A DNA stretch of 64,000 nt, taken from assembly GCA_021432655.1 (NCBI GenBank), contig MU271398.1, positions 3,880 to 67,879 on the forward strand, given 5' to 3'. Position 1 is the first letter of the stretch, and each line of letters opens with the position of its first letter. Source of the stretch: Atractiella rhizophila (lineage: Eukaryota). Below the pieces are notes generated by a model that ran no database searches, had not been told where the DNA came from, and saw nothing but the letters and a program-made list of their open reading frames with translations. The position numbers and the translations under genes were made by a program. Of this stretch, positions 1 to 64,000 are shown piece after piece.

Positions 1-317
1 CGTACATCAAGAAGGAATTCGATAGGAAATACAACCCAACATGGCATGTCGTTGTAGGCAAGAATTTTGGAAGTTATGTAACACACGGTGCGCTCTTTCA
101 GTTTTTTTTTACCGCAGAATAGGGATGGGGAGAGGGGGTGACAACTTCGTCTGAGTCCAAAGCTCATCGTTGTCCGGTGCGCAGAAACGAAGCATTTCGT
201 TTACTTCTATCTTGGTAACATCGCCATTGTAAGCTCTGTCTCATGTCCTTCTTTCTCTTCTAGCTTGACGTGTCTTCTGCGTGCGTGTGGGTCCAGTTAC
301 TGTTCAAGTCGGGTTGA
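1..317 (+). CDS. DYN2: Dynein light chain LC8, 3' part (5' end outside window)
   Basis: Exons 1-87, 185-228 and 297-317 joined by GT-AG introns give [49 protein letters not shown], the highly conserved LC8 C-terminus. Confidence 0.97.
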
Positions 318-695
318 GCCATCGCCATGATTTACATTCCTTCGCTCTTTATGAAACTACCATCAGGACATCTGGCCTAATTTTCTCTGCATACATCCCT
401 GTAACGTTTTACGTTAGTGCGCCTTTCCACGTCCTCATCAAGTTCTCATTGGTGCAACAAAAGTGAAATGTGAAATTACATAGAGCATTGGGAAACTGTA
501 CAGACAGCGTTCCCTCCATGAACTCGTGGGAATGCTGCAGAAAGCATGTGTCGTTATGGACAGCCATGGCCGAGAATGGGCGAGGACAAATGCATTTGGA
601 GTGCGTGATTGGCTTGGACGGCGATGTAGGGATGGTTGAAAAAGGACAAGGAGATCTGGCAGCTATGTCAGGTGCCAGACAAACAGTCCGCGAAT

Positions 696-4718
<4,023 letters not shown>

Positions 4719-5178
4719 TATGGCTGAGTTACGCGGACACGAGTATGATAACCTGGGAGTGACACAGAAGTGAGTGCTATAAAGAAAGAGCAGCTCAACC
4801 TCTGTTGCTGGAAGTGGCGTTCCGGAAGGAGATACACTATCCTGTAGTCTTCCTGTCATCCGCTTTTGCATAATGCAGGATGCGCATTTTTTATAGGTGA
4901 ATGAGATAAGCTCGTGTTTCCTTGCAACAAGGAACGAACGACGACAAGTCTCATTCTCTCATTTCCTTTCAAACTCTCCTTCCACTTATAAGCAGCAGCG
5001 GGCTTGTTTCCTTCTTCTTCCTCTTTTCTCTTAAAAGCAGCGCTTTATCGTCTTCCTTTAGTTCATTTCAACAAACTCTCCTCGACGGATTCTCCTCTTC
5101 TCGAAGCGACAGGTCTCGCGATTCATTTAGGCGTTTACGTGCTTGATAATTGTTAAGGCGTTGTCATTCCAAAGCAAG

Positions 5179-5970
5179 GATGTCGTACTTCAATGCTCCC
5201 ATTCTCCCCATTGCTAGGAACTCAAGTGAGCTCTTCTTTACATTATGTAGGGCTGCGTGAATGAAATGTTGCGTAAAGGCGAGCTTGTGATCGAAGTGGA
5301 TTCGAGGAACCCTTTCCCTCCACCTCCGTACGAGCTCTTGGGAGCGGTATGTCGTCTTAACCACTCTGTCATCAGCTGAAGTCGGGAGCAGGTGTCGGAC
5401 CCTGTGTATCAAGAGCGAATGAACAAGATCATAGGCTATCTCAAACGCTACAGCTGGTCGCTCTTCGAACGCATCTACCTCATCCTCGCCATTATCATCA
5501 CCATCGCCGTCCCCTGGCCCGTCATCTTCTTCGTCCAAAAGGCTTTCACCGACGACATCGACACGACCAACAACGATCGAACCCCAGGCGGAGCGATCAT
5601 CTTCACCGAAGACCAAGTGAGGAAGTTCTACGAAGCCCGTCTCGCATCCTTCGGCGTCCTCGTCGGAATCATCCTCGTCACTTGGGGTCCTTACCTCATA
5701 ACCAAATTCCTCACCGTCAGGAAATTGAACGTCCTCCTCGCAGGCTTCACTGCGGCCGATTGTTCGAAGGAGAGACCGGCGGAGGTCCATTTGAGATGGG
5801 CCGTCAGGAGTTCGAGCACGTTTAGACAGAGAGCGCAGGTCGTCATCACCCTTCCTTTGTCGTTTAGAGGAGTTGGAGTCTCCACTTTCCACCCGAACGC
5901 TTATTTGCCCGCCTATGTTGCCCAACCGGGGATGTGGCAGGGAGTCCCGATCGATGAGAAGAGGAATTAG
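5179..5970 (+). CDS. Hypothetical two-TM membrane protein
   Basis: Two short 5' exons (MSYFNAP..., ...PFPPPPYELLGA) splice in frame into ORF 5392-5970, which has two hydrophobic stretches. Confidence 0.65.
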
Positions 5971-6258
5971 ATTCTGTTCTGTTTCTGTCTGTGCGGGCTT
6001 TGGAGCGGAACGGAAGGCAAATGATGGGGAGAGGAGCCAGAGTCTGCCGACTTTGATTACCACTGGTTTCGTTGCGAGTTTGTTTTGGAGGAGCTTTGTT
6101 TGATATGGGATGTACCAATATGGTATCGTGCACCGTCGTTTCGTTCCCAAACCTCCAAATCCGCTCACCTTCAATAGCGATTGATTGCCAAAAAGTATAC
6201 AGTAAGTTCCACTAGTAACAACGATGGGGGAAGCGTAAGAAAAAGGAGGAGAACAGAA

Positions 6259-7900
6259 TCAGAACAGCCTCGACTTGCCCTTCCTCTTCTCAGCCATCAA
6301 TCCCAACCTCTTCCTCTTATCCGCACTTGACGGCTCCATCAAATCCGGCTTTGGAGGCAACGAAGCACCATCAGCCGCCCTCAATTTCCCCCTCGACTTC
6401 TTCGGTGTCGCAATGACATCCTCTTCCTCCTCTTCCGAAGTACCGACTACCTCCTTCCGTTTCCTCTTCCCACGCGTTGGATTGGGGAGAGCGTCTTCCT
6501 CGTCCCCTCCTCCTCTCTTCGACATAGATAGTAGGGCGGAAGAGGAAGCGTGAGATGTTTGAGTGTCTGGCGCGGTTGTATTTGGTACTTCTGCATCCAT
6601 ATCTCGCGCCCCAGCTTCTATCTCAGAGTCGTCAAGCGGTGGAAGACCGTCCATGAGTGATCCTCCGTCCATCCGCGTATCTTCGATTCTTGGTGACGGC
6701 ACACTCTCCTCTTGCTCCTCTCCGTCATCTCCATCATCAATAAAGGGCTCCCTTCTCTACGGTTAGTTTTGTGTTCCTCTGCGGTCACATAGGAAAGCGA
6801 CGCACTCTTCTGGCTCGCTGTCATGCTGAACTTGTAATCTTCGCCATTCCATCGCCATATCTACAAGTTTGTCCCACCGGCCGCTCTCTGTCATTTCCAC
6901 TTCGACAACCTACAAACATCAATGTAATCAGCCTGAACGACAGGGAATCAGACACATACTTGAGACTCCACGTATTTCTTCCTACATTGTGGGCACTCAA
7001 AGGCATCAACCATCGGAAACCCTGCCCCGTCCTCATCCTCATCATCAACCCTCAAAAACTTCACCTCCAACTCCTGACCCAGCTCCTTAACGCGCACCAT
7101 GCTCCTAGGCAACTGCGGTACACACTCCAAACACACGATATGATCGCAGGGCAACGAGCCCGCTTGATGCGGACCAGACAAGTCGAGGCGCTCCATGCAG
7201 ATAGGACAGTCCTCTTCGTCCCCTATTGTTGGCTGAGAGAGGAGGTTGGCGATTCGCGAAAGCAGATTGCGCATCTGCCAGTAGGTGTCCTGCACTTCGA
7301 CCGGGGTAGAACCTGATGGAGATGCAGCGCGCTGAGATGATATGGCGAGATCGCGAGCTTCGCGGGCTAGGGAGGAGGATTTGTACTGTTTTCGTAACAT
7401 TAATCGCAGAGTCGCGTGGTGGGATTTGACTGACTTGTTTCAATTTGCGGTTTTGTTTTCTGTTCGTCTAAAGCGTGAATGTTGGTCAAGTCTCAACAGC
7501 AAAAGGAGAAGGAGTTGGTACCTTCTCTAGCTCGCGTATCTTCTTTTCTAGCTCTGAAACCTTCTTACTGTTCGCTCTTCTCTCTTTTTGATTCGGAGCA
7601 GCAGCCTGTCAATCCTGCCCAGTCGGGGGTTGTTGACAGAAAGTGTTCAAGGACAACGTACAGTCGTAACTTGTTCAAGTTCCCTTTGCTGGGCTTCTAG
7701 AGCGAGTTTGAGAGACTCATTCTCCTCTTCTAAATCTGACAGCCTCGAGAGTAGCACATTTGCTTGGGCAGAGGCGGATTTGAGTAATTTCTGTCCATTT
7801 TGATTAGTCTTTCTTAATTTGGATTCTCAAAATGAATACGCACTCTGATGTCCTTCTCTCCATCTTCTATCCTTACTTTTGAAGTACTGGCTCTGCCCAT
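6259..7900 (-). CDS. Coiled-coil plus RING-finger protein, putative E3 ubiquitin ligase
   Basis: CPICMERL...LPCDHIVCLEC...CPQCRK C3HC4-type RING with a long insertion; acidic/basic disordered C-terminus. Start at 7900 is inferred. Confidence 0.75.
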
Positions 7901-8028
7901 CGTCTTCGATCCTATTGCTTGCAGATGTTAGTTTCACTGTAATCAACTTCTCCTCTGTGTAGTGATAATTCCGACAAGCTTCCGATTCTTCGTCCCCTTC
8001 ACACCTTCACACAAACCACCAAACCAAA

Positions 8029-8817
8029 ATGTTTTCTCGTGTCCTCCTCCGCCGCACTCCCCTCTCGCTCTCCATAACCACCACACTCAAGCCCGTCGCT
8101 TTCCCAAGTCGGGTCGCCCTCTCCAGGGCTTTTTCAGCGACCGCAATTAAAAAGTCGGCGGACCACGGCCATGGTCACGACGCTCCTCCTCAACTTCTCG
8201 GACCTGGAGGCAGGGCCGGTGAGGTGCCTACCGGTGCGTGTTCCTTTATACTCCCACTTATGGCCCACTGGGAACGGATGAGAATGAGGTATTGATGATG
8301 TCGCTTCGTTGGGACGGTGTGGTGGTGAATGTAGATTTCGAGCAGGCGACAGGTCTGGAGCGTTTCGAACTCCTCCACGAGATGGAGGGAGAGGAAGCTT
8401 TCGACCTCGCTCCGTTGAAGGTTGACAGGATGGGAACGATGGAGGACCCCATTAAAGTCTGGAGCTTGGTGCGTCCCTTCCTTGTCTTCTATGTCTCAGA
8501 ATGGGCTGCAAGCTGAACATTTTGGCTGGTTGGTATTGGGTGGATATAGGACACGGAAAGGATTGTAGGCTGCAACGGATTCCCCGTCGACTCTCACGAT
8601 ACCATGTGGATGACCGTCAGGTACAAGAGGAGGCCGTCTCGGTGCTTCGAATGTGGTTGCGGTGCGAAACATCGTCCCTTCATCCTTCTCCATCTCTTAC
8701 TAACAGGATTGTGGTGTAGTCTACTCTCTTGACTACCATGGACCCCCTGTCCACGAGGAGGATTTGGCACCTGAAAAGACTTGGGCCAGCGTTCAGAGGG
8801 AGTATCACAAACACTAA
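8029..8817 (+). CDS. COX4: Cytochrome c oxidase subunit Vb (yeast Cox4)
   Basis: Mitochondrial presequence, VPTD-EQATGLERFELL, GTMEDPIKV, RIVGCNGFPVDSHDTMW and RCFECG zinc ligands across four exons. Confidence 0.95.
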
Positions 8818-9537
8818 ACGGTCGTCGAAGCATAATGCGGACTGCTGGAGTCAAAACGTCCGAAGCATGGAGCTGAGCTGAGTAGTAGAGAGAGAACAAG
8901 AGTGTAATCCTCCAGTTTGTTTGCTTTGCAAGTTGATTTCCCACATATCCTTTCCGAGTCTACGACACAGCTTCCTTCGTAAAGGTCCACTGGACACCAA
9001 ATCTTAAGGGACTAAGAAAGCGTACAAATTTTCATTGGAACTATGTGACGGCCAGTACGTAGCTGAGCACAGTACTTCATTACATCTTGACGTTTGACTG
9101 ATCTCCAACCATCCCGTCCATGCACGATGAAAAACTCGTAGACCACTCCACATCAAATCAAATCAAATCAACCAGATCAAGAAGAGGAGTAAGAGGGGAG
9201 GAGATAACTACTTAGTGAAACAGTACATATACTTATTGGTCCAACCTTAGTTTTGCTTCTGCTTAGAAGAAAGGTTACAGAAACTGACAGACTGAACTCG
9301 AAAGTTGTGAGTTGTGCCAACTTGGAGACCTTGTTAAAACAGCAAGCAAGCAAATCATCTCGTACACCGTGACTGCTAGCCAAAATCCCTGCGAAGACGA
9401 ATAAAGAGAGTATGATCGAGCCAAAGTACTTATATATCATGTCAGGCAAATTGAGCCCTCCAGGTGAATATGAACAAGTGCTTGAAACTTGAACTCAAAG
9501 CAAGCCGAAGAAACCTACACACCAGCGTAATCAGTAT

Positions 9538-12500
9538 TTACCGTATGATATGAGACGGAAAGGGTTGTGAAGAGGATAAGAGGGGATGAATATGCGAACC
9601 TAGTTCCTGCAATTGAGCTCCATTCGGAGGCATGACTCCCATGTGCATTTCCGTCATAGGTCCGATGACTTGAGAAGGAGCGATGATCCCGTCCATATCA
9701 TACAGTTCCAAACCCTTCAAGAACTCATCACTAGTGTTCCCAAACACTTGCTGTCCCATGTTTGGATTATAATACGGAGGACTCGAGTGTTGATGTGGAG
9801 GATGTTGACCAGGGATTGAGCCGTAGGCAACACGGTCAGGGGACTGAGGGCTCTGAGAATGAGAATGGTGGGAGAGGGTCTGATGTCCGCCCGGCGGGGT
9901 GAAAGGGACCGAATTGGTGAGATAATGCGGCATGGGAGCGTTATAGATGGTCTCAACGACCTCTCGTAAGCTCCTAGCCTCGTACTTGAGATCCATCATG
10001 CTCTCGCCGTTAGCAAGTCGCAGGGTCTCGATGATACCCCACCCGCGTTGTGCCCTCCTACGCTCCTCTTCATCCAACAATTTCCCCAACACGTCAACGG
10101 CCACCTTCGCAATCGTGGACACGTTTTCGACGCGTTTGAACCATATAAAAGAATCGAGGGACTCGGAGCGGTTCACGTCGAGCGATTCTGGAGTCACGTT
10201 TTGATTCGAGGACAGACGATGGAGGTTCTCAACCATCAACACGATAGATGCAGAGAGGCATGAAAGCATGTTGTTATAAAGCTGTACACGACGCAGATTA
10301 GCCCGTATGTCTCACAAGGAGGGGATGGACTGACTCGATCTGCGCCTTCAAACGTTTGACGAAGGGCTCTTTGAGCAGCGAGGATCGTTTTCGCGGCCTA
10401 GTTTCGCGTGAACAAGCTTCCCCATTATATGGTGATGAACGAACTTTGACACAAAGGTCCGTTGAGTAGCTGTACTTCCTATCCCTGTACCCAGCCTCCA
10501 AATAATGCCTATGAGCACGCATTAAGCGATTTTCGAGGGCCATCACGATGAGGCAGCGCTGCCATGCTATATATGGTTTTTCCATGTCCAATTTACGAAT
10601 GTGAGGATCGTCCGACCTCTCAAGCCTATCCGATATTACGAACCATTAGAGACTCTGTCTTTACTGCAATTGAACGATGACTGACTTAAAGTATTCTGGC
10701 AACCCAATCTTGAGCTCGTCGATGACTTTGTCGAACTTTCGAACGGTCTCGTAATTATGCTTCCCTCCAGCTCCACCACCGACTTTACGCCAATTGTTAT
10801 CTTGCTCCGTAATTCTATTTAAGATGATCTGATATGAGGTCTGCGTGGGTGCCTCGATGGAACGATTGATGGGTGGATGCGCGGTGAGGTCATTGTCATC
10901 GCAATTTTGGAGGATGAATGTGGGGGAAGCTGTTTCCAACATTCAGCAACGCGACAGGTGGAGAGGGTCGGAATAGGTTGACGAACCAAAATGAAATTCT
11001 GCAGGTCCAAGTCCAAGCCAACGACCTGAGAAGTTGACTTCGCTGTAGATAAGAGAACAGTAAAGACGCCTTCCGACCTCCTTGTCTTTCGTCGTCCTAA
11101 CCCTTGAAGTCAACTAAACAATGGAATGATGTGGGGAGAAACAACGAACTGGCTCTTGTCTCCCCTCAGATCGAGAAGATGGGACATTCGTATGCCTGTT
11201 CCCTCTCAGACCTTCGTCCTGTTACGGGTAAGGAGTGGGAACGAACCGGTAGAGAGATAGCTCGCCCAGCGGCGTATCCCTCCTGAATGCATTAGCACGT
11301 TTGCCATAACGAGGATGGTCTGGATGCATGCGATAGTTGGGTAGCCTGCGCCGATTTGTGGTCAGAAGCAATAAAACAGGGGAAGTACTCTTGACGCACC
11401 GAATATGTCAGCCAGACTTAGTGCGCGCTGAGCGCCAAGAATCCAGGAATGAATGAGCTCTTCTTGCTCCTGTGGAGAGACATCTGGATAGTTTGGAGAA
11501 AAGAATAAGGCGGAAGCCAGGACCTGGAACCCAAATCAGGGTGGGGAGGCAACATGTGAAAGGGAAGGGACTGAACGTACGACGAAGTAAAGGGCGAGCC
11601 AGGAGAAATCGATCTCTCCCGTTCTTCGCTGATCCAACAGCTTCCTGAGAAGGGTATGCTGATTCTCGAATGTCGGTACATGGATGACCTTTCATCCCAG
11701 ATCAACAACCCAGTAACTGGAGAGACAGGACTGGCGAACGTGGTTCTCCCAATCGACATTCCTAAAATAAATCTCCACCAACTCCATACTAAACTCCCAC
11801 TCTGGTATCATCGAAAGCAGCATATCAACCTCCAATTGTCTCAAATTCATTTCTCTCGCCTGCGTACTATTCGTCAAAGCATGAGGATACCCCTGTTCGC
11901 AGCGAAACGCGACATAATCAGCATCCAGAACGCCAGCACCGCTGCCAAAGTAAGAGAGGCGACTCACCACCCTTCCATTCCTTCCGTCCAAGGCAAGAGT
12001 CTCAAGCGCAAACGCTGCCTGTTCGTCATTATCCTCCGCTCCTCCAGGCGCATCAGGCTCGATTCCGCCTGCTGGTATCTGTGAATAATCCAAGGACGCA
12101 AGAGGGACCGTCGTCCGGACAGCGAGTCTTTCTCCTCCAACACCTGCATTTTCGACGGACGCTAGTCGTTCCTATACACACCACACGTTATGCGTCAGCC
12201 GAGTCTTTCCATTTCCTTCTGAAGGCATGAGATGGTCTGTTAGGGAGGAGGACGAACCTCGAGCTCTTGGATCTTGAGCTTCATCTGTGCCTGTTCCGAA
12301 GCCAGTGCGAAAGGTTGAGGTGGCGCATAGTCTTCCAATTCTTCGATTCTACATTTCTCAGGTACGCCCCGTTGGATGCAAGTGCAGCAAGGAACACATC
12401 TGCGGTCGAGTTAACAAGTCGTCACTAACTATTCACTCGGTGAAAAGGGCAAAAATACGGACCTGTCACACTGTTCATTCGAGGACGGCAAGCCTCAGTC

Positions 12501-13023
12501 AGCAATTGTCACAACGGCAGAGCGAGATTGAGTTATTAGGGGGATGTAGGGGGAAGTGGGACGGAGATACTTTATGCCGAGGGATAGCGCAGAAGGGGGT
12601 GGATTGGCCAAAGGGTAGGGGCTATAGGGAGGGGAAGACTCGCCTTCTGTAATATGGCAACGAAGCACCGATCAATGCTAGACACATGTGAAAAATTGAA
12701 GGGCTCACCTGTCGTCTCCTCACACATCTTGCATCACATGAATATCAACATCAGCCTTATGCCTTGTGCCGCTAGGGCGTTGAAAGGGGACAAAGCACAT
12801 ACTCAGTGCAACTGAGGGTGGGTCTCGCTCTCGCCTTCTTGAAAGCCATCTTGGAGTCCAAATTGTTGGCGAATCCATGCGTGCTCGCCGCGGTTGACGA
12901 TTTCCGCTTCGCTTTGACTGGCGGACCGATTTGGAGTGGCGCGGGGGTTTGTTGGGGAAGTGGAGGAAGTGGAGGGTTCGAGGAGGAGGAAGAGGAGTGT
13001 CCCTCTTGCGCGTTGTTGTTCAT
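9538..13023 (-). CDS. Zn(II)2Cys6 fungal transcription factor with middle homology region
   Basis: Spliced finger CTECVRRRQKCDRCVPCCTCIQRGVPEKC preceded by RARPTLS; downstream LVEIYFRNVDW, NCDDNDL and ENRLMRAHRHYL fungal_trans-like segments. Start could also be 13153. Confidence 0.88.
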
Positions 13024-14751
13024 AGGCAGCGAATAAGTTGCTGATCACAAGAAATACCATCAGCTTTCTTGCCCAAGAAGAAAATTGGAGACTTGATGGA
13101 AGCGGGGGATGTCTGGAAGCCAGCTCACCTGGTTCGATCTTGGTTGTAATCATTGGATCGTTCTGGTCTGTCGTTTCTTAACTTGTACAAATCTCAGTAG
13201 AACCATCACACACACACCCTGAAGGGACCCAGAGAGCGACAGTAAGCCTCAAAGAGGCTTGAACTGGACGTTGACAGGTAAATGCTCACTAATTGTGGAG
13301 TCTGGCCTGTGCCGCTTCCGTTGCTGAGGTGGCGTGGCCGGAAACCCAGTACTTGTGGTTCTCATTACAAAAAGCTCAGGCCGGTCCTTGGTTTGTACCT
13401 TGGTCTAGATACCTGGAAATTGCCGCGCGGCTTCTTTATTGTGAACCATCACCAGTTGCTTAATCCCGATGATCCGAAAGGAAACTGGCTCCTTGCGGTG
13501 GAGTTTGGTTTGAGAGAAGGAAAGAAATGAGGGTTCAAGATTGGCACGTATTAACTCAGTACCATGGTGAGCGCTCAGAATCCAGAAGCCTTCGATTTTT
13601 CTCATTTCAGTTCGTTGTCTCATTCTTGGCTTGTTGATGTTGATGTTGATGGTGCGAAAACGTCTCACTAAGGTATGGATGCCTTCAAACTCAACAGTAG
13701 CGTATATCAGAGCATCTTGAAAGCATGAGTTCACTGAGCTCTGGTTGAGGCATGCAAAGTGCCTCTCAGGTGTATGACTGCTCAGAAGCGGTAAAAAGAA
13801 TACATCTCATCCGTTTGCTCTTTCAACTTGTCAATGTCGACGTAGAAGGTTCGAGCACAATATCAAACATGCCCCCTGAACCGCTCAAAGCCAACCTTTC
13901 AGGCGCACCTGGTAACAACAGAAGCTACAGTGCCATAACGTCCTTACGGTCAAGTTTTACATGACGTCTTCATCATCAACATCATCGGAGCGTCCTCCAG
14001 TTGATGTCTTTCAAGACTTCGACCACGCTCTTCTGTTCTATTCAGAACAAATACTTCCGAAAGAGCAAACAATTCACGATCAGGACGGATCTCATCTCAT
14101 GTATAACTCGGGAATATTTTGCTCTTCAATACAACGGGTGGTTCTACTTGCAGCGGAGACCTTTCCTCAAAAGATTTCGCGCATGGACATTTTGAAAGAC
14201 TGAATGGACTTCAGACATTCTCTCGGTCGGTAATACCTGCAACTTCCTTGGTTCATGACTCAAAGGGAAGGACAAGGTTATGGGCCAGTTTTGGCGAGTC
14301 CACTTGTTGCAAGGTGAGAAAGGAAAGCTTGGCGGGGAGCACGCAAGCCAGTGGTGGAAATGGAATCCTCGAAGGTGGATTTGCAAACGGCCATGTAGTT
14401 GGAGCTGCCTAGTGATTACGAAATGTGGACACCGTTCCCGTTCATGTGCGGCCATCTTCAACTATGTTCCTTTTCTAGGCTACATATTTCTTGTGGTTTC
14501 CTTCCAGCTACTCTTGTTGGAGGCCACATAAGGAGTAAAAATGACAGACATCTATTATATACCTTAAATGTCTTGAGATATGTCCAGAAACCTATACGGA
14601 TACCGAGATATGCATTTGATTGAGTGAATCGAAAGAATTTTGATTAGAACACGAAGATATGTGGATGTGCAAAGACCAAGTTCAAAACGATGAGCAAGAA
14701 CGATGGGCGAGTCTAAGCAGCAGTAACGACATGGTGGATTGATTGGCGCCT

Positions 14752-17327
14752 TTACCACTTTCCTCCAGGGGTTTCCGATCCAACACAGTTGTTGCAGTTG
14801 AAGAGATCTATTTGAGTTTATGAGTCTCGTTTAATATCAAGAAGTAAGAAACGCACGGCTGGGATCGTACTTCTTCTTGAGGGCAAGGATCTTGCTGTAT
14901 TGGCTTCCCCAGTAGTTGGTTCTAACAAAATTTTCAGCTCGATTTTAGGAAAGACTCAAAACATACGGCCAGGCGTCATCGTCAGTCGCAGCTGAGAAAA
15001 TTAGATAGATTAGCTAAGGGGAACATGTGAACAGAAGGAAAAGTACCTTCGTTAACGTAAGCAGCGTTTGACCCGAGAATGTTGGTGAAGTTGTTGAGCT
15101 GAGCAACACCGGCAGCTCTTGCGACGGCCTGTTGATCCTTCGTCGATCCTGCTGCCCAACGAGTCTCCCTGATCCAGTTGTTCAGCTCCTGCGTCTAAAA
15201 CATGATGGTACGCCTACCAAAGGATGTGGGAAAGAGCAGTCCTCCAAGCGGGGTTCAAAGCCATGCTAGGGGCATGGGAGTTGGCAACAGCACCACCAGC
15301 GACTGTATGCCACCTAGAAGTAAGCAGCCGTCTACAGTTATCAAGGCATGACATACCGCCAATGAAGTTTAGGGAGGGAAGGGCTGCAATAAAGTCGGCA
15401 ACGGCGGAAAGCGTAGCGGTGTTGCTGAAGGTGGTTCTGGGGATTAGACGCGAGTTGTAAGCAAGGAGCTAGTCTCATCATGAGGAAAACTTCTGGTCAA
15501 ACGAGTTGGTCATACATCAAAGTCCACGACGTGCTGGTTAGCAAACTGTTCAGAGCTCGTGAGGCTGTACTGAGAGGGATATGACGTGCTGGTCTCCTCA
15601 TCAACACATTACTGGTGTGAAGACGAAAGAACGCACTAGTTTGTGACGAAGACAACGCCATTAGCGGAAGCCCAATCGTACAGCGGCTTGAACACCTGAT
15701 CCTCAGTGGCGATGTCAGTGTGGTTAGGCTTGAAGGTGGCTCCAATGATGAGACCAGCGGCTTGCTGTCCAATAGCGAGATCGCTCCATCCGTTGTCGCG
15801 GAGTGTCTGTCACCAGTCGTTGGTACGTATAAAGAGAATAGGAGGTTGAGCGTACAGGCATCAACGAAAGATATTGGTAAACAGCATCGCGGTAGAGAGC
15901 TTGAGATGGGGCGACAATCTGGAAGTTATTGATGACCTCGTTCTGGACGGGAGGGTGCGTCTGGAACACCCATTCGGTAACGACTCCCCAACTGTCTCCA
16001 ACATTAATGGATGAGTCCATATCAAGCATCACACTGACCCAGCTCCACCTCCCCTGACAGCATAAAAGATTTCGGTATTGACTTTCTCGTTGGCGTACTA
16101 GTCAAGAGTTCGTAAGCATAGGTACACACAATCAAAAGTAGCCATACCTGAACCCTTCCATCGGGAGTAACGATTTGCACTTGGAGGAGGTTATCCACGG
16201 CCAATCCATAATGAGGAGAGTAACGGGAGTGTCCGCCTCCAAGGGTGTAGCCAGAAACAGAGACGCTGTCACAACCACCACCAACAACGGTAACACCCTA
16301 TTCCTCCCGTGAATTTTCCAGATGACGAGACATATGAGCACCCACAGCCTTATCCGCGGCCTCATAGAGCTCATAAAATTGAACTCCAGGACCAACCTGT
16401 GCTCCGTTTGAGTGTGGAGCACGATGGGATGAAAAGGACGGGAGACGAACAATCACTGCACTACCTTTTGACGTTCCCGCTCCAGCAAGCTTAAAGTTAT
16501 TGGTGAATTCGATGTCCTAACGTTATAACCCAAAGTCAGGTAGGAAAACTAAATCGCCGAACAAGGACAAACCTTCATGTTATGGACATCGATGGCAAAT
16601 GCACCAAAAGCGCTCGCTCCTCCAGTCAAAGAGTGCCCAGTGGACTTGATGCGAAGCCTGAGCTTGTAGAGCCTGGCAAAGTTGATCCCGAGCTGAACAT
16701 GGTATACGCAAGAAGCTTGAAGCATCATAGGTGGAACCCTTCCTGTTCCATCGTTTAACCTCAGACACCTCTCCCATCAGAAAATTGATTGACCTTGTCC
16801 GCAGGCAGCAGTCTTGGGGGTGTCCACACGACACGAATCAGTTCCAACTATCGCGTATCATGAGCTGGAACTCCAGACCACGCTGGCAATGAGGGCTCAC
16901 ATCCATCCGAATAGGCATGCTGTATTAGATGATGAGCACTTCAGAGATAACGAAACACGAAGCAAGGACTAACGGCAGGATAACCACCACGGAACTCAGC
17001 GGTGTAAGCACCGATACTCCAGTTCTGTGTAGCCTCATCGCAGGCGCAGGCCGCTTGATTGAAGGTGTTGCCGTGGCAAACTGCTGCAAGGGGCTGCACA
17101 GCGAAGACGTTTCCACCGCTTGTCAAGTTGAGGACCTATGAGCAGAGTTAATCGATCCCGGTGTCAGGTTGATGGTTCAAAATAGGCCTGCACACCTTCC
17201 ATTCCAGGGATGAAGGCCAGCAAGAGTCCCCATAACCACAGAGGACGTCAGTCGCCTCCCTAAAGGTGTAGGCGCTGGCGATGGGGAGGACGGTGGAGAG
17301 GACGGGGATGAGAAGTGAAGACTTCAT
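14752..17327 (-). CDS. Secreted FAD-linked oxidoreductase, berberine-bridge-enzyme/AA7-like
   Basis: Signal peptide MKSSLLIPVLSTVLPIASA; KSTGHS (FAD-linking His); GGCDSVSVSGYTLGGGHS...YGLAVDNLL; BBE tail AYVNE...FWGSQYSKILALKKKYDP..LFNCNNCVGS. Confidence 0.9.
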
Positions 17328-17450
17328 GGATTAACGCTCTGAAAGAGTGACTTCGAAGCTGGATTGGTCTAATATGAGAGTCGGGTTATTGAGGTGGCTG
17401 GGAAGAACGAATATATCGCCTGGGGCTGCTTCAGCACCGCAAGGCAGCTC

Positions 17451-17458
17451 TTTATAAG
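17451..17458 (-). promoter_or_regulatory. Putative TATA box of the FAD oxidase gene
   Basis: CTTATAAA on the minus strand ~125 nt upstream of the ATG at 17327. Confidence 0.4.
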
Positions 17459-20400
17459 AGTGAAACGCAGAACCAGAATCGGTGACCATCTCCTCGCGAT
17501 TCCTGCTTCGATGAACTACAAAGAAAGTTCAGGACACTCTGACATGCGAAAGGACGTGGCATATCCAGATTGACGCGCTTCGAACTCCGAACTCAGACTA
17601 TCCGGTGCGACGGTAACCGGCTCCACCCCGACCAGGACATATCAAAACTCGATAGAAACATGCATATGAGAAACACAGCTCGAAAGTTGAGTCGAAGGAG
17701 GGCGGTCTCCTTTCTTCTTCATGTACATCACAGGGTAAATCAGAAGGGAACGGGAAGAAAGAATCGCTTGAAACACCACGTTTCCCCGACACTTTTGACA
17801 CAATTGTCCCCTAATCAGGATTGAACTAGTTGTTAGCTGCAATAACATACGTGAAGGTGAGGCGCTTTGCCACGAAAAGCCGGAGGAGAAGGCACTCTCG
17901 GAGGTTCATTCTGCAACAACTCTAAAGCAAAAAGCAAAAGCAACACTTGGGAGCACTCCGGCCTACTTGCCAAAACAAGTAAGCACCTGTTCATGGAAGA
18001 GGCTTGGAGATCTGGTTGGACAGTTGGACACTACGTGATGCCGGGGAAGATTTTCATACTCACTTCCCACCTGCATCAATCGTCCATCTCGGTGCACCGT
18101 GCACCCTGAAAGCTTGGAGTAACTCTTTCACATTTTCAAGTGCATGCCGATCAGCACCATCTGGCTAAATCGAGCACACTGGAGGCTTCCAGCCTTAGAC
18201 TCGGACCAAACCAGAAAAATAGCCATGCACCTGCGGGACAAGTCAGCTTCTCCTTGTCAGCCCGTTGCTCCATGCGCCGTTGATCGTCCATAAAGCAAGC
18301 GAAGCTGTTGAAGACTTTTGCCCACCACAACTTCTCCAACTGATCGAACTCCGGAATCAAAACGGGATCAGGATCTCATCGGACTGGGAAGAAGGTAGAA
18401 TTTGACTGTGCAGTAGATGTTGATATGTTAACAATTACAAAACGGTGTCGATTCAAGTTGGCATCCCCAGTTGTCTTCACTGCTCTGCTCACCTCTCCGT
18501 CTCAGCAGGGACATTCATTGTCAGAAGCAAGAGTGGGAGACGGGAGATGGGAGCAGAAGAGAAATTGAATGCTTCCGTTCCTCTTGATACAGCCCGCCTT
18601 CTAAAATGCACAAAAGTGGCAAATTGCGACCGAAGTTTCAGAGGCATGCAAGGAGGTGCTGAAAGGAATCATCAAGCCAATTCGGGGAGCGTGCTGACGC
18701 GACCCTTAGCCCCGAATCTTTAAGAGACAAAGTATGTAAGCATTGTCACGGACACTCCTTTCAGCAAACACTTGCAAGGATTATACTAGCAATCTCGCTC
18801 TTTCATTACAGCGAGCCCAAATGTTGCTCTAGCTCGCTTGACCGCAGAACAAAAATTTTCTGCTCACTACATAACTGCTCATCAGAAAGCAACCAAAGCG
18901 CGCCGACCTAGGGTTCCCAAGAAAAGAATACAGTTTTCAGGAAGAGCACAGGCGATAGGACCAAGTCGTGCAGACCAAAATTGACCGTCAAGCAGAAACG
19001 GAAGCAGGCGCTAACGCTGAATATCAAGCACATGGATTCCCTCTGCTGAAGATCGTCCAAGTCTTAATCTGGCTCAAGTAGATCATCGTTCCAACAACCA
19101 CCAGTGAAAGAAGGACGGAGAGAAAAGCCCACGCACCGTGCTACATACCAACACCATGATTCTTGTAAAGTTGTTTCCAGGCAGCGAATGAAGCACTTGA
19201 TTTCATTGGAAGCGTCATGCTCCAATGCAACCATCCTCCTGATTCTTAAGTGTTCTAATGCTCATATCAAGTTCTTCTTTCCTTCCCACCTGATAACTTT
19301 CAAATCTGTCATTTTTGATGGACCACAAATCACTTCCATCTCACCCCAAAACTGACAGCGGGAATCACGATTGTGTCTCCAGAGCTTTCTAGGCACTGAC
19401 GAGATCAGGTGTATCCTGGATGCGGAATACGAAAAGCGCCTAAAAGACGAAATTGTTCCTCAACCTGGTGGTCGATACTGCCGCGGAAACAGATGCTGCG
19501 GATATCATTCTGATACGAAATCACCAACCCCAACCCCGACCGCGAAATTGGTCCTTCAAACAGGCCAGAAGAAACAGGACGTGCTTCAACCCCGTTGGAA
19601 CCACTTCCAGTTCCTCCATCCTTGCCCGAGGGTCACAGGCGTACTTTATAGTTATCTTGCTTGGGCAGAGAGAGCAACAAGGCACGCAGAATTTGCACGT
19701 TGCTATTTGTGCAGGTGCTTTCATTCTACTGGCGTCTTGCGACTGATCGAATATTGATCCATAATGATCAATTGCTGTCCTTTATCAGTGTCACCTGATG
19801 CAATTATCTTGTCGTTTCTGACTTGCGGTTACTATCACTTCCGCTGAAGATGTGGAAGGTTGTTGCCCGAGGTCACGTCGAGGAAATATTCAGATCGCAC
19901 AACTGTTCTCCGATGCAGTTTTCTTCTCAGTCTTTTCAAAATTTCGTGTTCCGTCCTCTAACTTGTGATGAATTGATCAGGATATTTGATGAAGAGTCAA
20001 GTTTTGGCCTCGGTTGAGATTGCTCAAGGTGAGCGGTCTGCGCGATACCCGTGAAAGCTACAACGAAGAAGCTTTCAACCAGTTCTCTTGCTCACGGAGC
20101 CTGTTGTCTCCTGCAGTTTCGTCTGCTTTTAGCGTGTTGTTTATGCAGGTTTGTTGATCAAACGAGAGGAACAAGAGCTTCCGCCGCTGTCTTCTGGATC
20201 GACATCTAAGGCAGCTAACGCGTTATGCGTTGCTAATTGAAGTCAAAGAAGGTTTTGTCGATATTTTGCAAAAAGCTCTTCTCTGTCGCTTCTCGTGCCA
20301 ACGGTTGAGGCAACCAGCGGTCGTGATTCAAATGTTCACATGTTTGCACACGTCGGGGGTTAATTTACGGCCTTATCCTGCGACTCAGCTCCGAGCTTAG

Positions 20401-20552
20401 CATCACTCTCTACCTACCAACACCATAAATACAAGAATGAGACCCTTTCTGCAAACTTTTTTTTCTTCCCAACAATCGTTTTGTTCATCCCCTGTCTGAG
20501 AAAGGACTCGAGCAGAGTGAGATCTACCCGTGGAGCATACGTTTCAGCAGCA

Positions 20553-22057
20553 ATGGCCACGCCAGGAGCCGTCCCTTCGTTCCTCCCTCTTGATGCCAAA
20601 ACCTACAACGACAATGTCCTTCCCATTGTCATTGTAAGTTACAGCCGCTTGTTTTGCCTCGGTTGAAACTAACGGCAAATTTCTCAGTCCAACCATATCA
20701 CCAACATCCTCTTCGGCATCAACCTCGTACAGTTGTGCGTCATCCTGTATCCTTCCCTCCCGGCAAAGCTCATCAACTTGCGCTCTAGCTATTACGTTGC
20801 CCGCTTGTTGATTGCACGACGACAACCTAACAAATTTGTCTGGGCAATTTGGTGGATCCTGCTCATTGCAGGGTTGACTGATACGTTCGTTCTCCAAGTT
20901 CATTCATCCGCTGATTCAAAGTGTTGATGATGAACGAGCAGGATTGCGAAGGATCATTATGCTACAGTCACATCTGCCAATGCCGCCACTGTAGGATTAT
21001 TGGCATTTGCAGTGCCTCCAACCAAATCCGTGTGTCCCACTCTGAGGCAAGGAGGTAAAGGGTGCTGAAGAACGAGAACAGGTGCTGGTGTATCTGGCTA
21101 TGGATTGTGTTGTTATTTTGGCGGTGGACGTAGTCTACATTCGACGGCAAGTATTCAAACTATCCCTTCTACTTTGCTGAACAAAGGGCGAATGCAGGAT
21201 TTTGAAGATGTTGCCCAGCATGCAGCTCGTTAACCAATCCAGGGCCAAGACAACGAAATATATAACGCTCATGCACGTCTCTTTTTGACCCTTGCAGTAG
21301 TGAGCTGATACGACATCCTCCAGTGCCCTAACTGCAGTTGCAATTTGTGCTGTTGCTCAAATCCCTTTCAACATCCTCATCGTGCGCATAGCGACAAGGC
21401 CACCAGCAGATTGGTTCCCCGACGGTACCCCCATTCTTGCAGGCTACCTTGCCACGGCTGCTGCAGGAGACATATTGCTCTGCTTCACTTTCATCTACAA
21501 CATCCGCTCCCACAAGTCCGACTTCTCCAACACCAACTCAGTCATCGATTACTGGATCCGTCTCAGTCTCGAATGCATGATCTTACCCACGTCCTGCCAG
21601 ATCGGACGTTGGATTCTTGCTCAAGTATACCCTTCAAGGGCGTACCACTTCTGTCTGAGTGCGTTCGATATTCAGAAACAGAGGACGAAACACACTAATC
21701 TTCTTGCAGCTTACGTTATCTCCAAACTCTACACTTCCGCCGTCCTCGTGCTTTACGCTCAAGTGCTTAAGCCCGACTCTCCTGGAGGAACGAGCAACCA
21801 TGGCCAGTCCAACCAGAATTACTCGTTGACAAACGGCAAGTCATTCGGACGAAGTGTCACCACCTCCAAGCTCGATCCTCAACATGTCCATGTACGTCAT
21901 TCCCTCGCTGGTGAACCGTGATCTGACAGTGAGAAATCAGGTCACAACAACGGTCCTCACCAACGCTGATACGGATCTTCGGCCTGTCCATTTCCAGACC
22001 TACGATGATTTGGAAAAGAAGGAGTATATGGAAAGGAACGGAGCGAATTACGTTTAA
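20553..22057 (+). CDS. Multi-pass membrane protein, DUF6534-like
   Basis: Many short exons; C-terminal GDILLCFTFIYNIRSHKSDFSNTNSVIDYWIRLSLEC...ISKLYTSAVL resembles the basidiomycete DUF6534 pattern. Confidence 0.7.
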
Positions 22058-22413
22058 GTGACCGCCATCGACCTTTCCTCGTAGTCTCTGTTAATTCAGT
22101 GGACGACTTGTATTGTTATTGTGCATGATAAGTTGGTACTCAAGTGTCAGTGTTAGGACAGAAGGGTTTTTTTGGCCGGGTTGGGAAAAAAAAGGATTTA
22201 GATCAGAGCCGGATCTTGCTCGAGCAGGATCGAGAATTCCTACTCACAATTTACATTCTAACCTGCATACTGGAGATGATTTGCTCTTACAATGTCACCT
22301 ACAATTCGTGCAATCTTTACCGTTATCACTTCATCGCTGTGTAGAAATTTGCGCTAACGCTTCCGTCTGCTGCAAGAGGGGTATATTCCTGACATCTTCC
22401 TAGTCTACATTTG

Positions 22414-24045
22414 TCACTCACCCTTCTCAAGCTTTTCCTCCAACATCCGCAATCTCCTATCTACATCTTCCATCGACCACTTCCCTTGTGCTTCAGCCGC
22501 CACTGGTTGTTCCCCTCCTCCTTCGGAATCCTCACTCTCAGGCCACAAGAATTCCTTATCTCTGATCAAGGCGAGTATACACTCGACGAGGATAAGTATG
22601 ATGATGATCCATTCGAGCCGATGGGATGTGCGGACAGAGAGGAGCTCGAGCAGCCTCTCCTGTTCCTCAAAGGCATGTCGAAGCTTGATGTTGAAGTTGG
22701 ACATTCGTGGTTTGAGGTCGAGAGCGCGTGCTAAGGAGTTATAGTATCCTGTGTCGAATCATCGGCACGTCAGCATCCAGTCCACATATCACAGAGGCAA
22801 ATTGGGACGGTGGAGATAGAGAGGACAGACCTTCGAGCACGGGATACTCCCAAAAGTATTCAGGAGAATCGAGTAGGTTCTCTTCGTTCAATTCCAACCT
22901 CTGCCTGAGTTTCAATAGCCTTCCATACCTCTTAACGAGGACTCCTTTCTTCGTTGGCGCCTCCGACCCTCGAATCAAAGCGTCGGGTATATCGGCGACG
23001 CTCTCCAAGAACTCCTCGAGCTCCTCCTCATATATACCAAGACGAGTGCTGCGGACCAAAGCGGAGGAGAGGGAGAGCCTAGTGAGGAGCGAAGGGAGGG
23101 AGGAGGGGAGACCTGCACTTGATGTTGGAGGGTTGGAGAGGGTGGAGGTCAAGAGCGGAGTGAGGATGTCTCCGGTTGAGGAGTCGAGGGATGGATCTGC
23201 TGTGCCGAGCGTTATGAGGTCCCGTTTGAGACCTGTCCGCCTTTCAGTTTCTTCGTCAGCAATCATTCATCAATGGAGCCAGATAGTGAGATTCGGAAAC
23301 GAACTCGTTTTCCCGAACAACGTAATCCATGCTCTCTACCTCGAGTTCGCGGTATGGAAGGGACTCGATCCTCTTGTCGCCTGTATATGGAGCCCTTATC
23401 ACTTCCTCCACGAATGCAAATGCGTCTTTCTCATCCATTCCCCATGTTACGAAGCTGCCTATCCACGCCAAGTCGCAAAATCAGTACCTCATAGCCGCGA
23501 CAGAACAGCAGGCAGTTCCAAACCGTCCCAAAAATGGATGAGTGAAAAGATGTACCAGACTCGAAAATCCAAACCTCGCCATTCCTCCACCCAGGAATCC
23601 AAACCGCTTCACCCATCACATTCACCGCGTCCTTTCCCTGTCCGATCCTCCAAAGCACACTTTGGAGGGTGGAAATGTCGTACGACTCAGCTGTGGTGTA
23701 AGAAATCATCTTCCCCAGCCCCTCTTGACTCTGAGAAGCAGATCGGGAGGAAGATTTAAGCTGTTTTGGTGCCGATTTCTTGGTCTTTTTCGAATTGGCG
23801 GAGGTGGATGGAGTCCTGGATGCGGTGCGTGTTCGAGAGGGAGGAGAGGGAGTAGGTATAGGTGATGGGCTTGTGGGTGTTTGGTGTGAACTACCACTAC
23901 CGCTGGGCGAGAGAGCGCTCGTGGTGGTGGATTGGAAGCGCGTGGTTGTGAATAGAGACCGTGCAATGGATCGCGGTCTTGAGAGCCCAAGTGCCGTGGC
24001 ACAGAATGAACGTGCCGGGAGACGGAAGAGTTGGCGAGCTGACAT
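22414..24045 (-). CDS. Mitochondrial DUF155 / RMND1 (Rmd1/Sif2/YagE family) protein
   Basis: Presequence; YTTAESYD, VWIFESGSFVTWGM, LLDSPEYFWEYP and HRLEWIIIILILVE C-terminal TM signature. Confidence 0.88.
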
Positions 24046-24570
24046 TTTGACTCCAATACGTAGTAAATTAATATATGTTCAGATGTGGCGAGAGACTGGA
24101 GGAATACGCGTTCATATAATAACTGGGAAGAGGATGAACGTAAGTGCTCGGCTGTTTGCAACGGAATGGCCAGTACCAAACTTTGACTGTGGCACCGGAG
24201 GTTAGATTACACCTTCTTAGAAGGTGATTATTCGAATTGCGCCTTATCAAACCTGAACTGAGCTTGATGAAACTGTTCTTGCTTTCCTCGAGAACAGTGT
24301 GTCGCTCCTACATGCGTCCAGAAACGGTCAGCATCCTAAATCCACAGGGCGGCTAGAGCAACGCACTCAAATAGTTTCCAATCACTTGTACTTATGTTGG
24401 ATATCCTTCCCTGCCGACTTAATGTTCAGTCTCCTTTCCAGTCAAGTTCCCAAAAATTTCGGCTGAGCACCTGTAGTCATTAGTCTAGTCTGCGCTTGCC
24501 GTAGTTTCAGTTTTTGCCACCGTCACTGTCCAACTTAGCTACCTTCGTCTTCCACTTCAGCCCAGCGGAC

Positions 24571-27381
24571 ATGCAGACAGCTACGCGTCGGGCCCCGGTG
24601 TCCATTGAGTCCATACTGGCTGCCCAAAAAGCGTCCAAAGAAGAGTCGTCCAAGGCAAGTCCAATCTCTCATCCTCCATCTGAAACCAGGTATACTGATT
24701 CAATCGTGGACGCGTAGCCCAAGTTCCTGTCCAAGTCCGAACGAGCGGCTCAGGCTCTAGCAAATAGAGCGAAAGCGGTGGAGGAGCAGAAGGAGAAAGC
24801 GAACGCCGCGCTAGAGAAGCGGAAAGAGTTGGAAAAACGGACCAGACCTCCGGGGTTCGAGAGCGTGCCCACTGGGCCGCGAGGGTCGAGGGATCCGAGG
24901 GATGGAGGGGGCTATGGCCGTGGAAGCGGACGGGGTGGAGTAGGATACGATAGGAGGGATGGGCAGGAGAAACGGTTCGAAGGCGTGCCCACTGGACCGC
25001 GTGCGCTTAGGGATAAACAGACTTCGAATTCGAACCCTCCTCCACCACCTTCTTCTTCGTCCGCTGCTCCTCCTCCACCTCCTCCTTCGAATTCTATGCC
25101 TCCTCCTCCTCCTCCCTCAGCTCCTCCCCCTCCAAAACCGTTAGACACTGACGCACCCATGCTTCCCACCTCCACCGCTGCCGTTCCTATCAATCAGAAC
25201 CTGCTCATGAATCGATACCTCGGTGCCAAAGCTGGAGGTCGAAGGAAGATCCGAAAAATGAGCGACAAGAAGTTCGTGTTCGATTGGGATCGGAGTGAGG
25301 ACACAGGTGCGGAGGAGGTGGACCCCATTTATCGTTTCGAGAGCGGGAACGGACCGAATAAGCGACAGAAGCTCTTGTTTGGAAGAGGTAGGATGGGTGG
25401 AATGGAGGGCATACCCGAAGGTGGGAATGGGAGTGCTGGAAATATGGTGGTGCCAATGGACGTGGTGGAGGAGGAGATGGCTGCTGGGCCGCGGGCGCTG
25501 GAACTTCGTGGGAAGAATAGAGGAAACGATGAGAGACATTGGAGCGAGAAGACGCTGATCCAGATGAGAGACAGGGATTGGAGGATCTTTAGAGAAGATT
25601 ACAACATCTCTGCCCGAGGAGGCAACATTCCATTACCGTTGAGGAGCTGGAGGGAAAGCGAAATCGATGAACGAATCTTGGATGCTATCGATGAGATTGG
25701 GTATAAGGAGCCGTCACCTATTCAGAGGCAGGCAATACCTATTGGATTACAAAATAGGGATTTGATTGGTGTCGCTGAAACTGGTATATCTCCCTCCCTT
25801 TCCACTCCCACTCTTAGTTGCATATCCTGAAGCGTTGTGTGAAAACAGGTTCCGGAAAGACAGCTGCCTTCGTGATTCCCATGCTTATGTACATCGGCAA
25901 GCTCCCACCCCTCACGGAGGAGAATCGACACCTAGGACCCTACGCCATCGTCCTCGCTCCTACTCGAGAACTGGCACAACAGATTGAGACTGAAACGAAC
26001 AAATTCACGTCGTTGCTCGGCTACCGATGCGTGTCCATCGTTGGAGGTGTACGTGTCCCATCCACCTACATTCTATAAAATGGAAAGGAACTAACGATAG
26101 ATTGTATTTCGGTGGATGACAGAAATCGATTGAACAGCAAGCTTCGGAGCTCGCTAAAGGAGTAGAAATAATCGTTGCCGCTCCTGGACGATTGAAGGAT
26201 TGTATCGAACGCCACATGGTCGTCCTGTCCCAATGCACGTACGTCGTTTTGGACGAAGCTGATCGGATGGTCGCTCTCGGTTTTGAAGAGGTCCTCAACT
26301 TCATTCTCGATGCGCTTCCGGTGTCGAATATCAAGCCGGATACGGAGGATGCGGAGGACCCGTTGAAGATGTTGAGGAGGTTGGAGGGCGAGGGGGAGAG
26401 GATGCCATTGTATAGACAGACTGTATGACCTGGCTCTCTCTCTATGTGTCCAGTCTGATGAATACTGATGAGCTGTGCGAATAGGTCATGTTCTCTGCCA
26501 CTATGCCTACTGCCGTGGAAAGATTGGCCAAGAAGTACCTCAGACGGCCGGCAGTCGTCACCATTGGTGTTGCAGGACAGGCTGTAGATACGGTCGAACA
26601 GAGAGTGGAGTTCGTACAAGGAGAAGAGAAGAAGAAGTTCGTCCTTTCATTGCACACCCCGACGATATTGACGAGCTAAAAATCTATCACAGAGCCCGAC
26701 TCCTGGAGATCCTAAACTCGGAGGGATTCGCTCCGCCTATCATCATCTTTGTGAACCAGAAGAAGGCCTGCGACGTGCTCGCAAAGGAGCTGTCGCGCGC
26801 AAGGGTGCGTCATTCTTGTCTTAAACCTCCTCAACGCAACAGCTCATGTTCTTGTTTGATGCAGTGGTCGACTACTACGCTACACTCTGGCAAGAACCAG
26901 CAACAGCGAGAGGACGCTCTGGCCTCCCTGCGCAGTGGAGCATCAGATATCCTTGTTGCCACCGATTTGGCCGGAAGAGGTATCGACGTCTCCGATGTTT
27001 CTCTTGTCGTTAACTTCCACATGTCGGGCACTATTGAAGCTTACGTCCATCGTATCGGTCTGTTAACCCTTCCGTCTTCTCTTCTCCGCGCTGTCCCATA
27101 AGGAGAAATGACTGACGCCCCATTTTACGATTAGGGCGAACGGGACGAGCTGGGAAGCAAGGAACGGCTGTCACCTTTTTGACGAATGATGATGCAGAGA
27201 TTATGTATGATTTGAAGCAAGAGTTGATGAAGAGTCCAGTCAGTAGGGTGCCACCGGAACTCGCTAAACATGAGGCCGCTCAGTCTAGAGTGCGTCTTCC
27301 CTTTTGTATACTGTATACGTTGCTCATGACTACTAGATGACGGCGGCGATGAAGCGGATGCGCGATGCTGATGAAGGATAG
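24571..27381 (+). CDS. PRP28: DEAD-box spliceosomal helicase Prp28/DDX23
   Basis: KPKFLSK-ER, KFVFDWD..EDT, HWSEK...[39 protein letters not shown] and HRIGRTGRAG motifs. Confidence 0.96.
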
Positions 27382-28054
27382 ACTCAGGATTGTTTTTACT
27401 TGCCTGGATGCACATTCCAACGATTTGATGCAAAATCACGTTTCTCTATAAATCTGATCAACAGAGCTCGCAATTCGTCACAACAAATCGAATGTGTGAG
27501 TTCATCTTGTTCAGCTCCAATTCGTCTATCACGTCCATCCCAGAAACCACTTTCCCAACTACAGCTACAGGAAAAGGCATTACGAATCAGAATGCCACAA
27601 AAGTGAGGAGTGAGGCACGCACTGTATTTCTCGTTATCCCGTGGAGTATAGGTTTTGTAAGGTATGAAGAAAGAATTGGTCGCGAGTGCAGGTCCATCGA
27701 TGAATAGAAAGACAGAGCCTTTCGTCCGCCGCACTGGGTTCTCTTCCGGACTCATTATTGTCTCTTCGTTCGCCCATTGACGGTGAGTGTCATCACGAAA
27801 TCTGGAGAAAAAACACTTTTATTCTCTTCAGTTATGAGCAAAGAAGAAAAGACGAACGTGCAAATACCCAGGTTGCGATCAGCGGCAATGGCTGCTGGTG
27901 TAAAGTAGCAGCTGACATATTTCTTTTGGGATACCAATCGACGAAAGTGTTCCTGTTCAGGCTTAGCGCTGTGGAGATGGCGGTAATAAGCTTACTGCTA
28001 CTCTAGGCACGACTGTATCGAACTACATGAGGCAATATTAACATCAGCAGCTTT

Positions 28055-28690
28055 TTATGGAGAGTCATTGCTTACCAAAGTAATTATGAGTGTCGCTGTC
28101 CTCAGGATCCTATCTGGGTTCCTCACAAGAATCTCAAACAAGCAGTTTAGATTTGCATTCGCAGCAGGATTCTGTGCCCGCGCTACGCACCCAATCGAAT
28201 TAGGCCGCCAATCAAGACGACGAAGACACTGACTAGGAGCAGGAACAAAATCATTTATATGATAATACGTTGGTGGCAGAGTATCTCCTCGTCTTGGGAC
28301 AGGAGTGGATGGAACAACGTCCTCTTCCACAGTCACAAATGCTGATGTCGTTCCAGCCACGGGCAGAGCAGAAGGGCTGTTTGCTCTTGGGATATTGATT
28401 CTTGGAGGTTCAGCAGGCGTAGTTCCAAGTATTGGTGTAGTCGAACCGTCCGTTCCTAGTAATGTTGTTGTATTCCGATTGGGATCGCGAAGCAGAGTAA
28501 TGAGATCGCGAATATCGTTCTTCAACTCCATGACATCTTGACGGAGCGAGTTCTGGTCCTCGTTGAGCTCCGTCAAACCCCTCTTGATCTCATTGATCTG
28601 ATCAGCGAGGGAGTTCAAAGAAGCGGTTTGAAGCGTTAGCGTTCCTTCAAGTTGCTCCAATGGGCTGCTTTCGGCTGGAGCACCAGACAT
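28055..28690 (-). CDS. Hypothetical protein with N-terminal coiled coil; may continue by splicing toward ~27400
   Basis: 211-aa ORF with heptad LNSLADQINEIKRGLTELNEDQNSLRQDVMELKNDIRDL followed by a P/T-rich linker; no recognisable family. Confidence 0.45.
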   Translation of the reverse strand: MSGAPAESSPLEQLEGTLTLQTASLNSLADQINEIKRGLTELNEDQNSLRQDVMELKNDIRDLITLLRDPNRNTTTLLGTDGSTTPILGTTPAEPPRINIPRANSPSALPVAGTTSAFVTVEEDVVPSTPVPRRGDTLPPTYYHINDFVPAPSQCLRRLDWRPNSIGCVARAQNPAANANLNCLFEILVRNPDRILRTATLIITLVSNDSP

Positions 28691-31001
28691 ATCTGCAGTT
28701 AAAGTCGACGCTCTTCACAGATGCCCTGCCAGTGTTGATACTCCACTGTGTTTATGATATCTCGAGGGTCCGAACGTAGTTATCCTAACGGACAATAGAA
28801 CAGAGTGCATTTAAGAATTTTCTGAACTCGACTTACAAGGTATGGGGGTGGGTGGCGGAGGAATCGGTGACTTGTGGAAGCCACGAGGGTTAGACACTCC
28901 AGCGAGAACCAGGGATTGGATCTGCCTCTGCTACCTTGCTGGTGTTGAGCAGTGCAGGTCGTATTCGGGAACAAAGTGAAGGAGCACGTGAAGTAAAGGG
29001 AACAAAACGATGTAATTTCATTGACAGAGGCACGCCCAAGCACACTCAACCAGCCTATCCTAAGAACTTAGACAGCTGCCGTCGGTGGAGTATTATCGAT
29101 TGCCTTAAACCCCACAATCAGTTAATCTCCAATCGTTGACCACTGATAAATGGAAACACGCACTTGAAACAGCTCCAACATCGCTCCTAAATTGAAAACT
29201 CAAGGGTCGCAGACAGTTACGCAATTGCCACCATCGGGAGGCTATACATCTTTAGTTCCTCTGCTTTCCAAAGTGTAAAATCAAGTGCTCACGCAGACCT
29301 ATGCCCAAATTAAAGTCTCTCTCAATCAATTAATAGTCTAGACAGGCACGTACGGTGACACAACCTCCAGGAGTAGGATTGGCGAGAACCTGGAGGGAGA
29401 AAGAAGCCATGATCGCGACGAAAGCCGCAGTGAAAGAGAATTGCATTTTCGAGATTTGGACTTGGACTTTGATTACTGTGAATGTTCAGTCTGGAACGAA
29501 CAGAAAGGCAGGATGGCACGCTTTTATACCTTCGAGGCATCAAGGATTGGCCTACGTAAGACTTGAATGATCAGGAGCCAGTGGAACTTTTGCTCTTCGT
29601 GGGACGTTCGACAGTCCGCTCGTAATCAAATTCCTCCTCTGCCCTCCTACAGACCTACCTAATCTCTGCAGTCCAAAGAGACATCACTCTCTCTTCCGTG
29701 CAAGTACACAGGGTAAAAGGAGAAATCTTTTCAATGCTGATCGCAAAACAGGTGAACACGGAACCAATGGATTAGGCAGGTCAGAACTCGGGTATGATCT
29801 CCCTCCCCTCATCACACAACCCACTTACTTCGATAGCGTGAGCAATCTGTTAATTTCTCAGCAAAGTAAGGACCAGACCCGCGAAGGGAGAGAGAACTCC
29901 GCCAACCGGAGGGAGATATCTCTGGAGTTGACGCTAGTTGACAATATAAACATACATTAAGAAACCTATAATCGATGAAGAGATGATGGATGAGATCTCA
30001 GCATTGTAGGCCCCTTTTCGTCTACTGATGTAGGTGATTGAGAAGAAGCAAGACTGAGTTTACACCTGTTAGTCTGAATTCGCAAACAGACTTTTCTTTC
30101 CGGTTTTTTCTTTCCGGTTTTGCTGGCAACGCTCAAAATCAGCGATAGCTATGCTATCTGTGTGTCAAATACAAATGAACCACCCCTATATAATCGTCGT
30201 TGATGAGAGAGCCTTGCTAATTGGGCACGGCGCTAATTTGCTTGCCTTCCAAAGGACGAGTAAGACAACATATTCATGAATCTAGAGATCTAGATAATAG
30301 CAAGGGTAAGGATATGTCGCAGATATCTCCAAAATCCGATAACGCCACGGTGGGATTGATGAATCGCAGAAGCAAAGTGTTTGACTTTGCAATGTCGTGG
30401 TTTGTTTTGCTGTGGTTTGTTTTGCTGACTGATACAAAGTTGTCCCCGAGTCCTGCCACCTCAGATTTAAACAACCTCCCATTCATGAAAGCGGAACTGG
30501 CTTATTGTTGTCAGGAAACATGAAATGCCGTGTATGATCTAGCTTGTCTGTGTGGGTTTCTGGTGACTTGAGCCAGAGCAGGTAGTTAAGTGGGTATCAT
30601 CGTGCAAAATATGAAAGGCGGAAACTTCTGCTGACGAGTTTTCATACTCGTCAAAGACAACACATGCGTGTTGTACAAGCGACTTCTCCCATCTCCAACG
30701 ACCAGCTGGAGAGGGAGAAATGATAGCACACCGAGTAGTCACGACATACTGTCCACGGTGCGGCTGAACTGCCCTACCCACACCCTGACTATGGCACCCT
30801 ATACTTGTCTCCAAAACCATCTCGTACACTCGAACGAGCCTTTCCTGTTTCATCCTTTGCCGCGGCAGTGACGATCATTGGGCCTTGCTTGGGGGGTGTC
30901 ACAACTCTGGTAGTTTTGAAGAGAAATGTGTCGTGGACTGTTGTGGACATTTTCACGAGCCTCCTTCATGACGTCACCTGACAACTTCCAGACAACACGG
31001 G

Positions 31002-31008
31002 TATAAAG
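31002..31008 (+). promoter_or_regulatory. Putative TATA box of the FMO gene
   Basis: TATAAAG ~105 nt upstream of the ATG at 31111. Confidence 0.4.
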
Positions 31009-31110
31009 GCAGCTAGCTCCCTGCTTTGGGATATATTCACACTTGCGAATTACTGCCCTCCTCCGAGAAAGTGACATAGAAATACCCCTAGACCACCGCA
31101 GAGCGAACAA

Positions 31111-33304
31111 ATGCCATTCCACAACCCATTCTTCATCGTATGGCAATGGTGGTACCTTTTCACCCAATATCTCGTGTCCCTCGTCTTTCAACCTCCAAAA
31201 CCTCCGCGAAACATCGATAAACGCAAAGAACGTGGCCATATTGCTGTCATTGGTGCAGGATTAACTGGAATTTCAAGCGCTGCGTGAGTCTCAGTCTACA
31301 TGCAGTTGGCGCGTCTCTCATATATATGTGTCACAGCCATTTCATTGCACACGGATTCGAAGTCACTATATTCGACGCTACATCAGTGAGAATTTTGAAT
31401 AATACCCGAGCGATTGCTCAAACAGTCGCGCAGGAAGTTGGAGGCATTTGGTCTCGCGTTAACTCCACATCGGCTCTACAGCTCAACTCCTTTCTATATC
31501 GTTTCTTCCCTAGTGGTGTGCCGTACATTCTGCTACATTTACACTGAGTTTTAATATGGGTATCACAGTGAAGTGGCGGTGAGCTTTTTTTTTGGCAATG
31601 CGCAAGTAGCTGATCTAGCAACTCAGCGAGACCTATCCTGCGCGGGATGAGATACTCTCCCAAATGAGGGCTATTTGGAAGGGGTATGACCTCGAATCGA
31701 GAACCATGCTGAATGTAAGATATTTCCTATTCAACACAGCGCAACTATTAAAGTATTACTACAGTCCCGTGTTACCAAGGTTCTGCGTCACAACTCATCG
31801 ACCTCTCCTGATGAACGTGGTCATGCCAACTGGCTCGTCTATGTCAACGACTCGAATACTCCAGTCCCGACAGTATTCGACGCGCTTTGCGTGACCGTGG
31901 GGACTTGCGGCGATCCAAACATGATCAAGATGCCTGGACAAGACAAATTTTCCGGGAAAATAGTGCATTCGAGCGAACTCGACAAATTGGAAAAGGATGA
32001 ATTCAAAGGGAAGAGTATTGTCATAGTTGGCGGAGGGGCCAGTGCAGTGGAAGCGGCCGGTTCATACCTTTCTTCATTTCCATAAGAGGAAGCTGAGGGA
32101 AAACTGTAGAAACTGCCATCTCGAAAGGGGCAGACAAGACTGTCTCTGTGGTTGCAAGGGACGACAAGTGGATCATCCCTAGGAATTTTGTCATAGACAC
32201 TCTGCTGGCTTTGGAGCCTTTTGGAAGAGAGACACCGTTCGCTCGGGTTCCTGAATTCCTCATTCGCAAGCTCCACTACCGTGGCCTGGCGGACCTCTCA
32301 CCTATTGACAGGGGAATATTTTTTGGGACGCCTGTAAGCACTGTGCCCTAACACCAGTCAGGATCTGATAAGTGTTATAGATTGTAAATAACGCGTTTTT
32401 ATCGCATATTCGAAAGGGGAACATTAAGTACTATCGTGGAGATGTGCGTTGTGCCTGGCATCTTTCTGCTCTCGCTGATGTTATGTTGAGTAGCTCAAAA
32501 AAATTGACGGATCGAAGGCAATCATCAATCAACGCGCACGGGGTACTAAACCAGGAGACGATCCGATCGACACCGTAGATCTCGATGCCGATATCGTCGT
32601 CCTTGCAACAGGGTATGTATCGTTCAACGTTATCATCGTTGCTCACCCGTACTTTGAACGCAGCTTCAAGCGTCCTTCTGTCGATTTTCTGCCAAAGGAT
32701 CTCTTCCCTTCTTCAGTTCAAGGAGACTACAAGCCACCAAATTTGTACATTCAAAACTTCAGCGTCGCCGAATGGAACGTCCTCAATACTAATTCTGCCT
32801 ACATGAATGCCATCGGGACTGTAGGCCACTTTCACATCGGTATCTATGCTAGGATACTCCTCGTCTTCTTGATGGATCCAGCAACAAGGCCCTTGCCAAA
32901 AGAGATGATGCTCTGGGTAGACTTTCTAAGGTGGTTCAAGTCATCTGCACCGGGAGGAGCACTCAGGTTCGTCTTTACGGTCTTTTCAAAGTGGAAAGGA
33001 AGAACTGAACAGATCCCTGCCACTTGTAGCTTCTTCACGTACATGGAGATGACTATATGGTTGACTGGCTTCCATTTCCTGAGGGCTGCAAGGCTGAAGT
33101 GGTTCGTCAAAGTGTTTGCGGCATTGATGTTGCTCATGTTCATGATAGGATCTTCTTCGTTCTCTTTGGCTGGGGAGTTGGGTGGCAAGAGGTTAGCAAG
33201 TTGGTAGGTCCCCCAATCGGCACACTGAGAAAACTGCTAAAGAACAACAACAGCCTGTTGATCGAAAAGTTCCTCAAGTGGACGACAGTCAAAACTCTCA
33301 TTAA
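31111..33304 (+). CDS. Flavin-containing monooxygenase-like (class B FMO) protein
   Basis: IAVIGAGLTGISSAA, VGGIWSRVN, FSGKIVHSSE, VIVGGGASAVEA and DIVVLATG motifs; many introns; 3' end approximate. Confidence 0.88.
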
Positions 33305-33479
33305 GTTTGGACCACTAAGCACGCATCTAACTGGATTCAGTAGGTTCAAAATGGACTCAATAGTTTGGTACCAAATACCCATGGACAACTTCAGACTAAC
33401 GGAAAGAAACCCACATTTATTATCTGTTGATATCTTACAAGCCGTTCTAAGTACATATACACAATGATTCCTTGTTTCC

Positions 33480-35374
33480 TTATTCTGAAATGAAAGTCGC
33501 CTCGTTGAATAGCAAACCTTTAACCTGTTTCGTCTCTCCACCGATTGTCAGCGTGGCTTCAACGGGATTGAAGGTCTGCAAGCCAAAACAGTTAGGTCAG
33601 TCTCATCCATCCTGAAAAACTTAATAGCCAAGAAAGAAACTGTACCTGATAGATGTACGGCTTCGTTCCAGCCTATCCATGAATTTAATACTATGAACTC
33701 AGAGAGAGTATGAGGGAAGACGCACAGCGTAAGCGACCGCCTTCTTGATAAGATACGGGATCTCCGCCATCACATCTACCTTCTCGATCAAACCATTCGG
33801 TTCATACTTGGTTGCAGGGCCATCAAGCAGTTGGAGTTTGAGTTCCGCCGACGCCTTCTCATCCTTCCAGTTCCAGACAATCCTTCCTGGCGCTTTATAG
33901 CCCGTATCCTCATCAACAATGCCGTCTTCGTGCTTGCAAGTACTCTCATCCGCCTCCCCTCCAGTTACGGCCACCAGTTTATCGTTGTGCACTATGCTGC
34001 CCACATTGATGGTCTTAGTTCCATAGTCGGAAGTGGTGGTGAATTCCATCTGGGTGAGAGCGGTGCCGTCTTCTCCTTGGAAGTTACAGAAATTCCAGCG
34101 AGCGGCGACGAGATTCGGTCTCATTCCTTGGATCGCATGGATGAAGATTCCCCTGCTTTCTTCCATCTCCACACGCTCCATCCCAATCTTCGTCTCCCCC
34201 TTAATTTCACATCGCGGCCAGAACCGATGAACAACGTATCCATGTCCTCCAGCCTTAGTATCCGGTTCCTCTCCAGTTGGCACAGGGTCCTCAGAGAGTG
34301 GACCAAAGTAGGTCATACCTCCTCTCGGTCCGCTCCCAAACTTCCATCCTTCAGTCAAGCGCTTGACGGTCCAGGAGATGGACACCTCAGCGTCATACTT
34401 CCCTGTGATGGTATATGTATCCGGGGAAGACGGATCAACAGTGATGGTGAACTGATCAGAGCTGCAGGATCTCTTGTCTGCTCCCTCCGCGCCAATGGCG
34501 AAGTTCGTCACGTTGATGGACTTCCAGATTGTGCGGCCGCCTGGTTTGTGATAGCGGAAGGTGAACTGGATTTGCGGGTACCATAACCTGGAGAAGGGTA
34601 TTAGCGTCACTACATTCACAAAATTGATGCAGATGAAAAATATTCATAAAACTGGGTTCTAGAGGTGAAGTACCAATCGAAGATCTAAGGGCGTGAGAGA
34701 AGCCGAAACGCTCGTCTTTGCTTTGCGGTTAGACAGCTGAAGGCAACAGTTCTTGAACGAGTTACAATCCAATACTATTCAGTGCGACCATTGTTGAAGA
34801 TTCTGTATAAGCTTATACAGGATATAGAACCTGCATATCGATAACTGTTCGATGGTGGCATCCTGACGCTCATTGAAGCACATGCTATGGCCCAAAGCAC
34901 AACGAGTTCCCAATGAAAGGCCTTTTGGCTATGATTGAGTTCTCGTGACAGGCTAACCCGCAGCTAGCGGAACGAAGAGCGTAGCTTCGCATCACATCTT
35001 TTATTATTCCGTTTCAAAGTCATCGCAACTCTTCATCAGCTAATTGGGCTTCAATCATGCCACGTTATAGAAGCCATCTCTCGCGATGGAGTGAGCGATC
35101 GACATCCTTCCCTCTCTCCTAACTTATAGTGAATATGAATGAAGACAACTCACCCAACACTCGAATGAATAACTTGTGCCATCAACAATGCTCCATCCTT
35201 AGTCGTAGCATACCACACCTGAGTCTCGGCAATAAAACCACTCGTGATCGCCTGCCACTCTGTGTCCCTCGTCGTGAGCGCGCCAGCCTTCTCCCCTCCA
35301 GCGATTCGAGAAGAAGCAGTGCATGGGTGGAGCGTAGGGCCGTCAGCGGGAGCAGAGGAGAAAAGCCAGGACAT
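33480..35374 (-). CDS. SVF1: Survival factor 1 (Svf1 family)
   Basis: ETQVWY, AQVIHSSVGLWYPQIQFTF, HRFWPR, HAIQGMRPNLVAARWNF, EKVDVMAEIP, GTKPYIYQ, ending EATFISE*. Confidence 0.93.
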
Positions 35375-35510
35375 GTTGCTTGAATTGATGTGATGCAGAA
35401 GGAAGGATGGTTTGGTGTTAGTTCAGGTAAGAACTGGGTAAGAACTGGGTTGGCGCATCCGAGTTATGTGCACGAAGGCCACCAAAACAATCGAAGAATC
35501 GTATTGAGCA

Positions 35511-37698
35511 ATGAACCAACCATCTTTCTTGCTTTTGCAAGCTACCCCGCCATCTCTGACTCTTCACAGCCTAACGAACGGTCAGACGCTAAAAAACTAC
35601 AAGCTTCCAAACACTTTTTCAGTGACAAATGGAAGTACGACTGCATTCGATGTTCGGGATGGAAAGGTGATAGTAGTCGGTGGGAAAGAAGGCAAAGGAC
35701 CAGTTTGTACCTGGGGACTGGGAGAGGTGAGCTCATCTTATCTGCGGAAGAATGGAGCTTGTGGCTTGAAATGCAGTCGAAGGAGGAAAGAAAAACACGA
35801 TCTTTGACAATGGAGTCGAACTATTTTACCGCAAATAGACTTTCTTCTACGGTTTCATGTTCTATGCGTGTTTTGTTTGTCCAAAGAGAGAATGCGATGC
35901 GATTATTTTATGCATCCTGGATCTGTACAATCATTTTTCTCCTTTGAACACCAGATCGCGTACACCGGCTGTTTTGCCTCATTTTAAGCAATGCATAGTT
36001 GCATATATCTTTAGCTGTATACAATTATTTGAAATGTAGCCATTGGGTGAATTTATCGAGATCGATTTTGCGATGGCAAACGGTTTGCTTACCTGTCCAC
36101 ATTCTCACCTTAAGATGATGACCTGCTAATTTAAAAGAACAGGATGCATATATGATTTCACTTTTCCTTGAAGTTATTACTTGTTGGGATTGGGAACTAT
36201 CAGTAGCGAACATGAGCAAGCTGAACACACTGAACTTTGATGCTGTTTCGAAACATACATCTTATGAAACAGCATGAAAAGGCTAGGAGGTGTGGAATTA
36301 ACTCTATCGTATTTTCTAGCATTCCTGCTGTACTTGCTTTATGTGCGAGAAATACGCTGTTGCGGCTTGTGTTCAAATTGGAAGTTTTATTCACCTAGTC
36401 AACCATTCTTCTATAGGTTCATCCACTCTCGACACTACATCCTCCTACCCCTTTAACGGTACTCTCGCTTTCTCCATCACTCACCCATCTCATCGCAGGC
36501 ACGTCAGACGGACGCATCCTCCTCTACTCCTATCCATCCGGTCATCTACTCCGCACCATCTCGGCGCACTTCCGTAGTCTGACCGCTCTCCGTTGGACCG
36601 CCGCCGGCGAGGCTTTCGTGAGTGCGGCTGAGGATGGAGGTGTACGCGTGTGGGCAATAGGATCGTACGTCGTTGTAATTTTAGGGGAAGGAAGAAGGGC
36701 CGAAAAAAAAGAAAGGGAAAGTAAGGGTGTTGAAGAATGACATGCCGGAACCGTGGAATGAAGTCAATGCACATCGATTGCCAGTCACGGATCTGAAGGT
36801 CGGGAAAGGAGCTTTTCCACGGTCGAAAATGTGGAGCTGTTCCACTGATGGGGAAGTAAAGGTTTGTCTTTCATACTATGTTTCATTCGTTCCTACGGCT
36901 CATAGGAAATGCAAGTAGATGTGGAACTTGTCCACGATGCACCTGCTTACAACTTACACCTTCCAGCGCCACCCTATCAACCATATACTCATTGATCCTC
37001 TAGAGAGATTCTTTGTGGCTATAGGCGAGGAGAAAGGAGAGGAGGGCAAAGGAGGCTGGGTGAGACGCGTAGAAATTTCTCCCTCCCCTTCAACCGGGAG
37101 GCTAGACGATCTGCAAGACGGGACAAAAACAAACGTCTTCCGAACGAGGTATGATTCCATTCTGCCTGACAAAGATTTTGCTGAGCAGAAATAAAGGACT
37201 AAGGTATCTTCGGCTGAAATCTGCATGTCGATGCCATACATACTCATAACGACAATGCCACAAGAAAAGGAAAAGTCACCCGCGACGCTCCATGTGTTCC
37301 ACTACTCCATGCAGCCCGTCCGCACACAGTCCTTTGTCGACTGTTCAGACAACGTCCGCGTTCTCTCCGTCCTCGAAACGCCAATGGAGCTCATAAGCCG
37401 CGAGCCTCCACTGCGAGAAATGGGACGCGTCATTTCTTCGACGTCTTCGACGGAAGGGAACATATTGTTGATAGGAGGACTGGAACCCTGTGTAGACGTA
37501 GAGGCCGAACTCTTTCCTTGGGGAAATCCAGAGAAGCTCGGATCTGGGACGGGAGAGAAAGACAGGACGGGGAAAGAGCGAGAGGAGCTCGAAAGGCTGA
37601 GGTTGGAGAATGAGAGGTTGAGGGATCAGGCGAGGAGAGCTACGAGGTTGGCGGATGAGGTTTGGAAGCTTGGTGTCGAGGATGCGTTACATCGGTGA
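35511..37698 (+). CDS. IPI3: WD40 pre-rRNA processing protein Ipi3/WDR18 (Rix1 complex)
   Basis: LIAGTSDGRILLY..SGHLLRTISAHFRSLTAL...SAAEDGGVRVW, AHRLPVTDL and a C-terminal coiled coil (ELERLRLENERLR). Confidence 0.78.
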
Positions 37699-37887
37699 GG
37701 GTGTATGTGGTGATTAGACCGAAATGACATTGCGGACACAACATTCCTTACTGAAGATCCAAAATCAAACAGAAGCTAAAACCATAAGACATGGAAGAGA
37801 ATCAACGAAGCGGTTTCATAAATCACAATTTCACCTCTCAATCTGAGGTCACGTCGATTGCTCAGAGCAACCTCCTGTGTAGAGCTG

Positions 37888-39403
37888 TCAAGTGGCAGCC
37901 CAACCTCCCATCATCCCATACCCAGCAGCTGCCTGTCCATGATGAGTAGGCGTCCCAAAACCAACACCCTGTCCATGTCCTCCCACATTCTTCACGCTAA
38001 CTCCGCCAATGGACTGGGCCGCACTCACACGGTGATGTTGGGATGAAGATGGCGTTGCGTTCCCTCCTGAATTGGCGGAGACGGGTGCTCCAACAAAGAT
38101 GTCCTCTTCGTCTTCTCCGGATCCAAAGAGCATGGGATCCAGAGGAGCTTCCGCCCTTTTGGCTAGGTTAGTAAATCCTATCCATCGTTGTGAATTTCGA
38201 TTAGCTTGTGAAATAATGAGGATGGGTAGGAGGACGGACGGGAAAGAAGTTGTTTTTGGTCTTGGTTTTCCCTTTCTAGCTCCCTTATTCGTGCCTGTAA
38301 ATCGGTAATGAGCTGGATGAATTCCGCGCTGCTCGTCCCTGCTCCCTGATGGCAAAAGGAAATCAATCACAACACATGGGAAGGGCGACAACGAAGGCGA
38401 ACCTTTGACAATCGGTCGTTCTCGTCTTTTAGGAGCTTATTCATCTCCTTCAAGGTTTGAGACTCCGCTGCCGTTTTGATCAAGGCAGCAGAGCAATTCT
38501 TGGACAACTTCAACGCTTCGAGGAGGTGTTTCTGTGGCTCACGTCAGCAACTCCTCACAACGGAAAAGGGAAAGGGCCCACATCGATCCCCACGCTCATC
38601 GCCAGTGGATTATTCGATACGCTGCCGTATAACCCCTGTCCCATACTTCCCATACTTCCACCCCCGGCACCCGGACCATTGCCTAACCCTGCTACGGCCA
38701 CACCAATGTTGACATCAGGCTCGTCCATCCTCCTCCTCTTCTTCCCTCGCTGTCCAACCGGCTGTCCATTCGCGTTAACCGTCTCCAGCCCAGCATTGGA
38801 TAGGTCGATGCTGTCCTCTTCCCCGATCGCAGCGGAGCCTTCCGTGATTTGTCCCTTCTTTAACGCTCGTTGTTGCTTCTTCGCAGCTCGAGATAGTTCG
38901 CAGGTTCGGTTGAGCCCGTTCGGGGTGGACCCGAATGATTCGACGGGATGGTAAGCTCGATGGTTTGAGCAGTATGCGAATCCTTTCCCCAAATTGGCAC
39001 GGGTAAACAAATGCTGTTTCTCGCATGACTTGGAAGGATGATAGCAACACACCAGGTTGTGCGCGTGCCATGTAGTCCTGCATCCCATCAATAGCGCAGA
39101 ACACTCAACATGACAAGCCCGGAAATTCCAACAAGGCAAACGGACCTCATAAGTCTTCTTACTCGCTCTATCGTCCTGACTAACAGGAATATGTTGCGGC
39201 TGTTGACCCCCGCCTACGCTTCCACCCAGTCCATGAGCCACCGAAATATTCTCGTCGAACTTCTGCTGCTGCTGGCCCTGTTGCTGTATCGGGGGCGTGT
39301 TGACTGGAGTGTTGACGCTAACGTTGACATTATGGGGATGCACGGGGATGGAAGGGCTCGAGTGTATGCTCAGCTGCGAGGGCTGTATCGTCGTCGCGCT
39401 CAT
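37888..39403 (-). CDS. Hypothetical protein, C-x2-H-x3-H...C motif plus basic tract and leucine zipper (paralogue A)
   Basis: Spliced YEDYMARAQPGFAYCSNHRAYHPVESFG...RTCELSRAAKKQ; NLS-like RGKKRRR; zipper FIQLITDLQARIRELERENQ. Confidence 0.72.
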
Positions 39404-39568
39404 CCTCACGGCAAGCAAGGGAGTCCGATGGTCGACGGGCAGGCAGGGAGATGGCGGATCGCGGATGGGTGCGGTTCTTCTTCAGGGCAGGATGCGGCCG
39501 ACAGCCCTCCGAAACTCAAAATCCACCACAACAATATGGTTATGCATGTGACGGATGGATTGCACGAA

Positions 39569-41547
39569 TTATCGTCTCCAAGAAATCCAAACCTCCTCCA
39601 CGTCCTTCAATCCCTTCTTCAAAAGCACCTCCACCTTCTCCTGCACATCCAACAACTTCTCCCCATTCGTCGTCGGGGGTTCGATGGCAACAAACACGCG
39701 GATCGTCCCTCCATGCTTCAACAACCGCGTCTCTTTCACGCTCAGCGTGCGACCGGGGAGACCTTCAAATCTAACGATGAGATGGCCTGGGAGACGGCGG
39801 ATAGCAGGGTGGGGTCGGTGGCGTAGTCGAGGAGTTGGAGGAGGCTTTCAGATGCCAGCTCGTACGATTGATGTAGTATCATCGCTTCCACCTCTCTGTC
39901 AACCTGTCGTGCATGGAAATGAAGAAATGACTTTACCTGCAACTACGATGCCGCCCAGCGGATCAAGCATTTTATATCCCACTGCCGAGCCGACCTAAAG
40001 ACATCCATATTTCTTCTACCTCTTTCGAAGACGACGACGAAAGAGAACATACGATGGCTATGAGAGCGACTACGGAAGACATAGCATCGCTCCTATGATG
40101 TAGCGCGCTCGCCATGAGTAAATCGCTCTTCTGCTCAATCGCCACTCTCGCCGCTACCACCCACACGAAGCCCTCCATATTCGTCCTTCATTCAGGTGCG
40201 AGGAAGCGGACGCACTCACTCCGCTGGTACAACCACTCTTTAACCAATATCCCAAACACGGCAAACAACGCCGCACGAGCGTCCACCTCTTCCTCTTCTC
40301 CCTCCGATGAGCCGTGGGAATGGAATAGGGAGGAGAAGGGAAGCGAGCTTGGGAGGGAGGGTGAGAGGAGCGTTAGGGAGTGCAGTCCGATCCCTAGCCC
40401 GCCGGAGAGGAGGAGGAAGGAGACGAGGAGTGTTCCGATCGGCTCGAACTTTCCTGTGCACGTCCCCATCCCATTTCCATTTGTTGAGTGGACTATACAT
40501 GGACTGAATAAAGAAATTGGTTTGAAAACTAATATGAAAGGAGAATTCGTGGATTTAGCTTTGACACGTATTCCTTATATATTGCGGGTTTGTTGACATG
40601 CGAACGCGCTGTAAAAAGAAATAGTTTTGCATTGCGTTTGAGGAGCAGAAGCGATTACTAAATAGCACTCCAAAAGGTGTGAGATATCTGCATTGGTCCT
40701 ACAGCTGTTGTACAACCAAAGAACGGACAGGTGAGATATTCACGAGGGTCTGGTATGGCTGTCGTCCGGACCGTCCAATCATGAAGCAGTAGAACGATGA
40801 GAAGAAAGCGAATTCGTGATCAATGGATATCGTTGACTCAAGAGCCATTCAACGAAATAGCTATCCATTTCGGACAGGGGAATTCTCAGTGTCGTGTTCT
40901 CCTTCACACTCTCGCTTTCGGGGAAAGAGTAAGGGCTCTGTTTAAGGTGCCTCCCTCCTCGTCTACTTGACGTACACGAAAGATCATACGCAACAAGATA
41001 GCGAGCACGCAAAACCCAATAGGAAGGCAAAGTGGACAGGAGAGCGCAAGTCGTGTAGAAATGGACTCTTCATTTATGACGCAAAGGACCATTAGTCGTT
41101 CTATAAACCAAGCACTTCTCGTCTCCATTCTAAGACGATTCAGCAACTCCACTTCCACGCGACGCTCTCCAGCGACAGCCTTCTCTTCTAGTTCTAGTAA
41201 TCCAAAGCACAACAACTTCTCCTCATCCACACTCCCACGTGGAACTTCAAAGGACGAAAAAAAGCAAGCATACCTTTTCCCCATGACCATCTCTTCGCTC
41301 CCTCACTTGCATCTACCTTTCCAGATGGTGCCGACACCCACAAGAAACCGACGGTGACACCATCAGCGACCAAGTCCGTGGCGCTGTGTGCTGCGTCCGC
41401 TATCAGGGAGGTGGAGTTGAGGAGGTACCCGCCTGCGAGTTTGGCGACTGTGAGGAAGACGTTGGTGAAGAGACCTAGGAGCGCGGAGGTTGTGGATGCG
41501 CTGGAAGCGTGGGAGTGGGAGTGTGCATGGGAATGAGTATGCGACAT
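39569..41547 (-). CDS. Cation diffusion facilitator, Mmt1/Mmt2-like metal transporter
   Basis: His-rich N-terminus HTHSHAHSHSH, SLIADAAHSATD, GKGKFE, KEWLY, LMASALHHRSDAMSS and C-terminal dimerisation domain. Confidence 0.87.
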
Positions 41548-41747
41548 TGCGAGCGTGCTCCTTTGCTAAGGAAGTGAAAGGGCAAGGGAAAGAAGGTGGT
41601 CGTAAGAGTAGACTCAAAACCTGCGAGATGTAGACGCGCCGCAGACGCAAAGCGACCAACAGTCATAAATTGACAACATACTTTACACTTCCACCGTAAT
41701 ATCCAGCTGCGATTTGAGTAGCGCCATCTGCGTCTAGGCGAAGCAGC

Positions 41748-44700
41748 ATGCAATCCCCCGCCGCGGTCTCTCCCACCTCACCTGCTTTCCCACACCCACA
41801 CCCACACCCCCACGAGCACGCCTACTCCGAGTCTGCCACCCCAAAGCAGTCCTTGGACCAGCAGCCCTTCTCTGATGCGCCGTTCGCACAAGCACCTGCT
41901 GATGGAACAGTGGGAAGCAATCTGATCAGTGGCGCTCTGAGGGAAGGGGAGAAGGAAGTCGTCCTCCCAACTGTTACTATTACTTTTGAGGGGAGGACTG
42001 TCAAGGCTAGGATCGATAAAGGGGTATGTCTTTCTCTTTCTATTGAAATGCGAAATAGAGCAGGGAGGACGCGCTGGGTGATGGGAAAGTCGTTTATTGA
42101 GTAGACGTAGCCTGAACCCATTGCTTCTTTAATGCATTCAGAAAGGAGTAGTGTCTTTCACGGAGACGTCTTCTGCACATAGCTTGCGTCCCTTCAGCCT
42201 TCTTTCCGTCATATTGGATGTGAATGTGCATGACCTTCAGGCTGCCCTGATTCATTATAGTCGAAAAGAATTGATCAAGTAACTGAAGTCATGCATAGGT
42301 ACCGCTCGTAGAAATCATCCGTCAGCTATGTACATCACCCACCCTAGCGGTGAAAGACCCGCCATCCATGTTCTGTCTCCGAGATGCACTCACGAACGAG
42401 CTCATCACGCCGTCCACTCTCCCACGAAAACTAGAAGCGCGGACCAACTTCCGCCTGACCTCCTCGCCCTCCATCGACGCCGCCGACTTCTCCTCCCGGC
42501 TCCGTCTGGGCCTATCGTCAGGCAAGTCTGGCGAAGCGGAAGTGAAAAAGAGCTTGTTTCAACTCAAGAACTTGCTTCGAGAGATGGAGTTCTCCAAACA
42601 CTTTTTGGAAAGGGACGGGTTGAAGGAACTCGTCAAGGTTGTGAGAGTGGCGAGTGGGAACACGCTCGCGTACGCGTTGACGTGTGCGCAGAATTTGTTG
42701 GAGTTGGAGATTGGACAGGGGAGGAAGGGGAAGGGAGTGGCGAGCGAGGATTCGGAGTGGGATGGAGAGTTGAATTGGGATGGATGGGAGAAGGATGGTG
42801 TCGATGAAGACTTTGTCAAGAGGATCGTCCAAATTCTAGTCGACCAAACTCTCGTCAATATCTGTAGACCTGCGACGGCAATCATTCGGTTCTTCGTCAC
42901 TGAATACGGCAAATCTTTGGAAGAGGACTCCTACACTATTCCATCGAGGTTCAGTCCACCTATTGTCGAGATTTATCCAATGTTGAGAGCTCAGAAAGGA
43001 TTCTTCAAAACTCTCGTCACGAGGTTGAACCATCAGGGAGGAGGAGACAACATGCTCATCAACTCCAGTCTCGGTCTCCTCACCAGCCTCATTCGTTTTG
43101 CGGTTGGAAGAGGGGAATTGGGGTTGGGGAAGGAAGACGATGAGGGTGAGAATGGTGATGGACGCGGGGAAGGACTTATGGATGAGTTGGAGAGATTGGA
43201 AGTAGGCAAGGCAGTCGTAGTGCGTTTATTTCTCCTTACAGTCTCCATGGTACCTAACAATCACGCTAAAGCGTTTGATGGAATCTCACGCTTCAGACGA
43301 TGTCACCCCTTCCATTCTGCAGTTCCAAGCCGCTATCATCTTGCATTACCACAACCTCATGCGAACCGCTGTCAGTCCCGACGACCCTGTCCAATCGTCC
43401 ATCCTGGAGATGGTATACGCGAAAGCGAAGCTGGCAGAGCTCACCGACTTGGACATTGAAGAGAGCAAGAAATGGAAAGCGATAGGATTTCAGATGAACA
43501 ACCCCTGGTGGGAGTTCGATCGCGTCGGAGTCCTGGGACTGAAGACCATGAAAATGTTTGCGGTCGGCCACCAAGAAGATTATGTCAAGGTAAGTTGCCC
43601 TCTTATCCGCTACAAGATTTTCCTCTCACTGTCGGATGAAACGCATCGAATAGTTGGTCCTTGAGCAAGTCAATAGAGCAGAGGATCGACGATGTCCATT
43701 CGCCAAGGCATGCATAGAAGTCATTGAAATTTTGGCGGAGCTGTTCGACTTCAACACTGGCGTATCGCAGATGCCTACATCCTTTCTCCCCTTCACACTA
43801 TCGTTTTGGCGCGTTCACGCCCTGGCTCTAAAATTTGTTCGTCAACCGCCCAACCGTTTCCTGTCACTGACCCCGAGATTGGATAGTTCTTTAGAATGTG
43901 GGCCGAAAGCGGATCGACTGATAAAGACTTTGCGAGAGTGTCTAATCTCGTTCGCAGTCAAGTGTATTCAACTTTCGGCGCGCAAGTCCAGAAGACTTGG
44001 TATGAGGTAGAAAGCGAATTTCAAGAAAGTGAATATCGAGTGGTGAGGGACCGACAGATTCGAGAACTGGAAATCGAGGACGAATTATTAAGCAAAGCTC
44101 CTGTGAGGTAAGTACCTCCCATTCGAATGATATCCAACTGACAAAGCCCAGAAACCTACGGGGCCGCCTGTACCGAGAATCCTTCGAGTTCATCAGAGCT
44201 CAACGCATCAACTGCTTACACGAAGGCGCTTGGTTTCTCACCACCTCCCCCACCACGCAACTCCATCCCAACATGCGGGACAAAGATGGAAGGAAAGGGT
44301 CACTGGCACCCGTCCGCGTCTTCCGCTTCTACAGGTTGGCTGCCAACAAGAAATTCCTTCATTTCGTGGAAAGCACTGAGAGGGTACCCATCCGCGGCGG
44401 CTTGGATGACCTTCCAGAGAAGAGTGAGCGATTGATCGCTGCCCTTAGTCTTTCATTTCTGACTGTGCATTCAGTCGACATCGCCCAGATTCTTGATGTT
44501 GTGCCGAACTCAATCCCGCCAGCAGACAGCCAACGTACTCCCCGCGCTCGTGGCTTCTCCCTTAATGCTGCTCCAAACCAAACAAATCTACTGGGTTCAC
44601 AACCGAATAACCGATTGAGTACCTTCTCCGTTTCATCCGAGTCGGTCGCCTCGTCTGGAGGCAACCTGAGCTTCAACCTCCTCTCGTCTGAAGGCGTTAT

Positions 44701-45004
44701 CGCCACCATGCACGCTTTAGACTCTTTCACCTACAGCGAATGGATCGATGGTCTCAGTCTGCTGAAGAAGGACGGAAATGGTCATATCATTACGAAGGAG
44801 AGCGCTGATCTTGTGCATATTTTGACGGAAATCGGTGTGAAGATGAAGCTATTAGATTTGAGGTTAGTCCCCTACGTCATCTAAGAACAATGTTACGCTA
44901 ACGCTGACCGTGGAATTAGTGGTGAGAAAGTAGAAATACCGGCGCAATTGCCAGTACCTTCCGTACCTCTGTCGTGCGACTTCTACTATGCTGATACCCC
45001 TTAA
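41748..45004 (+). CDS. ELMO/CED-12 domain plus PH-domain protein (fungal Elmo)
   Basis: GNTLAYAL, KWKAIGFQ..NPWWEFDRVGVLGL, RCPFAKA, QRINCLHEGAWF and WIDGLSLL...KLLDL motifs. Confidence 0.9.
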
Positions 45005-45386
45005 AAGTATCCAAAAATATTTATAGCTCAATACTGGCTGATCCCACTCGGCGCAATTTATCAATGCAAAGTGGGTGATCATTAGGATGTGATCTGAATA
45101 TGTACATTTTCTGCCCAATGACAAGTGACTGCTGTCACAGACGTAATCATGGAGCAGTGTAGAGCAGTGGTAAAGCTGAGCGTGTTTCGGAGAAAGGAAG
45201 AGCCAAGAGCATGAAGTTATTGGGAAGATGCTACACCAATCAGTGGAAGGTTACAGGAAGGTCGAATCCACTACTCAAGAAGATTCCTGTCAACGAAAGG
45301 ATAGAATGCGTACCGCAATGACGCGGAGCTGAAGCTGGTAAAGGCTAACAGAAAATAAGTTATGGATATTGGAGCTTTGTTCAAGT

Positions 45387-46877
45387 TCACTTCTCAGGCA
45401 AGAAGAGGCTCTCCAAGGTATTAAGATGGATATTTCTATCTGAACAGACCTCTTCGAGAGGTCTGTAATCCTTCTCGTCGAAATCGTATGTGCGGATTTT
45501 CACGTCGAGCTCCTTCAGGTTTGGAAGATTGAGCCTGAGGAAGGTATTGCGGAACGCTTCTTGCCTTGTTTCTCGAGGAGGTGAAGCTAGTGATGCTTGA
45601 GGTCGAGGTTGAGGAGGACGAGGTGGGGTGCTTATTCTAGCCGGGGTTTTAGACTTCGAAGACATGGCCAACATAGAGTTGTACGATGGAGCTTGGTGTC
45701 CAGGATTCTTGAAAGCCTCGTTACTGCCCATTCCAAACGCGACAATTCGCTCTGGTATAGCTGAGAGGAGGTTGGTAATGGCTTCGCAAGGAGCCTTCTC
45801 TGTCGCTTCCCTCGTTATGTACGGCCCGTTGAGCTCGAGAACGCGAATCTTGGAAACAACAGCGAAGAGATTGAGTACATCGGCGAGTGGTGCTAAGTCA
45901 GGATTGGAGGAAGTTGCCCAGACAGAAGATTGTCCGAGACAGAACCTAAAGGTTTGCAGGTTGGACAGATCGAGCGATTGAAAGGTGGCTACGAAGGGCC
46001 TGGATGGATTGGAATATTGCGATCGTGACATCGAAAGGTTAATCTCTCGCAACCTTGGAGAGATAGGTCGGATTCTGGAGATACTCTCAAGGGTATCGAG
46101 GGCTGTATCGCATTTGTTAAAAGTGACAGAGGTCAAGTTGATGCTCGCGTCTGTCCTAAAGCAGGCGAAACCCTTGGGCCAATTCTCGCACACGAGGGAA
46201 GTGACAAAAGTCATCTCCGACAAAGCCGTGTTGACTTGATCCTTCAAGGAGGTATCGCTCCATAAATACAACGTGGGAAGTCTGATTCTAAGCTCGTATG
46301 CTTGCTTGGGACCATCTCTCTTCAAGACATCCAGGAAGCCAATGAGGTCGAATGTAGCTTGAGACGAGTTGCCAGCATCGACAATGAGGCAACGAAGGTT
46401 CTTGAGCTGTTGAAAAACTGCTTGCGCTGTAGAGCGAGTGGTAGACGCTTTTCCAGAGCCAAAGCAGCGGAAGGTCAGGTTCTTGACCAGATCCTGATTT
46501 CCCATAGCCCGTGGCTTTCCTACGCCCAAATGTGGTCCTGAGGCAGCCGACGAAGAAAGAGGAGCGGCCTTCATTTTCTTGCAAAGAGCAACAAAGTCCT
46601 TCACCTGGCTCTTTGACGCGATATTGACATTCTGCAGGAGGAGACGCTGGGCTGGACTGGTGAAATCTCGACAGACGAGACTGAGGGTCTGGAGTATGGG
46701 ATAACTTTTCATTTCGAACTTCCCACCTCGATTTTTTTGATCCGCTTCTGCCGTGGTCGATGCGTATGTTGCATAGGTGAAAATGAGGTGAAGGATCTCG
46801 TGAGGAACATCCTTGATCCCGACTCGAGGAGGAATTGTTGCTGGTGGCAAACAGCCTAGACCTTTTCGACCACCCAT
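45387..46877 (-). CDS. F-box protein with LRR-like C-terminus (single long ORF)
   Basis: IKDVPHEILHLIF...LSLVCRDFTSPAQRLLLQNV F-box-like pattern; LxxL repeats (LKNLRCL, LSNLQTF, LPNLKEL). Confidence 0.8.
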   Translation of the reverse strand: MGGRKGLGCLPPATIPPRVGIKDVPHEILHLIFTYATYASTTAEADQKNRGGKFEMKSYPILQTLSLVCRDFTSPAQRLLLQNVNIASKSQVKDFVALCKKMKAAPLSSSAASGPHLGVGKPRAMGNQDLVKNLTFRCFGSGKASTTRSTAQAVFQQLKNLRCLIVDAGNSSQATFDLIGFLDVLKRDGPKQAYELRIRLPTLYLWSDTSLKDQVNTALSEMTFVTSLVCENWPKGFACFRTDASINLTSVTFNKCDTALDTLESISRIRPISPRLREINLSMSRSQYSNPSRPFVATFQSLDLSNLQTFRFCLGQSSVWATSSNPDLAPLADVLNLFAVVSKIRVLELNGPYITREATEKAPCEAITNLLSAIPERIVAFGMGSNEAFKNPGHQAPSYNSMLAMSSKSKTPARISTPPRPPQPRPQASLASPPRETRQEAFRNTFLRLNLPNLKELDVKIRTYDFDEKDYRPLEEVCSDRNIHLNTLESLFLPEK

Positions 46878-49040
46878 AGTTGTCTGCACAACCAGCGTCA
46901 TCAGGATTCGTCTCCTTTGAACAATACGCAGAAATTCCAACCTCTAACAGCGGACGAGCAACCATGAACTCTGCGCACATCTGAGGCTGCCTCAGGCTGA
47001 AGAAAGCCATCCCACGAACTTGCTTGGCGAAGCCTGTCGCTCAAAATTCTACCCTGAATTTGTAAACGCTGAGGGCAAAAGGCTTATAACATTGATACCC
47101 AAGCGAAATGTGCTGTCGGACGTGAGACCAATTCTGTGGAAAACAACCATTCGACTCGTTCTAAATGCAATGATAACCCGAAGGATTGAGGGATGGGAGA
47201 ATTCCATGGAGGAGAAAGGACCAGGGTCAACGGTATCAGCTGCCATTCACAAACGGGAAGTGGCGGCTCCGTTAGGTCATGGAAGCCTCCCACCGTTTCC
47301 ACCCCATTCAGTCAACCGTGGGCCTGTGTGGGCCCATCTTTAGCGGAGCCATCCGGCTGCATGTTTGTGAACTCAGATCGTTCACAGCTTCAGTTCTCTG
47401 ACGTTCTCGGAAGATAAATTCAAGTTCTAGATTGTTCCAGGAGCAATTCCTGTCACTGGATTGTGGTGTTCAAATAAGACTGTATCAATCGATTATCAAA
47501 TATCAAAATGCCATGATAAATGATAAATGTAATGCACCAGCTCTCTAACTCTGACATTCAAGTAATCGAATGTCAAGTATCAACGAGATCACTTCGGAGT
47601 GTGCTCCCTCTGGGTAGTTACCCCAGCTCATTCCATCCAAGATTGTAGCAAAACCTCTGTTTCATAAGACAAAGGGCGACCCTGTAGTCAAAAAGGGGCG
47701 GGAAATAACTCAGGCACACGTTAATGCACCATAATAGAGTTACGTGAGCCACCACAATTGCTCAATTCGAGTGAGTAGCAAAACTCACGTGATCACATTC
47801 TTCCATGAGCTTTGAGCTTGGATTCCTCCTCCGATATTAGCTACCTCCTCCTACAATATTCCTACCTCCCTAACCCATACAAATCTCACAAGTGCGAAAG
47901 TGACGGCTCAAGCGCTTAAAGAGTTTGGTTGTCCTTCGGACTCCTTCCTCGCGATCTAGGGTTAGGCTGTTTCAGGTTCGTTCGTTGTTCCACTTCAGAC
48001 ATTTTATTTGGGTATTGTTCATAATATTATTGAGTATTAGATTTTAATGAAAAATTAATGAAAGGAAGGATCAGGAGGATTCGACTGAAATATACCGCAC
48101 GCTGCAATGTTTTCTGTTTTTTTGTGTGTGGTTTCATAATAAGCGGATCGGTGTAAAGTGATGTTAACTATTTTGAAAATCTCTCAATTTGTCAGGCGTG
48201 ATTTGACCACTGTGCCTGGCCTTGTTGCTTCAAAGATTTTAATAGGCTCAACAGGATATGGAAGTTATCCAAACCTGATAGTCTGAGCTGAAGGATCAAG
48301 GGGCCGTTTTGTTACATGGTGACATTGTATTCCATCTTCTGGACTCAGATGTTTGCATAGCCGCTTCTGTATCGCATGAAATGTGATTATTTCCTCGCGC
48401 AACTGTACATCTGTCAAGTGCGCTTGTTGAGACCTTTACGACAAGTTGAGCTTTTACACATGAAATGATGATAACTGCCTCTAGGAGGTAGGATATGCTG
48501 TGTATCACTCTATGAAGGATATGCAGCAGAAACATACTTGTTCTCTTTGTTTTCCCCTGAAGGCTCTCCCCTTCATGCTCAACTCACAAAAATAAGCTGA
48601 TGCAGAAGATTAGCTCACAGTCTCATGTACAGATTGACCGTTTAGGTATCATGTCAGGCTTCTGTAAAGGGTATAGACTGAGTTACTGATTCCGGACACC
48701 TCAGGTGGGTTTCCCTTTCGATAATCGAACATCTGTTTGGACGTCCTCCTCAACCGAGCTGATTGTCAATCATTCGGGAGGTTGATTTTTTTCTAGAATT
48801 TATGCCCGCGTACTATTTCTCGACTATGCATAGTGACGAGAGCGCACTGCTGCGTTTTAGAGGCAATCATAATTCTTATATCCGCATGAATTTCTGTTGA
48901 GGCTTCCTCCTTGCAGTCACGTTCCAGTGTCTTGATGTACTGGGGATCGGCTACCAGATATATATGTGGACAAGCAATGGTCAATGCTGTCTGATTCTTA
49001 CATGACACAACAAAGTTGACAACCAATGATTTAACTCTTC

Positions 49041-50144
49041 TCAGGTCCCTCCAAGCTTCTTCAGATCCCGGGCTAAAATATCCACGACCTCCTCCCACTT
49101 CCTCTTCCTTTCCTTTGCTTCCTCAACGCTTTCCTGACCCACTTCTGTCTTACTAACAAACCTATACGTCTCCGCCATTCCCTCGAACATCCTCCCACCT
49201 CCCGCCAATCCCGCATCTGAGAATGCCTTTGAAATCTCGTCCATCTCTCCATGCCACCTGAACGCCTTCGCGAGCGAGTTAGGGAAACCGTTCGAGATCC
49301 TGCTTAGAGAAGACGGGGCGTGGGAGGAAAGAGCGGAGGAAAGGGACGGCAATACGTCGTATTTCGATGCTAGGAGGGCAGCATTTACCCTACATCACGA
49401 TACAAGCAGAGAGTCGTCAGCGATGAAATATAGAAAGCTGGCGCACGTCTGACTGACGCAGAAGGTACGGACTCACCCTATAGCCAGGAACCCTTTCGAC
49501 ATACAAGCAAACGCCAGCTTAGTTGCACTCGCCTGCCCATTTCTGTCTCCCACCACCTCAATACTCTCCCCAAAGCCAGACAAGAGAAGTTCGACCTCCT
49601 TCGCCTTCTCTCCCGAAATGACGAGCAGAGGGCAAGATCCTTCTTTCCCCTCTGCCTTTTCAGGGACGGTGGCGGGACCCCCGATGATGCCTCCATCTAC
49701 GAAAGCAATCGAGGTATCCGCAAAACACCTCTCCGCCTCCTCAGCTGTCGATGGAGCGATCGCATTGAGATCAACGAAATATTTCGTCCTCACTTTCTCC
49801 GCACCTATCTCTTTTGCAATTGCACCGAATTTCTGTGCCGTTGGAAGCGCTTGCTCGTTCACCAGAACGCTGAGGACGACATCACACTTCTTCAGGATCT
49901 CAGCGTCGTCGGACAGATCGATGAGTGATCCTTGATCGACGAGACCAGAGCAGAGCGAACGAGTGCGTGCAGAACGGGAGGAGAGGTTGGTGTATGCTTT
50001 CAAAGGGGGAGAATGGGAAGAGAGGAGGTAGGCTATCAACGAGGTGCCCTGAGAAGCGAGACGTCAGATTTGAAATAATGGGAAAGTGAAGCCATGGAAC
50101 TCGACCATTGAGCCTGGATAAAGAATCCCAACAGTGTAAGACAT
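49041..50144 (-). CDS. NAD(P)-dependent 6PGDH/3-hydroxyisobutyrate dehydrogenase-like protein with DUF1932-like C-terminus
   Basis: VGILYPGSMG, CDVVLSVL, FVDLNAIAP, FVDGGIIGGP, GQASATKL..SKG and AFRWHGEMDEI motifs. Confidence 0.85.
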
Positions 50145-50878
50145 TTTAGAGTAGTTATGTCTAGGTGAGTACGGGACAGCTTTTGGTCCTTCATGCAATT
50201 TTCATGGACGACGTTGATACAGTCATTCCAATCAAGGTGAGATGAGTAAGACTCCGCAACCCTGGGACTATTCTTGGACTCCATTTCGAAGCAAAGCCTG
50301 AAGAGCCTGCTTTGAGCGCTTGAGTGACAGCTTGCTGTGTCCAACACGTCCACATTTGTTACCGGGAGCAGTGATGGGGAGAAGAACAAAGGCGGATTGG
50401 CGGATTGGATACTCCACAAGTGTGGTGAAACAGGACTCGGCCGGAACAATACACAGCAGAGAAGTTGACGAGCAAGCAAGTCAAGGCAGGCGGGATGGAA
50501 GAAGGGACAGTTGAAGGTTTCGATGGTGCGTAGCCCAGTTGTGGATGGGAGAGGTAGAAGACGTTCTTTGGAATCTTCAAGTCGCGTTCTGTTTTCTTGT
50601 TTTCGAGTTGGCGACGGGCCATCTTTACAAAAAAGACATGGATTCCAACACGTCTATACTCCTGAGGATAGTAGGTATACAGAACAATACTTCCATTTCC
50701 ACTTTGACTAAATGGTGTTGTGTTGCGAATTCACAAAAAACGAAGCGAAATAACGAAGAATCAACCTTCAAGTTATGAGCACTAAAATGCTGATATAGAT
50801 GGATAAAATGTGAGCACTGAACACTGATTGTTTGGACAACATTTATCTATAGACGGAACGAATGATGGTTCCGTCTCC

Positions 50879-52146
50879 TTAACGCGTTGAACGAGAATCG
50901 AGGGTTGGCGGGAGCGTGAGCGTTGGGCGGGCTGGGTTACGTTCGAGCTCTGTGATGCGTTGAAGCAGTGTTTGAATGTAACGATTTTGCTGTTCCGTTC
51001 TCACTCTTGAGCTTCCAGTGATAACGGAAGCATGAGAAGAGAGACAGACCTGCTTTAAATCGTCCTCTAATTTATCGTTTCTGAGCATGAGGGCTCTATT
51101 CTCGCTTCTCATACGCTCCAGATCCGTGTAAACACGGCTCTTGAATGTTTCGACTGCCCTCTATTTAGCATCGTGCCAAGTTCAGTCATCCATAATTGGA
51201 GACGAGAAAGGACACAGACCTGCAGTTCGACGGAGGGACTGACATCCCGGTCCCTCGACCGTTCGTCGTCCATAGACAGTTTGGGACGGACGTCTCGATA
51301 GAGATCCGTCGAATTGTGCAGCTTTGGCAACTGGAGTCTAGTTGGCGCATCGAAAGCGGGCCGCGGAGCCTATGAATATTAAAGGAGATTGAGTGGAAAG
51401 CTAGCGGAGAGAAAGGAAGCTTGGATGAAAGGGAAAAAGGGAGATTGAGCGTAGCTCACCTCGTACCCTGGCGGAGTTCGCTTTCTCTTCAGGTCGTAGA
51501 GTGGAGGGCTGGATGTGGCATGTGTTGGTGCGCCGGCATGAGAGTAGGGAAGTTCATCTCTCTCCCTCATAGGAGGGAGAGGAGTTCGTATATCATTGGG
51601 AGAGATAGAGAGTTGGTGAGGAGGCGCATGGCTTGTCCCAATTCCCACGATGACCGTTGTGCTCGTCGGGCTCCTACCTCCACTAGTACCATCTTCGGTT
51701 GTCACTTGCATGGAGGATCCATCTTCGCCGAATGTCCCACGACGGTTGGCAGACTTTTTTGCCCTATCTGTCTTTTTCTTTAGTCGCGAGGCTTTGCACG
51801 TCAAATAGTTCCCTCCGAATTCCTCTGCCACGTGTTAAAAAGTTCTGAGGTCAGTAAAGATTTAGAGAAAAGTGGGGATGGGGAGGGGGAAACAAAGGAA
51901 GTAAATGCACCTATCGGGTGACCTGCTTTGTGGTGACTATTTGAAAGAGAAAGGTCAATATTTCGTAACAAAACGAGATGGGACAGCGCCGACGAACCTG
52001 CAGTACCTCTCTCCAGGCTGTAGATGAGTCTTTTCATACTCCTCCCTCGCTGTGACGGCAGAGGCGATATTGAGAGGAGGCTGAGAGGTCCCTCGTGCTG
52101 AAGAGCTGTCTTCTTCTGACATTCTTCGCTCGTTCGTGTCGCTCAT
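50879..52146 (-). CDS. Hypothetical protein, C-x2-H-x3-H...C motif plus basic tract and leucine zipper (paralogue B)
   Basis: Spliced EEYEKTHLQPGERYCSHHKAGHPIEEFGGNYLTCKASRLKKK; LKRKR NLS-like; zipper MRSENRALMLRNDKL...YIQTLLQRITELERN. Confidence 0.72.
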
Positions 52147-53207
52147 GTGGGAAGATGGTCGAAGATGAAAATATCCTTGAACGGCTTGGGGTTGCGTTCC
52201 GCCGACCGATTCGAATTTGACGGCGCTCAAGCCTTTGGCTTTAGTAGAAGACGCCTGCACGATCCTTTTAACCGTGATAAAGAAGCGAGGCTCCTTCGAA
52301 CCCAGGTTGAAGGTGGCCACAGAATGAGCTGGTGGATGTAAGAGGGATTATGAACCGTTGGACGTGTGTGTCTGCCTAAAAGGCATTCGCGTGAAGAAGC
52401 TTAGAGTTGGATGGAAGAACTGTCCGAAAGTCCATGACATGATGGCTTGGGTTCAGTTCGACATTACCCAAAGTGCTTTCCACGGCGGGGAGTTCCGTGA
52501 CGGCTCCGTCGGCTATTCCCTCCCCTTTCAATCAGATCTCAGCATCTTCCCGAAATTGCGTTCGCCCTATTCAGCCTTGCGACTTTGACGAATTTGCTTC
52601 CACAGTCCACAGCATTCTCACGTTTAAGTCTAATCGTACGTAGGCTCAGTACGAGCATCCTGACGCCTTACAGGCTCACTCAGAATTATTCCACCTACTG
52701 TACTGTCAACGCGTTGAACACTTGCAACACCCCACGCGCTTTTACGCTCAAGCTCGCCGCACATGCTCCTTGCCGGCTTCAGCTCCCGGAAAGCTTGCGA
52801 CCTCGAGGAGTAGATGAACGGTAATGAAGGAAACGTTGTCGCGCAATATGGAGATGGTAATTAGGGCAGGATCTGGTTAATCCTTGCATAGATAGCATGG
52901 GAAGAATGGAACGGTATTACTCCCCGGTCATGAAAGAGGTCGGGAGGGAAACGTCGGTGGACATTACCTTGGACATTACCTTGTAGCGGTCGGAGGACTG
53001 ATGGTGGAGAACTACTGCACATGAATTGAAGCCCAAGATGGTCCATTCCATGTGCTAAACAGTGGAATGACTGGATACGTATTACATCATACATCTGGAA
53101 GCAAGCCAAAGGGATAGATTCAATTTGGGTCACACACACATTACTTTTATGAAAGTCAATGACATGAGTAAACGAAGCAAAGAGCTGACTTGGAAGGATC
53201 ATTCGGA

Positions 53208-56200
53208 TCAATCGTACAGCAATAATTTCCCAAGCAAGGCTCTTGGGGTGGCAGCATGTAAGTTAGTGAGCTCTTTGAAGTGAACCATATCCACAGGACG
53301 GATCAGCTTCAAAAAGACATGTCGTTGATCGTGGGAGATCTTTTCGTTTTGCAGACAATCATAGCACTGCACAGCATTACATAACGTCGTCAATATTGTC
53401 CTGTAGGTGTGAAAAGAGAGGACGGAAAGTAATGAATTAGAGAACCCACCAGGTCGTAGCACCCAGCGCAACACGCGCAACACATCCAAGCCCCCTTTAT
53501 TGACTTCATGCAGAAATCGCTATTCCCACATCAAGCACATCAAACTCTAATCCTCAACCAGATGAAAGAAAAAGGGGTTGGAGCGGATAAGGTATCCCGA
53601 CACACCAGATGACAGCCTTGTGCATGATTTCCTCTTCTTGCGAACCACCGATGCTGTTGAAAGTCCTCAACTCAATGGCGGATCGATCATCTCTCCCTCC
53701 AGCTCCGTTGGAACCCCCAACGCCGCTTCCTGCCTGGCTCCCCCTGTCCCTCGACGAAAACTGTCTCACACTCGATCCTCCATCGGATCCTGAACCGATT
53801 GTTTGTTGATACAAGATTGGTAAAAGACGTGGAAGCCTCGGCAGGGGTCGTTCGAGGGGTCGTGGTAGGCGGAGGAAGGCGTGCAGGGGATCATGAATGA
53901 TCTGCGAGCTCTTCTCGCAATCCTCACAAAGGTTGTAAGAAGGGTCGGTCGAACAGTTAGCGCACAACCACCTCATCCCAACAATCGCACGATCGCACCC
54001 ATTACAAAGCACATCATCGTGCACGAACACGCTGTCTCCTTCCCCAGGCCTTCTGAACGTCATAGGCTCCAGCGCCAATGCGGCGGACACCTGTCCGTTA
54101 TTCATCCCACCCGCATTAATGAGGTAAACTGGTGGGGGAGGTGGAGGACCATGATGCCTTCGATGAGGCGGTGGATGATGTCCCCAGAAATGGTGTGGAG
54201 GACCAAAGGGTGGGCCATGACCATAGGGGAAATCGTGGAACCTGAAATCTGGTCGTTCTCTTCGTTCAAGGTCCCATCTCTCCCTCTCTTCCCAGCCTCC
54301 GCCGCGACGCCTCCTAGAAGAAGAAGCGGAGTCATCATCCCGTCCCCCTTCCGTGAGTCGACGTGCGCGATCGTTAGCTTCTGCTAATGCTTCTGGTTCC
54401 ACTGGAACTATTATCTTGAGCAGAATGTGTGTTTGATCATGATATCCATCCGGAGACGAGATCGGAGGGCTAATGGACTCGCATTTGGCACAGAGATCGA
54501 AAGAAGGGCAAACTGCGCAATGAAACCTGTCATCGTTCATCAACCAATGACTCCTTTTCGCTTCACTGATGCAAGCATAAGACATACCGAGGACCAACAA
54601 TTTCTGCCAAACACCCAAAGCACATAACATCGACATGTTTCTGCGGTCCACTGAGGGGCATGACGGGCAATTCCGACCTTCCATTCCTCTCATACACTCC
54701 TGTGGAGCTCCCGCTACCACTTCCAGAGGATGAGAAACTAGCATCCGGGCTACCCCTGATCCCTCTAGCGCGCAGTATCGCTTCTCTAAACTGCTCCGAC
54801 GTGACGCTCTGAGAGTCCACAGTGGAAGAAGCTTCTCCAGGACCAGATGGCGAAAGCTCGACGAAACGAGGTGGTGGTGCCGGACGATCTGGTACTGCGA
54901 GGAAGGCATGTACTGGGTGAATGTCCTCGATAGCCAAACACCCAAAGCACATAACATCGACATGTTTCTGCGGTCCACTGAGGGGCATGACTGGCAATTC
55001 CGATCTTCCATTCCTCTCATACACTCCTGTGGAGCTCCCGCTACCACTCCCAGAGGACGAGAAACTAGCATCCGGGCTACCCCTGATCCCTCTAGCGCGC
55101 AGTATCGCTTCTCTGAACTGCTCTGACGTGACGCTCTGAGAGTCCACAGTGGAAGAAGCTTCTCCGGGACCAGATGGTGAAAGCTCGACGAAACGAGGTG
55201 GTGGTGCCGGACGATCGGGTACTGCGAGGAAGGCATGTACTGGGTGAATGTCCTCGATGCGTCGATAACAATTAAGGCAGAGTTCAAATTTAGGACACGA
55301 AAGGCCTATCCACCTTCATTAGAGCAGAGGACAGAGGGCAGTAAAGAAAGAGAAACGCACATTTGAAACGGTTGTGAAGTATAGGCCCAGTTCCACAAAT
55401 GGAACACCTAACGACATCCGCATACTCCACCTCCCTCCACTCTCCCTCTTCACTCTTCATGACCTCTCCAAACACATGTCTCAACACGCTACCCCTCCCA
55501 CTTCCACTAATCACGCTTCCTTCTCCCTCATCCACCCCATTCGCCGAAGCTCCCGAACTGCTGCCAGAAGAGCTCTTCTCCTTCTCAGCGCATGCAAGCG
55601 CATGCTTCAGACCCTCGCTCTCGATACACATCGCGCACAGCTCGTATCCTCCAGTCACCAATCCTCCTTCTCCCGCTTCATCCAACGTCTCGAAATCCCT
55701 TCTCAGATCCCTAGAAGCTAACTCCGACCCATCCTCAATGTGCACAGGGATAACGTGCACGCCAGGTTGTAAAGGTCCTTGCTCCGGCACATGAACGACC
55801 TTAGGGTACTCTTCCCTGGTCGTCCCCACCTCTTCATCATCGTCCTCATCTTCGTCCTTCGGAAGAAGTGGACCGCACGACGTACACACGTACCGAATCT
55901 GTTCCATATTATTCTTACAATTCGAGCATCGCAACAAATAGTTCGGTAAACTCGACAGATGAGATTTGGACAGCAACGATCTCCTCTCCAGCCTGTCCGT
56001 GGCAGACGAAGGTTCCTCCGTGACCGCTATCTCGACCTCAAACTCTTCTTCAGGGGCAGACTGAGGCCCCAAAGGAAGAGAGTTCTGTCTCGACGAAATG
56101 GTGCTACCATTGTCAGCGGTGAGGGCAGGGGTCCTTCCCGTTCCCGTCGAATGGGTGATAGAATAATCGAACGATATCGGGCTGACGCTTCGTTTCCCCT

Positions 56201-58080
56201 TTCCCTGTCCCGCTCCATTCGCCGCCATCCCCAACCCGCCCATAGCTGCATTCCCATTATTCGGGTTCGCCAGCGCATTCTGTCCGGGACTAGTAGCAGC
56301 CGTCCCCGTTCCACTCCCACTACCTCCACTCCCACTCCTCCCACCCCCACTTCCCCCACTCGCCCTACTCCCTCCTGAACTGCTTCCGCTTCCGCTTCCG
56401 CTGCCTTTCCTGATGTTGTCGGGTCGCAATATAGACAGCATGGCGTTGAGGTTCGGATCTTGGGAAGGGGAAGGGGGGTGGTGGTAGCTTCCCGAGGCTT
56501 TGGAATGCGGATGAGGATGTCTGGGGCCGGGTCCGTGTCGATGCGGAGGTTGAGGGTACGATTGGGGCTGCGAGTAGTTCCACTGATTCATGGGTGGGGG
56601 CGGAGGAGCATAGGGATTCGAATGAGCATGAGGTGGAGGTGGGGGAGGAGGACGGGCGTGGGGGTATGAAGGACCAGGAGGGGAGGGATAGAAGGCTGGA
56701 TAGCTGGCGGACGGGTGTGGATAGCCAGGACGAGGGGGTGGTTTGTGCATGTCTCGGTCTCTCCATTGATTGTCAGGATGTGGAGGAGGAAAGCTATTGT
56801 GATGATACCTCTCCCTAGACCGTGAACGAGAGCGATGTCGACCCTTCCCATGTCTCCGACCACCACCAGGACCGCCGCCATGACCACCATGACGCGGTCC
56901 TCTCCAATCCGACATCTCCGAGCGCTCATCCATCTCTCTTCCTCTCGACGACGCTCCTCCCATGACCGATCCGGACCTGGACGTTCCAGCCCCACCTCCA
57001 AAGGACATGGAGAAAGCATCCCCATCTCCGCTCTCGGACATCCAACTCTGACTCTGACTCTCGCTCCATCCGCTCGCGCTCTCCCTCCCGCTCGTTCCAT
57101 TCACCAAGCTCCCTCCCTCGCTCAAAGACGGTCCATCGTATTCCACTCCGACCGTGACTCGCATCGTCACTTTCTTCCCCCCGCCTCCTGCTCCGGAAGT
57201 CGACGAGGAATAGACGGACGCGCCATCGTCTTCGTCCGTCGGACTGAAGTAGAGGATGGCTTCGATGAGGTCGGAGAGTGAGTCGATCACGTTCACGTCG
57301 CCATCGTCGTCTTGGTAGGTGATCTGGTGATTCGTGGAGGTCGGTGGGAGGGAAAAAGACTGGGCGATCTGTTTCGATTCATCAGCGTCCACTCTAAGAT
57401 GAATATACGAATCGTGATATCTGCAGCATCGACTAGAGGTCTTCTCCGCCCTGACAAGTATTTTTCATTTTTATGATGAAAATGAAATATTGCAGAAATC
57501 GATCTTAATTCGTGTCGTAGCATCCTGCATAGATTGAAACAGAACGATAATGGAGGTCGCCTCCACGCGAAGCAGGGCAGAACAGCAGACAGATGCGTCA
57601 TGCATAGATCCTTCCCTGCCATCTCAACCTCCCCCAACAGACCAAGTATTATAGTAGAACGTCGCCGAAAGAAAACAATCTGAAAACCATGAATCTTTCA
57701 TCTTTCTCCTCAATGAAACCATGAATCTTCATCTTTCTCCTCAAAGTGAAACGATGACTCGCTTCTTTCCACTGTCTTCGGACGTGAGGACGCTCAAGGA
57801 CGGGGAGACCCTCTCGGCTGGTCTCCGAGGAATCAGCACTCTCTTCCCATCTCTTCACCTCTCAACTCCTCATTCATTATACATCATACATCATTCAGAG
57901 TCTTACTCCATCACACACATACGACAGACCAAATAGATAGCAAGAAATAAGACCACGCACTTTACTCTTGAACAGCCCGATGTCGACCCCTCTACAACTT
58001 GGAAACGTGATCCTCCTCGCAGTCGGTAGACGCTCGAAAGAGGCCTTGATGATCAGAGGACAGTGCGGGAGGGAATCCAT
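53208..58080 (-). CDS. PB1-domain protein with about five ZZ-type zinc fingers
   Basis: PB1 (LIIKASFE..RRITFP / ITYQDDDGDVNVIDSLSDLIEA); ZZ units RCSNC, RCSIC, MCFGC..RFHCAVCPSFDLC, LCNGC..RWLCANC and ICDFC. First exon assignment is inferred. Confidence 0.82.
54606..55258. repeat. Tandem duplication, 2 x 327 bp, in frame within the ZZ gene
   Basis: Copies start at 54606 and 54933; nine substitutions counted by eye; the translated overlap is identical. Confidence 0.95.
57683..57745. repeat. Short ~32-bp tandem repeat (two copies) in the ZZ gene first intron
   Basis: aaaccatgaatctt(t)catctttctcctcaa occurs twice in tandem. Confidence 0.8.
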
Positions 58081-58444
58081 CCCTCGTCTGTCCTCCACCG
58101 GGGATACGTATCTCTAGAGCAGATCACCAATATGCGAGCGGTTTTTCGTGTGTTCTGCAGATGCAGACGAGATGAGATGGGAATGGGAGATGGAGATGGA
58201 GATGGATAGTAGTTATCCAGGTGGAGTAAATACGAGGTCGCTGTTGCTGCTGACTGCAGCGTTGAAGCGCCGGCGGAAGAGAGAGGCCTTCCCACCATCC
58301 ATCACATCCGTCCGGCCTACTCCCGCCCCACATCATCGGCAACACCCGGGCCATCCCAACCCGCGCTTCGATCATTTATAATCTCACTCACTCCATCCAT
58401 CCATCCATCCTTCCACTCCATCTTCCACTCAGATCAGGCACGCC

Positions 58445-60857
58445 ATGTCCGCCGTCCCACTCACGTCCCGGCTCCTCGTCTCCCTCCATGGCGCCCGCAT
58501 ACTCGACGACCCCCATCTCACCACCTCAGCCGGCGGACAGGAAGGCATAGAGGAGCGTGGCGGAAGTGCTGGTGGAGGGGAGAAGGGAGAGCCGAGCGAG
58601 ATCTACTTGCCTGCTTTCAGGGAGTGGATATCCCATGTCGCCGTCGATGTAAGTCTCTGCTCTCACAGTTCCAATACCAGCAGGGATGGTTGCGCTCTCT
58701 TTTCGTTCTTCTTCTACTCCTAGTTGAATAGTCAGTACCTTGGATACTTGAATCGGTCGAGTGTGGCTACCTTTCTCCTGCTCCTTTAGTAGTCGACTTT
58801 TGTGTGAACGATCAAGCGCCTTGGACAGAAATAAGCATCCTGCGGCGAAGTGCGTTAGCTGTGCCATAAAGCAGAGCAGTCCTCTGGCACCAACAGCTCG
58901 TGATCCTCGCTACGGCTTTCTTCCTGATCTCGAACGATGATCAGAGCGCAGCGGGAGGAAAGCGCCGATTTTCTATATGAAGGCAGAGTGTCGGGAACTA
59001 CTTTTTGCCTTGTTCAACATCGTCATTGTGTTGGTATATTGAGCTTGTCCCTTCATTCCGTTCTCAGACTTAATCCGCTCAACTGAAACGGATCATCCTG
59101 TAGACCTATTTCTTGGAGGACAGGATGAAGATTCGTCCTTTTCCTTCATTTCGCCATGTTGGAAAGGTATAGTGCTGACCACGCCACTAGATTGGTGGCA
59201 GTTTAGCGAAAGTGGTATACTTTACGCGGACCCCGAACCCATCTTCCTCCTCCTCTCCAAACGACTCCTCAATCCCACCTCTCTACTCAGCCTTTCCCCA
59301 GCAATCTGCCTCCGATAACAAAGACGAGGAGGACGATTCATCCTCTGATGTCTCAGCCCAAGACCTCACATCTGCAGATTTCGACCCCACTTCCCACTCT
59401 CGAGACTCCTCCTCATCCCGGCAGCGTCGGCGCAGCGCACGTCCTCCGCCGTCACCACGTATCAATGGCGTTCTAGGGCCTGAAAGCGTCAAGTCTACGC
59501 CGTCAACGAGCAGGAGCAACAGCGTGTCGTATGCGGGCCTCAGTCCAGTCGAGGCAAAGGAGGCGCGGGAGGAGATGTTCGGACCTCCAGCGGCTCAGGC
59601 ACGGACCACTGCTGCAGGACGGAGAGGATCTCTTTCAATGTCTTCGATCCCAGGTGGGAGGTTGAACTTTGTCAAGTTCGAAACGACAGACCTTTCCTCC
59701 CTCACGAATTTCATCAGTACCCTCCTCTCCCTTTCCGCTGCTTGTCATCATGTTCCTCTCTCGACGTTTAAGAAGAGCGTGAAGATATTAGCTACTGGAG
59801 GAGGGGCTCATATGTATGGTGATCTCTTGAAAGAGGAGTTGGGTCTGGAAGTGGGAAGGTATGCGGAGATGGAATGTCTCATCGAAGGATTGGCGTTCGT
59901 GATGCAGGTCGAAGGCGAGGTGTTCTGGTATTCCGACGAGCTTGTGCGGGATCTAACGCATAACCCTGCATACCCTTCCTCCTCAAAATCCCCACCAATC
60001 TCTCCGACAGCAGCAAGCTCGTCGAGATCACAGCAGCCTTTACCGATGGAACGACCCTCTCCTGATCCTCCGAGATATTCTATCCTCTTTGATCCGGATC
60101 CTAAACCTCAGTTCCCGTGTCTTCTCGTCAATATTGGCAGTGGTGTTTCGATATTGAGAGTCGATGATTATGACAAATTTGAACGTGTTTCTGGAACGAG
60201 TTTGGGGGGCGGAACACTCTGGGGATTGCTGAGCCTTTTGACTGGCGCCGGCAGTTTTGATGGTCAGTTGTCCCTCTCAAATAATGAAGAGGAAGTTCCT
60301 TATGATTACACAGAAATGTTGGCGCTTTCGGAGAGGGGAGATAACTCGACAGTGGACATGCTCGTCGGAGACATCTACGGCTCTAACCAAGATTTAGCCA
60401 AGATGGGTCTGAAGTCTTCCACGATCGCCTCCTCTTTCGGAAAGGTGTTCAAGAAAGGGCAAAGGAAGAGAGAATGGAAACCGGAGGACATCTCAAAGAG
60501 TCTCCTTTATGCCATCTCGAACAATATCGGCCAGATTGCGTATGCCTCAGCATCTTCGCTTGTCACCAACGAGCTGATGATTGAATCCTCGAATAGGTAT
60601 ATGAATGCGGAGGCACAGAATGTGGACAAAATCTTTTTCAGCGGCTGCTTCATTCGAGGTTAGTGCTTCTCTCACACGTCCCGAGTCGATTTGCTAAAGG
60701 TCTTGGGACAGGACACGCCGCAACAATGGCCACACTCTCCTATGCCATCCGATTCTGGTCAAAAGGGACGAAGCGCGCTTTATTCCTGAGACATGAGGGA
60801 TATTTAGGAGCTTTGGGGGCGTGGATGAAGAATATGGAGAAGGAGCTAACGACGTAA
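58445..60857 (+). CDS. CAB1: Type II pantothenate kinase (fumble family)
   Basis: [66 protein letters not shown] and [13 protein letters not shown]. Confidence 0.96.
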
Positions 60858-61335
60858 CTTTTGCCGCTGTCAAGCCGCGAAGGATGGTCCCTTCCTAACA
60901 CTATGCGTATACCCCAGCCAAAAGAAGGGGAGGGACCTCATCATAGCTAATCTTGATTTATGTGGAAGTGAACGAGATGTTAGATCGCATTGTACTTGTT
61001 AGAATGTAGAGTATTTTGCTATCGTTTATACATCTTGTAAGGAAAAGGTATTAGAAAGCCTTCACCACCTACTGTTTAGCCAGTACCGAGAAAGTTGACA
61101 ACATTGCACAAGTCTTTGAAAACAGATGGTATGGAGAGTCAATGAATCCTTCCGACCCATTCCTGCACTTCTGCGTGCTGCGCTACCCGTCTCATGGGGT
61201 ATGCTATCTGAAGAAAGATGAACAAGCTTCCAACTCAAAAACGAGCAACTGACGGAGGTGTACCATCGCGTCATGGCGCGAGGCAATTTTATATGTCAGA
61301 CATCTTGATGTTGCTTCTTGTCGTCATGGGAGAGA

Positions 61336-61703
61336 TTAAAGCACCCTCAGCATGGGTCTGTCGTCTGCATTGCGCGGTGATCAATAATAGCTTAGCAGGA
61401 TCATCTTAGAAGAAGCATACAAAAGTTTCCAACTGGAAGTTGGCCAGGACGAGGAGGATTGAGTTTTGGCCGGACAACCTTTGGCTTCTCCTCGTTCTTT
61501 GACTTTTTGCCCTTCCCAAACAACCTCCATTTCTTCTCTTTCACTTCGGTTTCCTTCTCCAGCTTCGCTGCGGATGAGTTTAACGCTTCTTCGAAGGTGG
61601 GAGGTGCATCTTTGTAATCGATGGACTGGCCGCGATTCTCCTCAAAAGAGGACATAGCGGAAGGGGCAGAGGTGAGATTGACGCTGTGAACCGTTGCAGA
61701 CAT
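61336..61703 (-). CDS. Small hypothetical protein with PPTFEEA (PY-like) motif and basic C-terminus
   Basis: 100-aa ORF with a plausible GTATGC...CAG intron ending ...NFYDRPMLRVL*. Confidence 0.55.
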
Positions 61704-62456
61704 TTTAGCGCGTTATTGAGGTTTGAGATCGATTTCTCGCTTTGCTGAGCTCTGTTTCTTGCTTTGCTAGATGAGAGAAGGAAAAGAAATGGGCCACCTT
61801 TAAAGAGAAAAACACGGTCAGGGAAGAGTGTTGTGAAGAGTCACAGTTTTGACTGCGCGCAGTATCATGTTGTGGGTGTTCACAAACTGCATTGATGTGT
61901 CCAATCCGTCAACGCATACCTTTTCCTGTTCTGCAACGTCAAATTCCGGGCTTCCATCATCTCCTTGAACAGCTGAAACATGGTCTGGATGCTGCGATTC
62001 CGTTGTCAAACGGCGCTGCCCATGCCAAAGTTTCCAGAACCTTTGAGAATATATACGATTTTCTCTGTCACAATCTCTACGTCCGTTCTCTTCTGTTCTT
62101 CTTTGAACCAATCATTGGAAACGGCGGGAAGGATACTCTCCGAGTCAGCATGGACGGAGTGGACGAGTGGTCTGTCAGATCATCGATCAGCGCCAGCTTT
62201 GAGACGTTAACAACACTGCAAAATGCTCAAACACATGAAATTCTGCCTTCCTCTATGCCTAAATTAGTTCGCAGATATCATGAGATGGTCAAATGATTGT
62301 TGAGCGACAGTTCGACGACAGTCAGCGAGTGAGACTTCAGTGCATGAGCTTGAACGTTTGAAAGCGAGGAGGTTCAAGTTGTTAACTGACACTGACTCAA
62401 GCTCAGGATCCAACGTCTCATGGACAGGACGCCATCATCCCTCCTAGGATAATAAT

Positions 62457-62981
62457 ACTATATGTTATTAGGATCCTTAACACGCTTGATCGAAATTTGA
62501 TGGGATCCTTAACACGGCGCAATTGTGAACCCACAATACGTGGGAATATTCTTTAAACGCCCGGAATACCTCCCAACACCTCTTATTTACTATAGTATGC
62601 GATTTGAGGCCAATATCATGTCTGTTGACTGAAGTATACAAACATGAATATTGGGTGTGCGCTTCCCAGAAACGTGACTCATAAATATTAAAATCGCCTT
62701 TTTGCAGTGAGCATGAGTAGAACTGATTTCGAGAATTAATTTTCTCACTATGCTGCTTAAATTTACGTCAAAAACATCCAGTGCTCATTCATACTTTCTA
62801 CGGGAAACAGAGTTGAAAAAAACAATGATTTTTTGCTAATCACTCAAAGAGATTCCAACCAATTTTATCGCGGTTTAGAGACAAAAATATGCGCGCTTAT
62901 AAGTATTGTATTAGATTTGATGGACTTTATTATACGGTGTTAAGGATCCCGATGTGTTAGGGTTCCTGATAACACATGGTG
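62457..62981. mobile_element. MITE-like non-autonomous DNA transposon with bipartite TIRs
   Basis: Left atatgttattaggatccttaacac...gggatccttaacac is inverted to right gtgttaaggatccc...gtgttagggttcctgataacacat; AT-rich interior with no ORF. Confidence 0.72.
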
Positions 62982-64000
62982 GTGCAGTCAACGCTCTGTA
63001 CGCGTCTGAGTCCCGTTTTCTCGACAAACCGACAGCCAACATAGGATCTCATTCCCGGACCCGTGCATTCCAAAGCGGGTGATCCAGGTCATCCATGAGG
63101 TGATATTAAGTGATAAATCAAAAGAGAGCTACGAAGTCATGGTGGGAAGAATATATCATGTTTGCGTCTAGAGTCTGAACGATCTGAAAATCGAGTTGAA
63201 TGAGAAAGTCTCACGAGAAATGATGTTTAGATAGGCATTTGGACAGAGGGCAAAGGCGGGCAAGAGGCGTTGAGCGATTGAGCGATAGTTTGTAAGTGTG
63301 CGCCTTGAAGAATGTAGGCTTGGACGGAAAGTTCCGCTGGATGGAAGGAACTCGGATATGGCCAGATTTCTGACTTCATCAGAGCCCATGGTTGGTCAGC
63401 TCTCTCAAGGAGGCCTTTTCCGCCTGCATGAACACCACTATTCATGCTAGAACTAGGGAATGAGAGTAGGCTGGTTTTCGCTTGTCGAAATGGATGGTCT
63501 AGCGGAAAAGATTAACTTGTTAGATCCTTTGCGGAAGAAGGAGACGTAGTAAGAGTATTGTACTATACAGATCATGACATCGGGTCCCGACCAAGTAACC
63601 CTGTTGTGTACCGCCTGTTGCTTTGGTACCAGCAAGGGTGTTCCTGTTTTCAATTCGGGAAGTATGGAAGACGTCGTTTTACATTGATTTTCTGCACAGA
63701 ACGCGAGTATTAGATATTGTATCGTGTAGTAGTTCAAAGGCCGAAGGCTCTAACAAAACAAACACGGATTGGCCTCTTTCCCGCGCCCTAACCCTACATT
63801 GCCAAGCGCCGACTCTTCAATAATTGCAGAAATGTAAGCCAACAGCCGATCCCTCACAATGGCGCGAGAATGGTGCAATATAAGGCAGCTTTCTTTGCTC
63901 CCTGAAGACCGTCTCCCGGCGTCGAATGAATGAGCCTGCGCATGAGCAAGGTGGTGGCTTAGGAAGCGCCTTATCAAAAGCAGAAGCAACGTCGTATTAT

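Follow-up and report, generated by a model that had tools for sequence, protein, structure and literature searches.

The window analysed here, a stretch of 64,000 nucleotides of contig MU271398.1 from Atractiella rhizophila, carries two genes, A and B, both of which lie on the minus strand, an orientation left unstated in the earlier note on this DNA. Gene A (37888..39403) has its ATG at 39403 and its stop codon at 37888-37890, and its six exons (39403-39146, 39077-39053, 38982-38582, 38531-38403, 38345-38240 and 38177-37888) encode 402 amino acids. Gene B (50879..52146), with its ATG at 52146 and its stop at 50879-50881, likewise has six exons (52146-51998, 51936-51911, 51824-51460, 51369-51220, 51160-51050 and 50989-50879) and encodes 303 amino acids. 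Joined at the junctions of the RNA contigs, the exons of each gene give an open frame without stops, and no upstream in-frame ATG was found in the open frame of either gene. All ten introns run from GT to AG and measure 50-90 nt. The RNA support consists of spliced Logan contigs from four runs, which include root metatranscriptomes with relatives 95-99% similar. Every predicted intron is spliced out in these contigs, and the deep run X9 alone shows all ten. In gene B, introns 1, 2, 4 and 5 are spliced in all four runs and intron 3 in three of them; in gene A, intron 3 is spliced in three runs, introns 1 and 4 in two, and introns 2 and 5 in one, the deep run X9. Against our working model, introns 2 and 5 of gene A are retained in low-depth contigs of run X1, and since intron 2 is 70 nt long, its retention would shift the frame right inside the motif described below. 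The coordinates and spliced reading given for the two genes in the earlier note agree with these structures to the exact ends of the coding sequences, and its quoted protein strings agree letter for letter. A and B are real, transcribed, correctly spliced and unannotated paralogues which share an unnamed motif. The sole real database match is a 223-aa public model of gene A (P0001, residues 180-402), called 'hypothetical protein, Atractiella rhizophila' at its source, which starts at the internal Met180, downstream of the motif. For gene B we found no public model of at least 213 aa. Because the one model starts past the motif and the other gene has no model of that length, proteome-based domain censuses would never see this family.

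The motif covers residues 85-133 of A (38867..39151, minus strand) and residues 35-79 of B (51763..52044, minus strand) and follows the pattern aromatic-x2-3-QPG-x2-Y-C-S-x-H-[RK]-A-x-H-P-[VI]-E-x-F-G-x(3-7)-T-C-x2-S-R-x2-K-K. The two copies are identical at 23 of 44 positions with one 4-residue gap (blastp, E=6e-10), and their Smith-Waterman score of 109 compares with 23.7±4.6 for shuffled sequences, none of 2000 of which matched it. Judged from these alignments, the paralogy of the A and B motifs is far beyond chance, and the shared motif on which the earlier note was built stands. The note had also held that introns break the motif up, and this was borne out: introns 1 and 2 interrupt it in gene A (39145-39078 and 39052-38983) as well as in gene B (51997-51937 and 51910-51825), and exon 2, which splits it in both, is a micro-exon of 25-26 nt. 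The pair is a concrete case of such micro-exons hiding conserved domains from annotation. The positions of the introns inside the motif differ between the two genes. Outside the motif the two proteins are no longer recognisably alike, yet the motif is still 52% identical. This contrast and the differing intron positions suggest that the duplication is old and that selection has since constrained the motif.

Could A and B instead be orphan genes that evolve fast and conserve no molecular function, the motif being simply what has decayed most slowly since a duplication? Such a reading would suit three of our observations: relatives outside Atractiella rhizophila were found neither in 1.84 billion representative proteins nor by word-based searches, most of both proteins is predicted to be disordered, and no segmental duplication was seen in the flanks of the two genes. 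We nevertheless consider it very improbable, as the constraint just described speaks against it, and so does the transcription and correct splicing of both genes in several runs, including the root metatranscriptomes. In addition, the differences to close relatives listed for gene A are synonymous in four cases out of four, a count taken from the best-supported entries and leaving out 315 further entries over the whole window. Of the new family proposed in the earlier note, two paralogues with an unnamed motif remain, but the search of those 1.84 billion proteins added no member beyond this one genome. If no relatives exist, A and B would simply be two paralogues specific to their lineage, which is a modest finding.

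The motif contains four candidate metal ligands, which in A are C99 (38971-38969), H102 (38962-38960), H106 (38950-38948) and C122 (38902-38900) and in B are C49 (52002-52000), H52 (51932-51930), H56 (51920-51918) and C68 (51798-51796), all on the minus strand. A basic run adjoins the last Cys in both copies, reading SRAAKKQQRALKK in A and SRLKKKTDRAKK in B. All four Cys and His residues of A are kept in B, which at 52% identity and with two sequences compared is only mildly informative (0.52^4 ~ 0.07). The spacing is C-x2-H-x3-H-x15-C in A and C-x2-H-x3-H-x11-C in B, so that the last spacer is unequal, a point against our working model. Exon-wise hmmscan against Pfam, in which the B motif, spread over three exons, was covered in pieces, gave no match to the motif at E<=1 or E<=10, and the earlier note was right that no named domain is recognisable there. 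A treble-clef zinc finger, as proposed in the earlier note, would pair a zinc knuckle with a helix whose first turn supplies two ligands. A single-sequence AlphaFold2 model of the A motif, which is poor (mean pLDDT 56.0), leaves the Cys/His part (residues 1-19 of the piece) unstructured and predicts with low confidence a helix at residues 115-138 (piece residues 20-43) that spans C122 and the basic run; unlike in classical treble clefs, this helix would hold just one of the four candidate ligands.

We also compared the motif with other small fingers. A retroviral-type CCHC knuckle reads C-x2-C-x4-H-x4-C, and the motif resembles it in its tight first spacing, with a ligand two residues after the first Cys and a His a few residues on. 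It differs in that the second ligand of A and B is His, the two His are separated by three residues, the last Cys lies 11-15 residues away and no Pfam match was obtained. The same set of ligands, Cys, His, His and Cys, occurs in the CHHC finger of U11-48K, GTSF1 and TRMT13. According to an excerpt of PMC9539491, the CHHC finger is a small independent module which binds nucleic acid via basic residues and is defined by the spacing C-P-x4-H-x9-H-x3-C; the same review states that no GTSF1 orthologue has been reported from fungi. We rejected a finger of the U11-48K type on the C-x2-H-x3-H-x11/15-C spacing of A and B and the lack of a Pfam match.

More remains to be said of the rest of the two proteins. 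The earlier note had described a linker with an NLS-like run, and the sequence reading agrees: the disordered linker of A contains KKRRR at residues 175-179 (38729..38743, minus strand) and the linker of B contains KRKR at residues 171-174 (51478..51489, minus strand), both putative nuclear localization signals. Further downstream, AlphaFold2 run on P0001 predicts helices at residues 229-250, 253-270 and 277-316 of A in a block with pLDDT 65-85, and together with heptad counts this delimits a helical, coiled-coil region at residues 229-316 (38149..38531, minus strand, with introns 4 and 5 inside). In B, the heptad count points to a leucine-zipper-like coiled coil at residues 231-284 (50939..51160, minus strand, with intron 5, 51049-50990, inside), whose d positions are V, V, M, L, L, Q, L and L and which has Asn at two a positions. 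Its a and d positions are hydrophobic in 11 of 15 cases, a value equalled by none of 5000 shuffles; the periodicity of A is weak, with 4 of 7 in helix 1 (equalled by 429 of 5000 shuffles) and 7 of 11 in helix 2 (176 of 5000). A local alignment brings out a register common to both coils, [LM]-x3-N-x2-L-x3-N-D-[RK]-L followed by I-x2-L-x2-R-I-x-E-L-E-R. The similarity of the C-terminal parts is nonetheless not significant, with a score of 38 against 30.1±5.3 and 178 of 2000 shuffles reaching 38. The zipper claimed in the earlier note is borne out only in part: each protein has a helical segment with heptad periodicity, but the sequences of these segments are not significantly similar between A and B.

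Two features recall bZIP proteins (PF00170), in which the basic region and the zipper are contiguous: a basic run containing S-R-x2-K-K, and a leucine zipper in which a positions carry Asn. In A and B, more than 100 mostly disordered residues separate the basic run (125-137 in A, 71-88 in B) from the coil (251-316 and 231-284), so the layout is not that of a bZIP; with this distance and a bZIP_1 score of 11.9 bits against a cut-off of 27.6 (E=0.25), we ruled this family out. The other weak Pfam matches of the C-terminal half, SIKE, TMF_TATA_bd and TSC22, are also generic coiled-coil families and below their cut-offs, and the structural neighbours of P0001 in the Atlas are generic long helices with TM < 0.5. 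This is what one would expect if A and B were coiled-coil scaffold or adaptor proteins whose motif is no metal site; a protein partner would then recognise the approximately 45 residues, either as a docking peptide or as a folded mini-domain, and targeting to the nucleus or elsewhere would be the sole task of the basic runs. It would also fit with the lack of a Pfam zinc-finger match, with the unstructured Cys/His part of the model and with the protein-protein contacts reportedly mediated by CHHC fingers of some GTSF1 homologues (excerpt of PMC9539491). We regard this alternative as possible, if somewhat unlikely, as it leaves aside that all Cys and His of the A motif are kept in B, spaced as in a known, genuine zinc site, and that in both copies the basic run abuts the last Cys.

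The zinc site in question is the second site of the SBP domain (PF03110), whose proteins bind a GTAC core and which offers the nearest known pattern. In the excerpts of the literature used here, eight ligands of the SBP domain form two zinc sites, Cys3His and Cys2HisCys (PMC3601960, PMC5578124, PMC7488452); site 2 is spaced C-x2-C-x3-H-x11-C (PMC3601960), its ligands are Cys-Cys-His-Cys, and an NLS overlaps it (PMC5578124, PMC7488452). B has exactly this ligand spacing, with His for the second Cys. In both patterns, too, an aromatic residue precedes the first Cys, Glu and Phe occupy the same two positions, Ser or Thr stands before the last Cys, and a basic, NLS-like run starts at that Cys. Table 3 of PMC5578124 prints a MEME 'best possible match' for the SBP domain, and we set B against it by eye and ungapped, from -2 of the first Cys to +1 of the last. 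Of these 23 positions, six carry the same residue (Arg -2, Cys, His, Glu, Phe and Cys) and four a conservative change (Tyr/Phe, Ile/Leu, Thr/Ser and Lys/Arg); at ligand 2, B has His instead of Cys, and in both a basic stretch comes next. A contributes Tyr for Phe ahead of the His, and Arg-Thr-Cys in place of Arg-Ser-Cys.

Did the motif, then, descend from the second zinc half of an SBP domain, through loss of site 1, a Cys-to-His exchange at the second ligand and fusion to a leucine zipper, and do A and B bind DNA as SBP proteins do? We think this improbable. The lead was picked post hoc out of many zinc-finger types. Unlike the SBP domain, A and B have His as the second ligand, and the 15-residue last spacer of A requires a 4-residue insertion in the alignment. 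The first zinc site (Cys3His) is absent, since there is no Cys in residues 1-98 of A or 1-48 of B and each protein offers only four candidate ligands. Moreover, A and B come from a fungus and have a distant C-terminal coiled coil, whereas the SBP family is called plant-specific in the literature excerpts, and the papers retrieved for PF03110 and fungi are plant-centred throughout, as far as their titles and the beginnings of their abstracts go. Pfam hmmscan of the A motif exon gave no SBP match at E<=10, and among 177,635 PDB sequences at the same threshold the A+B profile (hmmsearch) found four sequences and phmmer with single pieces found two and none, with no SBP protein and no meaningful match to the motif among them. 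These profile tests lend no support to SBP membership of the motif. In the improbable event that the resemblance did reflect descent, A and B would be the first cases of an SBP-like zinc module from beyond the green plants, a 'half SBP' with only site 2 (Cys-His-His-Cys) and a leucine zipper, in which dimerisation replaces the first zinc sub-domain in DNA recognition, and the description of SBP-box factors as specific to plants would have to be revised. On that same reading, the splitting of the motif by micro-exons of 25-26 nt would make gene predictors miss such genes, so that the family could be widespread among fungi yet invisible in proteome databases.

As no named family was matched, A and B may represent a small new kind of nuclear regulator. 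For both proteins we infer zinc binding, nucleic-acid binding, nuclear localization and dimerisation; the DNA binding and heterodimerisation put forward in the earlier note are likewise putative. Our preferred reading, to which we assign a probability of roughly 0.4, is that of a dimeric nuclear regulator in which a flexible linker extends two candidate zinc-knuckle/basic arms to DNA or RNA. According to this model, A and B would be two old paralogues of one lineage-restricted gene of a root-associated basidiomycete, each mostly disordered and with two structured modules. The N-terminal module of about 45 residues would be a single-zinc knuckle with the ligands Cys, His, His and Cys, the last of them at the start of a basic helix for contact with nucleic acid, nuclear import or both. 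The C-terminal module would form a parallel coiled coil through which the protein dimerises, and the long linker would join this coil to the two arms. If the motif is a real module which binds zinc and, through its basic part, nucleic acid, an unnamed DNA- or RNA-binding domain would be added to the repertoire of fungal regulators, and this in a little-studied lineage of root endophytes, the Atractiellomycetes (Pucciniomycotina). One further feature is common to the two genes: the exon of the first C-terminal helix is flanked by phase-0 introns in both, and encodes 43 amino acids in A and 37 in B.

The locus holds two genes, A (37888-39403) and B (50879-52146), both on the minus strand. We derived their exon–intron structures from reading-frame pieces and then compared them with the contigs of four public RNA runs across 37700-52300. 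All ten introns proposed in the earlier note are skipped in these contigs; their ends read CT..AC on the plus strand and GT..AG on the minus strand. In gene B, the introns at 51997-51937, 51910-51825, 51219-51161 and 51049-50990 (intron 5) were skipped in all four runs and that at 51459-51370 in three. In gene A, intron 1 (39145-39078) and the intron at 38402-38346 were skipped in two of the four runs, the intron at 38581-38532 in three, and introns 2 (39052-38983) and 5 (38239-38178) only in X9, a very deep run. These last two were read through by two low-depth contigs of run X1, which comes from a 95-99% similar relative, and this points to some unspliced or intron-retaining RNA of that relative; the X1 contig that shows the read-through has intron 1 spliced out. 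The joints at the 25-nt and 26-nt micro-exons are unavoidably short-sided (22-26 letters). Once the exons are joined, A encodes 402 aa and B 303 aa in an unbroken frame, starting and ending at the coordinates first proposed, and no upstream in-frame ATG lies in the open frame of either gene. The skips and the uninterrupted frames bear out both genes and all ten introns. We take the original observation as confirmed, with good support from RNA.

A blastp comparison of spliced A with spliced B aligned a single region, the motif (A residues 85-133, B residues 35-79), with 23 of 44 residues identical, one 4-residue gap and E=6e-10. Its local score of 109, against 23.7±4.6 for shuffled sequences, was reached by none of 2000 shuffles, and over this stretch A and B are paralogues. 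As candidate ligands we take C99, H102, H106 and C122 in A (C-x2-H-x3-H-x15-C) and C49, H52, H56 and C68 in B (C-x2-H-x3-H-x11-C), the same four Cys/His per copy that the first description had implied. In both proteins a basic run begins two residues past the last Cys. The introns inside the motif lie at unlike positions: those of A fall before D87 (phase 0) and in G95 (phase 1), those of B after C49 (phase 2) and in E59 (phase 1). The flanks of A and B contain no other paralogous pair (tblastx, E<=1e-3), nor was a segmental duplication seen. Taken together, the differing intron positions and the flanks without another common gene pair argue that the duplication is an old one, from which the motif was selectively retained. 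A retained intron 2 of gene A (70 nt) would shift the frame inside the motif. A possible third copy, on the plus strand in the ORF 19356-19754, was not counted: its match at 19420-19481 (E-Y-E-K-x9-QPGGRYC) is like the start of the motif of B, after which the ORF departs from it into other Cys-rich sequence (C-x5-C-C-x2-H), and tblastn gives no better than E=13-24. Decay or divergence of a true copy may explain the match, as may chance.

The C-terminal halves are a different matter. The earlier note had also taken the zippers of A and B to be alike; its genes, splicing and motif paralogy stand, and this part of the interpretation is borne out only in part: the alignment of the two C-terminal regions is not significant (score 38 versus 30.1±5.3, reached by 178 of 2000 shuffles). 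At its best it amounts to one heptad register, [LM]-x3-N-x2-L-x3-N-D-[RK]-L, followed by a 4-residue indel and I-x2-L-x2-R-I-x-E-L-E-R. Each C-terminus nevertheless has helical and heptad character. In B, 11 of 15 a/d positions are hydrophobic across 54 residues, a number that 0 of 5000 shuffles reach, and the zipper runs uninterrupted with Asn at two a positions. The heptads of A are weaker and split by a Gly-rich turn into parts with 7/11 (176 of 5000 shuffles) and 4/7 (429 of 5000 shuffles) such positions. The exon of the first helix, 43 aa in A and 37 aa in B, is flanked by two phase-0 introns in both genes. For P0001, the public 223-aa model of gene A, AlphaFold2 models A residues 229-250, 253-270 and 277-316 as helical (block pLDDT 65-85) and the remainder as disordered; this model is of low confidence overall, as is that of the motif. 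Intron 5 of gene B (50990-51049, 60 nt) is in frame and stop-free, and its retention would add 20 residues in the middle of the zipper.

How might such proteins work? Our best reading, to which we give a probability of about 0.4, is that A and B are dimeric nuclear regulators, their two chains held together by the putative coiled coil. Each of the chains would have a long disordered linker whose NLS-like run may direct it to the nucleus, and the end of this linker would carry a putative Cys-His-His-Cys knuckle binding a single zinc. The last ligand of the knuckle would start a basic helix that touches nucleic acid. Alternatively, the heptads could provide a coiled-coil scaffold for a docking motif that binds no metal, a reading that we consider somewhat less likely.

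Comparison with named families was carried out exon-wise rather than on spliced proteins in all Pfam, PDB, HMMER, Atlas and structure analyses. No Pfam match was found by hmmscan of the exon translations at E<=1; this search covered the motif of A from its twelfth residue and that of B in pieces, and within this scope the proposal that the motif belongs to no named Pfam domain held. At E<=10 there were coiled-coil families only, all sub-threshold and all in the C-terminal half, among them bZIP_1, whose 11.9 bits fall short of its cut-off (27.6). The layout of A and B also differs from that of bZIP proteins, because more than 100 residues lie between the basic run and the zipper. PDB sequence searches with the motif of A, half of the motif of B and a two-row profile of both returned chance rows only; since MAFFT misaligned the motif in the two whole exon-3 pieces (A1), the profile was built from a short-piece alignment (A2). 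An ESM Atlas feature search with the motif gave a best score of 0.85 and no family, and the Atlas neighbours of P0001 were only generic helical proteins.

In its ligand spacing the motif is similar to zinc site 2 of the SBP domain of plants. Published accounts give zinc finger 2 of this domain as C-x2-C-x3-H-x11-C (PMC3601960) and its second site as Cys-Cys-His-Cys with an overlapping bipartite NLS (PMC7488452, PMC5578124). Could the motif truly descend from this site? When B is set by eye, without gaps, against the MEME consensus of the domain printed in Table 3 of PMC5578124, six of 23 positions are identical (the Arg at -2, the first Cys, the His, the Glu, the Phe and the last Cys), four are conservative and basic residues come next in both, whereas the second ligand is Cys in SBP and His in B. 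This resemblance was picked after the fact, the first SBP zinc site is missing from A and B, and no SBP match appeared in Pfam at E<=10, nor any SBP chain in the PDB searches with the motif of A, the half-motif of B or the joint profile. The formal sequence tests do not support SBP membership, and we regard such descent as quite unlikely. Judged by titles and the beginnings of abstracts, the literature retrieved for PF03110 and fungi is plant-centred. The CHHC finger of U11-48K/GTSF1, as described in PMC9539491, has the same ligand set as our motif with a different spacing (C-P-x4-H-x9-H-x3-C). Two hidden paralogues that share a motif without a name are, in our view, of moderate novelty; the likeness of this motif to one half of a DNA-binding domain from plants is intriguing and unproven.

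When exon 3 of A, which carries the motif from its twelfth residue on, was compared by exhaustive phmmer with 1.84 billion representatives, two proteins passed E<=0.001; at this database size a 44-residue motif has little power and even B would fail to pass. One of the two, P0002, a bacterial repeat protein of 2102 aa, has six weak matches over ~36 residues, which we judged spurious. The other, P0001 ('hypothetical protein ... Atractiella rhizophila'), is gene A itself, 100% identical to the end of exon 3 (region 38582-38728, minus strand). It omits three upstream exons including the 25-nt micro-exon, and because it begins at the internal Met180 the motif is absent from the public model of A. 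Word-based protein searches found none among 325 candidates of 234-2000 aa with exon 3 of A and, with its 282-aa read-through ORF, one among 1034 candidates of 155-494 aa, again P0001. With exon 3 of B there was none among 223 candidates of 213-2000 aa, that is, no model of B of at least 213 aa. In metagenomes, 19 loci fitted a degenerate DNA pattern for the opening half of the motif ([YF]C-x2-H-x3-HP-x-[DE]-x-FG), which is blind to members with an intron at this place; each of these loci either contains stops in frame or lacks the downstream T-C-x2-S-R, and all were rejected as chance matches. As far as the window and the searched databases reach, the family is two genes, and similarly split genes elsewhere are likely mis-annotated too. 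No publication on Atractiella rhizophila among the matches listed concerns A or B, and the motif is not searchable as text. That the two are functionless orphan genes seems very unlikely to us; both are expressed, and the four listed differences to close relatives inside gene A, a small and selected sample, are all synonymous.

Two neighbours of these genes have features of their own. A CDF transporter gene (~39570-41650, minus strand; Pfam Cation_efflux, E=9e-11) adjoins A upstream on the same strand, with its stop ~150-170 nt before the ATG of A. Its intron at 40453-41272, skipped in three of four runs, measures 820 nt, against 50-91 nt for all others seen at the locus. On the minus strand at 54607-55261, a 327-bp unit is tandemly duplicated with ~92% identity at the protein level; it sits in a long ORF (53554-55305, minus strand) that matches a ZZ-type zinc finger in two stretches.
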